This document shows, piece by piece, positions 1 to 13,955 of a stretch of 13,955 nt of DNA. Every line of letters starts with the position of its first letter. Positions within the stretch are counted from its first letter, which is position 1. The DNA is from a virus. Lineage: Duplodnaviria > Heunggongvirae > Uroviricota > Caudoviricetes. The notes under the pieces were generated by a model. The model was not told the origin of the DNA and ran no database searches. It worked only from the letters and a program-made list of their open reading frames with translations. The stretch lies in the IMG/VR virus record IMGVR_UViG_3300012275_000032, positions 1-13,955 of that record; one strand, written 5' to 3'. The position numbers were made by a program, and so were the translations under genes.

Positions 1-23
1 CGCTTTAACCATCAGCTCCATAC

Positions 24-248
24 TCATGCTGCACCTCCGAGATGCTTCATGTTTTTTCCGGAGCAAAAGGCTATAAGCGGCATACTGACGCGGTAATTAC
101 GGCCCAGCGGTTCACAAACCACCTTCTGACATTCACGGTCAACCAGGCTAACACGTAGAACATGCCCTGCAGGCGTGGTGTACCACTGACCCGGACGAGG
201 ACAACGGAAAGTCTGATTGGTAAAACGTTTGAAAATATTCCGGATCAT
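24..248 (-). CDS. Small hypothetical phage protein (74 aa)
   Basis: ORF whose ATG (246-248) overlaps the TGA stop (245-247) of the upstream ORF as ATGA, a typical translational-coupling junction. No family recognised. Confidence 0.4.
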   Translation of the reverse strand: MIRNIFKRFTNQTFRCPRPGQWYTTPAGHVLRVSLVDRECQKVVCEPLGRNYRVSMPLIAFCSGKNMKHLGGAA

Positions 249-1384
249 TTGCGCCCCCTTACCTCTGAAGGGTTCAGCGACAAATTTATGAGGCAGGCCA
301 GCGCCGAAGCATCATTAATATAATCATATAAGCTAACAGCCAGCGGAGATTCGGCTTTTGCCAACATAGGATAAAGCTGCTGCAGCCAGACCTGATGAAT
401 TGATGAAATGTAGGAACAGAGAACGCTGGCGTTATGTGCAACGTCGGGCTTTGAAAGCTGTTTCTCCATCTGGTTAAAGGCATTGATATATGCCTCTTTG
501 AACTGGGCAGCACGTTTACCCGTGAAACCCATAGCAAGAAACGCAAAACCGTCGCGTGTGATTTGGTAGCAAGGAAGTTTGCGACCTGTGCAATCAGTGT
601 AATCACTCACCGAAAAATTGCGGGCAGTGAATGATGCTGAGCATTCAAGCGTGCGGATCTTTTTCAGTACATCGTCATGACGTTTGGAGAAGAAGTTGGC
701 AACAGCCAGGGATGAAGTAACAGCCTGACCATCAACGATGGCAATTTCAGGTTGAGTGAGGGTTGGGATCGTAGCCATGATGGCAGCCTCTTTGGTGATT
801 TTTAATAACTCACCACCAAGGCTTTCCACGACCTTATTGGTGGTGAGACGTACAGGGGTGGAAATACCGGTCACCAAAGAACCCGGCCCAACCGAAGTTG
901 GCCCTGCACGCCCCACCATAATTTGGGCGTAATGCTGCTCATGACACAAAAAAACCGCAAGAGCGCGGTTGTGCGCTTTGGTGAATTCCGGGTTTCCACG
1001 CCCGGCACCCGTTTTATAAGGTGCCTGAACAGTGTAACGTCCCGGAATGGCAGAATCAATGTGTTGGTGGTCCGTCACACTCAACAAAATCACGCCTGAA
1101 TTTCCACAAAGGACTAAAGCACTCATGCGGGTAGTCTTTGCGAAGATAGATAACGCGCTGTGTTTCTGGTTCCCAACGAATAACATGAACATAAAGCCCT
1201 CTTCCGTCACGAAACCAGCGGTTAAGTTCCTGCACAACTCGCCCCCCACAGTCAGGTAAAGTTCTCTGTGGTTACTTACAGCCAGGTGATTTGGTAATCT
1301 GCATTCATGCCGTAACAACAGGTGTTCAGAGACGCTGACCACCAGCTGTTGCGACAAACGGTTATTTGCCGTTAAACTGTTCAT
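245..1384 (-). CDS. Phage regulatory protein with Rha-family motif in its C-terminal half; N-terminal 200 aa of uncertain validity (alternative start at 778 gives a 177-aa Rha-like protein)
   Basis: Motif TSSLAVANFFSKRHDDVLKKIRTL resembles the Rha (phage regulatory protein) signature as recalled. An internal ATG at 776-778 is preceded by AAAGAGG at good spacing. The ORF ATG at 1382-1384 overlaps the stop of the upstream CII-like gene (ATGA). The N-terminal part has unusual composition (very few Asp, many His/Cys). Confidence 0.45.
   Translation of the reverse strand: MNSLTANNRLSQQLVVSVSEHLLLRHECRLPNHLAVSNHRELYLTVGGELCRNLTAGFVTEEGFMFMLFVGNQKHSALSIFAKTTRMSALVLCGNSGVILLSVTDHQHIDSAIPGRYTVQAPYKTGAGRGNPEFTKAHNRALAVFLCHEQHYAQIMVGRAGPTSVGPGSLVTGISTPVRLTTNKVVESLGGELLKITKEAAIMATIPTLTQPEIAIVDGQAVTSSLAVANFFSKRHDDVLKKIRTLECSASFTARNFSVSDYTDCTGRKLPCYQITRDGFAFLAMGFTGKRAAQFKEAYINAFNQMEKQLSKPDVAHNASVLCSYISSIHQVWLQQLYPMLAKAESPLAVSLYDYINDASALACLINLSLNPSEVRGRK
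948..975 (-). terminator. Possible weak intrinsic terminator on the minus strand, inside the long ORF
   Basis: Minus-strand hairpin AACCGC-GCTCTT-GCGGTT (plus-strand 953-970) followed by a run of 5 T (plus-strand A-run 948-952). The stem is only 6 bp. Confidence 0.25.
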
Positions 1385-1932
1385 GCGTTAGTTTCTCCAC
1401 AGACACAAAACGCCACGACGCCCGGAGCTGCACACTCGCGGGCGTCACTCTTTTCTGGAGCGCAGAAAATTTTGTAGACCAGTGCCGCATGCTCCTGGAG
1501 CTTCGAAATTGAGAGGTACAGCTCGTCGTTAATTGCTGTCTTCTCATGCGGTTCCACTACACCGTCTTCAATTGCTGAACGAATCTGTTTTGAATAACTG
1601 CCGATCTGTTCAATGACCTCCAGCAGGCGTTGGTTGATATCGGCGTTGTCCACATCCTCGACATCAGGAAGAGACACAAAGACGCCATTTGCAGACTGCG
1701 CCACAGCGTCAGCAATGAAGTGAGTTCCACCAGCACGTTGCAAAATCATTGCCCATCCCAGCGGGAAAATCTGATCGCCATCGGCACGAAGGCGGTTAAA
1801 TAATGCGTTCTCTGTTACATCCAGCCAGTCAGCAGCTTCAGCGTACCCCCCAGGCAACGCTGCGATAGTTTTTCTGACAGCTTTCACGTACCACTCAGGC
1901 TGTTTTTCTACTTTCCAGTGATGCTTACCCAC
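1381..1932 (-). CDS. CII-like phage regulatory protein (183 aa), second gene of the cro-side operon
   Basis: Sits immediately downstream of the cro-like gene with an 8-nt overlap. Size and position match CII-type lysogeny regulators of lambdoid prophages. The family call is from memory, not a search. Confidence 0.5.
   Translation of the reverse strand: MGKHHWKVEKQPEWYVKAVRKTIAALPGGYAEAADWLDVTENALFNRLRADGDQIFPLGWAMILQRAGGTHFIADAVAQSANGVFVSLPDVEDVDNADINQRLLEVIEQIGSYSKQIRSAIEDGVVEPHEKTAINDELYLSISKLQEHAALVYKIFCAPEKSDARECAAPGVVAFCVCGETNA
1417..1456 (+). terminator. Plus-strand hairpin plus T-rich tail antisense to the 3' end of the CII-like gene (OOP-like terminator candidate)
   Basis: Perfect 8-bp stem GACGCCCG (1417-1424) / CGGGCGTC (1439-1446) with a 14-nt loop, followed by ACTCTTTTCT. 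A candidate promoter TTGCGA (1349-1354) with an 18-bp spacer to TAACTG-like TAAACT (1373-1378) lies upstream. Confidence 0.35.
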
Positions 1933-2185
1933 GGTTCACCTCCTGTTCCTGTGGTTTAAACCCATTCTGGTTTTGGCTAGATTGAAAACGTGCCGGATAA
2001 AGAATCTGCATTTCGCTGACTTCACCCTTAAAAAAATTGGCTAAACGTTCTGCAAGCTCGATAGATGGAATCTGCTCCAGCCTCTCAATACGACTCAACG
2101 TCGCTGGATTGACTTGAACACCCGCAGCAACATGCTGCAAAGTGAAACCATGCGCCTTACGCACATTTCGTAATGGTGATTGCAT
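1925..2185 (-). CDS. Cro-like HTH (XRE-family) transcriptional regulator (86 aa)
   Basis: Small ORF divergent from the CI-like repressor. HTH-like segment GFTLQHVAAGVQVNPATLSRIER. GGAGGG Shine-Dalgarno 6-11 nt upstream of the ATG (plus-strand 2191-2196). Confidence 0.7.
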   Translation of the reverse strand: MQSPLRNVRKAHGFTLQHVAAGVQVNPATLSRIERLEQIPSIELAERLANFFKGEVSEMQILYPARFQSSQNQNGFKPQEQEVNRG

Positions 2186-2282
2186 ACGCCCTCCAAATAT
2201 TGCGCGTTATGCATGTTATTTCACGCAATTATTTTGCGCAAGTTGATTTGCTTATCACGCAATAAAGAAATGTAATAAACGC
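2186..2282. promoter_or_regulatory. Divergent promoter/operator region between the cro-like and cI-like genes (OR-like)
   Basis: Repeated half-sites: ATTGCGCG (2199-2206), CACGCAAT (2222-2229 and 2256-2263) and the perfect palindrome TTGCGCAA (2234-2241). Minus-strand promoter candidate: -35 TTGCGC (plus 2236-2241), 17-bp spacer, -10 TAACAT (plus 2213-2218). No Shine-Dalgarno precedes the cI-like ATG; TAATAA at 2273-2278 suggests a leaderless or near-leaderless transcript. Confidence 0.55.
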
Positions 2283-2975
2283 ATGAACATAGGAAACCGA
2301 GTCAGACAACTTCGCCAAGCGAAGAACATGAAAATCGCCGATCTCGCTGAAGCGATAGGAGTAGATGCGGCGAACATCTCGCGCTTAGAAACGGGTAAGC
2401 AAAAACAATTTACCGAACAAACACTGAGTAATATTGCCAAGAGCTTAGGTGTTGATATTGCTGATCTCTTTACCTCTGCCCACAAAAGTAATACTGTATA
2501 TAAAAACAGTAATAATGAGGATGTTGCGCAGGTGAAGGATGTGTTCCGTATTGAAATGCTGGATATCAGTGCCAGTGCGGGAAATGGCCTTATCCAGGGC
2601 GGTGATGTCATTGATGTGATTCATGCCATCGAATACAGAACTGATAATGCTGTATCAATGTTCGGCGGACGACCAGCCAATCACATCAAAGTTATCAACG
2701 TTCGTGGGGACAGTATGTGTCCAACCATTGAGCCAGGAGATCTCATCTTCGTTGATGTCAGCATCAATCAGTTTGATGGTGATGGTATATATGTCTTTGG
2801 TTTTGATGACAAAATATACGTTAAAAGACTTCAAATGATTCCTGACAAACTGCTGGTGATTTCTGATAACCAGATTTACCGTGAATGGGGAATTACTAGC
2901 GAAAACGAACACCGATTCATGGTCTTTGGAAAGGTCTTAATCAGTCAGTCGCAAACCCTTAAGAGACATAATTAA
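2283..2975 (+). CDS. CI-like phage repressor, N-terminal HTH plus C-terminal S24 (LexA-like) peptidase domain (230 aa)
   Basis: N-terminal HTH (RVRQLRQAKNMKIADLAEAIGVDAANISRLETGK). C-terminal GDSMCPTIEPGDLIFVD (catalytic Ser) and IYVKRLQ (Lys), the Ser-Lys dyad pattern of self-cleaving repressors. Divergent from the cro-like gene. Confidence 0.85.
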   Translation: MNIGNRVRQLRQAKNMKIADLAEAIGVDAANISRLETGKQKQFTEQTLSNIAKSLGVDIADLFTSAHKSNTVYKNSNNEDVAQVKDVFRIEMLDISASAGNGLIQGGDVIDVIHAIEYRTDNAVSMFGGRPANHIKVINVRGDSMCPTIEPGDLIFVDVSINQFDGDGIYVFGFDDKIYVKRLQMIPDKLLVISDNQIYREWGITSENEHRFMVFGKVLISQSQTLKRHN

Positions 2976-2994
2976 CCTCAATATCCCATCCATC

Positions 2995-3017
2995 GGCCAC
3001 CGAAAGGTGGCTTTTTA
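2995..3017 (+). terminator. Intrinsic terminator downstream of the cI-like gene
   Basis: Stem GGCCACC (2995-3001), loop GAAA, stem GGTGGC (3006-3011), then TTTTTATT. Confidence 0.6.
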
Positions 3018-3029
3018 TTACCTATAAAT

Positions 3030-3080
3030 TTGCATATCTCGCAAATATCACTTGCATATCTCGCAATTTAATTTTATCTT
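3030..3080 (+). promoter_or_regulatory. Tandem 15-bp direct repeat overlapping a sigma70-like promoter (OL/pL-like candidate)
   Basis: TTGCATATCTCGCAA at 3030-3044 and again at 3052-3066. Promoter candidate: -35 TTGCAT (3052-3057), 17-bp spacer, -10 TATCTT (3075-3080). The TTGC...GCAA half-sites resemble the OR-region half-sites. Confidence 0.45.
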
Positions 3081-3273
3081 TTGTTCCAGACCAACTACAG
3101 GATTACAACAAAATCTGGTTGCAACACGGTGCATGTGTCGTAAGCAGTCAGTAAATGTCAAAAACGAACAGGCAGGACGCCCACGAAGTAGCCGCCTGGG
3201 GCATATGAAGTCCAGGATGATTCGTTGAGTCATGTTGTGCCACTAGGCACTCATGTTAAAGCAGGTGTATGAA

Positions 3274-3549
3274 ATGAAAGTCCAGATTTTAAACAATAAC
3301 TGTGAAGTCGTTTGGTCATACGACATAGCCGCCCCTGTAGATCAGAGCGGCGATAGCTGGACCAATGGGAAACATCAGATTATGGCTGGAGTTGTGTTCT
3401 CTTTACGCCGTGCTTTGGAACAGGCTGAAGTATTTCCATCAGACCCTGAATGGAAATGGCCTTTTTCTATTTGTCCAAATTCGGAGAGCACATTTCAGAA
3501 AATTGGTCAGAAAGTCGCACTCGAAGAGCATCAGCCAACTGTTTCCTGA
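3274..3549 (+). CDS. Hypothetical protein (91 aa from the ATG at 3274; the ORF track starts it at 3253)
   Basis: AGGTG about 7 nt upstream of the ATG at 3274. No recognisable family. Overlaps the convergent ORF 3467-3712 by 83 bp, so one of the two may be spurious. Confidence 0.3.
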   Translation: MKVQILNNNCEVVWSYDIAAPVDQSGDSWTNGKHQIMAGVVFSLRRALEQAEVFPSDPEWKWPFSICPNSESTFQKIGQKVALEEHQPTVS

Positions 3550-3712
3550 TTTTTTCAGGTAACTCGTCGGCATCGCAGAAACAACAACGCTCGATCATGT
3601 TGAAAGCCGATTCGTAGAACTGTTTTTGCTGAGTGTCGCTGAGACAGGAAAAGAGCGACGTTACGATGATTTTATTAATTGCATTATCAAGTTCTTTTTC
3701 ATCAAAAGTCAT
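3467..3712 (-). CDS. Hypothetical protein (81 aa), possible moron gene
   Basis: Good Shine-Dalgarno (AAGGAA) about 8 nt upstream of the ATG at 3710-3712. Helical-looking sequence with a CCFC motif. No family recognised. Confidence 0.4.
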   Translation of the reverse strand: MTFDEKELDNAINKIIVTSLFSCLSDTQQKQFYESAFNMIERCCFCDADELPEKIRKQLADALRVRLSDQFSEMCSPNLDK

Positions 3713-3779
3713 TTGATTTTCCTTTTATGTATACGGGCTTAAAAGGATACCACCGAGCCTGAAGTGGTAAAAAGACAGG

Positions 3780-4140
3780 CACATAACAGCTAAGTATTTT
3801 CAACCAGAGAGAATCCTTAGCGTTGTGGTGAATGCGGCTCAGCGCACGCGGGTTAAGGTTGAGGCTGACAGTCGACCTTCTGTGGATACCCACCCGCCTG
3901 GTGTGCAACCTTCGCCAGGCACCGGGAGGCACCCGGCACCACAACTTTATGCTGTGTGTAGTCCTGGTGGTACCAGTTTGTACCCTTGCTTCCGGCTGGT
4001 ACCGTCCTTTTTACAAAACAGAGAAGAGCATCACCGGACGACGGGCTCATAACCCAATCCATCCGGGCGGCTGCCACCGCAGGTGTTCTTCTCTGTTTTG
4101 TGGAGAAACCAACCGACCTTGCAGGGTCGATATGATGAGG
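3780..4140. other. GC-rich non-coding stretch with dense secondary-structure potential; candidate structured RNA or cis-acting site
   Basis: An 18-bp inverted repeat, 4013-4030 against 4084-4101 (17 Watson-Crick pairs plus one G-U), encloses 53 nt. Further stems: GCCTGG/CCAGGC (3896-3901/3915-3920), CCGGG/CCCGG (3922-3926/3932-3936), TGGTACCA palindrome around 3967-3974. All ORFs here look junk-like and overlap on both strands. Confidence 0.4.
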
Positions 4141-4149
4141 AGCAGCAAA

Positions 4150-4439
4150 ATGGCTAGCGAACGCAGTACTGATGTGCAGGCATTTATCGGGGAGCTGGAC
4201 GGCGGCGTATTTGAAACCAAAATCGGCGCAGTTCTCAGTGAAGTCGCTTCCGGTGTGATGAACACGAAAACCAAAGGGAAGGTCTCACTNNNNNNNNNNA
4301 AATTTCTGAAGAAGACACCACCGAAACGCCGATGTATGTCAATCGCGGTGGTCGCCTGACTATTCTGCAGGAAGACCAGGGACAATTACTGACTCTTGCC
4401 GGTGAACCTGACGGAAAACTCCGCGCAGCAGGTCATTAA
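4150..4439 (+). CDS. Hypothetical phage protein interrupted by an assembly gap
   Basis: GAGGAG 7 nt upstream of the ATG at 4150. Protein-like sequence MASERSTDVQAFIGELDGGVFETKIGAVLSEVASGV before the gap, and after the gap (in a different frame) ISEEDTTETPMYVNRGGRLTILQEDQGQLLTLAGEPDGKLRAAGH ending at TAA 4437-4439. Confidence 0.4.
4290..4299. other. Run of 10 N (assembly or masking gap) inside a coding region
   Basis: Literal n characters. The frame before and after differs, so the true gap length is not 10. Confidence 0.95.
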
Positions 4440-4504
4440 TATCGTTTTTAATTAACTGATTATTTATCTCATCACTGAATATTTTTATATAGTGAGGATT
4501 TATT

Positions 4505-5329
4505 ATGTCTCAGAACTTAGACGCAACCGCAATTAATCAAATCCATGCCCTTATTTCTGCTCAGGGTGTTAATGAAATTATCAGTAAGATTGGTGCCGAT
4601 GCTGTGGCATTGCCTGAGAATTTCCGCATTCATGATCTGGAAAAATTTAATTTAAATCGTTTCCGTTTCCGTGGTGCGCTTTCCACTGCCAGCATCGATG
4701 ACTTTACCCGTTATTCTAAAGATCTTGCAGATGAAGGCACCCGCTGCTTTATCGATGCCGATAATATGCGTGCCGTCAGTGTGCTTAACCTGGGTACTAT
4801 TGATGAACCAGGTCACGCCGATAACACCGCCACTCTCAAACTGAAAAAGACAGCACCGTTCTCTGCTCTGTTGTCTGTTAATGGCGAGCGTAATTCCCAG
4901 AAGTCACTGGCAGAATGGATTGAAGACTGGGCAGACTACCTTGTGGGCTTTGATGCTAATGGTGACGCTATTCAGGCAACAAAAGCGGCTGCGGCTGTCC
5001 GTAAAATCACGATTGAAGAAAACCAGACCGCTGATTTTGAAGATAATGACTTCAGCGGCAAACGCTCCCTGATGGAGTCTGTCGAAGCGAAGACCAAAGA
5101 CATTATGCCAGTGGCATTTGAATTTAAATGCGTTCCGTTTGAAGGCCTGAAAGAACGTCCGTTTAAATTACGCCTCAGCATTATCACTGGCGATCGTCCT
5201 GTACTGGTTCTGCGCATTATTCAGCTGGAAGCGGTGCAGGAAGATATGGCTAACGAATTTCGTGATCTGCTTGTTGAGAAATTCAAAGACAGCAAAGTAG
5301 AAACCTTTATTGGTACTTTCACCGCCTGA
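4505..5329 (+). CDS. YfdQ-like protein (DUF2303 family), 274 aa
   Basis: Clean ORF with GTGAGGA Shine-Dalgarno. Length and gene neighbourhood match the yfdQ-yfdR-yfdS-yfdT block of the K-12 CPS-53/KpLE1 prophage as I recall it. Not confirmed by search. Confidence 0.65.
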
Positions 5330-5456
5330 TTTCATTACTGCAAATGCCCCTGCGGGGGCATTTATGGAAACGTAATTAACTCAATAATCACCGGATGGTG
5401 AGGGCTTCATTTTACCAGAATTCAGCGTGGTGCAGCACATATACGTGGAGAACAAA

Positions 5457-5987
5457 ATGTCATTTATTAAAACTTTTTCCGGGAAGCATTTTTATTATGA
5501 CAGGATAAATAAAGACGACATCGTGATTAACGATATCGCGGTTTCCCTTTCAAATATCTGTCGCTTTGCAGGGCATCTTTCACACTTCTACAGCGTCGCC
5601 CAGCATGCGGTGCTTTGCAGCCAGTTGGTGCCGCAGGAATTGGCTTTTGAAGCGTTAATGCATGATGCAACAGAAGCTTAGGACATCCCCGCACCACTGA
5701 AACGCCTTCTTCCTGACTATAAACGGATGGAAGAAAAAATAGACGCCGTAATCCGTGAGAAATACGGGTTACCCCCAGTTATGAGTACGCCCGTGAAATA
5801 TGCCGATCTCATCATGCTGGCAACCGAACGCCGCGATCTCGGGCTTGATGATGGCTCTTTCTGGCCTGTACTGGAAGGCATCCCGGCAACAGAGATGTTC
5901 AACGTGATTCCACTGGCTCCAGGCCATGCCTACGGGATGTTTATGGAACGCTTTAACGAATTATCGGAGTTACGCAAATGCGCATAA
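5457..5987 (+). pseudogene. YfdR-like HD-domain phosphohydrolase (5'-deoxynucleotidase family) interrupted by an in-frame TAG
   Basis: ORF 5427/5457-5681 ends at TAG (5679-5681) directly after the HD motif (ALMHDATEA). The same frame continues DIPAPLKRLLPDYKRMEEK... into ORF 5727-5987. GGAGAA Shine-Dalgarno before the ATG at 5457. Total length about 176 codons, consistent with one gene. Confidence 0.6.
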
Positions 5988-6340
5988 ATGTTTTCGAAAT
6001 GGAAGGGTTTCTTCGCGGGAAATGTGTACCGCGAGATCTGAAAGTGAACGAAACAAATGCTGAGTACCTGGTACGTAAATTCGACGCGCTTGAAGCTAAA
6101 TGTGCGGCACTGGAAAGCAAAATAATACCAGTGTCAGCTGAACTGCCACCAGCAAATGAAAGTGTTCTGTTATTTGATGCTAACGGAGAAGGCTGGCTGA
6201 TTGGCTGGCGTTCTCTCTGGTACACCTGGGGACAAAAAGAAACCGGAGAATGGCAGTGGACATTTCAGGTCGGGGACCTTGAAAACGTCAATATCACTCA
6301 CTGGGCAGTAATGCCGAAAGCACCAGAGACTAAGAAATGA
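5978..6340 (+). CDS. YfdS-like hypothetical phage protein (120 aa)
   Basis: ORF overlapping the end of the YfdR-like gene by 10 nt. Length matches K-12 YfdS (120 aa) as recalled. Confidence 0.55.
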   Translation: MRINVFEMEGFLRGKCVPRDLKVNETNAEYLVRKFDALEAKCAALESKIIPVSAELPPANESVLLFDANGEGWLIGWRSLWYTWGQKETGEWQWTFQVGDLENVNITHWAVMPKAPETKK

Positions 6341-6525
6341 GCGTGATAAAAACTCATACAGGAATTGTTATCACCCGAGACGGTGAAAAGCGGATGAAAT
6401 TACATTCCACTGAAACGTCCTGGGTTGCCGGACGTTGTGAATCCTACGACAAAAAGACTGGTTACCGTTGGGGGGGGCACCTAACATGCGTCGCCGTCTG
6501 CTACTGGACAGCATCAGGCCAATAA
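6337..6525 (+). CDS. YfdT-like hypothetical protein, probably truncated or frameshifted (62 aa)
   Basis: ATGA overlap with the upstream stop. Contains a G8 homopolymer (6470-6477), after which the translation looks junk-like. Confidence 0.35.
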   Translation: MSVIKTHTGIVITRDGEKRMKLHSTETSWVAGRCESYDKKTGYRWGGHLTCVAVCYWTASGQ

Positions 6526-6613
6526 AACAGGTAGCAACCAGGGAACAAAATTAATTATCAGGACTGGAATTTGATATTACTGCCCGTGTGCAGCGGGCTA
6601 AGTGGAGAAACAT

Positions 6614-6820
6614 ATGCTGAACCTCGATTGTGTTCCAATCTCAACTTATTGCAAAGAAACTGGCGAAACTCCTGAAGCAATAAACAAACGTGTACAGCGC
6701 GGTGTTTGGCGTGAAGGTGTTCAGGTTTTAAAGGTTGAAGGCGTTAAGGAGAGGTGGATTGATCTTAGTGAGGTTGCAAAATGGGCCAGACAAAACTGCT
6801 CAAACTACCGCGCGGCGTAA
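6614..6820 (+). CDS. Excisionase-like protein (Xis), 68 aa from the ATG at 6614 (the ORF track begins at GTG 6602)
   Basis: Small basic protein immediately upstream of the integrase and overlapping it by 40 nt, the classic xis-int arrangement. GGAG (6604-6607) about 6 nt upstream of the ATG at 6614. Confidence 0.55.
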   Translation: MLNLDCVPISTYCKETGETPEAINKRVQRGVWREGVQVLKVEGVKERWIDLSEVAKWARQNCSNYRAA

Positions 6821-7977
6821 CAATCAGGAAACACCGCCAGGGCGAAACGATCAATATAACTTTCACCTACAAAGGAGTTAGATGTCGTGAGCCTCTTTCC
6901 AATCTGGAAGTAACACCAAAGAACATTAAATACGCCGAGCGCACACTCGGCGAAATTCATAATAAGATCGAAAGGGGAACATTCATTTATGCGGAATATT
7001 TTCCCCGTTCTGCTCGTTTGAAAATTTTTGGTAATGCTGCTGCAGGCAAAACGGTAAAAATGTACCTGGACGAATACCTTGAAATCTGCGAAACGAGAAA
7101 ACTTTCACCATCTACGATTGGTGGTTATAAAAAATGCCGTAGTGCGTTAGCCTCACTCCACATTTGCCCTGCAAGTGAATTAACACCAGCAATCCTGAAA
7201 GCGTGGATTCAAAGCCAAAAAACGACCTTAAAAACCATTCGCAACCAGTTATCTTTCCTGCGGTCAGCACTTGATGAAGCCGTAACCGATGGGGTACTTC
7301 AAATTAATCCCGTATCGTTAGTAACTGCTTCGCGCTACCAAAGTGATAAGTCAGAAGCAGAAAGCAGCTACGTGGTTGATCCGCTATCACCAGCAGAAGT
7401 TGATGCATTACTAGCAGCAGCCGGAAACAAACAATGGGAGAATCTGTTCCGGTTTGCTATACATACGGGCCTGCGTAGTTCTGAATTATGTGCCCTTCGA
7501 TGGCGTGATATCGACTTTGTTGGAAAAACTGCCCATGTCCAGAGCGCAAGTGTTGTCGGTGTTATCAAAGGAACAAAGACAAAAGCCGGTACTCGTAAAG
7601 TTGAACTGACAGAAGAGGCAATGTTGGCGCTGATAAACCAGAAGCCATTTACATTCATGAAGGATGCTACTGTCTTTGAAGATCCAAAGACCAATAAGCC
7701 TTGGGCAAGTGCTGATGCAATCAGGAAAAAAGCATGGGTGCCAACATTGCGAAAAGCAGGTATTCGTTACAGAAACCCATATCAAACCAGGCATACATTC
7801 GCCACCAGCCATATCAGCCGAGGAGCAAACCTGTTTTGGCTTGCAGCTCAAATGGGGCATAAAGGGCCGGAAATGCTTTTCAGGCATTATGGTTCGTATC
7901 TCGTAGACTATGATGGCAAGACAGCTTGTAAGGACCAAGTATCAAAAAATCCGGAGAACATGAAAATTGAGAAGTAA
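6781..7977 (+). CDS. Tyrosine site-specific integrase (lambda family, with N-terminal arm-binding domain), 398 aa
   Basis: N-terminus LPRGVTIRKH...FTYKGVRCREPL resembles the arm-binding (DUF3596-type) domain. Catalytic motifs present: TGLRSSEL (Arg), KTKAG (Lys), RHTFATSH (His-x-x-Arg), GH...FRHYGSY (His, Tyr). GAGG Shine-Dalgarno upstream. Confidence 0.9.
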   Translation: MGQTKLLKLPRGVTIRKHRQGETINITFTYKGVRCREPLSNLEVTPKNIKYAERTLGEIHNKIERGTFIYAEYFPRSARLKIFGNAAAGKTVKMYLDEYLEICETRKLSPSTIGGYKKCRSALASLHICPASELTPAILKAWIQSQKTTLKTIRNQLSFLRSALDEAVTDGVLQINPVSLVTASRYQSDKSEAESSYVVDPLSPAEVDALLAAAGNKQWENLFRFAIHTGLRSSELCALRWRDIDFVGKTAHVQSASVVGVIKGTKTKAGTRKVELTEEAMLALINQKPFTFMKDATVFEDPKTNKPWASADAIRKKAWVPTLRKAGIRYRNPYQTRHTFATSHISRGANLFWLAAQMGHKGPEMLFRHYGSYLVDYDGKTACKDQVSKNPENMKIEK

Positions 7978-8080
7978 AACGCCCGATAGCACTAGCCCCC
8001 CTTCGCAAAACAGTAAAGCTTACAAGAATGTTAGCAGGATGATGAGGATAGTGTACAATGGTTTTAGTGTGCATTAAATG

Positions 8081-8120
8081 CAAAGATTTGACGTTTTTTG
8101 TCAAATTTGTGCTATAAAAT
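8081..8120 (+). promoter_or_regulatory. Promoter with extended -10 and overlapping dyad symmetry, upstream of the defence gene pair
   Basis: TGcTATAAA extended -10 (8110-8118). TTGACG (8088-8093) is a -35-like hexamer at non-optimal spacing. Imperfect inverted repeat CAAAGATTTGAC-N7-GTCAAATTTGTG (8081-8111). AAGGG Shine-Dalgarno before the ATG at 8168. Confidence 0.45.
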
Positions 8121-8167
8121 CACTTTTAGTGGTTTTTAAGCTATGGGAAGTTAAAAGGGTATAAATT

Positions 8168-9433
8168 ATGTTGATTGAGTTTACAGTACAAAACTATAAA
8201 TCTATTTCAGAGAAACAAACACTGAGTTTAGTTGCATCAAAACTTAACGATTTGCCTAATAATCTGTTCAGTATTGATGAACCTAAATCTCTTGAATTGC
8301 TTAAAAGTGCTGTGATTTATGGCCCTAATGCTGCCGGAAAATCAAACATTATTAACGCTATTACAACTATGGCTGAACTTATTGTCCGGTCTGCTACAGG
8401 TTATAAAAGTGGTGATAAACTTGATATCACGCCTTTTAGACTAGACTCAAAGAAGATTAATCAACCATCTGAATTTGAAATTAACTTTATTTCCGAAGGC
8501 ATCAGATACCAGTATGGTTTTTCTGCAACAGAAGATTTTATTCACGACGAATGGTTATTTGCATTCCCCAAAGGCAGACCACAAAAATGGTTTTTACGTC
8601 TATGGGATGAAGAAAAACAAACCCATGAATGGGAGTTGGGGCCATCGTTGACAGGAGAAAAACAAACATGGTTGAAATCAACTAGGCCTAATGCGCTCTT
8701 TCTTTCTACAGCGGTACAATTAAACAGTGTACAACTAAAACCTGTATACGATTGGTTTTATTACAAAGTTAAATTTACTGAATTAACAGGTTGGGATAGT
8801 GATTACAGTGCAAAGCAATGCTTAAATGATAAGAAAGATGAGATTCTCAATTTTTTAAAAGCTGCCGATGTAGGTATTGATGACATTCATGTAACAAAAG
8901 AAAAATTCAATCCCAATGCTCTTCCTGATGATATGCCTGCAGCCATCAAGGAACTAGTGATTAAGAATATGCAAGGCAAGGAAGAATATGTCATTAAAAC
9001 ACTTCATAATAATGAGGATGGAGAGCCAATTCCATTCGATTTAAAAGATGAATCGCATGGAACTAGAAAAATCTTTAGTTTCGCGGGTCCCTTATCACAT
9101 TCACTCGAGACAGGAAACATCCTGTTTATTGATGAATTAAATGATAACTTACACCCCAAATTAGTTGAGTTTATTGTAGGTTTGTTTCACGATAAAAATA
9201 TCAATAAGAATGGTGCCCAGTTAATCTTTACAACTCATGAGACGTCTATTTTAAATCAAGATGTTTTCAGACGAGATCAGATTTGGTTTGTAGAAAAAGA
9301 CAATTCAAAGCAAACAAATCTTTTCCCACTTACGGATTTTAGTCCAAGAAAAGGAAGGGAGAATTTAGAAGCTTCTTATCTTGACGGTAGATATGGGGCT
9401 TTACCACTCATTGGGAAATGGGAGAGATATTAA
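8168..9433 (+). CDS. ABC/AAA_21-type ATPase of a two-gene defence module (AbiLi / AriA / OLD-N-terminal-like), 421 aa
   Basis: Walker A GPNAAGKS (nt 8321-8344), Walker B ILFIDELNDNLHP, H-loop-like IFTTHE. AT-rich codon usage. Stop TAA (9431-9433) overlaps the partner ATG. Confidence 0.85.
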   Translation: MLIEFTVQNYKSISEKQTLSLVASKLNDLPNNLFSIDEPKSLELLKSAVIYGPNAAGKSNIINAITTMAELIVRSATGYKSGDKLDITPFRLDSKKINQPSEFEINFISEGIRYQYGFSATEDFIHDEWLFAFPKGRPQKWFLRLWDEEKQTHEWELGPSLTGEKQTWLKSTRPNALFLSTAVQLNSVQLKPVYDWFYYKVKFTELTGWDSDYSAKQCLNDKKDEILNFLKAADVGIDDIHVTKEKFNPNALPDDMPAAIKELVIKNMQGKEEYVIKTLHNNEDGEPIPFDLKDESHGTRKIFSFAGPLSHSLETGNILFIDELNDNLHPKLVEFIVGLFHDKNINKNGAQLIFTTHETSILNQDVFRRDQIWFVEKDNSKQTNLFPLTDFSPRKGRENLEASYLDGRYGALPLIGKWERY

Positions 9434-10119
9434 TGGGAAGCGAAGATCTGTTCAAAAAAAGAAAGGCTCGGCGTAATAATGAATTCAAACGAGTTAGTAA
9501 AGCACGAGCTCAAATGAAGAAAATTCTTATCGTCTGTGAGGGAGAGAAGACTGAGCCCGCATATTTTACAGATTTTATAAAACATTGCCGTATAAGCACG
9601 GCAAGCATAGTTGAGATTTCTGGAGAGTGCGGCTCAAGCCCTATGAATGTGGTATCTTGGGCAAAAGAAAAATATAATACGGAAAAAAAAAGGAGCGACC
9701 CTTATGATAAGGTTTATTGTGTCTTTGATAGAGACGCTCACCCTAACTATGATGAAGCTCTTAGCAGGATTAATTCCTTAAATCCAAAAGGGATTTTTGT
9801 TGCTATAACTTCCATACCATGTTTCGAGTACTGGCTGATACTACATTTTGGATACACCCGAAAATCATTTTCACCTCAGAAAGGCAAAAGTGAAGGCGCA
9901 CAAATGCTAGCTGAGTTAAAAAAATACATGCCAGATTATGAGAAAAAGGCATCAGGTGTATTTAATAAATTGCAAGATCGGCTCGATACGGCATTAATCA
10001 ATGCTAAAAGAGTCGAAGATGCCGCCAAAAAAGACGGTTCGATAAATCCTTCAACTAAAGTTGGCGCTTTGATTACAGATCTAATTAACATTCGTGATGA
10101 CTTTGAAAATGAGAAGTAA
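9433..10119 (+). CDS. RloB-like / Toprim-like partner protein (AbiLii-like), 228 aa from the ATG at 9433 (the ORF track begins at 9418)
   Basis: TAATG stop-start overlap with the ATPase gene and GGGAG Shine-Dalgarno (9419-9425). Basic N-terminal tail, then ILIVCEGEKTEPAYF (Toprim Glu, nt about 9526-9570) and a downstream FDRDAH (DxD) motif, the RloB-family signature as recalled. Confidence 0.8.
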   Translation: MGSEDLFKKRKARRNNEFKRVSKARAQMKKILIVCEGEKTEPAYFTDFIKHCRISTASIVEISGECGSSPMNVVSWAKEKYNTEKKRSDPYDKVYCVFDRDAHPNYDEALSRINSLNPKGIFVAITSIPCFEYWLILHFGYTRKSFSPQKGKSEGAQMLAELKKYMPDYEKKASGVFNKLQDRLDTALINAKRVEDAAKKDGSINPSTKVGALITDLINIRDDFENEK

Positions 10120-10244
10120 AAATAACATGTCATGATGTAGCGACGGCAGCATGTTTAAGTTCAAATGGCAAAGTGTACGCGAAGTATACGCGGATCAAAA
10201 ACAATAGAAAAAACGTATATTTTACAAAAGATTATATAAATTTT

Positions 10245-10266
10245 GACGCGGGTTCAACTCCCGCCA
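10245..10266 (+). other. Partial copy of the tmRNA (ssrA) 3' end: prophage/island att core (attR-like boundary)
   Basis: GACGCGGGTTCAACTCCCGCCAGC matches the T-arm and 3' acceptor strand of E. coli tmRNA (recalled as ...GGACGCGGGTTCAACTCCCGCCAGCTCCACCA). It then diverges (CCCCAATCA), and no tmRNA body lies upstream. Confidence 0.7.
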
Positions 10267-10400
10267 GCCCCCAATCATGATTGGACGGTGTAAGGACTAC
10301 ACCAACAAAAACAGGAAGTTATAAGTCTCAGCAGGACACCGACCAGACGGTGAGGAGACAAAAAAGGATACGCAACGGAGTCGCGACTCCCTATGACATT

Positions 10401-10427
10401 AAAGCCCGCTGATGCGGGCTTTTTTAT
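10401..10427 (+). terminator. Intrinsic terminator about 140 bp downstream of the att copy
   Basis: Stem AGCCCGC (10403-10409), loop TGAT, stem GCGGGCT (10414-10420), followed by TTTTTTATT. Confidence 0.6.
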
Positions 10428-10856
10428 TGGTCCTGACCCGCCCTGAATAGAATTCATCCAATTACAGTCCAGACATATACAGTATCCCTCAGCTCAGTAT
10501 CAGCTTCTCGACAAATGGTCACTGTTATTTACCCGTTGCCAGAAAGAGAATAATTTGCCCCCATAGCCAGCCTTCCCGGAATCTGTATATTCATTAATAT
10601 TGTTATCGATTCCATCAAGTAACATAGGTTGGATGCGATTGATCTTACTCACATTAGTCGACACGGAACTCAGTAAGTTGAACTCTGAAAAAGCAGTTTA
10701 AATAGCATTTAAACAAATGCCACCAGTTCGAAAAAGAGTATAAGCACACTTAATATATTGTTTTAATTATTCATTTCCTTTCAACCCAATTCTTATCCCT
10801 CACATTATTTGTTATTAATTTGTTGTTTTTGATCACAATAAGAAAACAATATGTAA

Positions 10857-11895
<1,039 letters not shown>

Positions 11896-11914
11896 GCGCA
11901 AAGGAATTGAGCGG

Positions 11915-13183
11915 ATGTATGATTTTGTGATTATTGGCGGCGGCATCATCGGCATGTCGACCGCCATGCAACTGATTGATGTTTATCCGGATGCCCGCAT
12001 TGCGTTGCTGGAAAAAGAGTCCGGCCCTGCCTGTCACCAGACGGGCCACAACAGCGGCGTGATCCATGCCGGAGTCTATTACACGCCCGGTAGCCTGAAG
12101 ACGCAGTTTTGCCTGGCGGGGAACCGCGCCACTAAAGTCTTTTGCGATCAAAACGGCATTCGCTACGACAACTGCGGCAAGATGCTGGTCGCCACGTCTG
12201 AACTCGAAATGGAACGGATGCATGCGTTATGGAAACGCACGGCGGCGAACGGGATCGAGCGCGAGAGGTTAAATGCCGAGGAGCTGCGCGAGCGTGAACC
12301 GAATATCACCGGGCTTGGCGGCATTTTTGTGCCGTCCAGCGGCATCGTCAGCTATCGCGAAGTGACGGCGGCGATGGCGAAAATTTTCCAGGCCAGAGGT
12401 GGTGAGATTATTTATAACGCCGAAGTCAGCGCCCTCAGTGAGCATAAAAACGGCGTGGTGATACGTACCCGTCAGGGCGGTGAATATGAAGCATCGACGC
12501 TGATTAGTTGTTCCGGGCTGATGGCTGACCGGCTGGTGAAAATGCTCGGCCTCGAACCGGGCTTTATTATCTGCCCGTTCCGCGGCGAGTATTTCCGCCT
12601 TGCGCCAGAGCATAACCAGATTGTTAACCAGCTGATTTACCCCATTCCCGACCCGGCAATGCCGTTTTTGGGCGTGCATCTCACCCGCATGATCGACGGC
12701 AGCGTGACCGTCGGGCCAAACGCGGTGCTGGCTTTCAAACGCGAAGGCTACCGCAAGCGCGACTTCTCATTTAGTGACACGCTAGAGATTTTAGGCTCGT
12801 CGGGGATTCGCCGGGTGCTGCAAAACCATCTACGCTCAGGACTGGGCGAGATGAAAAACTCGCTGTGCAAAAGCGGCTATCTGCGGCTGGTGCAAAAGTA
12901 TTGTCCCCGGCTTTCGTTAAGCGATCTCCAGCCCTGGCCCCCCGGTGTGCGGGCGCAGGCGGTATCGCCGGACGGCAAACTGATTGACGATTTTCTGTTT
13001 GTCACCACCCCGCGCACGATCCACACCTGTAATGCGCCCTCCCCGGCAGCGACATCAGCAATTCCTATTGGTGCGCATATTGTCAGCAAGGTACAAACGC
13101 TGTTGGCAAGCCAGAGTAACCCCGGACGCACGCTGCGAGCGGCACGTAGTGTGGATGCCTTACACGCCGCATTTTATCAATAA
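11915..13183 (+). CDS. lhgO: L-2-hydroxyglutarate oxidase/dehydrogenase (LhgO, also called YgaF or LhgD), 422 aa
   Basis: FAD-binding N-terminus MYDFVIIGGGIIGMSTA (GxGxxG). AAGGAA Shine-Dalgarno at 11901-11906. The track ORF starts further upstream at 11849, but the conserved start is the ATG at 11915. Lies between csiD and gabD as in E. coli. Confidence 0.9.
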   Translation: MYDFVIIGGGIIGMSTAMQLIDVYPDARIALLEKESGPACHQTGHNSGVIHAGVYYTPGSLKTQFCLAGNRATKVFCDQNGIRYDNCGKMLVATSELEMERMHALWKRTAANGIERERLNAEELREREPNITGLGGIFVPSSGIVSYREVTAAMAKIFQARGGEIIYNAEVSALSEHKNGVVIRTRQGGEYEASTLISCSGLMADRLVKMLGLEPGFIICPFRGEYFRLAPEHNQIVNQLIYPIPDPAMPFLGVHLTRMIDGSVTVGPNAVLAFKREGYRKRDFSFSDTLEILGSSGIRRVLQNHLRSGLGEMKNSLCKSGYLRLVQKYCPRLSLSDLQPWPPGVRAQAVSPDGKLIDDFLFVTTPRTIHTCNAPSPAATSAIPIGAHIVSKVQTLLASQSNPGRTLRAARSVDALHAAFYQ

Positions 13184-13205
13184 CCTTTGAAAACAGGATG
13201 TAGCG

Positions 13206-13955
13206 ATGAAACTTAACGACAGTAACTTATTCCGCCAGCAGGCGTTGATTAACGGGGAATGGCTGGACGCCAACAATGGCGAGGTCATCGACGTCACCAA
13301 TCCGGCGAACGGCGACAAGCTGGGTAGCGTGCCGAAAATGGGCGCTGATGAAACCCGCGCCGCTATCGACGCCGCCAACCGCGCCCTGCCCGCCTGGCGT
13401 GCGCTCACTGCCAAAGAACGCGCCAACATTCTGCGCAACTGGTTCAATTTAATGATGGAGCATCAGGACGATTTAGCGCGCCTGATGACCCTCGAACAGG
13501 GCAAACCACTGGCTGAAGCGAAAGGCGAAATCAGCTACGCCGCCTCATTTATTGAGTGGTTTGCCGAAGAAGGCAAACGTATTTATGGCGACACCATTCC
13601 CGGTCATCAGGCCGATAAACGCCTGATTGTTATCAAGCAGCCGATTGGCGTCACCGCGGCTATCACGCCGTGGAACTTCCCGGCGGCGATGATTACCCGT
13701 AAAGCCGGTCCGGCGCTGGCGGCAGGCTGCACGATGGTGCTGAAGCCCGCCAGTCAGACGCCGTTCTCTGCGCTGGCGCTGGCAGAACTGGCGATTCGCG
13801 CGGGCGTTCCGGCTGGCGTGTTTAACGTGGTCACCGGTTCGGCGGGCGCGGTCGGTAACGAACTGACCAGCAACCCGCTGGTGCGCAAGCTGTCGTTTAC
13901 CGGCTCGACCGAAATTGGCCGTCAGTTAATGGAACAGTGCGCGAAAGACATCAAA
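13206..13955 (+). CDS. gabD: Succinate-semialdehyde dehydrogenase GabD, 5' portion (continues beyond the window end)
   Basis: MKLNDSNLFRQQALINGEWLDANNGE... with the aldehyde dehydrogenase motif region (ITPWNFP, FTGSTEIG). No stop codon before the window end. Sits immediately downstream of lhgO. Confidence 0.9.
   Translation, partial: MKLNDSNLFRQQALINGEWLDANNGEVIDVTNPANGDKLGSVPKMGADETRAAIDAANRALPAWRALTAKERANILRNWFNLMMEHQDDLARLMTLEQGKPLAEAKGEISYAASFIEWFAEEGKRIYGDTIPGHQADKRLIVIKQPIGVTAAITPWNFPAAMITRKAGPALAAGCTMVLKPASQTPFSALALAELAIRAGVPAGVFNVVTGSAGAVGNELTSNPLVRKLSFTGSTEIGRQLMEQCAKDIK

Follow-up and report, generated by a model that had tools for sequence, protein, structure and literature searches.

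The stretch of DNA analysed here, called the window in the following, comprises 13,955 nucleotides of a virus of the class Caudoviricetes (IMG/VR record IMGVR_UViG_3300012275_000032). Bases 1925–3080 carry a cro-like and a cI-like gene in divergent orientation. The features of this region and of the adjoining leader are as follows, with promoters and internal starts given as predictions.

1925–2185, minus strand: cro-like gene, 86 aa, HTH_3 domain, 100% identical to SfII Cro.
2200–2214: operator ORa, TTGCGCGTTATGCAT, 19.1 bits, overlapping −10/+1 of the predicted cro promoter.
2213–2241, minus strand: predicted cro promoter pR, with −35 TTGCGC (2241–2236), a 17-bp spacer, −10 TAACAT (2218–2213) and a start near 2206.
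2227–2241: operator ORb, which in this phage matches the consensus in its right half (TGCGCAA) only.
2248–2262: operator ORc, TTGCTTATCACGCAA, 20.7 bits, overlapping the −35 and spacer of the predicted cI promoter.
2248–2283, plus strand: predicted pRM-like cI promoter, with −35 TTGCTT (2248–2253), 17 bp, −10 TGTAAT (2271–2276), 6 nt and then the A of the ATG at 2283.
2283–2975, plus strand: cI-like repressor gene, 230 aa, 100% identical to SfII CI.
2469–2497, plus strand: candidate LexA-controlled internal promoter, with −35 TTTACC (2469–2474), 17 bp, −10 TACTGT (2492–2497) and a start near 2504.
2492–2511: SOS (LexA) box TACTGTATATAAAAACAGTA, 20 bp, in linker codons 70–76 of cI.
2532–2975, plus strand: candidate nested in-frame ORF for an HTH-less CI, starting at GTG84, with the Shine–Dalgarno (SD) sequence GAGGA at 2517–2521; the alternative start is GTG87 at 2541.
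2995–3019, plus strand: intrinsic terminator of cI, GGCCACCGAAAGGTGGC plus a T run, with its stem at 2995–3012; it is an annotated terminator in SfII.
3030–3044: operator OL1, TTGCATATCTCGCAA, 24.9 bits.
3052–3066: operator OL2, TTGCATATCTCGCAA, 24.3 bits, whose left half is the −35 of the predicted pL.
3052–3087, plus strand: predicted pL, with −35 TTGCAT (3052–3057), 17 bp, −10 TATCTT (3075–3080) and a start near 3087.
3164–3225, plus strand: conserved structured element in the pL leader, with P1 at 3164–3168/3221–3225, a hairpin at 3171–3173/3179–3181 and P2 at 3193–3199/3212–3219.

The cro-like gene is preceded by the SD sequence GGAGG (2190–2194, minus strand) and is the first gene of the leftward early operon, followed by a ymfL/CII-like gene (1381–1932). 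CI matches HTH_3 at aa 7–62 and Peptidase_S24 at aa 104–218, and consists of an HTH part (aa 3–64), a variable linker (about aa 65–86) and then the S24 domain. Its start at M1 is conserved, while a start at M16, as annotated in mEp460, would truncate helix 1. Alignment with UmuD locates the catalytic serine in GDSM and the lysine in VKRL, and the cleavage site A99-G100 (2577–2582), Ser144 (2712–2714) and Lys181 (2823–2825) are invariant in seven relatives. CI has thus the Ala-Gly site and the Ser/Lys dyad within a Peptidase_S24 domain that characterize the self-cleaving repressors of the LexA/S24 type, and may be active as such. The domain matches, the alignment and the invariance confirm the earlier note's claim that CI retains the HTH and the S24 dyad. 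HK022 CI shares 42% identity with this CI over 210 aa, mainly in the C-terminal domain. Between the N-terminal domain of CI and Cro, BLASTP gave no alignment and no significant pairwise similarity, so that the use of shared operators by the two proteins rests on analogy; similarity of their recognition helices was for this reason dropped as an argument for shared specificity.

It should be pointed out that cI contains an SOS box, which was overlooked in the earlier reading of this region. The box is identical to those of umuD and sbmC (PMC3009722, Table 4), agrees with the consensus at 18 of 20 positions and is a palindrome of the TACTGT-N8-ACAGTA type with low heterology. It lies at the same codon in nearly all relatives, within a hypervariable linker, and is present in 24 of 24 further non-redundant relatives. 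The codons that spell it are chosen far from background: ACT in 16/16 cases, GTA in 13/17 and AGT in 16/17, compared to background frequencies of 0.36, 0.19 and 0.13, respectively. Since the codon choice is fixed at synonymous sites, the box appears to be under selection at the DNA level, and its status as a selected DNA element is well supported. No intragenic SOS box was found in about 20 other S24 repressor families, the repressor genes of HK022 (CI) and e14 (YmfK) included. A second CTGT-N8-ACAG sequence is present in the window at 1266–1281; it has a GC-rich centre and lacks consensus flanks, and is treated as weak.

A moderate promoter candidate in the sense direction overlaps the box. 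The scores are 7.1 bits in the sense and 6.1 bits in the antisense direction, a small preference. The spacing to the upstream TTTAC is free of indels among the relatives, and in 24 of 32 sequences the site ranks among the four best promoter-like sites of the gene, in three of them first. These observations hint weakly at a LexA-controlled sense promoter within cI. Downstream of the box, 14 of 17 non-redundant relatives have an in-frame start codon with an SD sequence within 12 codons, compared to 3.8% of other windows; in this comparison the SD threshold was picked after the data had been seen, and the sequences are related by descent. SD sequences vary from lineage to lineage, and the start codon moves between codons 84 and 91, or to codon 96 in the Klebsiella-type group. 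The product would have about 144–147 aa, with the cleavage site, the whole S24 domain and a full Peptidase_S24 match. The purine-rich SD-like strings could partly reflect acidic and glycine residues of the linker. Lineages lacking the box number only two or three, which makes the joint loss of box and start anecdotal, and a search for more box-less relatives gave none among 24 new non-redundant ones.

A second induction input can be formulated on this basis. In undamaged cells, LexA would occupy the top-affinity SOS box in the linker codons of cI and silence the internal promoter. Once LexA is cleaved after heavy DNA damage, the sense promoter would fire, and the internal mRNA would be translated from the conserved in-frame GTG (codon 84 or 87) to yield the C-terminal domain of CI without its HTH. 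This domain could then poison CI by forming mixed dimers, or cleave it in trans, and would in either case be a built-in antirepressor. The cI gene would accordingly be two genes in one, with a LexA-gated antirepressor nested in frame within a self-cleaving repressor. We put this forward tentatively, as a possibility somewhat short of an even chance, in which the promoter, the HTH-less isoform and its effect on CI are all deduced from sequence.

Another option is that the SOS box acts with no nested protein being made. Bound at +210 of cI, LexA or the phage's own protein consisting only of a LexA DNA-binding domain might be a roadblock or modulator of cI transcription, or the box might control an antisense promoter with an RNA that crosses the 5' end of cI and OR in the direction of cro. 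Such a role would fit a box that is selected as DNA but accompanied by only a moderate sense promoter, with antisense candidates that are little worse. In relatives with this immunity type, the early-right operon also encodes a 108-aa protein (SfII_44 in SfII), which is a complete LexA_DNA_bind domain with no S24 domain, and which could use the same box. However, the −35 of an antisense promoter would fall in the hypervariable part of the linker, and a roadblock leaves two features unexplained, namely the conserved in-frame start with its SD just downstream and the indel-free 17-bp spacing to the upstream TTTAC. We therefore consider these options rather unlikely.

The logic of the nested antirepressor has precedents. 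The Tum protein of coliphage 186 and AntC of N15 are LexA-controlled antirepressors. The same is true of GfoA and GfhA of the Gifsy prophages (PMC3121763). As in the isoform proposed here, the SOS state is sensed via a repressor-inactivating protein that is released from LexA control. The known antirepressors are, on the other hand, encoded by separate genes far from the immunity region and act on repressors that are not self-cleaving, whereas the present candidate is nested in frame in a repressor gene that keeps the S24 catalytic residues. A literature search gave no description of SfII-type operators, of the leaderless start or of an intragenic SOS box, and the embedded box together with the internal start hints at a second, so far undescribed way in which the prophage may be induced.

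A strict sigma-70 consensus scan of 1900–3300 returned no promoter, and a lenient matrix combined with conservation was therefore used. Scores of 6–7 bits arise by chance 3–7 times per kb per strand; the promoters proposed here are moderate matches, the best local candidates, backed by conservation rather than by score. The putative pR is the best minus-strand candidate in the intergenic region (7.1 bits), and in the relatives its −10 is kept as TAnnAT and its −35 is invariant. The putative cI promoter is the best plus-strand candidate (6.8 bits). For pL, the best candidate has 9.0 bits, and phages from E. coli to Klebsiella and Citrobacter preserve its hexamers with their 17-bp spacing (TTGCNT-17-TATCTT).

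The distance from the −10 of the cI promoter to the ATG is 6 nt in 23 and 7 nt in two of 27 unique relatives, while the intervening bases vary, and no SD-like sequence is found at −16 to −3 of the ATG, either here or in the 27 relatives. In lambda, transcription from pRM begins at the A of the cI ATG and the mRNA is leaderless, according to the account in PMC10491246. By this purely geometric evidence, a leaderless cI mRNA starting at the predicted pRM-like promoter is well supported, and the suggestion made before on the lack of an SD remains plausible. It would be translated from the A of its own ATG. Alternatively, cI might be translated in an SD-independent manner from longer transcripts, originating for example at a CII-dependent promoter inside cro/ymfL, with TGTAAT conserved for some other reason. 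A CII gene of the CP76 family is indeed present, so that an upstream establishment promoter is to be expected, and in two relatives, from Rosenbergiella, cI begins with GTG behind a leader that contains an SD-like sequence. What makes this improbable in our view is that a TAnnnT-type hexamer stands exactly 6–7 nt from the ATG across a variable gap, with TTGCNN 17 bp upstream, in 25 of the 27 relatives, which is the arrangement to be expected if, as at lambda pRM, the transcript begins with the A of the ATG.

The closest known system is that of the temperate Shigella phage SfII (KC736978; cI SfII_37, cro SfII_38, cII SfII_39), which is 99.4% identical in DNA over 1925–3250 and shares the terminator, the SOS box and the operators, with one base differing in OL1. 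The switch itself is thus a known kind of system whose genes are already annotated; in the immunity region, annotation of the SfII GenBank record is limited to genes and terminator. Outside this region, the prophage is a mosaic. Compared to SfII, the window has another integrase and another insertion site (by glaH, against tRNA-Thr in SfII), extra genes of the yfdP/yfdQ type, and AbiL instead of the gtr cargo. The immunity layout is kept in ~50 non-redundant relatives from many Enterobacterales, and the group is present in about half of the complete E. coli genomes and also in some Stx2 phages.

Many E. coli O157:H7 genomes carry the same immunity region at 99.8% identity, in prophages that may be intact or defective, and the window itself shows some decay, yfdR having a premature stop. 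One could therefore ask whether the module is a silent relic of a decaying prophage, with a repressor that is unexpressed or non-functional and a conservation that reflects recent common descent. This is very unlikely: the deposited, complete genome of phage SfII encodes exactly the same CI and Cro (100% identity), all ORFs and sites of the module are intact, and the conservation reaches relatives with 54–70% protein identity, where neutral sites are saturated. Nor is the description of the prophage as cryptic in the earlier note supported; a full-length prophage that is closely related sits at the same locus.

The operators form a 15-bp family with the consensus TTGCGTAnTACGCAA, with three copies between cI and cro and two after the cI terminator. 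Scored in the window with a weight matrix built from the relatives, ORa, ORc, OL1 and OL2 alone reach 19–25 bits, and the next best site has 10.1 bits. The exact pattern TTGC-N7-GCAA occurs at 2248–2262, 3030–3044 and 3052–3066 and once more at 579, i.e. four times compared to 0.65 expected, a number reached in 1 of 200 shuffles; the copy at 579–593 has 9.4 bits and is judged to be chance. ORa is present in all relatives as TTGCN7GCAT at a constant 12 nt from ORb, and the gap of 6 nt between ORb and ORc is likewise invariant. The right half of ORb is invariant in the relatives. Its left half has one mismatch to TTGC in 10 of 25 relatives and four mismatches in this phage. In 27 genomes from about 20 genera, the operators keep their positions while their inner bases differ, and it is this that provides the real evidence against chance.

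Motif alignment in the relatives thus bears out the earlier proposal of one half-site family at an OR-like and an OL/pL-like cluster, and the overlap of the downstream repeats with a rightward promoter holds as well, the predicted pL being conserved across the relatives. Two details have to be modified. The perfect palindrome TTGCGCAA is present (2234–2241), but is actually the conserved right half of the middle OR site, ORb, and the −35 of the predicted cro promoter. The 15-bp repeat downstream of the terminator indeed consists of identical copies, 22 bp from start to start, but these are not strictly tandem, as a 7-bp spacer separates them. The suggested control of the defence (AbiL) cargo by the repressor finds no support: the best operator-like site there (8069–8083, upstream of AbiLi) has 10.1 bits, compared to 19–25 for the real sites, and is judged to be chance.

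Prophage e14 of E. coli K-12, with YmfK (CohE) and YmfT (CroE), has the same synteny (ymfL, cro, cI, terminator, repeats, leader element) and flanks that are 85–91% identical, but is heteroimmune. The cassette at 1961–3159 is replaced there by an unrelated repressor, YmfK being only a weak S24 match to CI, and by its own TGTAC-type repeats at the same two places, while ymfL (90% identical) and the downstream leader are retained. Since e14 swaps the repeats with the repressor and keeps ymfL, the sites go along with cI and cro and are not tied to ymfL or other genes. That the TTGC...GCAA repeats are sites of another regulator (the CII-like YmfL, Rha or a host factor), or recurrent chance hexamers of −35 type, can be dismissed as highly improbable, because, although TTGC looks like the first bases of the −35 consensus and three of the sites overlap −35 positions, conservation is just as high in the right halves (GCAA, at a distance of 11 bp) as in the left ones, OL1 and ORa coincide with no −35, e14 combines its closely similar ymfL with wholly different repeats and a different repressor, and the recognition-helix region of CI is nearly invariant among all relatives that share the motif.

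The arrangement of the sites suggests how the switch could work. CI dimers on ORa and ORb would block the cro promoter, at its −10/+1 and −35, respectively, and CI on ORc would cover the −35 of the cI promoter and lead to negative autoregulation. CI on OL1 and OL2 would block the rightward early-left promoter leading towards xis and int. The cI promoter and pL would then have one common layout, with operators centred near −50 and −28. Cro presumably shuts off cI via the same sites. The first induction input would be RecA-stimulated self-cleavage of CI at Ala99-Gly100 by Ser144/Lys181. With ORc over the −35 of the predicted cI promoter, and with ORb, the middle site and a half-site in this phage, centred near −49, positive autoregulation in the style of lambda is not evident.

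Like lambda, 434 and HK022, the present system has divergent cI and cro genes, a three-site OR, an OL over pL beyond cI, a cassette-like 'imm' unit and an S24 repressor of the self-cleaving type, and it shares with lambda the leaderless cI expected from pRM. It differs from these phages in that its 15-bp operators have another sequence, OL has two sites instead of three, and the OR spacings are 12 and 6 nt; in contrast to the lambda switch, the strongest OR site lies over the predicted −35 of cI. Taken as a whole, the region is probably the immunity (lysis/lysogeny) switch of a lambdoid prophage of the SfII/e14/CPS-53 type, with the operator actions and the two induction inputs proposed above. 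A gene for an HTH and S24 repressor diverges from a small Cro-like HTH gene, related dyad operators lie between them and are predicted to overlap divergent promoters, a second cluster beyond cI overlaps the predicted early-left promoter, and, by comparison with e14, repressor, cro and both operator clusters are exchanged as a single unit. With proteins identical to those of SfII and conserved operators and promoters, the original reading as an intact lambdoid CI/Cro switch is upheld.

The structured pL leader element is not part of the immunity cassette and occurs, with one copy per phage, in heteroimmune phages as well. In the alignment, 97.8% of the cells are paired and 253 cells have changed on both sides, compared to 21–42% paired in slid controls. 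Wobble pairs number 11 and 13 on the two strands, too even to decide which strand is transcribed. A search of 1900–3700 against Rfam gave no match even at E up to 5. HK022, a lambdoid phage without N, has in its put site a structured antiterminator RNA of about 60–70 nt just downstream of pL (PMC9378689), and the present element is a structured RNA of similar size soon after pL; no N gene was seen. However, put consists of two adjacent stem-loops, with copies after both pL and pR, while the present element has one closing stem around two hairpins, has no sequence or model match to putL and has no second copy after pR, and an assignment as put was therefore rejected. No strong intrinsic terminators were found downstream of it. 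It may represent a novel element by which lambdoid phages lacking N modify early-left transcription in cis.

The operator sequence, the three-plus-two layout and the leaderless start appear to be undescribed, and define an immunity group. If the SOS box indeed gates an HTH-less isoform, this would give a prophage a novel means of sensing the SOS state of its host, in which two known strategies, repressor self-cleavage and a LexA-controlled antirepressor, are combined in one gene. The box in cI is as strong as that of umuDC, which suggests a threshold for commitment to induction. Such a mechanism would bear on the induction of the serotype-converting phages of Shigella and of some Shiga-toxin phages.

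A lambdoid prophage has inserted beside glaH(csiD)-lhgO; the window is its integrase-proximal end, with the genes arranged as follows.

245-1384, minus strand: long 'Rha' ORF (379 aa), leftward operon
No coordinates, minus strand: 74-aa ORF, leftward operon, after 'Rha'
1381-1932, minus strand: ymfL, CII protein of the CP76 family, leftward operon
1925-2185, minus strand: cro-like gene, leftward operon
2283-2975, plus strand: cI-like gene
Between the cI-like gene and the integrase, plus strand: several small genes, then yfdQ (DUF2303), yfdR and a DUF551 gene
6781-7977, plus strand: tyrosine integrase
8168-10119, plus strand: AbiL defence system of two genes, followed by host glaH and lhgO
8168-9433, plus strand: AbiLi, AAA_21 ATPase (E 4e-101)
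9418-10119, plus strand: AbiLii, RloB (E 3e-29)

A full-length prophage with Q, lysis, terminase, portal and capsid genes occupies the same insertion site in a related E. coli genome. The window itself stops short of its own prophage's left part, and 'cryptic', as the earlier note has it, is a tentative label. The cargo after int differs between the window, where the AbiLi/AbiLii pair sits between int and glaH, and that relative, which has a different ATPase and a Dam methylase there, so that the int-glaH interval is a variable cargo slot. The 5'-deoxynucleotidase gene yfdR (5457-5984, plus strand) has a premature in-frame stop at 5679-5681; relative to strain S56, EAYCQDIPA has become EA*DIPA through a short deletion, an interruption that points to local decay. 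Masked sequence appears as 10-base runs of N at 4290-4299 (yfdP-like region) and 11687-11696 (end of glaH), and the ORFs there are broken because of these two runs.

The immunity switch described in the earlier note is real and was correctly interpreted; as described, it is a textbook-type module that is already annotated. The stretch 1925-3250 is 99.4% identical to Shigella phage SfII, in which cI, cro, cII and the hairpin, as terminator, are annotated and with which the window shares CI and Cro proteins at 100% identity. Immunity versions of ~90% identity occur in mEp460, several phages induced from ECOR strains and Stx2a phages, and versions of ~70-75% in Salmonella ST64B, Klebsiella phages and Citrobacter phiNP; HK022 CI shares 42% identity with the window repressor across 210 residues. 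The region is matched in 2,639 of 5,426 complete E. coli genomes, in 1,037 of them over 80% or more of the length of 1800-3300. Pfam domains are HTH_3 and Peptidase_S24 for CI and HTH_3 for Cro. When CI is aligned to UmuD, the catalytic serine falls within GDSM and the lysine within VKRL, and the family shows no variation at A99-G100, S144 or K181.

The K-12 prophage e14 serves as a heteroimmune control. It is 90% identical to the window up to 1960 (ymfL and the last cro codons) and again from 3160, with an unrelated repressor, YmfK, and its own cro in between, and 1961-3159 thus behaves just as a classical 'imm' cassette does. Its repeats, between its genes and beyond its repressor terminator, are of the TGTAC type, and the repeat type co-varies with the repressor and not with ymfL. 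YmfL is therefore excluded as the ligand of the operator repeats, which follow the repressor swap in e14 with ymfL retained.

In the window, TTGC-N7-GCAA occurs exactly at 2248-2262, 3030-3044, 3052-3066 and 579 (four matches versus 0.65 expected), the one at 579 being set down as a chance match; the two copies downstream of cI are identical 15-mers, 22 bp apart. The operator matrix from the relatives, with consensus TTGCGTAnTACGCAA, is partly circular because its sites were picked by core match; it reaches 19-25 bits only at 2200-2214, 2248-2262, 3030-3044 and 3052-3066, the next best site scoring 10.1. Of 27 unique cro-cI intergenic regions, drawn from ~20 enterobacterial genera, 25 keep the layout ORa-12 nt-ORb-6 nt-ORc with zero indels, the inner bases of each site varying freely. 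The right end of ORa is GCAT in all relatives. The right half of ORb, TGCGCAA, is constant and corresponds to the palindrome noticed earlier, and its left half has one mismatch in 10 of 25 relatives and, at the other extreme, four in this phage. Beyond the cI terminator most relatives have two sites spaced by 22-24 bp, the second followed by the conserved TTTTATCTT. It is comparative conservation that makes these predicted operators convincing, and the half-site alignment proposed in the earlier note indeed yields one site family on both sides of cI.

A strict consensus scan found no sigma-70-type promoters in 1900-3300. The candidates below are the best on the relevant strands under a lenient matrix, and since scores of 6-7 bits arise by chance several times per kb, their support rests on conservation.

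-35 TTGCGC 2241-2236, spacer 17, -10 TAACAT 2218-2213, start ~2206: predicted cro promoter (pR), 7.1 bits
-35 TTGCTT 2248-2253, spacer 17, -10 TGTAAT 2271-2276, start ~2283: predicted cI promoter (pRM-like), 6.8 bits
-35 TTGCAT 3052-3057, spacer 17, -10 TATCTT 3075-3080, start ~3087: predicted pL, 9.0 bits

In 25 of 27 relatives the gap between the end of a TGTAAT-type hexamer and the ATG is exactly 6 nt (in 23) or 7 nt (in 2). These 25 have variable gap bases, a TTGCNN placed 17 bp upstream of the hexamer and no SD-like sequence; the two exceptions have an SD-like sequence in the leader and a GTG start. Lambda pRM has the same geometry, with its transcript starting at the A of AUG. The fixed, SD-less gap thus makes a strong case for the proposed leaderless cI mRNA, whose transcript would begin at the A of AUG. 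The repressors of mEp460 and Stx2a_1447 (L005 and L006, both 1904-2551) are annotated from Met16, which would delete HTH helix 1; the conserved start is the SD-less Met1, and gene callers likely miss leaderless starts.

At the cro promoter, ORa would cover the -10/+1 region and ORb the -35. The cI promoter would be covered by ORc across its -35 and spacer, and pL likewise by OL2; OL1 sits one to two turns further upstream. Measured from their start points, these two promoters would each have operators centred near -50 and -28, and from this shared layout CI should repress its own promoter as it does pL. The switch most likely works by operator-promoter overlap; nothing in the operator/promoter layout points to lambda-type positive autoregulation. 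Nor is an N gene apparent; the same is noted for SfII, SfIV and SfV (PMC3851460). Repressor control of the xis/int operon, toward which pL points, is a reasonable expectation by analogy. The suggested control of the defence cargo finds no support: AbiLi/AbiLii lie beyond int and the matrix scan gave no convincing operator there.

Adjoining the cassette, at 3164-3225 (plus strand), the pL leader contains a structured element with a closing stem, a ~25-nt invariant core with a 3-bp hairpin, and a second hairpin. Across 93 distinct aligned copies, 97.8% of cells are paired and 253 are changed on both sides, and the covariation score is 0.469, with slid controls at most 0.105. There is one copy per phage, located 75-225 nt past S24 repressor genes in 57 of 102 contexts and with at least three immunity types. 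The heteroimmune e14, SfII, ST64B and phiNP-type phages have it in common; it was not found in mEp460-type relatives or HK022. It has no Rfam match, its wobble pairs favour neither strand, and no strong intrinsic terminators lie downstream. Identity with HK022 put is ruled out by sequence, model and architecture.

Two RNA genes, both Rfam gathering-level hits on the minus strand, fall within the N-terminal half of the 'Rha' ORF: C4 antisense RNA at 836-923 (83.6 bits) and isrK at 948-1024 (67.9 bits). A Pfam 'Phage_ASH' match (aa 117-213) exactly covers both, which means that this part of the ORF is probably not protein and that aa 203 is roughly where the real Rha/antirepressor probably begins. 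C4/isrK looks like a second control layer in the early-right operon, similar to P1 immI or Gifsy isrK. Upstream of these RNAs, at 1266-1281, there is a second CTGT-N8-ACAG core besides that of the cI box described below, CTGTGGTTACTTACAG, a weak LexA candidate at best because its centre is GC-rich and its flanks are poor.

A feature absent from the earlier note is an SOS box inside cI. The window has a single strong LexA-type site, TACTGTATATAAAAACAGTA at 2492-2511, which matches 18 of 20 consensus positions and is letter-identical to the umuD and sbmC SOS boxes (PMC3009722, Table 4). It lies in codons 70-76 (T-V-Y-K-N-S) of the linker between the two domains, where the protein varies most. 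Nearly all relatives have it at this very codon, in a range that runs from E. coli to Pantoea, Proteus, Serratia and Rosenbergiella and in which the DNA on either side is unalignable; 24 of 24 further non-redundant relatives (viral contigs) have it as well. Among 17 sequences with pairwise identity <88%, the flanking codons are fixed synonymously: Thr is ACT in 16/16 (background 0.36), Val GTA in 13/17 (0.19) and Ser AGT in 16/17 (0.13). Amino-acid changes occur only in the degenerate centre of the box, or with xAC/xCC retained as ACAG or CCAG. Selection thus acts on the DNA and not on the protein. In other S24 repressors (~20 families in the loci compared, HK022 cI, e14 ymfK) the best site matches 13/20.

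Past the box, an in-frame ATG/GTG with an SD lies within 12 codons in 14 of 17 non-redundant relatives, versus 3.8% of other 12-codon windows in the same genes, at an SD pairing of -5.4 kcal/mol or better, a threshold picked after seeing the data and applied to sequences related to one another. In 8 genes this is the sole such site. The SD strings vary by lineage (GAGGA, GAGGG, GGAG, AGGAG, GGGGGG, GAGGT), a Klebsiella-type subgroup has a GTG at codon 96 instead, and Dryocola and Phaseolibacter, the two lineages with no good box, have no such start either. The candidate elements are:

2532, plus strand: nested start GTG84
2541, plus strand: nested start GTG87
Codons F63-T64, sense: TTTAC(C/T/A/G), 17 bp without indels, then TACTGT; candidate internal promoter, moderate

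The predicted product, aa 84-230, lacks the HTH but contains the whole S24 domain, cleavage site included. As TACTGT is the first half of the SOS box, LexA bound there would occlude the promoter, which in 24 of 32 sequences is one of the gene's four best promoter-like sites. Our preferred reading is a LexA-gated internal transcript for an HTH-less CI isoform, which would be a dominant-negative partner or a trans-acting protease; intermolecular cleavage by C-terminal fragments of LexA and CI is established, reportedly by Kim and Little 1993. Weaknesses are the weak promoter and the start codon position, which is not strict.

Two rivals are serious. The box may serve a LexA-DNA-binding-domain-only protein of the phage itself; relatives encode this protein in their early-right operon (SfII_44 = L004 2706-3032, minus strand; L001 7829-8155; L002 14742-15068), and it might bind the cI SOS box or host SOS boxes. 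In relatives of this immunity type it is a 108-aa protein with a complete LexA DNA-binding domain and no S24; the corresponding gene position would fall beyond the window's left edge. Alternatively, the box may act as a roadblock or a driver of antisense transcription; sense candidates score slightly above antisense ones (7.1 versus 6.1 bits).

In the literature found, which covers older work incompletely, SfII-type operators, a leaderless SfII cI and an SOS box within cI are undescribed, and the exact box sequence appears only in papers on host (non-phage) SOS boxes. It is the conserved SOS box, together with the downstream start signal in the repressor gene, that raises this switch above the ordinary.

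Follow-up and report, generated by a model that had tools for sequence, protein, structure and literature searches.

What occupies the stretch at 3780-4140 of this prophage, between its repressor gene and yfdP? In the window, by which we mean the whole 13,955-nt stretch of DNA analysed and to which all positions refer, the original prediction had described a single GC-rich, structured non-coding element of some 360 bp, and had offered a put- or nut-like RNA, a structured 5′ UTR, a recombination site or an sRNA as its identity. We found that the stretch is a non-coding RNA leader in the early-left (PL) operon of an SfV/mEp460/ST64B-type prophage, and that it is not one element but two independent, portable + strand modules split by a terminator: module A, which together with the terminator T we read as an sRNA gene, and module B, which we read as a structure of read-through transcripts. 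With the roles proposed below, we put this reading at a probability of roughly 0.55; of the earlier suggestions, the sRNA fits the first half and the structured 5′ UTR the second.

The early-left position stood up well. Immediately past the terminator of the repressor gene are two operators whose half-sites equal those at OR, in an arrangement shared with mEp460, together with what is probably a PL-like promoter, and yfdP...int lie downstream (Table 1). The order repressor, leader, A, T, B, yfdP is matched in mEp460 by PL, leader, A2 (a variant of module A), T, B and yfdP, with no + strand genes annotated in between, and the region was matched in 2,881 of 5,426 complete E. coli genomes. The CPS-53 prophage of K-12 has the leader deleted, leaving just the last ~20 nt upstream of yfdP, and was therefore rejected as a data source. 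GC richness (0.57-0.59 against about 0.40-0.45 in the flanks) and structure were both borne out; the + strand of 3780-4150 folds at -157.3 kcal/mol with z = -5.96 against dinucleotide shuffles, compared with z = -3.94 for the - strand. Two details of the original prediction did not hold: the next gene, placed roughly 50 nt away, is yfdP, which starts at 4150, 9 nt past the end of the region, and the N-run taken as a sign of assembly trouble (4291-4300) lies inside yfdP, where it stands for 83 bases present in the identical genome NZ_CP184839. Other leaders also have a GC hairpin at the position of hairpin H, with a different sequence.

Table 1. Features of the leader and its surroundings, in window positions
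Feature	Position	Strand	Basis or remark
Intrinsic terminator after the cI-type repressor gene (2283-2975)	2995-3012	+	GGCCACC-GAAA-GGTGGC and T-run; also annotated in SfV
OL/PL: operators TTGCATATCTCGCAA twice (3030-3044, 3052-3066) and candidate promoter TTGCAT-17-TATCTT (3052-3080), rightward	3030-3080	+	Sequence reading
Predicted ~190-nt sRNA (module A and terminator T), sRNA-17 frame with STnc100-type core	3822-4012	+	RF02076 match; sRNA-17 RACE ends
P1 5′ strand GUUGUGGUG, pairing with CACCACAAC (3937-3945)	3822-3830	+	Fold, family alignment
P2 hairpin GCGGC-UCAGC-GC[A]CGC, 5 bp, bulged A 3846, UNNGC loop	3834-3849	+	Family alignment
Pseudoknot strand AAGGUUG, partner CAACCUU (3906-3912) in the P4 loop	3855-3861	+	Covariation
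P4 hairpin CCUGGUG / CGCCAGG, loop holding the pseudoknot strand	3897-3919	+	Fold, family alignment, covariation
Family signature CACCGGGAGGCACCCGGCACCA, 22 nt; P5 CCGGG-AGGCA-CCCGG stacked on the P1 3′ strand	3920-3941	+	Equals Rfam consensus
T: hairpin GGUGGUACCAG...CUGGUACCGUCC, then UUUUU (4008-4012); intrinsic terminator / sRNA 3′ end	3966-4012	+	Fold, -17.9 kcal/mol
Module B three-way junction: outer stem 4008-4032/4082-4106, P2 arm 4034-4066, P3 hairpin 4067-4080	4008-4106	+	Fold, covariation, same topology in four types
CGGGCUCAUAACCC: 14 nt identical to the E. coli initiator tRNA anticodon stem-loop (metZ positions 29-42)	4042-4055	+	Local alignment score reached by none of 2000 shuffles
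Conserved GGAGAAAC past the outer stem; Shine-Dalgarno-like, pairs with the T U-tract, no start codon behind	4102-4109	+	Conserved across genera
Small hairpin H, CGACC-UUGCAG-GGUCG	4114-4129	+	Between module B and the yfdP RBS
yfdP RBS GAGGAG (4137-4142) and ATG (4150-4152)	4137-4152	+	First gene downstream of the leader

Module A resembles a known RNA family. The STnc100 model, RF02076, matched 3792-4014 over its whole length (model positions 1-206) with 41.3 bits, short of the gathering score of 47 (E-value 1.5e-7 in a 601-nt search and 3.4e-6 window-wide). The region had no Rfam match at gathering thresholds, and at E up to 10 this one stood alone apart from noise (ftsZ-DE, mir-214, hairpin ribozyme); folding and an Rfam scan, two of the checks named in the original prediction, gave a strong fold and a sub-threshold match. 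The landmarks of the STnc100 core are nevertheless in place, namely UGGUGAAU at 3826-3833, a P2 hairpin maintained through compensatory changes and an exact CACCGGGAGGCACCCGGCACCA closing on P1, and the 3′ hairpin with U5 is present as well. At least 119 viral contigs carry the 22-nt signature, and those loci score 57-165 bits on RF02076. Judged by its sequence, the core of module A is a divergent STnc100 of the STnc100/EcOnc27/PasD kind, whose P2 and variable region place it in a divergent subgroup, as in loci L013 and L010, which are also sub-threshold. Like STnc100 (RF02076, including EcOnc27/sRNA103 downstream of stx2B, with PasD1/2 as proposed relatives), module A lies in a prophage, co-oriented with the phage operon; unlike STnc100, which usually occurs in the late region after Q, stx or tRNAs, it sits in the early-left leader, and its terminator loop is a further difference. 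EDL933 has eleven STnc100-family copies, one of them northern-confirmed, and the relatives EcOnc27 and PasD are Hfq-bound. PasB was considered as a name for the element and rejected, since PasB is located among structural genes.

The fold of module A, a pseudoknotted domain of ~124 nt, is preserved by compensatory changes across the family. P1 alternates between A-U and G-C pairs among members, its strand being identical in variants A1, A2 and A3, and by our reading of the alignment the P2 consensus CCCCC-UGUGC-GG[A]GGG changes by G-C flips in the window copy and to U-A pairs in locus L010. Taken from the same sequence, the pseudoknot strands form on average 6.6 contiguous pairs, compared with 4.4 when they come from unrelated members, and the family has >15 different complementary, covarying pairs; in the fold of the window copy, AAGGUUG could instead pair locally with GACCUU (3874-3879). 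We found no mention of this pseudoknot in the papers examined. Such a conserved pseudoknotted fold is odd for an ordinary base-pairing sRNA and hints at another role for module A. The stem of T covaries too (GCGGUACCAG, GCGGCGCCAG, GCGGCAUC and others), and the palindromes noted earlier are present, the two GGTACC copies proving to be opposite arms of this single hairpin (3966-3976/3996-4007) and GTCGAC falling within the variable part of module A. How efficiently T terminates is uncertain, because its loop is large (19 nt) and 2 nt separate the stem from the U-run.

Module A and module B do not always travel together. The exact module-A signature lies 121-122 nt upstream of 49 of the 123 module-B copies; the remainder have the alternative domains A2 or A3, or no domain, within the same P1/T frame. 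As far as the sequences go, this shows one slot, with a constant closing helix and terminator, that hosts interchangeable pseudoknotted domains.

A sister allele in this slot has been mapped experimentally. sRNA-17 of E. coli K1 RS218, from an mEp460-type prophage, measures 193 nt by 5′/3′ RACE and northern blot, and its deletion raises yfdP by log2 6.6 and also raises yfdR (Sun et al. 2020, PMC7719688). In the supplement of that paper its sequence starts GTTGTGGTGAATGCGCAGGC and finishes CTGGTACCGCTCTTTT (PMC7719688). Like A+T of the window, it lies in the repressor-yfdP intergenic region of the same prophage type and is followed by module B and then yfdP, and the two share a frame consisting of the 5′ end GUUGUGGUGAAU, a linker and the 3′ hairpin GGUACCAG..CUGGUACC with its U-run. 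Window P1 with its flank is identical to sRNA-17 at 18 of 19 positions and the terminator region aligns with few changes; the 5′ RACE end falls at the homologous GUUGUGGUG and the 3′ RACE end in the homologous U-tract. The bodies, in contrast, are not homologous: the ~110-nt interior of sRNA-17 is variant A2, without an Rfam match, whereas that of the window is A1, STnc100-type and unrelated in sequence. Alleles like that of the window appear in the same paper solely as ‘degenerative sRNA-17’ (PMC7719688).

Because its core is STnc100-like and its frame matches the RACE-mapped sRNA-17, we consider it very probable that A+T is a terminated sRNA and that its terminator gates the yfdP-int operon; a discrete RNA with these ends, and de-repression of yfdP upon deletion, have been established by others for the sister allele. 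The ArcA control reported for sRNA-17 should not be presumed for the window copy, because the upstream sequence differs. A promoter scan of the window gave no sigma-70 match directly upstream of 3822, where the best candidate (AAGACA-17-TATTTT, 8/12 matches) is not convincing, and transcription of this copy in the lysogen is accordingly no more than a possibility. Gating of the operon by the terminator would also suggest that the yfdP and yfdR ‘targets’ reported for sRNA-17 are cis effects, and the resistance cassette inserted in the mutant, instead of loss of the terminator, could be the cause of the yfdP de-repression.

Module B is built on the inverted repeat that drew attention to the region. 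The 18-bp repeat at 4013-4030 / 4084-4101 is real: its arms are complementary except at one of the 18 positions, which is a G.U pair on the + strand. An inverted-repeat search extended the arms to 4013-4037/4077-4101, and no other local inverted repeat in the window is as long, just two more reaching 14 nt. In RNA it is part of a 25-bp helix, 4008-4032 with 4082-4106, which includes five G.U pairs on the + strand and in which the U-tract of T (4008-4012) pairs with GGAGA (4102-4106). This helix closes a junction whose topology is the same in four module-B sequence types, while the P3 loop varies in length by 1, 2, 7, 8 and more nt. Pair cells were 98.3% paired against about 50% in slid controls, and five pairs (13 cells) were changed on both sides, which 0-1 of 500 shuffles matched; these counts cover types 1 and 2, the other types being compared by reading and separate folds, and were restricted in this way because a joint MAFFT alignment left the outer stems 1-2 columns out of register. 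Covariation across homologous prophages, for which the original prediction had asked an analysis, was found in both modules, with compensatory changes in module B in prophages of at least 15 enterobacterial genera; its core is present in 24 species-representative genomes of Enterobacterales. A covariance model of module B, run on 96 module-A loci, found no further copies except a weak, divergent one in L070. No Rfam family matched module B, and it is a widely conserved three-way junction that is undescribed in Rfam or in the papers searched. Amid surrounding helices that all covary, 23 nt, ACGGGCUCAUAAYCCAAUCCAUC, are invariant across genera.

From these parts we propose that transcripts of module A+T stopping at T would give a roughly 190-nt sRNA, that T would silence yfdP-yfdQ-yfdR...xis-int in the lysogen, and that in lytic growth transcription from PL would have to pass T. 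Module B would fold solely in read-through transcripts, in which the U-tract of T and the conserved GGAGA would pair and so lengthen the repeat to the 25-bp duplex, closing the three-way junction and leaving its long arm to expose an exact copy of the initiator-tRNA anticodon stem-loop. From the modelled fold we infer that module B is a read-through-specific processing (RNase III-type) or stability element; at 25 bp, including the five G.U pairs, the stem has the length of double-stranded RNA that RNase III needs (about two turns). Processing of the duplex might split the sRNA part from the yfdP mRNA and free or stabilise the conserved core. The logic would be that of the RNase III hairpins of lambda sib and the N leader, where a long duplex in the PL transcript is formed only past a terminator. 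The window duplex likewise needs read-through of a terminator and lies just upstream of the RBS of the first gene; there is, however, no sequence relation, and a three-way junction with a tRNA-like arm is absent from the lambda sites, and cleavage here is conjectural. Klebsiella-type relatives have an outer stem of just 6 bp, which rules out RNase III cleavage as the conserved function of the core. Nor does this explanation, our best one, account for the strict conservation of the 23 nt, which counts against it.

The leader follows OL/PL and precedes terminators and a long operon that runs to int, a position that would also suit processive antitermination, in which module A or the whole leader binds RNA polymerase and makes it resist T and later terminators, either unaided, as HK022 put does, or together with a phage protein, as nut does with N. 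HK022 put is likewise a cis RNA after the early promoter (PMC9378689), and no N-like protein was recognised among those annotated or scanned window ORFs that were examined. The domains of the A slot are swapped between phages within a constant frame, as boxB specificity types are, their fold is complex and pseudoknotted, and STnc100 copies also occur in the other antitermination-dependent operon, the late one, after Q, stx or methylase. Against this, blastn at word size 7 against HK022 27.5-30.1 kb (PL/PR, put) gave chance matches only, and put consists of two stem-loops of about 70 nt, whereas module A is a larger pseudoknotted domain that behaves as an sRNA gene. No boxA (CGCTCTTA / TGCTCTTTAACA) within one mismatch was found in 3087-4150. 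Family members pile up in lysogens as terminated RNAs of ~160-210 nt, the copy at locus L070 has its own consensus promoter and a strong terminator, as befits a stand-alone sRNA gene, and the leaders of loci L128 and L190 are without any module A. The put- and nut-like identities first suggested are not supported, and we regard antitermination by the leader as unlikely. The mEp021 Gp17/nut system, from a different phage group, was set aside.

The tip of the long arm of module B raises a second possibility, that the core acts in trans as a mimic of initiator tRNA. The 14 nt identical to metZ (14/14) form a hairpin tip with the three G-C pairs and the CUCAUAA loop of the initiator anticodon arm, its ‘anticodon’ CAU at 4048-4050. 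This arm, lying inside the repeat, was overlooked in the original prediction. An excised core might be a decoy or competitor for the binders of the tRNA-fMet anticodon arm, conceivable targets being an anticodon nuclease of the VapC type, the 30S P site/IF3 and MetRS; RNase III could excise it from the long-stem leaders, and tRNA-processing enzymes from the tRNA arrays. In Klebsiella phages the module-B core is the final unit of tRNA arrays downstream of Q, placed about 6 nt past the preceding CCA, with an acceptor-like stem of 6-7 bp and an RCCA end; the core thereby has two distinct ‘excision’ settings, and the invariance of the 23 nt likewise speaks for a mimic. As a tRNA, however, module B is rejected by the programs: ARAGORN (tRNA/tmRNA) found no tRNA in the whole window, and even with the E limit set at 10 the Rfam tRNA model had no match in the region, type-3 relatives being missed by tRNA finders too. 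Unlike a tRNA it lacks a D arm and a T-loop motif, its ‘anticodon’ arm is extended and interrupted by an internal loop, its P3 is variable, and the window copy has a 25-bp stem and no CCA. The divergent relative in L070 has GGC/GCC with the loop CUCAUUG in place of GGG/CCC with CUCAUAA, ST64B has CUCAUUA, and the identity could be a leftover of an inherited phage tRNA gene. We therefore hold the mimic to be improbable, whether as a decoy that shields tRNA-fMet from the VapC-type anticodon nucleases found in the SfV and ST64B hosts Shigella and Salmonella, or as a competitor at the 30S P site. Equally doubtful is a joint reading that takes module B for a novel, trans-acting class of phage RNA and the RNAs of the STnc100/sRNA-17 slot for structured effectors, although for the slot itself the conserved pseudoknotted folds may mean just that, structured effector RNAs and not simple base-pairing regulators.

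The layout of module A followed by T, with its highly conserved pseudoknotted core, could further be read as an aptamer that governs formation of T and hence entry into the yfdP operon, the ‘sRNA’ being a terminated leader. Several RNAs first catalogued as sRNAs have turned out to be terminated riboswitch leaders. By our reading of the alignment, however, no conserved antiterminator pairing joins P1 or P2 with T, different members have terminators of unrelated sequence, the genes downstream are mixed (esterase, holin, yfdP), and family copies occur in tandem arrays of up to five. The terminators of some late-region copies do resemble P2 (GCCCCUCUCCGGAGGGGC), and because this resemblance is not conserved we ranked a riboswitch-like attenuator low, as a very unlikely explanation.

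A decayed protein-coding gene is barely credible. In the identical E. coli genome PGAP calls a pseudogene (‘frameshifted hypothetical protein’) at 3825-4135, a 49-aa ORF at 3986-4135 matches PHROG 33599, an annotated-ORF family without assigned function, and two frames are stop-free across module B in most variants, so the earlier statement that the region has no credible ORF needs qualifying. Coding-type conservation, which the original prediction had named as its refutation, was looked for in homologues and not found: they share no conserved frame, indel lengths do not keep to multiples of three, as the P3 loop of module B shows, and the two conserved blocks of module A lie at 25 different distances from each other without 3-nt periodicity (mod 3 = 41/38/26). 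Helix changes are compensatory, the translations are unlike real proteins and have no Pfam match, phage annotators put ORFs on either strand or omit them, and in the sister allele an sRNA has been mapped by experiment. A site that works as DNA (for recombination, as an origin or as a palindrome bound by protein) is as remote, despite the long inverted repeat, the mosaic-boundary position and the GGGCATTTATGGAA motif that recurs at module junctions, for the five G.U pairs of the outer stem are strand-specific, being A.C mismatches on the opposite strand, the + strand folds better than the - strand, helices are kept while their sequences change, and the junction has non-palindromic conserved loops.

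If the leader is, as we prefer, a terminated sRNA gene followed by a structure of read-through transcripts, its first half ties together three literatures that had not previously been connected, those on STnc100/EcOnc27/PasD, on sRNA-17 of neonatal-meningitis E. coli and on the PL leader of SfV/mEp460/ST64B, and it predicts that the terminator of the sRNA gates the operon from yfdP to int. Module B is widespread in Enterobacterales prophages, in two settings, early leaders and tRNA arrays. Were its targets initiation factors, ribosomes or anticodon nucleases, module B would represent a new phage-host interface; were it a mere processing signal, its recognition would still clear thousands of E. 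coli genomes of a spurious ORF or pseudogene call that keeps recurring.

The region 3822-4106 is a non-coding RNA of the + strand, made up of two separable, mobile modules: A+T, a putative sRNA with an STnc100-type core (A) and a terminator hairpin with its U-tract (T), and B, which begins within the end of T. The structured element of the original prediction is real, and its structure is richer than was supposed. Its inverted repeat is the longest local one in the window and reaches 25 bp as RNA; the + strand of 3780-4150 folds with a z of -5.96 versus shuffles, the - strand more weakly (z -3.94). Coding-type conservation was sought in homologues and not found: the spacing between the two conserved blocks of module A takes 25 lengths without three-base periodicity, and the variation that exists in the modules consists of compensatory changes in helices, which effectively excludes a decayed gene; module B loops carry indels of 1, 2, 7, 8 and more nt. 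PGAP annotates 3825-4135 as a frameshifted pseudogene, and phage annotations of the region are inconsistent, with ORFs on the + or - strand or none. An ORF listed by an ORF finder at 3832-4359 is an artefact that spans the nearby Ns. These had been taken as a hint of difficult assembly, a reading that does not hold, as they only mask bases of yfdP; NZ_CP184839, which is identical otherwise, has the whole gene. A DNA site is also effectively excluded.

The prophage that makes up the window is of the SfV / mEp460 / ST64B / CPS-53 type and comes from E. coli. The repressor gene, operators and PL-like promoter lie to the left of the element and yfdP through to the integrase gene to its right, which puts it in the early-left operon's leader. 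Behind the cro-like gene are ymfL, which is CII-like, and a Rha/Ash gene; the + strand continues rightward with yfdP, yfdQ (DUF2303), yfdR, others and then the integrase gene. A 501-nt query (3700-4200) found matches in 2,881 of 5,426 complete E. coli genomes, in the SfV, SfII, SfIV, mEp460, cdtI and Stx2c phages, and in ST64B at 77% identity.

Features of the window
Feature	Position	Strand	Remark
ORF annotated Rha/Ash regulatory protein	245-1384	-	
C4 antisense RNA	836-923	-	strong Rfam match, 83.6 bits
isrK	948-1024	-	strong Rfam match, 67.9 bits
c4-a1b1 target	985-1037		weak Rfam match
cro-like gene	1925-2185	-	faces repressor gene
cI-type repressor gene	2283-2975	+	HTH + peptidase S24
Terminator of repressor gene	2995-3012		
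Operator TTGCATATCTCGCAA, two copies, and PL-like promoter	3030-3080		after repressor terminator
Conserved post-PL stretch	3088-3135		~45 nt
ORF	3253-3549	+	full-length match to PHROG 3195, unknown function
ORF	3467-3712	-	full-length match to PHROG 3311, unknown function
Hairpin	3712-3742		rho-independent terminator in SfV annotation
Hairpin (ACCACCGAGCCUGAAGUGGU)	3748-3769		scans as - strand terminator
Module A+T	3822-4012	+	
Module B outer stem	4008-4032 / 4082-4106	+	from fold; core is the inverted repeat 4013-4030/4084-4101
Module B P2 arm	4034-4066		preceded by one A; 5-bp base, internal loops, GGG/CCC stem, CUCAUAA cap
Module B P3	4067-4080		short hairpin GCGG-CUGCCA-CCGC; one further A closes junction
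yfdP	ATG 4150	+	
N-run	4291-4300		inside yfdP, stands for 83 nt
GGGGCATTTATGGAA(A/C)	5329-5376		after yfdQ
Integrase gene	6781-7977	+	
AAA_21 (AbiEii-like ATPase) and RloB-like genes	8168-10119	+	
tmRNA-model match	9945-10265	+	weak, 23.4 bits, E 3.6e-6
Host csiD/lhgO	from 10956		

Several further features surround the element. The conserved stretch following the PL-like promoter (CCAGACC..ACAA..GGUUG.AACACGG) is common to the window and mEp460 (comparison locus L231, 3045-3320), beyond which the two diverge, and could be a promoter-proximal RNA signal. An insert of ~500 nt between PL and the sRNA slot, absent from mEp460, carries two ORFs of opposite strand that have 83 nt in common; the + strand ORF is the one retained by PGAP and in SfV, mEp460 annotators picked - strand ORFs, and likely no more than one is real. 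Directly 5' of the element stand two hairpins, the second of which is kept before the leader in several genera. The motif GGGGCATTTATGGAA(A/C) recurs at module junctions in other phages (loci L004, L126 and others), directly 3' of module B in loci without yfdP-yfdQ and 5' of A2/A3 slots (alternative domains, described below), and looks like a mosaic boundary sequence. The C4, isrK and c4-a1b1 matches all fall within the Rha/Ash ORF, so that either part of this long ORF is miscalled or it contains a P1/P7-type immI RNA switch; the C4 and isrK pair is also found in ST64B and in loci L126, L175 and L053. The AAA_21 and RloB-like genes, placed between the integrase gene and host csiD/lhgO, resemble a defence island of two genes at the end of the prophage. 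The tmRNA-model match, where ARAGORN finds no tmRNA, overlaps the end of the RloB-like ORF and may be an att remnant derived from ssrA, or a chance match; locus L128 has a comparable partial match.

Module B is a conserved three-way junction bearing an initiator-tRNA anticodon arm. Across 26 distinct long-stem sequences, pairing holds in 98.3% of cells and both sides have changed at five pairs (13 cells), a count that 0-1 of 500 shuffles reached; when the partners were slid as a control, pairing fell to ~50%. The G.U pairs lie on the + strand. Other types rebuild the helices from different sequences: the outer stem occurs as ACGCAACACACGAGAGCA/UGCUCUCCUGUGUUGUGU and many more variants in other genera, the P2 base as CCGGA/UCCGG, CCGGG/CCCGG, CCAGG/CCUGG, CCUGAUG/CAUCAGG or CUGACGG/CCGUCAG, and P3 ranges from 14 to ~40 nt. 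Separate MFE folds gave the same junction in seven of nine representatives. A stretch of 23 nt, ACGGGCUCAUAAYCCAAUCCAUC, is essentially invariant, and 14 of these (4042-4055) match positions 29-42 of E. coli initiator tRNA exactly, covering the anticodon stem-loop including its three G-C pairs. We found the core in 24 species-representative genomes, with hosts including Escherichia, Shigella, Citrobacter, Enterobacter, Kosakonia, Leclercia, Phytobacter, Mixta, Erwinia, Pantoea, Raoultella and Klebsiella; an enterobacterial-type leader with module B in a 'Chryseobacterium sp.' assembly (L239) is probably contamination or a mislabelled contig. The motif is absent from Rfam, ARAGORN does not recognise it, and literature searches gave no description.

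The core occurs in two settings. In leaders it lies directly 3' of T, whose U-tract is taken into the outer stem and paired with a conserved GGAGA(A); this resembles a Shine-Dalgarno sequence, yet no start codon follows. Next come a small GC hairpin and the RBS of the first gene, which is yfdP at most loci and another gene at some. Klebsiella-type phages have the core as the final unit of an array of one to four tRNAs (Asn, Phe, Thr, Met, Arg) 3' of Q, where it starts ~6 nt past the preceding CCA and its acceptor-like stem of 6 bp leads into ACCA or GCCA. Both kinds are present in one phage (L203), and a more distant relative in locus L070 (GGCCUCA/UGAGGCC, then GCCA) lies ~100 nt 5' of an STnc100 gene. 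This late region of L070 (120-480) reads terminator, divergent CCA-ended module-B-like RNA, consensus promoter, STnc100, terminator; both modules therefore co-occur there too, in the order opposite to that of the window.

Module A+T, whose core is of the STnc100 type, is one allele of an sRNA locus that has been mapped by experiment. The Rfam scan proposed with the original prediction left module B unrecognised and, when relaxed, matched module A to STnc100 (RF02076) over the full length of the model at 41.3 bits, below the gathering score of 47; L010 and L013, divergent variants resembling the window's, are likewise below threshold. A 22-nt signature, CACCGGGAGGCACCCGGCACCA, is exact in the window, and a scan of viral contigs found it at no fewer than 119 loci (105 distinct variants); sampled loci scored 57-165 bits on RF02076, with many in tandem and many adjoining phage tRNA arrays. 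An alignment of 34 representatives gave the fold: P1, (A/G)UGGUG...CACCA(U/C); an AAU linker; P2, a 5-bp stem with a single bulged nucleotide and the loop UNNGC; then a variable insert, P4, an invariant P5 (CCGGG-AGGCA-CCCGG), a linker and the terminator. The C-G pairs of P2 are swapped to G-C in the window and U-A in L010. The segment directly 3' of P2 pairs with the P4 loop in a pseudoknot, built from more than 15 different complementary sequences among family members, with a mean of 6.6 contiguous pairs within a sequence versus 4.4 between unrelated members. The window's version joins AAGGUUG (3855-3861) to CAACCUU (3906-3912), with an alternative partner nearby. The literature on the family, as searched, makes no mention of this pseudoknot.

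The known STnc100 RNAs are sRNAs of prophages: of the eleven copies in EDL933, most are transcribed and one is northern-confirmed; EcOnc27/sRNA103, 3' of stx2B, is Hfq-bound; and PasD is a proposed relative. Among the loci surveyed, copies usually have genes for Q-like proteins, a DNA methylase or Stx2B on the 5' side and for the NanS-p esterase or a holin on the 3' side, and about one-third precede yfdP/yfdQ. The L070 copy, with a near-consensus promoter (TTGACG-17-TACATT) a few bases 5' of P1 and a strong terminator, is an autonomous gene. Tandem arrays occur at L011 (2265-3380, the maximum of five copies), L035 (811-1488), L018, L049, L069, L074 and L121, often at a spacing of 484 nt and commonly directly after phage tRNA arrays.

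Other prophages hold different domains within the same frame of their T-B-yfdP leaders. A2 (GUUGUGGUGAAUGCGCAGGCUGAUGCGCG...CCGGAGAUCAGCACCGGUCACCACAAC) and A3, which match no Rfam family, have the identical P1 as their closing helix and the same terminator after it, and two leaders have no A-slot domain. A2 is identical to sRNA-17 of the E. coli K1 strain RS218, a 193-nt RNA of a mEp460-type prophage, visible on northern blots and with ends determined by 5' and 3' RACE, that begins GTTGTGGTGAATGCGCAGGC and ends CTGGTACCGCTCTTTT (PMC7719688 and its supplement); in mEp460 it spans 3324-3516, again 193 nt. The window shares its start (18/19 with flank) and its terminator, so a homologous RNA would run from 3822 to ~4012. 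We sought a good promoter directly 5' of 3822 and found none in the window; transcription of the RNA may start at PL, ~730 nt upstream, or at a weak promoter. When a resistance cassette took the place of sRNA-17, yfdP rose 95-fold and yfdR rose too, and the authors read both as sRNA-17 targets (PMC7719688). Given the map of the locus, a cis effect, through terminator loss or cassette read-through, is more economical, and the rise in yfdP lends support, short of proof, to T as a gate of the operon.

In the lysogen, T would halt most transcription to yield the sRNA, and transcription from PL would have to get past T to reach yfdP...int. Because half its base is the U-tract plus sequence beyond, the 25-bp duplex would form only in read-through RNA, the same logic as lambda sib. 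It is a plausible RNase III substrate, and cutting it would divide mRNA from sRNA and leave the core free or more stable. Processing by RNase III is not available to the relatives with a short stem and a CCA end, which suggests that the conserved job of the core lies in its tRNA-like arm. We rank lower a put- or nut-like antiterminator, one of the options originally proposed, module B as a trans-acting mimic of initiator tRNA, and a riboswitch-type attenuator.

Being a variant of known things, STnc100 and sRNA-17, the A+T half of the leader is the less surprising one; the half that the original prediction singled out, module B, is a conserved RNA motif new to Rfam.

Follow-up and report, generated by a model that had tools for sequence, protein, structure and literature searches.

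The window analysed here, a 13,955 nt stretch of DNA recorded as a Caudoviricetes virus (IMG/VR record IMGVR_UViG_3300012275_000032), contains a yfdR-like reading frame which is interrupted by a single amber codon and is otherwise open. The question raised by this locus is whether the TAG is the trace of a recent mutation, a stop that is suppressed or read through, the border between two separately translated genes or an error in a draft sequence. We consider it fairly likely that it is a recent, private loss-of-function lesion in an accessory prophage gene, brought about by a deletion of six bases. The features needed to follow the argument are these:

5457-5987, plus strand: disrupted yfdR-like HD-domain gene (5'-deoxynucleotidase family); 74 sense codons, TAG, 101 sense codons, TAA
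5661-5675, plus strand: HD motif and the following Glu (H69, D70, A71, T72, E73), retained in the truncated product and aligned to Atu1052 (2gz4) and YfbR (2paq)
5679-5681, plus strand: in-frame TAG at codon 75, a hybrid of the TA of ancestral Tyr75 (TAT) and the G of ancestral Gln77 (CAG)
5680-5681, plus strand: deletion junction; compared with the ancestral allele, ATTGTC (or, with equal result, TTGTCA) has been lost, with a microhomology of just 1 nt (A)
5682-5684, plus strand: GAC, coding in the intact protein for Asp78, the conserved Asp of HDAxE-x4-D; it is the first codon past the TAG and is untranslated

The interrupted frame and its intact homologues

Translation of positions 5457-5989 gave MSF...LMHDATEA*DIPAPLK...LRKCA*, or, written out further, MSFIKTF...QELAFEALMHDATEA*DIPAPLKRLLPDYKRMEEK...SELRKCA*. 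The frame runs from the ATG at 5457, which is preceded nine bases upstream by GGAG, to the TAA at 5985-5987, and no further stop occurs in it between the TAG and this TAA. The HD dyad (H69-D70) is encoded at 5661-5666 and the TAG stands five codons after the HD motif. The amber codon that the initial annotation had placed at 5679-5681, after the HD motif of a YfdR-like gene, was confirmed by this translation, the frame being open on both sides. Its statement that the two halves together have the expected length did not hold, as the window allele has 74 + 1 + 101 = 176 codons against 178 in intact genes, six bases being absent at the TAG.

A 671-base query around yfdR found matches of 90-97% identity in 2,972 of the 5,426 complete E. 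coli genomes, in regions annotated as 'yfdR: 5'-deoxynucleotidase' (95-97% in 1,593 E. coli records, 90-95% in another 1,385), and every full-length match spanned six bases more than the query. The homology to annotated yfdR extends over the whole length, which places the gene in the YfdR / YfbR-like family of HD-domain 5'-deoxynucleotidases. In the alignments to Atu1052 (2gz4, E = 7e-14) and YfbR (2paq, weak, E = 0.89) the motif HDA-x-E-x4-D-(I/L/M)-x-x-P-x-K passes the site without a gap. These two solved HD-domain homologues have the motif in common with YfdR, but they are distant relatives and are chromosomal, not prophage-borne. The intact ancestor scored 25.4 bits against the Pfam YfbR-like family PF12917 (residues 41-104), just below the cut-off of 25.9, and neither of the yfdR fragments gave a Pfam match.

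The K-12 protein (b2361, in the cryptic prophage CPS-53), a DnaA-binding HD-domain 5'-deoxynucleotidase, agrees with the window gene in family, in start and in the yfdP-yfdQ-yfdR-yfdS order; the DNA identity is approx. 96-97%, and around the HD motif the two proteins do not differ. It differs in having all 178 codons (GCG TAT TGC CAG at the site) and in lying in CPS-53, whereas the window prophage is next to glaH-lhgO-gabD.

Intact genes were also the rule elsewhere. The standard 178-codon ORF was present in 107 of the 116 testable yfdR copies of IMG/VR, and the remaining copies were mostly a variant with a different C-terminal end, which is unbroken at the deletion site. Among ten places found through the downstream AbiL ATPase, nine carried a 178-aa yfdR and in the tenth a 174-aa gene was called. 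The pN/pS ratio over 76 distinct intact alleles was approx. 0.10 (0.107 when codons that the search pattern fixes are left out). The intact gene occurs widely and is under purifying selection. Homologues that naturally end at this point and are followed by a separate gene, which the initial annotation had named as a finding that would speak against a mutation, were not the pattern seen; single genes of 178 aa were.

The six-base deletion and its reality

Close relatives were found by means of the intact upstream neighbour of yfdR.

4505-5329, plus strand: yfdQ (DUF2303), intact, used to find the closest relatives

Six assemblies have contigs encoding exactly the YfdQ protein of the window, and all six carry a 178-aa yfdR. 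Five relatives (L016-L020, NCBI assemblies GCA_052052275.1, GCA_040015795.1, GCA_028643655.1, GCA_045572915.1 and GCA_012993645.1) aligned to window positions 4300-7823 with zero mismatches and one 6-bp gap, and L016 also matched positions 2078-4289 at 100%, so that approx. 5.7 kb in all was free of substitutions. Both halves of the interrupted gene are 100% identical to the 178-aa genes of these five. The open frame 3' of the TAG is thus, on sequence identity to the 3' part of the intact 178-codon genes of the relatives, no chance ORF.

At the site the relatives read GAA GCT TAT TGT CAG GAC and the window reads GAA GCT TAG GAC (window allele GCTTAGGAC, intact form GCTTATTGTCAGGAC). They share with the window even the rarer GCT TAT TGT codons and the F62L variant, but they retain ATTGTC, and their yfdR product has 178 aa. 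The window allele is obtained from that of L016, over its full 531 nt, by two equivalent 6-bp deletions only, that of ATTGTC and that of TTGTCA. Since either of them alone gives the window allele, the TAG is a hybrid codon, left behind by the removal of Tyr75, Cys76 and Gln77. The initial annotation had called the stop a recent nonsense mutation, the original codon of which should be identified by alignment with intact YfdR. A premature amber stop it is, and a recent one, given the lack of substitutions against the relatives over approx. 5.7 kb; but it arose by a 6-bp deletion and not by a nonsense substitution. No single base substitution in a sense codon is involved, and there is no single original codon, because the TAG replaces three. 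No repeat or homopolymer was present at the junction. A stop is created by 14 of the 525 possible 6-bp deletions in the yfdR ORF (2.7%), and the stop-creating outcome is a mild coincidence.

Two other derivations were tried and rejected. Starting from the K-12-type alleles (K-12, GF153, 4/1-1 and 24AR0070; GAA GCG TAT TGC CAG GAC), either two 3-bp deletions or a deletion plus substitutions were required, and this reconstruction was superseded by the YfdQ-identical relatives; a guessed intermediate, GCT TAT TGC, was not found in E. coli. A Dcm (CCWGG) hotspot, with a CAG to TAG change in the CCAGG of the TGCCAGG found in most alleles, was discarded as the direct ancestor reads TGTCAGG, which has no Dcm motif, and the change is a deletion. 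The comparison with K-12-type alleles was misleading, and for such reconstructions the closest allele is needed, not any homologue. More generally, a point mutation is not the only possible origin of an in-frame stop flanked on both sides by open frame.

The deleted allele was not found among the 5,426 complete E. coli genomes; there, a 101-base probe gave a best full-coverage match of 93.5% identity, with the six extra bases. It was likewise absent from the species-representative genomes, IMG/VR and the JGI metagenomes. As a positive control, the intact site was recovered from at least 120 IMG/VR contigs. Neither truncated product (74 aa or 84 aa) had a record in the gene-position index. Judged from these comparisons, the lesion is younger than any substitution in approx. 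5.7 kb of flanking DNA and is private to the window sequence.

This very privacy also fits another explanation, namely that yfdR is intact in the strain and the six bases were lost in sequencing, assembly or data processing. The lesion is known from one sequence only, an N-gapped draft. Two runs of ten N take the place of ordinary gene sequence that is present in near-identical relatives: 83 bases of yfdP at 4290-4299 and 48 bases of glaH at 11687-11696. The window is accordingly a scaffolded or masked draft. Because of these runs, the truncated glaH ORF (10956-11717) and an odd 175-aa ORF (3832-4359) are artefacts, and a pseudogene-rich (Shigella-like) genome, which the truncated glaH could have suggested, was ruled out. 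The deletion is the sole difference from five assemblies over approx. 5.7 kb, it was seen nowhere else in genomes, IMG/VR or metagenomes, and E. coli genomes hold up to four yfdR copies, which may confuse assemblers. However, the flanks of the deletion are free of errors, and prophage genes often carry genuine private indels of this type. Short-read and long-read consensus errors do not typically take the form of a clean 6-bp loss away from homopolymers and repeats. We regard an artefact as unlikely, though it is a doubt of some weight.

Consequences of the stop and alternative readings

If the deletion is real, it would have fused the first two bases of the Tyr75 codon (TA) with the last base of the Gln77 codon (G) and so created the in-frame TAG, in a lambdoid prophage of an E. 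coli chromosome. This prophage is related to mEp460 and SfV, and yfdR lies in its early-left operon (cI, yfdP, yfdQ, yfdR, yfdS ... int). Ribosomes would stop after 74 residues, and the lesion would represent the ordinary decay of an accessory prophage gene, with neither a recoding device nor a suppressible point mutation behind it.

The window product ends after HDATEA. In these 74 residues the first His and the HD dyad are kept, while Asp78 and everything downstream is untranslated and the C-terminal 60% of the HD domain is lost. The complete set of HD-domain motifs (H...HD...E-x4-D...D) is not found on one uninterrupted polypeptide, and the gene is a disrupted member of the family, a pseudogene. 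From the loss of these motifs, the phosphohydrolase activity of the truncated product is expected to be dead. YfdR of K-12 binds domain I of DnaA, and extra copies or overexpression of yfdQRST inhibit initiation at oriC (PMC4776307); this DnaA-binding, replication-inhibiting role reported for YfdR would most likely be lost too. A real lesion would have deprived the prophage of a protein for which DnaA binding has been reported, with no sign here of a phenotype. For annotation, this yfdR copy should be treated as a pseudogene with an internal stop due to a 6-bp deletion, and not as two genes or a recoded gene. Beyond annotation the significance is slight; the kind of lesion is already known and the gene is a well-known prophage accessory gene.

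It is very unlikely that the lesion is adaptive, either in that a YfdR knock-out would relieve the cost of carrying the prophage or in that the 74-aa fragment would keep a DnaA-binding or regulatory activity. If it were so, independent lesions at the same three codons, such as the -1 frameshift described below, could mark a preferred site of inactivation.

Still less probable is a suppressible amber, or natural readthrough, which would yield functional YfdR. The stop is indeed a TAG and the frame downstream of it is intact, and the initial annotation had expected the full-length protein to be made in an amber suppressor strain. Read by a suppressor (supE), however, the TAG would give a protein of 176 aa from which Tyr75 and Cys76 are missing, so that the conserved Glu and Asp are spaced as E-x2-D in place of E-x4-D. 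Since the TAG replaces three codons, the wild-type protein is not restorable by suppression. No tRNA gene was found in the window. The arrangement is not that of K-12, and none of the complete E. coli genomes in the collection, K-12 MG1655 included, reached 80% coverage of the window. On this comparison the supE lab-strain origin is unsupported, MG1655 having a different yfdR allele in CPS-53. No homologue in the E. coli genomes, the representative genomes, IMG/VR or the metagenomes has a TAG at the same position, and no unusual RNA structure lies downstream of the TAG (MFE z = -1.47, equalled or bettered by 19 of 200 shuffles), which argues against recoding. The stop is followed by a G, and this does not make for a leaky context in E. 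coli.

The remaining alternative concerns the open frame that follows the stop.

5727-5987, plus strand: residual 86-codon ORF, beginning at the first in-frame ATG past the TAG

In a naturally split gene the 74-aa N-terminal and the 86-aa C-terminal part would be separately translated subunits. The 86-aa product from the ATG at 5727 is called in many assemblies, and in these the 5' half of the gene is damaged or absent. In the ten such loci examined it was broken by a different kind of accident from place to place: a -1 frameshift in L011, L012 and L014, an IS1 end in L005, rearrangement junctions in L006, L007, L010 and L013, and scaffold Ns in L008 and L009. Looking up places by the 86-aa product itself selects for breaks just upstream of the ATG at 5727. 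A recombination or breakpoint hotspot at the site, suggested by several of these loci in which yfdR homology is lost close to this point, was rejected as well, the junctions being different (the IS1 end at approx. 5670, two at approx. 5686, two at 5615 and two scaffold Ns). Because no Shine-Dalgarno-like sequence precedes the ATG at 5727, the 86-codon ORF is probably not expressed; neither start signals of its own nor homologues regularly ending at this point were found. With intact single-chain genes dominating under purifying selection, and PGAP marking a comparable case as 'frameshifted', a split gene is the least credible of the readings considered. Suppression, readthrough and a split gene, taken together as ways to a functional product, are very unlikely.

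The comparable case is a -1 frameshift, TATTGCCAGG to TATTGCAGG, in the same Tyr-Cys-Gln codons. It was seen in L011, L012 and L014 (at approx. 9945-9955) and in L151 (601-640; E. coli PapM-36-2), where PGAP labels the gene 'frameshifted' (G6008_RS08435). These pseudogenes resemble the window allele in that the gene is inactivated in the same three codons and the same 86-codon residual ORF is left. They differ in the lesion, a -1 shift in the CCAGG (Dcm) motif of TGCCAGG, on at least two allele backgrounds, as against a 6-bp deletion in a TGTCAGG lineage without the Dcm motif. The frameshift allele is rare (1 and 0 of the 5,426 complete genomes for two allele backgrounds, 0 in IMG/VR), and by this rarity a common natural split was ruled out. 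It could be a genuine mutation that recurs, or else an error in long-read consensus calling at a methylated motif.

Prophage setting and neighbouring observations

Over positions 1-6384 the window resembles two lambdoid phages, mEp460 and SfV, in their immunity and early-left region (approx. 95-96% identity). The minus strand carries a Rha/Ash-type ORF, a CII-like (CP76) gene and cro, and on the plus strand cI, a 98-aa ORF, yfdP, yfdQ, yfdR, yfdS and small ORFs are followed by the integrase. The yfdP-yfdQ-yfdR-yfdS synteny of the lambdoid early-left region is therefore present. Downstream of yfdR the principal genes of the operon are the following:

5978-6340, plus strand: yfdS-like gene (DUF551), the ATG of which overlaps the end of yfdR by 10 nt, with GGAG 8 nt upstream of this ATG
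6781-7977, plus strand: tyrosine integrase of the prophage, closing the same leftward early operon

An effect of the premature stop on yfdS by lost translational coupling or by polarity is possible.

The integrase is followed by an AbiL-type defence pair, an att-like remnant and then chromosomal glaH, lhgO and gabD (approx. 98-99% identity to E. coli). The two-gene AbiL-type anti-phage system (8168-10119, plus strand) is cargo between the integrase and the att remnant, and consists of an AbiLi-like AAA_21 ATPase (421 aa, PADLOC E = 4e-101) and an AbiLii/RloB protein (233 aa). The identical ATPase occurs in approx. 2,400 blocks of the public gene-position index, next to this integrase in all ten places examined. 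At approx. 10245-10272 the window reads CGGGTTCAACTCCCGCCAGCCCCCA, which looks like the 3' terminus of a tRNA or tmRNA gene and probably represents what is left of an att site. Three single-base gaps separate this sequence from the copy in E. coli 24AR0070 (…CAGCTCCACCA).

Two Rfam families matched above their gathering scores on the minus strand, the C4 antisense RNA at 836-923 (83.6 bits) and isrK at 948-1024 (67.9 bits). Both lie inside a 379-aa ORF (245-1384, minus strand) with Phage_ASH and Rha domains, and part of this predicted 'ORF' may be an RNA-based immunity or antirepressor control region. The same Rha-family gene has a 12-bp in-frame gap at 421-445 relative to 24AR0070 (379 against 383 aa), which is probably ordinary allelic variation. 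At 6470-6477 a run of eight G stands in place of the GGGGTG of other prophages, and the resulting +2 shift alters the end of a 71-aa gene and leaves a 62-aa ORF (6337-6525). This change is older than the yfdR deletion, since L016 has the same run and L017-L020 are identical to the window there.

Follow-up and report, generated by a model that had tools for sequence, protein, structure and literature searches.

The window, that is, the whole stretch of 13,955 nt that was analysed, covers the right-hand end of a lambdoid prophage integrated at ssrA in E. coli. Pfam recognises in it, besides the tyrosine integrase gene int, genes for a cI-like repressor, a cII-like protein, Rha/Ash and a yfdQ-like DUF2303 protein. 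Behind int lie two further genes that form an AbiL pair (Table 1): the first encodes an AAA_21/AAA_15 ABC ATPase matching AbiLi, and the adjacent second one an RloB/Toprim-like protein matching AbiLii. The stop codon of abiLi overlaps the start codon of abiLii (TAATG, 9431-9435), which suggests that the two genes are translationally coupled. The prophage ends in a fragment of ssrA, and the annotation of phage LLS, which carries a tmRNA pseudogene/attP, is in line with ssrA as the attachment site. After attR, we found a strong intrinsic terminator (10401-10422, AAAGCCCGC-TGAT-GCGGGCTTT plus a T-run) and then the chromosomal genes glaH(csiD)-lhgO. The seeming truncation of glaH/csiD (from 10956) at 253 aa is an artefact of a masked N stretch and not the mark of a pseudogene; the run of 10 Ns at 11687-11696 stands for about 48 nt when compared with another E. 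coli (L002).

Table 1. Position of the main features between int and the right end of the prophage, with the evidence for each
Feature	Position	Strand	Evidence
Prophage tyrosine integrase (int), upstream of the cassette	6781..7977	+	Pfam Arm-DNA-bind_2 and Phage_integrase
-35-like hexamer TTAGCA of the predicted cassette promoter	8031..8036	+	Top promoter call of the region; G8034 invariant
TGTACAAT block, with the putative -10 TACAAT at 8054-8059	8052..8059	+	Near-invariant in relatives; best -10 score in the intergenic region
Conserved dyad core TTTGAC-N7-GTCAAA, centre 8096	8087..8105		Invariant bases in the alignment; family motif enrichment
-10 candidate of the initial annotation, TATAAAAT (TATAAA 8113-8118 or TAAAAT 8115-8120)	8113..8120	+	5.3-6.1 bits; unconserved
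Second leader hairpin (predicted), AAAATCAC-TTTTA-GTGGTTTTT	8116..8137	+	RNA fold of 8066-8180
Shine-Dalgarno-like AAGGG, 8 nt 5' of the abiLi ATG	8155..8159	+	GG(G/A) block kept in the alignment of relatives
abiLi, AAA_21/Rad50-like ABC ATPase, 421 aa	8168..9433	+	Pfam AAA_21 (1.3e-38); PADLOC AbiLi (4.2e-101)
abiLii, RloB/Toprim-like partner, 228 aa	9433..10119	+	Pfam RloB (1.1e-39); PADLOC AbiLii (3.2e-29); RefSeq annotation
ssrA (tmRNA) 3' fragment GACGCGGGTTCAACTCCCGCC, attR, right end of the prophage	10245..10265	+	Rfam tmRNA partial match; sequence

The integrase of the window is present in about 400 E. coli genomes, in about 390 with other cargo, and the AbiL pair stands behind it in 15 only. 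Similarity to prophages with other cargo breaks off at about 7892-7932, within the last 15-28 codons of int. In these other E. coli prophages (L002, L003, L004) the place between int and attR is taken by a gene for a 259-aa hypothetical protein, by an AAA ATPase together with a Dam methylase, or by three minus-strand genes including one for a STAS-like protein. Since the same integrase is followed by differing cargo, we consider the AbiL pair to be cargo of an int-attR hotspot. The cassette also occurs in P2-like hotspots that have no int gene, which points to independent mobility. The order int-abiLi-abiLii, with an intergenic region of 220-240 nt, recurs in several enterobacterial genera, with AbiLi identities of 76-86% (L166-L178, from Enterobacter, Cronobacter, other Enterobacteriaceae and metagenomes). 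These loci share a block, TTTTT(C/T)CTAAAAATGCT, upstream of the promoter that is missing from the window.

The intergenic region in front of abiLi contains an imperfect inverted repeat whose 12-nt arms, CAAAGATTTGAC (8081-8092) and GTCAAATTTGTG (8100-8111), are complementary at 10 of 12 positions and enclose a 7-nt spacer, GTTTTTT. Its perfect core is ATTTGAC (8086-8092)-N7-GTCAAAT (8100-8106), and a repeat-finding tool gives longer arms of 24 nt (8069-8092/8100-8123) that are 71% complementary. The initial annotation had described a 12-bp imperfect repeat that spans a TTGAC motif and has an extended -10, TGcTATAAA, embedded in it. The repeat itself was correctly seen, and TTGAC (8088-8092) indeed falls within the left arm. 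The string TGcTATAAA is also present (TG 8110-8111, TATAAA 8113-8118), but the 12-nt right arm includes no more of it than the TG, so that the hexamer adjoins the repeat and is not embedded in it.

Taken in the window alone, the repeat does not go beyond chance. When the 190-nt intergenic region was shuffled with its dinucleotides preserved, 8% of the shuffles held a repeat with 12-nt arms and at least 10 of 12 matches, and 15% held a perfect repeat with 7-nt arms. What goes beyond chance is the conservation of the repeat across homologous loci, described below. The whole window holds one other, weak, match to TTGAC-N7-GTCAA and the immunity (cI/cro) region none; since neither the rest of the window nor that region offers another good copy of the dyad, we rejected an operator of the prophage repressor. 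Sites for CRP and FNR have half-sites spaced by N6 and N4, respectively, and neither a CRP site (TGTGA-N6-TCACA) nor an FNR site (TTGAT-N4-ATCAA) fits the 7-nt spacing of the dyad, so both were rejected by inspection. No structured RNA family in Rfam matches 7978-8167 at E<=1. A perfect small palindrome, TGCAT-TAA-ATGCA, is found at 8070-8082, between the predicted transcription start and the dyad; it is not kept as such in relatives, where a loose pattern, GGTG..TTT.A..TG.G, recurs at this place.

The 15 E. coli genomes with the int-abiL junction are at least 99.7% identical and offer no useful variation for comparison. We built an alignment from the intergenic region between int and abiLi in the window and its counterparts in 12 relatives (AbiLi identity 67-86%), which include both int-adjacent loci from other enterobacterial genera and loci in P2-like hotspots. 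In these 13 loci TGTACAAT is invariant or nearly so in both contexts, and it is preceded, at a fixed spacing of 17 nt from the -10, by the -35-like variants TTAGCA, CTAGCA or GTAGTA. The dyad, TTTG(A)C-N7-G(T)C(A), is likewise invariant amid otherwise scrambled intergenic sequence, and TACAAT is separated from TTGAC by 27-28 nt in all but one of the nine distinct leaders. The region 8113-8120 is only moderately conserved, and the closest relatives (L167/L169, L170, L171/L172) have no TAnnnT hexamer there.

Promoter prediction points to the same upstream elements. The consensus scan, which allowed spacers of 16-18 nt, called TTAGCA-17-TACAAT at 8031-8059 (9 of 12 matches) and not a promoter at 8088-8118, and the position weight matrix scan ranked the former first, at 9.3 bits, against 5.3 bits for TTGACG-19-TATAAA and 6.1 bits for TTGACG-21-TAAAAT. 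The sequence at 8031-8059 thus joins near-consensus hexamers at 17 nt with conservation alongside the cassette across contexts, as would a sigma-70 promoter. At the downstream site, TATAAA has A2 and the upstream TG but carries A instead of T at position 6 (-7), and TAAAAT, the second-best -10 of the region in the matrix scan, has no TG, so neither qualifies as an extended -10; the spacings of 19 and 21 nt from TTGACG also lie outside the 16-18 nt range. From the position of the -10 we infer a transcription start near 8066. With the conserved promoter at 8031-8059, the centre of the dyad (8096) would therefore fall near +31, downstream of the likely start, and the dyad would be transcribed at about +21 to +40. 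The proposal of a dedicated promoter made in the initial annotation thus stands in so far as the cassette has promoter-like elements of its own, which travel with it into int-free contexts. The site chosen for it, 8088-8118, would be a weak or secondary promoter at best and is unconserved, and the conserved one is at 8031-8059; the likely promoter is thereby shifted about 55 nt upstream. An overlap of the promoter with the repeat is not supported, as the conserved pair of TGTACAAT and its -35 precedes the dyad by about 30 nt, and TATAAA/TAAAAT are not kept in the closest relatives. As for transcription from int, which the initial annotation had set against a dedicated promoter, the terminator scan found no terminator between the int stop codon (7977) and 8167, so read-through into the abiL pair is possible. 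The dyad, within 7978-8167, was accordingly not called as an intrinsic terminator; its stem is A+U-rich, with a U-tract before and an A-tract after it.

The leader may hold a second hairpin downstream of the dyad (Table 1), which may act as an attenuator or a stabiliser. Relatives L167, L171 and L173 have non-homologous hairpins at the corresponding place, that of L167, GGGCC-TTTAA-GGCCTTTT, being terminator-like. An Edwardsiella plasmid (L307) carries a similar AAAAATCACC-TTTTT-GGTGATTTTTT ahead of its abiLi.

The first hint that the dyad extends beyond this prophage family came from a P2-like Klebsiella phage whose AbiL pair, 68% identical at the DNA level and located in the P2 hotspot beside the portal gene, is preceded by an identical 17-mer, TTTGACGTTTTTTGTCA. 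We collected AbiLi homologues with their flanks from genomes, viral contigs and assemblies; the contig search listed mostly distant relatives, and close ones were added singly. The strict motif TTTTGAC-N7-GTCAAAA occurs with at least 11 of 14 matches in 50 of the 128 distinct upstream regions, compared with 1.5% of shuffles. A more general form, TTTTG-N11-CAAAA with at most one mismatch, stands 21-130 nt before the abiLi ATG in 70 of the 136 distinct collected loci, against a background of 1.0% among other windows of 110 nt and 1.5% among those rich in A+T. Over 860 kb, 73 of 151 matches to this form are located within 100 nt 5' of an abiLi ATG. The enrichment at this fixed place ahead of abiLi is thus 35-50-fold.

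The linkage of the dyad to abiL holds in Gamma-, Beta-, Delta- and Epsilonproteobacteria, Nitrospirae, Firmicutes and Bacteroidota, with the gene pair carried as lambdoid int-attR cargo, in P2-like hotspots or on plasmids. No third gene or regulator gene accompanies it, as no flanking ORF family is common to more than 12 of 99 loci; abiLi and abiLii are therefore the sole things inherited with the dyad. In the reverse direction, a search of IMG/VR with the strict pattern TTTTGAC-N7-GTCAAAA gave one match adjoining abiL among the first 120 listed, with spacers that are not A+T-rich. Among these 120 the pattern had no other recurrent association, and it is too short to be specific in such a collection. 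In the nearest relatives of the window the symmetry is limited to TGAC/GTCA, the right flank being T-rich and not A-rich. We regard the repeat as the form taken in the window by a symmetric motif that is found with abiL operons in many bacteria and looks functional through its conservation, not through the statistics of the window. Very probably, the dyad is a real regulatory site.

Its place relative to the predicted promoter differs by clade, at about -30, -18, +1, +20 or +30, all of these being consensus promoter predictions in A+T-rich DNA. The Klebsiella P2 clade has the same dyad offset as the window with another predicted promoter, CTGAAA-18-TAAAAT. The most numerous architectural class comprises 25 loci; its best predicted promoter is TTGAtt-16-CAtAAT, of which the dyad would fill the spacer and overlap the -10. 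In 5-7 loci, a predicted TTGAAA-17-TATTTT overlaps the left half-site.

Members of the dyad family share one layout, consisting of a T-tract, two or three specific bases, a 7-nt A+T-rich spacer, the complement of these bases and an A-tract. Among 93 distinct dyads, G5 is present in 86 and C17 in 83. The pair 6-16 is complementary in 54 of the 93, against 28.6 expected, a count that none of 5000 column shuffles reached, and the pair 7-15 in 44, against 31.5 expected; common descent among the loci inflates these figures, and an RNA stem would produce them just as a DNA palindrome would. A compensatory change to GGC...GCC can be seen in L173/L174. In diverged abiL families the architecture is the same and the core differs. 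Small ColE1-like plasmids of 3.9-5 kb from E. coli, Klebsiella and Enterobacter (L302, L308, L309) encode an AbiLi homologue of 28-31% identity with an RloB partner, and about 30 nt 5' of the ATG they carry a perfect dyad, TTTTTCGC-TTTTTTG-GCGAAAAA, the sequence further upstream being wholly different between the plasmids. A Variovorax dyad reads TTTTGCA-GATTTTG-TGCAAAA, and a Clostridium plasmid has TGTGAA-N3-TTCACA. Two abiL families with unlike cores, GAC/GTC and CGC/GCG, are thus found within E. coli.

As nothing but abiL is inherited with the dyad, the binder would most likely be the AbiLi/AbiLii complex itself. An autoregulatory operator might be expected to lie near the promoter of its operon, to be conserved among homologous operons and to belong to an operon that encodes a recognised DNA-binding domain; we observed the first two features and not the third. 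Neither AbiLi nor AbiLii has a canonical DNA-binding domain (HTH, RHH or AbrB), Pfam giving AAA_21/AAA_15 and RloB only, and sequence searches of the PDB with both proteins yielded no useful relative. The structural model of AbiLi (pLDDT 82) shows a Rad50/SMC-type head, with Septu PtuA and a retron ATPase as the closest solved relatives among defence proteins, and several of the Rad50/SMC head structures that it matches are DNA-bound complexes. In heads of this type, ATP engagement forms a two-fold dimer across which duplex DNA is bound. AbiLii carries a conserved basic N-terminal arm, MGSxDLFKKRKA, ahead of its Toprim core; in the window (9433-9530) this family-wide arm reads MGSEDLFKKRKARR... 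and is followed by the Toprim motif ILIVCEGEKTEP.

Considering all the above results, we propose that the AbiL cassette, inserted as cargo between int and attR, is equipped with a control region of its own. A sigma-70-type promoter, TTAGCA(8031-36)-17-TACAAT(8054-59), would start the transcript near 8066, and the dyad (8087-8105), about 30 nt downstream of this start, would be a DNA operator for a two-fold symmetric, probably dimeric, binder. We infer protein binding, the identity of the binder and the sign of the regulation from the arrangement of these elements: the likeliest binder would be the AbiLi/AbiLii complex, which might repress its own operon through occlusion or as a roadblock. We give this proposal as a whole an even chance of being right. 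The initial reading of the dyad as the operator of a dimeric regulator is in keeping with its conservation before abiLi in diverse loci, the compensatory changes between half-sites and the lack of a regulator gene alongside. On the other hand, an operator centred near +31 would be in an unusual place for a repressor.

In another arrangement, that of the initial annotation, the repeat would overlap the promoter of the operon. TTGACG (8088-8093) would then serve as the -35 and TATAAA or TAAAAT (8113-8120) as the -10, and a dimeric repressor on the dyad would occlude the -35. The sequence elements are there, TAAAAT scores well for the region, and elsewhere the left half-site TTGACA does form a well-spaced -35, 16-17 nt ahead of a good -10 (TTGACA-16-TAGACT in L018, TTGACA-17-CATACT in L016); several long-leader loci also have a TAnnnT about 18-19 nt past the dyad centre. 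Nevertheless, we consider the overlap unlikely in the window, given its long spacers, its low scores beside the upstream promoter, its absence from the consensus calls and the loss of the hexamer in L167/L169/L170/L171 while TGTACAAT stays invariant. An action of the dyad in the transcript appears unlikely to the same degree. In this case a 5'-UTR stem-loop, UUUGAC-N7-GUCAAA, would control mRNA stability, translation or processing, possibly as an RNA bound by AbiL. Such a role would agree with the transcription of the dyad from the conserved promoter, with the stable hairpin predicted for the window (-13 kcal/mol, z -4.75), with compensatory changes that preserve pairing and with an excess of G.T over A.C combinations; moreover AriB, the Toprim nuclease that is the effector of PARIS, a related ATPase-Toprim system, cleaves tRNA (PMC11464382). 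The stability is, however, not conserved: the hairpin of L092, the closest relative examined, reaches -3.7 kcal/mol (z -0.67), and RNAalifold on nine leaders keeps 5 pairs at -3.9 kcal/mol. The G.T excess comes largely from column composition, and we discarded this asymmetry as a means to tell RNA from DNA. We favour a DNA site because the dyad, lying between -35 and -10, would be untranscribed in the 25 loci of the largest class according to their predicted promoters, and because the sequence of the arms, with G5 and C17 kept across phyla, is conserved and not just their pairing.

Granting a DNA site, the protein on it could come from elsewhere: a global regulator or nucleoid protein of the host that reads T-tract/A-tract DNA, or the prophage repressor. 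The A+T-rich DNA with phased T and A tracts is like many nucleoid-protein sites, and neither AbiL protein has a recognisable DNA-binding domain. Yet the motif tracks abiL through many phyla and through lambdoid, P2-like and plasmid contexts, and both the wide range of hosts and the occurrence of GAC/GTC and CGC/GCG cores in one host species make a host factor less likely; the scarcity of further copies in the window and the immunity region and the misfit with the CRP and FNR spacings speak against it as well. We hold a binder other than AbiL to be quite improbable. The least probable reading, to which we give very little credence, is that the repeat has no function, being a chance palindrome in an A+T-rich intergenic region, with the family signal reflecting inherited promoter sequence. 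The shuffling results for the window alone and the abundance of the strict 14-base pattern in IMG/VR, mostly away from abiL among the first matches listed, speak for such a reading, but it has to face the enrichment at a fixed place before abiLi, the invariance of the core bases amid scrambled sequence, and the single symmetric architecture retained by unlike cores.

Returning to the promoter with a downstream operator, autoregulation might be part of phage sensing. In this extension, which we put forward as doubtful, the AbiL ATPase-Toprim complex would be a sequence-specific DNA binder without a classical domain, resting on its own 21-bp dyad through lineage-specific, co-evolved half-sites (GAC, GCA, CGC and others), and the complex would be driven off once its ATPase is engaged by a phage trigger such as a DNA mimic, as with PARIS. 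If true, sensing would be coupled to both the release of the effector and the de-repression of the operon. In the literature that we searched on AbiLi, AbiLii, RloA and RloB, neither a promoter nor an operator of abiL is described. A cis element of 21 bp that recurs across phyla with natural specificity variants is a cheap experimental handle, and annotators could use the dyad to tell where an abiL cassette begins on its 5' side when it sits in a prophage cargo hotspot.

Several known systems can be compared with this arrangement. MerR-type promoters have spacers of 19-20 bp with a dyad between -35 and -10. A promoter at 8088-8118 would resemble them, with its spacer of 19-21 nt and the dyad reaching in, but the dyad is centred toward the -35 side and not in mid-spacer, and the -10 is unconserved. 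No MerR-family gene is present in the cassette or recurs in its flanks, and the arrangement does not count as MerR-type. The operators of type II toxin-antitoxin systems are palindromes over -35/-10 that are bound by the antitoxin or by the toxin-antitoxin complex. The abiL dyads share with them a short palindrome that adjoins or covers the core promoter in an operon of two genes with a toxic effector, and half-sites that co-vary with the cognate system. In the clade of the window, however, the site would lie about 30 nt past the likely start and not over the promoter. In addition, AbiLi is an ABC ATPase and not a small HTH or RHH antitoxin, and in one published test AbiLi of F. nucleatum did not neutralise the toxicity of AbiLii (PMC3985639); consequently, toxin-antitoxin logic is not established for AbiL.

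AbiE (abiEi/abiEii) is an abortive-infection operon autoregulated through inverted repeats in its promoter, where AbiEi binds the operators IR1 and IR2 (Dy et al. 2014, PMC3985639). It resembles abiL as a bicistronic abortive-infection operon with an inverted repeat at the promoter and similar repeats upstream of homologous loci. The two differ in that negative autoregulation by an operon product has been shown for AbiE, with binding and repression demonstrated for AbiEi and its winged HTH, whereas AbiL is known here from sequence and has no recognisable domain of this kind. The arms of the AbiE repeats measure 11-23 bp and stand 3-27 nt apart, and the abiL dyad is a compact 21-bp site.

AbiL/RloAB pairs, relatives of PARIS, Gabija and Old, are widespread defence modules that combine an ATPase with a Toprim protein. 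The literature searched gives no account of their control, and in it we also found no description of a conserved promoter-proximal dyad or of autoregulation in OLD-family or ABC-ATPase and Toprim systems. With PARIS AriAB, Gabija GajA, P2 Old and Septu PtuA they have in common the Rad50-like AAA_21 ATPase (AbiLi), the Toprim-like protein (AbiLii) and the same prophage and satellite hotspots. GajA, of the OLD family, is a sequence-specific DNA endonuclease (PMC8136825), so that such proteins can read DNA sequence, although the site of GajA is a cleavage target and not an operator. The dyad in front of abiL bears both on how the expression of a toxic effector is restrained and on the possible reading of DNA sequence by an ATPase-Toprim complex.

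What the first reader, a model, noticed from the sequence alone, without database searches (positions are those of the whole stretch)
8168..10119. Candidate two-gene anti-phage system: ATPase plus RloB/Toprim-like partner (split OLD-like, AbiL/PARIS-like)
The two genes are translationally coupled (TAATG) and sit as cargo between the integrase and the att site, a typical defence-hotspot position. Gene 1 has Walker A/B and H-loop motifs of the AAA_21/ABC ATPase clade used by AbiLi, PARIS AriA, Septu PtuA and OLD nucleases. Gene 2 has the CEGEKTE and DxD motifs of RloB/Toprim-like partners (AbiLii type). This architecture is known from Lactococcus AbiL and restriction-linked Rlo genes but is, to my knowledge, uncharacterised in E. 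coli prophages. Target, trigger and mechanism (nuclease or abortive infection) are unknown.
Basis: partly seen in the sequence, partly recalled or inferred. Interest (0 to 1): 0.85.

Follow-up and report, generated by a model that had tools for sequence, protein, structure and literature searches.

The report
AbiL-type defence pair in E. coli prophage
Two overlapping genes next to a prophage integrase encode an ATPase and a small RloB nuclease-like protein of the known AbiL anti-phage family, so this is a rare E. coli example of a known system whose mechanism is still unsolved.

Summary
Window 8168-9433 encodes a 421-aa ABC ATPase (Pfam AAA_21 1e-38; PADLOC AbiLi 4e-101). Window 9433-10119 encodes a 228-aa RloB protein (Pfam RloB 1e-39; PADLOC AbiLii 5e-29). 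The stop and start overlap as TAATG.

The pair is an AT-rich moron (33-39% GC) between the integrase of a lambdoid prophage and a copy of the ssrA 3' end. In sister prophages with the same integrase, that slot holds a PD-Lambda-5-like pair, DarTG or unknown cassettes, so it is a cargo hotspot.

In 80 of 80 related loci from other species the ATPase gene lies directly upstream of the RloB gene, and no third gene is conserved. Homologues occupy the tin/old slot of a Klebsiella P2-like prophage, type I restriction operons and a Wadjet/type III restriction island.

This is a new member of a known kind (AbiL/RloAB), not PARIS, Septu, Gabija or Old. The mechanism is inferred: the ATPase senses infection and holds or activates the nuclease, giving abortive infection. 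I found no test of an E. coli member.

One addition may be new. A dyad element (TTTTTGnn-N7-nnCAAAAA; window 8087-8105) travels with these operons across distant bacteria and is probably an operator.

Interest is modest (0.32).

The parts
6781..7977 (+). Prophage tyrosine integrase (398 aa). It marks the left edge of the cargo slot.
   Evidence: Pfam Arm-DNA-bind_2 1e-23 and Phage_integrase 4.7e-16. The gene is present in 412 of 5426 E. coli genomes. Similarity breaks off at differing points in its 3' end (query positions 1112 to 1197), which fits different cargo downstream.
8031..8059 (+). Promoter-like site TTAGCA-17-TACAAT. It is largely conserved in the integrase-linked cassettes of E. coli, Enterobacter and Silvania.
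   Evidence: Consensus scan and alignment A3. It is a consensus match only, and the scan found fewer sites than in shuffled sequence, so function is not shown.
8087..8105 (.). Dyad-symmetric element TTTGAC-GTTTTTT-GTCAAA, a probable operator that travels with the module.
   Evidence: TTTGAC and TTTGTCA are invariant in four cassettes whose flanks diverge, including a Klebsiella P2-like prophage. Exact TGAC-N7-GTCA lies within 150 nt upstream of the ATPase gene in 19 of 81 loci, and a match of at least 7 of 8 in 31 of 81. Random 150-nt windows give 0.2% and 4.5%. Inner half-sites covary while symmetry is kept. The element is also present upstream of plasmid homologues, one of them 31% identical in its ATPase.
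8110..8118 (+). Extended -10-like TGCTATAAA, an alternative promoter just after the dyad.
   Evidence: Read from the sequence. A similar TGCTA motif abuts the left arm of the dyad in about 20 homologous operons. Inference only; no transcription start site data.
8155..8159 (+). Shine-Dalgarno-like AAGGG, 8 nt before the gene 1 ATG.
   Evidence: Read from the sequence.
8168..9433 (+). Gene 1: AbiLi/RloA-type ABC ATPase, 421 aa, the predicted sensor and regulator.
9420..9426 (+). Shine-Dalgarno GGGAGAG for gene 2, inside the end of gene 1.
   Evidence: Read from the sequence.
9433..10119 (+). Gene 2: AbiLii/RloB protein, 228 aa, the predicted Toprim-like nuclease effector. Its start overlaps the gene 1 stop (TAATG).
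10245..10268 (+). att core: a copy of the 3' end of ssrA (tmRNA). It marks the right edge of the prophage.
   Evidence: Partial Rfam tmRNA match 10100-10277 reaching model position 374 of 374, E 3.8e-6. No complete tmRNA or tRNA gene is present. The chromosomal genes glaH and lhgO follow.
10401..10422 (+). Intrinsic terminator-like hairpin plus T-run. It is the first one downstream of gene 2, beyond the att core.
   Evidence: Terminator scan.

Best explanation
This is a two-gene AbiL/RloAB-type anti-phage module carried as a moron by a lambdoid prophage integrated at ssrA.

Shown here:
- The genes encode a Rad50/SMC-like ABC ATPase and an RloB protein with an invariant acidic E...DxD...E constellation.
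- The two genes are an obligate, co-oriented, tightly spaced pair with no conserved third gene.
- They sit in a slot where sister prophages carry other defence systems.

Inferred from relatives (PARIS AriA/AriB, P2 Old, Gabija, Septu/retron PtuA):
- The ATPase oligomer holds the RloB nuclease inactive and acts as the infection sensor.
- A phage-made trigger changes the ATPase state and frees or activates RloB.
- RloB then cuts a nucleic acid. tRNA is the leading candidate, because AriB and Old are described as tRNases. Phage or host DNA is the alternative.
- Growth of the infected cell and of the phage stops (abortive infection), which protects the lysogen population and the prophage.

Expression is probably set by a dyad operator at 8087-8105 that co-travels with the module. 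The simplest reading is autoregulation by the module's own proteins.
For: - Family assignment: AbiLi 4.2e-101, AbiLii 4.9e-29, AAA_21 1.3e-38, RloB 1e-39.
- Intact catalytic motifs, invariant over 43-45 homologues.
- ATPase model with Rad50/SMC and PtuA/AriA/OLD/GajA structural neighbours.
- Overlapping stop and start.
- In 80 of 80 loci from different species the ATPase gene is directly upstream on the same strand, with gaps between alignment ends of -9 to +86 nt.
- No conserved third gene: the commonest neighbour cluster is in 7 of 80 loci.
- Defence context: the same integrase-att slot holds a PD-Lambda-5_B-type methylase with an ATPase in JJ1886 and DarT with a NADAR antitoxin in ECONIH4.
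- The Klebsiella homologue sits where P2 carries tin and old.
- The Cellvibrio homologue lies between Wadjet and a type III restriction system.
- Type I restriction genes are the most recurrent defence-type neighbours.
- Low GC (33-39%, against 42-50% for the prophage and 53-57% for the chromosome) marks horizontal acquisition.
- Literature: L. lactis AbiL is a two-gene abortive-infection system (PMC13064643). AbiL is grouped with PARIS and OLD as ABC ATPase plus Toprim (PMC11464382). AriB and Old are described as tRNases (PMC12409363; bioRxiv 10.64898/2026.07.10.737580).
- Dyad element enrichment and covariation.
Against: - No experiment exists on this locus or, in the library searched, on any E. 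coli AbiL.
- The AbiL mechanism itself is unresolved (PMC13064643), so sensor-effector roles, substrate and trigger are all analogy.
- The module is rare in sequenced phages: 5 records.
- The binder of the dyad element is unknown, and neither protein has a recognisable DNA-binding domain.
Confidence: 0.8

Rival explanations
1. The pair is mainly a toxin-antitoxin or addiction module. RloB is a toxic nuclease and the ATPase its antitoxin, and the role is to stabilise the prophage or plasmid rather than to defend against phages.
For: NetFlax paired AAA antitoxins with TOPRIM_OLD-domain toxins, calls AbiLii a toxic effector and links an RloB-homologous node to the same AAA node (PMC10440598). Distant ATPase-plus-RloB pairs are nearly the only annotated genes on 3.7-5.3 kb mobilizable plasmids of E. 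coli, Klebsiella and Salmonella, a setting typical of addiction modules. A dyad operator upstream resembles type II toxin-antitoxin autoregulation.
Against: This reading does not exclude defence, since PARIS is now described as a toxin-antitoxin-like defence system (PMC13064643). The contexts seen here are defence slots: the P2 tin/old position, restriction operons and a Wadjet neighbourhood. A 421-aa ATPase with strictly conserved catalytic residues is far more than simple neutralisation needs.
Confidence: 0.1
2. The pair guards restriction-modification. Like PrrC with EcoprrI, or PARIS sensing Ocr, RloAB would be triggered by phage anti-restriction proteins, and the prophage copy would back up the host's type I restriction systems.
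For: HsdR, HsdM and HsdS are the most recurrent defence-type neighbours (6, 5 and 4 of 80 loci). The pair can sit between hsdS and hsdR. The name Rlo (restriction-linked ORF) comes from Campylobacter type I loci (cited in PMC13064643). PARIS, a related ABC-plus-Toprim system, senses the anti-restriction protein Ocr (PMC9122126, PMC11464382).
Against: No restriction gene lies in the 14-kb window. At least 74 of the 80 homologous loci have no type I restriction gene cluster within about 7 kb. The link could simply reflect defence-island clustering. This rival is a special case of the best explanation (a specific trigger), not a separate function.
Confidence: 0.07
3. The pair serves the phage's own DNA metabolism, as a Rad50/Mre11-like or OLD-like repair or recombination function during the lytic cycle, and is not a defence system.
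Against: The ATPase has no long coiled coil (421 aa in total). The pair is absent from most sister prophages that share the same integrase: 15 genomes carry it against 412 with the integrase. It sits outside the phage replication and recombination modules, has foreign GC content, and is also found in non-phage chromosomal islands and restriction operons.
Confidence: 0.03

Closest known systems
AbiL (AbiLi/AbiLii) of Lactococcus lactis plasmid pND861
   Same: Two co-transcribed genes: an ABC (Rad50/SMC-like) ATPase followed by a small RloB/Toprim-like protein of similar size. The review's structure overlays cite 453 and 206 residues for AbiLi and AbiLii, against 421 and 228 aa here. The best PADLOC matches are AbiLi 4.2e-101 and AbiLii 4.9e-29. 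Both are carried on a mobile element.
   Different: The host is Gram-negative E. coli. The carrier is a lambdoid prophage slot between integrase and att rather than a plasmid. I could not retrieve the lactococcal proteins, so direct sequence identity was not measured, and no Lactococcus plasmid appeared in the tblastn search of plasmids. No phenotype is known for the E. coli pair.
RloA/RloB, restriction-linked ORFs of Campylobacter type I restriction loci (Pfam PF13707)
   Same: The gene 2 product is a full-length RloB domain (1e-39, profile positions 1-195 of 195). One ATPase homologue is named RloA by its source (P0228). Some homologues are embedded in hsdM-hsdS-...-hsdR operons.
   Different: The window copy is not linked to any restriction system. 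No function has been shown for RloAB.
PARIS (AriA/AriB)
   Different: The partner is RloB, not DUF4435/AriB, and gave no AriB or DUF4435 hit. The ATPase is structurally nearer to Rad50/SMC and PtuA than to AriA. The trigger and substrate are unknown.
P2 Old (class 1 OLD nuclease)
   Same: Both combine an ABC ATPase with a Toprim-type nuclease carried by a temperate phage as a lysogenic-conversion gene. The Klebsiella homologue of this pair occupies the tin/old slot of a P2-like prophage. The ATPase signature, Walker B and H-loop region aligns with Old (E 8e-6).
   Different: Old is one 586-aa polypeptide, whereas here the two functions are separate genes. The RloB profile shows no detectable sequence similarity to Old.
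Septu and retron-associated PtuA/PtuB
   Different: The partner is not an HNH nuclease. The NCBIfam PtuA score of 25 bits is far below the cut-off of 500.

Membership tests
AbiL (as modelled in PADLOC) | AbiLi-type ABC ATPase | tested here: met
   PADLOC AbiLi 4.2e-101 over residues 1-418. Pfam AAA_21 1.3e-38.
AbiL (as modelled in PADLOC) | AbiLii/RloB-type partner protein | tested here: met
   PADLOC AbiLii 4.9e-29. Pfam RloB 1e-39, covering the full profile.
AbiL (as modelled in PADLOC) | The two genes are adjacent, co-oriented and form one operon | tested here: met
   TAATG overlap. The same order and tight spacing hold in 80 of 80 homologous loci. Co-transcription itself was not measured.
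AbiL (as modelled in PADLOC) | Confers phage resistance by abortive infection, with both genes required | not testable with these tools
   This needs cloning and phage challenge. No report for an E. coli member was found.
OLD-like ABC ATPase plus Toprim nuclease systems | ABC ATPase of the AAA_15/AAA_21 type with intact Walker A, Walker B, signature and H-loop | tested here: met
   Structural neighbours include PtuA, the Eco8 OLD nuclease, AriA, OLD and GajA.
OLD-like ABC ATPase plus Toprim nuclease systems | Partner or domain with a Toprim fold and catalytic Glu plus DxD | tested here: inconclusive
PARIS | AriB partner with a DUF4435 Toprim domain | tested here: not met
   Gene 2 matches only AbiLii and PDC-M12B in PADLOC, and only RloB in Pfam.
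Septu | PtuB HNH nuclease partner | tested here: not met
   No HNH hit for gene 2. The PtuA equivalog scores 25 bits against a cut-off of 500.
Gabija | Fused ATPase-Toprim GajA plus UvrD-like helicase GajB | tested here: not met
   ATPase and nuclease are separate genes. No long ORF directly flanks the pair other than the integrase, and none of the large window ORFs scanned is a helicase.
P2 Old (class 1 OLD) | Single polypeptide with an N-terminal ATPase and a C-terminal Toprim | tested here: not met
   There are two ORFs. Only the ATPase motifs align with Old.
RloAB, restriction-linked | Embedded in a type I restriction-modification locus | tested here: not met
   The window has no hsd genes. 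About 6 of 80 homologous loci do.
Type II toxin-antitoxin | Toxic effector neutralised by its partner, with autoregulation | not testable with these tools
   There is only an indirect hint: a conserved dyad operator-like element upstream.

The most novel reading that the evidence does not exclude
AbiL/RloAB operons carry their own conserved dyad operator (TTTTTGnn-N7-nnCAAAAA, with covarying half-sites) that is bound by the ATPase-RloB complex itself. Expression and nuclease release would then be coupled, as in conditional-cooperativity toxin-antitoxin systems. The E. coli prophage copy would act as a tRNA-cleaving abortive system triggered by a phage anti-restriction or DNA-mimic protein. This E. 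coli member would become the tractable model that solves the 25-year-old AbiL mechanism.
Probability: 0.2. Interest if true: 0.55.

Novelty: new member of a known kind. Interest (0 to 1): 0.32.

Why it matters
AbiL has been known since 1999, but its trigger, substrate and assembly are still unresolved (PMC13064643). A native E. coli version with a compact 2.3-kb cassette and a likely native promoter could be tested directly with standard coliphage panels and E. coli genetics.

The locus also defines a variable cargo slot between the integrase and att of ssrA-integrating lambdoid prophages, an integrase found in 412 of 5426 genomes. Besides AbiL, a PD-Lambda-5-like pair and DarTG, this slot holds several cassettes with no match in PADLOC, so it is a place to look for new defence systems.

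The conserved dyad element gives a concrete handle on how such potentially toxic modules are regulated.

Tried and rejected
- PARIS membership was rejected: no AriB or DUF4435 match.
- NCBIfam gave no hit above its cut-offs.
- Sequence search of solved structures gave nothing useful for either protein.
- Foldseek of the RloB model against the PDB returned only generic alpha/beta folds, with none at E 0.001 or better.
- hhalign of the RloB profile against P2 Old and against the JJ1886 OLD-like ATPase gave no Toprim link (probability 0.3). The profile was shallow (Neff 2.7) and the templates were single sequences, so this is a weak negative.
- Scanning 45 RloB members against Pfam at E up to 1 found no Toprim family.
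- Nucleotide search of the phage collection found no close relative.
- tblastn against plasmids found no Lactococcus record, so direct comparison with the prototype AbiL was not possible.
- A conserved third gene was sought and not found among ORFs of 120 aa or more. Smaller ORFs were not screened.
- An RNA hairpin was considered for the dyad element. It is disfavoured because, in the class about 40 nt from the start codon, an extended -10-like motif abuts the left arm. The transcript would then start inside the element. This was not formally excluded.
- Sigma-54 promoter and integron attC readings of the element were considered and dropped, because spacing and sequence do not fit.
- My first paper search was wasted on the prefix 'abil' matching 'ability'.
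Full report
**1. The observation**

The window holds two ORFs on the + strand at the stated coordinates: 8168-9433 (421 aa) and 9418/9433-10119. Reading the sequence, gene 1 ends with TAA at 9431-9433 and an ATG sits at 9433-9435, so the junction is TAATG. GGGAGAG at 9420-9426 is placed correctly as a ribosome-binding site for that ATG. The upstream in-frame ATG at 9418 has no such site. RefSeq annotation of identical DNA uses the same boundaries and names the products 'AAA family ATPase' or 'ATP/GTP-binding protein' and 'RloB family protein'.

- Pfam AAA_21 1.3e-38 and AAA_15 9.3e-9 for gene 1, and RloB 1e-39 over the whole profile for gene 2.
- PADLOC AbiLi 4.2e-101 and AbiLii 4.9e-29.
- NCBIfam had nothing above its cut-offs.

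- ATPase: Walker A G52/N54/A55/G57/K58, signature E295/S296/G298/T299, Walker B D322/E323 and H357.
- RloB: C35/E36/G37/K39/T40/E41, D99/D101/H103 and S127/P129/F131/E132.

**2. Surroundings**

The left 8 kb of the window is the early region of a lambdoid prophage. It holds a Rha/Ash regulator, ymfL, a cro-like gene, a cI-like S24 repressor, yfdQ (DUF2303) and a DUF551 protein, and it ends with a tyrosine integrase at 6781-7977.

After gene 2 comes a copy of the last bases of ssrA. This is a partial Rfam tmRNA match that reaches the final model position (10100-10277, E 3.8e-6). The core is read at 10245-10268, and no whole tRNA or tmRNA gene is present. A terminator-like hairpin follows at 10401-10422, and then the chromosomal genes glaH and lhgO.

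GC content falls to 33-39% across 8001-10000. The rest of the prophage is at 42-50% and the chromosomal genes at 53-57%. This marks a horizontally acquired moron.

**3. The slot is a hotspot**

The exact module is in only 15 of 5426 complete E. coli genomes, always chromosomal, and is absent at the nucleotide level from the phage collection. The integrase, in contrast, is in 412 genomes. Its similarity to the window breaks off at different positions in the 3' end (query positions 1197, 1152, 1151, 1134, 1122, 1119 and 1112).

Representative genomes show different cargo in the same slot:
- JJ1886: an ATPase plus a Dam-type methylase matching PD-Lambda-5_B at 5.8e-124.
- ECONIH4: DarT with a NADAR antitoxin.
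- Ecol_AZ146: a single 259-aa protein.
- CFT073: two hypothetical proteins.
- ATCC 11775 and elppa10: a three-gene cassette that includes a STAS-like protein.

The last three types match nothing in PADLOC.

The closest relatives of the module, in Enterobacter (85% identity) and Silvania (86%), also sit directly behind the same type of integrase in related prophages.

**4. The module elsewhere**

The RloB protein has 1707 relatives and the ATPase more than 7500, at E 1e-5 or better. Among the best hits that carry a source name, most are from Gammaproteobacteria.

A scan of one genome per species found 571 RloB relatives. In the best 80 loci, the ATPase homologue lies immediately upstream on the same strand in 80 of 80. 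The gaps between alignment ends range from -9 to +86 nt. These loci include Desulfobacterota, Nitrospira and two archaeal metagenome-assembled genomes. In these loci the ATPase is typically more conserved (about 50-57% identity) than RloB (about 42-47%).

No third gene is conserved. The most frequent neighbour cluster occurs in 7 of 80 loci and reads as an ABC-transporter ATPase by eye.

The recurrent defence-type neighbours are:
- HsdR in 6 loci, HsdM in 5 and HsdS in 4.
- A YgjP-like peptidase in 5.
- A Macro-domain protein, a type III-like methylase, DUF1156 and Fic in 4 each.

Some copies are thus true 'restriction-linked' RloAB pairs, lying between hsdS and hsdR.

In Klebsiella, a homologue with 61% identity sits between gpA and the portal gene of a P2-like prophage. 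P2 carries tin and old in that position. In Cellvibrio, the pair lies between Wadjet jetABCD and a type III restriction system.

Distant pairs (31-34% identity) are nearly the only annotated genes on 3.7-5.3 kb mobilizable plasmids of E. coli, Klebsiella and Salmonella. Both proteins fall in PHROG families of unknown function. Only five phage records carry an RloB relative.

**5. Structures**

Neither protein has a relative of solved structure that is detectable by sequence.

**6. A regulatory element that travels with the module**

Aligning the upstream regions of four cassettes showed that TTTGAC and TTTGTCA are invariant while the flanks diverge. This holds even for the Klebsiella P2-like copy. 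In the window the element is TTTGAC-GTTTTTT-GTCAAA at 8087-8105.

Across the homologous loci:
- Exact TGAC-N7-GTCA lies within 150 nt upstream of the ATPase start in 19 of 81. A match of at least 7 of 8 positions occurs in 31 of 81. Random 150-nt windows of the same loci give 0.2% and 4.5%.
- Sites cluster about 40 and about 100 nt before the start codon. Several loci have both, 61-62 bp apart.
- Loci without this exact motif carry symmetric variants such as TTTTTGGA-N7-TCCAAAAA, TTTTTGCA-N7-TGCAA and TTTTTGGC-N7-GCCAAAAA. The 31%-identical E. coli plasmid homologue has TTTTTCGC-N7-GCGAAAAA.
- When sites are anchored only on the outer TTTG...CAAA, the two inner pairs are both complementary in 17 of 39 upstream sites, against 6 of 47 elsewhere. 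Six different complementary dinucleotides are used. A stricter anchor gave the same trend.

In the class about 40 nt from the start, an extended -10-like TGCTA motif abuts the left arm, and the 7-nt spacer is often itself -10-like. In the window, TGCTATAAA follows the dyad at 8110-8118.

The simplest reading is an operator that overlaps the promoter. No regulator gene is conserved nearby among ORFs of 120 aa or more, so autoregulation by the module's own proteins is the leading guess. This is inference. An RNA hairpin is not excluded.

**7. Mechanism**

Shown here:
- Family membership.
- Intact catalytic motifs.
- Obligate pairing of the two genes.
- A location in defence slots.

Inferred by analogy with relatives:
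- The ATPase oligomer senses infection and holds the RloB nuclease in check.
- A phage trigger releases or activates RloB.
- RloB then cuts tRNA, as AriB and Old are described as doing (PMC12409363; bioRxiv 10.64898/2026.07.10.737580), or DNA. The outcome is abortive infection.

The 2026 review of lactococcal Abi systems states that it is still open whether AbiL, RloAB and similar pairs work like PARIS (PMC13064643).

The rivals are a pure addiction module, a guard of restriction systems, and a phage repair function. They are scored in their own sections. The first two overlap with the main model rather than replace it.

**8. Comparison and novelty**

The pair meets the sequence and architecture criteria for AbiL. 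It fails those for PARIS (no DUF4435), Septu (no HNH), Gabija (no fusion and no helicase) and Old (not a single polypeptide). The window copy is not restriction-linked.

I found no paper that tests an E. coli AbiL. The Rousset hotspot paper has no RloB mention, and its single 'abil' hit came from a prefix search that also matches 'ability'.

It is a new member of a known kind. Its value is practical. It offers a compact, native E. coli cassette for solving the AbiL mechanism, a newly delimited prophage cargo slot with several unknown cassettes, and a conserved operator-like element. A specialist would not be surprised by the system itself, so interest is 0.32.

Noticed in passing
window 11687-11696: A run of 10 N lies inside glaH and replaces about 48 nt present in JJ1886. 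It makes the glaH ORF appear truncated at 253 aa. This looks like an assembly gap or masked stretch, not a real mutation.
   Followed up: yes
L014 6187-7375 (CFT073); L015 6165-8035 (ATCC 11775); L016 6180-8068 (elppa10); L013 6215-6994 (Ecol_AZ146): The same slot between integrase and att in sister prophages holds cassettes of one, two or three genes. One cassette includes a STAS-like protein. The cassettes of CFT073, ATCC 11775 and Ecol_AZ146 match nothing in PADLOC 2.0; elppa10 carries a cassette like that of ATCC 11775 and was not scanned. They are candidate unknown defence systems and may be more novel than the AbiL pair.
   Followed up: partly
L101 (E. coli plasmid pPSS-04_5, 3916 bp) 493-2458; similar 3.7-5.3 kb plasmids in Klebsiella and Salmonella: Small ColE1-like mobilizable plasmids carry, besides rop, only a distant ATPase-plus-RloB pair (31% and about 34% identity). 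Upstream of it, the E. coli plasmid examined has its own version of the dyad element, TTTTTCGC-N7-GCGAAAAA.
   Followed up: partly
L007 8001-9987 (Klebsiella P2-like prophage): A homologue with 61% identity occupies the tin/old slot between gpA and the portal gene of a P2-like prophage. It keeps the TTTGAC-N7-GTCA element although the rest of its upstream region is unrelated.
   Followed up: yes
window 9341-9433 (ATPase residues 392-421) and 9433-9516 (RloB residues 1-28): The ATPase C-terminal tail (SPRKGRENLE.SYLDGRYGALP) is almost invariant, and the RloB N-terminus is basic with several invariant residues. Both are low-confidence in the monomer models. They are candidates for the ATPase-RloB interface or for nucleic-acid binding.
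   Followed up: no
window 8069-8123: The short dyad is embedded in a longer imperfect inverted repeat, with 24-nt arms that are 71% complementary. This is specific to the E. coli copy.
   Followed up: no
L001 16362-21209 (EC71) and L003 11361-12590 (O103:H2): In other strains that carry the identical module, a second integrase and a further island follow the att copy. In EC71 the island carries a recombinase and two ParB-like genes. Islands are therefore stacked in tandem at ssrA, whereas the window runs straight into glaH.
   Followed up: no
window 3253-3549, 3832-4359 and 5427-5681: Three ORFs in the prophage early region (98, 175 and 84 aa) have no Pfam match.
   Followed up: no
L036 875-11697 and L045 3700-10993 (Vreelandella, Halomonas): The gene order, combined from these two closely related loci, is hsdM-hsdS-Macro-ATPase-RloB-hsdR-YgjP-like peptidase. 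The pair sits where prrC sits in the prr locus (from my own knowledge). These loci carry two dyad sites 61 bp apart.
   Followed up: partly

Follow-up and report, generated by a model that had tools for sequence, protein, structure and literature searches.

Positions 10245–10273 of the window, by which we mean the whole 13,955-nt stretch of viral DNA analyzed here, very probably form the attR core (P-O-B') left when a lambdoid prophage inserted in ssrA, the gene for tmRNA. The sequence is a standard displaced tmRNA-gene fragment and marks attR for a prophage family and an insertion hotspot that are both known; what is new is the combination of cargo and flank, together with a lesion allele of an already known type. 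An earlier note on this DNA, made from the letters alone, had reported an exact 22-nt match to the 3' end of tmRNA at 10245–10266, covering the T-arm and acceptor strand, and the match was confirmed. The 22-mer (GACGCGGGTTCAACTCCCGCCA, + strand) occurs once in the window even when up to three mismatches are allowed, was produced by 0 of 200 dinucleotide shuffles, and corresponds to nt 333–354 of the 363-nt E. coli ssrA (CFT073, Nissle 1917, EC1722-1 and LR-33). It was identical in every E. coli ssrA examined. Alignment to ssrA resolves the stretch as follows:

10245–10247, + strand: GAC
10248–10252, + strand: 5' half of the T-stem, GCGGG
10253–10259, + strand: T-loop, TTCAACT
10260–10264, + strand: 3' half of the T-stem, CCCGC (the whole T-arm being 10248–10264)
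10265–10266, + strand: CA, opening the 3' acceptor strand
10245–10273, + strand: displaced ssrA 3' fragment and attR core, ssrA nt 333–363 minus T357 and A360, with the crossover bounded inside it

The 22-mer has no natural right edge. Its match to ssrA stays exact to 10268 (24 nt, up to ssrA nt 356), past which T357 and A360 are deleted, and the CCA that ends the gene falls at 10273, giving 29 of 31 matching nucleotides in the same orientation as glaH. Position 10245 is the true left start of exact homology, with a vestigial AAATTT similarity reaching back to ~10238. The P-arm region (10120–10244) has 31% GC, the fragment 72% and the trailer 47%. The rest of the tmRNA gene had been described as missing, and this too was borne out: in the window ARAGORN called neither a tRNA nor a tmRNA gene, and the Rfam tmRNA model gave only a sub-threshold match ending at 10265 (23.4 bits versus a gathering score of 47), so that 10245–10273 is a gene fragment and the full gene is absent. 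The window has no functional tmRNA gene, which would comprise a whole tRNA-like domain, the pseudoknots and the reading frame for the tag.

To the right of the core, the window consists of the chromosomal flank that normally follows ssrA:

10274–10427, + strand: native 3' trailer of ssrA, orphaned by the insertion and identical to what follows ssrA in Nissle 1917
10377–10390, + strand: palindromic hairpin GGAGTCGCGACTCC, inside the native trailer
10401–10425, + strand: intrinsic terminator from a terminator scan (stem-loop 10401–10422, T-run to 10425)
10428–10955: chromosomal spacer between ssrA and glaH with the csiD promoter region, colinear with CFT073, JJ1886 and Nissle 1917 at ~98% identity
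10956–11933, + strand: glaH (csiD), its end nominal due to a gap, its frame broken only by the 10-N gap at 11687–11696

From 10245 onward, the window equals Nissle 1917 over ~225 aligned nucleotides except for two 1-nt deletions, whereas K-12 shares only the last ~200 nt of the 10428–10955 spacer. The junction had been placed about 690 bp upstream of csiD, in agreement with a glaH start 682 nt after the CCA, a distance that is the same in Nissle 1917. The order from core to glaH likewise matches smpB-ssrA-glaH; in Nissle 1917 the genes run recN-bamE-ratA-smpB-ssrA-glaH-lhgO, with no insert in the gap between ssrA and glaH. We rebuilt the empty site by joining the last 200 nt of ssrA to window positions 10274–10573 and searched for it in 5426 complete E. 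coli genomes. It was contiguous in 710 of them (100% coverage, 99.6% identity), including Nissle 1917, ATCC 25922, ABU 83972 and 536. The comparison with island-free strains that the earlier note had proposed thus gave a clear empty site. The note had also held that finding the 22-mer at this position in such strains would count against integration; this test is ill-posed, as the sequence is present there as the end of an intact ssrA, which is what the att model predicts.

The hairpin GGAGTCGCGACTCC of the native trailer reads GGAGCCGCGGCTCC in phage copies of the trailer and in the K-12-type trailer. The two forms differ by a compensatory double change (T>C and A>G) that preserves the palindrome, which suggests, from the pattern of substitution, that the palindrome is conserved as an RNA hairpin or as a site for protein binding. 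The orphaned terminator follows abiLii, in the same orientation, and may end prophage transcripts before glaH. A 253-aa open reading frame (10956–11717) gave the appearance of a glaH pseudogene truncated by a 38-nt deletion. This was ruled out: the 10-N scaffold gap at 11687–11696 stands for ~48 nt of reference and creates the false frame, and glaH is probably intact.

To the left of 10245, the window is foreign (phage) DNA, the early arm of a lambdoid prophage. Its genes include a Rha/Ash-type regulator; CII-like, Cro-like and CI-like regulators, the last with an HTH and an S24 peptidase domain; YfdQ (DUF2303) as part of a YfdQ/R/S content; and a DUF551 protein. The segment nearest the core carries recombination and cargo genes:

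6614–6820, + strand: xis, excisionase, 68 aa (PHROG phrog_2917, E 7.7e-44), its end overlapping the start of int
6781–7977, + strand: 398-aa tyrosine integrase whose N-terminus bears an arm-type DNA-binding domain, transcribed toward attR
8168–9433, + strand: abiLi, AAA ATPase, defence cargo (PADLOC AbiLi, E 4.2e-101; Pfam AAA_21)
9418–10119 (called gene 9433–10119), + strand: abiLii, RloB family, defence cargo (PADLOC AbiLii, E 3.2e-29; Pfam RloB, 1.1e-39)
10160–10244: P arm of attR, the phage side, from an alignment of four attR sites with different cargo

The integrase contains the Pfam domains Arm-DNA-bind_2 (1e-23), Phage_int_SAM_5 and Phage_integrase (4.7e-16) and aligns to the Tn1549 and lambda integrases, where the R, K, R, H and Y residues can be recognized and the catalytic tyrosine is aligned. 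A homologue of the 68-aa protein is annotated as xis in Citrobacter phage phiNP. The two-gene AbiL abortive-infection system sits between int and the core. With this content, the idea of an island boundary needs amending: the core does mark a junction, but the element that ends there is a prophage and not a generic island.

Within this prophage family, the interval from int to the P arm of attR (7978–10160 in the window) is a swap slot for accessory and defence genes. It holds AbiLi/AbiLii in EC1722-1, as in the window; an AAA ATPase and a PD-Lambda-5_B methylase in JJ1886 (segment 8586–11356); two unknown genes in CFT073 (segment 47317–48860); and an AAA ATPase in phiNP (segment 42059–44800).

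Near the left end of the window, a P1-type immI module lies on the minus strand (836–1037) inside an open reading frame at 245–1384 (379 aa, 'Ash + Rha'). It comprises a C4 antisense RNA (836–923, 83.6 bits), an isrK-like RNA (948–1024, 67.9 bits) and a weak match to the c4 a1/b1 target (985–1037). Because the Pfam Ash domain (aa 117–213) overlaps the C4 and isrK RNAs, the start of this reading frame is probably over-extended. The C4 match had raised the possibility of a P4-like satellite, which we rejected given the lambdoid content (CI, Cro, CII, Rha and YfdQRS) and the fit of the C4 and isrK matches to a P1-type immI module. A match to an STnc100-like sRNA at 3792–4014 (+ strand) scored 41.3 bits, under the gathering score of 47.

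These parts fit a simple route of integration. The phage attP has a copy of the ssrA 3' end along with the trailer and terminator behind it, and the tyrosine integrase (6781–7977) very probably recombined attP with ssrA inside nt 333–363. Phage DNA would then complete ssrA at the far (attL) end, and the original 3' end with its trailer and terminator would be displaced by ~40–48 kb to 10245–10427, 682 nt upstream of glaH. To excise, the prophage would require Xis (6614–6820) in addition to Int. The window belongs to a 14,189-bp contig (DAMCOD010000085.1, assembly GCA_032107365.1) that covers one end of the element, and both ends were observed in EC1722-1, CFT073 and phiNP; from these attL/attR pairs, we infer that the prophage in the window's own genome is complete and has ssrA at its other end.

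The anatomy of the att sites agrees with this route and changes one detail of the earlier description. Among four attR sites, P-arm conservation begins ~85 nt left of the core and the cargo beyond it is unrelated. The P arm contains two ACGCG units 11 nt apart (10177–10181 and 10188–10192, consensus mCGCr), and a conserved ATTAyAwAA block adjoins the core. A similar pair, ACGCA-N6-CCGCG, is present in the P' arm, where the motif ACGCAAAGGAGCCGCG resembles the mCGCr pair of the P arm; where CFT073 shows CGC in the two arms, phiNP shows CGT in the two. On these sequence grounds, the P and P' motifs are candidate arm-type sites for the N-terminal domain of Int. The P' arm of the phage is itself a ~90% identical copy of the ssrA trailer (~185 nt), hairpin and terminator included; at attL of EC1722-1, it reads AATCATGATTGGACGGTGTAAGGACAACACC...GGAGCCGCGGCTCC. 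Since attP copies the ssrA end and a further ~185 nt that take in trailer and terminator, the repeat common to attL and attR is ~215 nt long and imperfect. The core therefore does derive from integration at ssrA, as had been claimed, but the duplicated sequence is not the 22 nt given for it.

The exchange can be bounded from the relatives. In EC1722-1, the second att site (att2) and attL diverge directly after CCA+1, and homology begins at G333, which places the exchange for the EC1722-1/window phage type within nt 333–363(+1). Mismatches of the P arm in the 5' T-stem (GGACtCGGG in JJ1886, GGACaCGGG in CFT073 and GCtGG in phiNP) move the left bound for the family to ~nt 339, for a range of ~339–363. 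A T-loop flanked by inverted T-stem halves reportedly offers a natural 7-bp overlap with core-type sites. The exchange point is most likely the 7-nt T-loop between the inverted T-stem halves, a narrower placement than the bounds of nt 333–363 give by themselves.

The fragment also carries a two-base lesion. Compared to Nissle 1917, the gene end GCCAGCTCCACCA reads GCCAGC-CC-CCA in the window, with T357 and A360 absent; displaced ssrA fragments are often deleted right after CGCCAGC. Charging by AlaRS follows a G3-U identity rule: T357 supplies the U of G3-U, a pair that alanine charging depends on, and A360 is the discriminator base. If the lesion were transferred to ssrA, G3-C would replace G3-U and the 3' tail would be shortened, and the rebuilt gene product would be expected not to be chargeable by AlaRS. 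Deletion of U357 alone abolishes tagging, and excision of CP4-57 from K-12 puts its T357 deletion into ssrA, so that tagging is lost and ribosome rescue is switched to ArfA/RF2 (PMC10107115).

For the window prophage, the crossover bounds (nt 333–363(+1), or ~339–363 for the family) allow the 7-bp overlap to include positions 357–360 but not to lie wholly 3' of A360, so that excision would either transfer the lesion or meet heterology in the overlap. Excision would therefore probably disable ssrA or be blocked. With the crossover in the T-loop, the excision attB would read ...CCCGCCAGCCCCCAATCATG, a mutant ssrA. It is possible, if somewhat short of an even chance, that the fragment acts as a pre-set poison allele, in which precise excision switches off trans-translation as with CP4-57 and prophage loss is either penalized or serves as a rescue switch. 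Transfer of the lesion on excision would mean that the lysogen cannot lose its prophage without losing trans-translation. Were the poison-allele reading true, it would apply to an integrase family in which the reference, CFT073 Ecoc48X, keeps its fragment intact.

The lesion core is rare. Among 5426 complete E. coli genomes, only LR-33 has it, and none combines the lesion allele with the trailer of the window; exact-pattern scans for the allele returned zero matches in GTDB species representatives and zero in JGI metagenomes. In LR-33, the same double deletion (GCCAGCCCCCA; window 10263–10273, LR-33 segment 6019–6029) is found at attR of a P2-like remnant, before a K-12-type trailer and ypjA. 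At the equivalent position (segment ~2973–2986), K-12 has only the T357 deletion. Occurrence of the same double deletion in a complete genome argues against a sequencing error in the window, and the identical lesion stands on two different flanks, the glaH side in the window and the ypjA side in LR-33. Under the poison-allele reading, the LR-33 deletion, beside a different element, would be a sign that selection makes such alleles spread or recur.

Several other origins of the fragment were weighed against an attR core. One is that it is the scar of an earlier ssrA island, with the adjacent prophage degraded or using another site. The locus does accumulate such remains: tandem arrays with leftover ssrA fragments occur here (three copies in EC1722-1), both K-12 and LR-33 carry fragments before ypjA, and LR-33 has the very lesion allele beside a different element. 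A scar, however, does not sit easily with ~85 nt of P arm that abut the core and are conserved with relatives bounded by ssrA and the same core, with a xis–int pair that is intact and 2.3 kb from the core, or with an interval from cargo to core that is empty of other elements. We consider a scar very unlikely. That the tmRNA-like stretch arose by chance or convergence as a tRNA-like hairpin, or is an independent small RNA or tRNA-like element unrelated to integration, has a practically negligible probability. Its GC-rich (72%) hairpin and the terminator downstream could be transcribed, but the shuffles gave no match, ARAGORN calls no tRNA or tmRNA gene, and the sequence is colinear with the ssrA end and 682 nt of native flank, so that the empty-site comparison refutes this origin in practice.

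An assembly artefact would instead concern the junction, the P arm having been joined to the glaH-proximal trailer through the repeated core with intervening DNA, such as a satellite, skipped. The window is a scaffolded draft with 10-N runs at 4290–4299 and 11687–11696, and the exact junction, an AbiL-type P arm followed by the native trailer, is found in 0 of 5426 complete genomes. No complete genome in this set spans both sides (left and right matches overlap only at 10231–10281), none covers at least 80% of the whole window or of the junction query, and all those with the window P arm continue differently after the core. Nonetheless, the shared exact core of ~24–57 nt is shorter than usual assembly k-mers, which disfavors such a join; the resulting layout is that of CFT073 and JJ1886, and the lesion allele occurs independently in the complete genome of LR-33. 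An artefact is thus extremely unlikely. With the fragment read as an attR core, the prophage–chromosome junction is fixed to the base, with the phage side ending at 10244 and the ssrA tail, trailer and terminator occupying 10245–10427, and the native region upstream of glaH/csiD is retained.

A closely related prophage in EC1722-1 has the same int, AbiL cargo and P arm and is 98.7% identical over window positions 5346–10281. It extends from an intact ssrA to ...AAATTTTGACGCGGGTTCAACTCCCGCCAGCTCCACCA ~40.6 kb away, so that the matching core which the earlier note had expected at the other end of the element is indeed found in relatives, CFT073 being alike over 48.4 kb. The EC1722-1 locus (segment 12846–24800) is a tandem array at ssrA in which the lambdoid prophage and core are followed by a P4-like satellite, a degenerate core and an autotransporter gene. 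The satellite has its own int, an nSTAND1 NTPase, psu, delta, sid and a primase, and the third, degenerate core reads ACTCCGCCAGC-----CAATCATG.

CFT073 carries Ecoc48X, listed as an ssrA-adjacent prophage in Table 1 of PMC10107115, and its 48.4-kb span fits that entry; data of Williams 2003 ('Traffic at the tmRNA gene') are used here as tabulated in PMC10107115. Ecoc48X shares with the window the ssrA target, the lambdoid genes, the order of xis, int, cargo and attR, and a core that leads into the same trailer and glaH, and its integrase has 96% nucleotide identity to that of the window. The CFT073 sequence runs from ssrA through the complete lambdoid prophage to GGACaCGGGTTCAACTCCCGCCAGCTCCACCA, the trailer and glaH. 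It differs in cargo (two unknown genes on the minus strand versus AbiL), in its P arm (GGACaCGGG) and in its displaced fragment, which is intact (CGCCAGCTCCACCA), whereas that of the window is without T357 and A360.

The attR of CP4-57 in K-12 (pseudogene psaA, b4645) resembles the window in that the far end of the element carries a displaced 3' piece of ssrA without T357. Unlike the window prophage, CP4-57 is cryptic and P4-like, and a P4-type integrase adjoins ssrA; its fragment starts only within the T-arm (ACTCCGCCAGC), lies before ypjA and not glaH, and has a single deletion compared to the double deletion of the window. Citrobacter phage phiNP (OR565852), deposited core to core, is like the window in its xis–int pair (83% nucleotide identity), cargo after int, P-arm motif, P' copy of the trailer and ssrA core, here a 25-nt repeat (GGTTCAACTCCCGCCAGCTCCACCA), but differs in host genus and cargo and has an intact core.

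In a wider frame, the window is a worked example of a displaced tmRNA-gene fragment that delimits a prophage, a principle already used by Islander. In that class, the gene for a tRNA or tmRNA is split by a tyrosine integrase and made whole again by island DNA, and the regenerated target and displaced fragment mark the island ends (PMC4383910). The window shows no essential difference from the Islander class of displaced tDNA fragments and is one instance of it.
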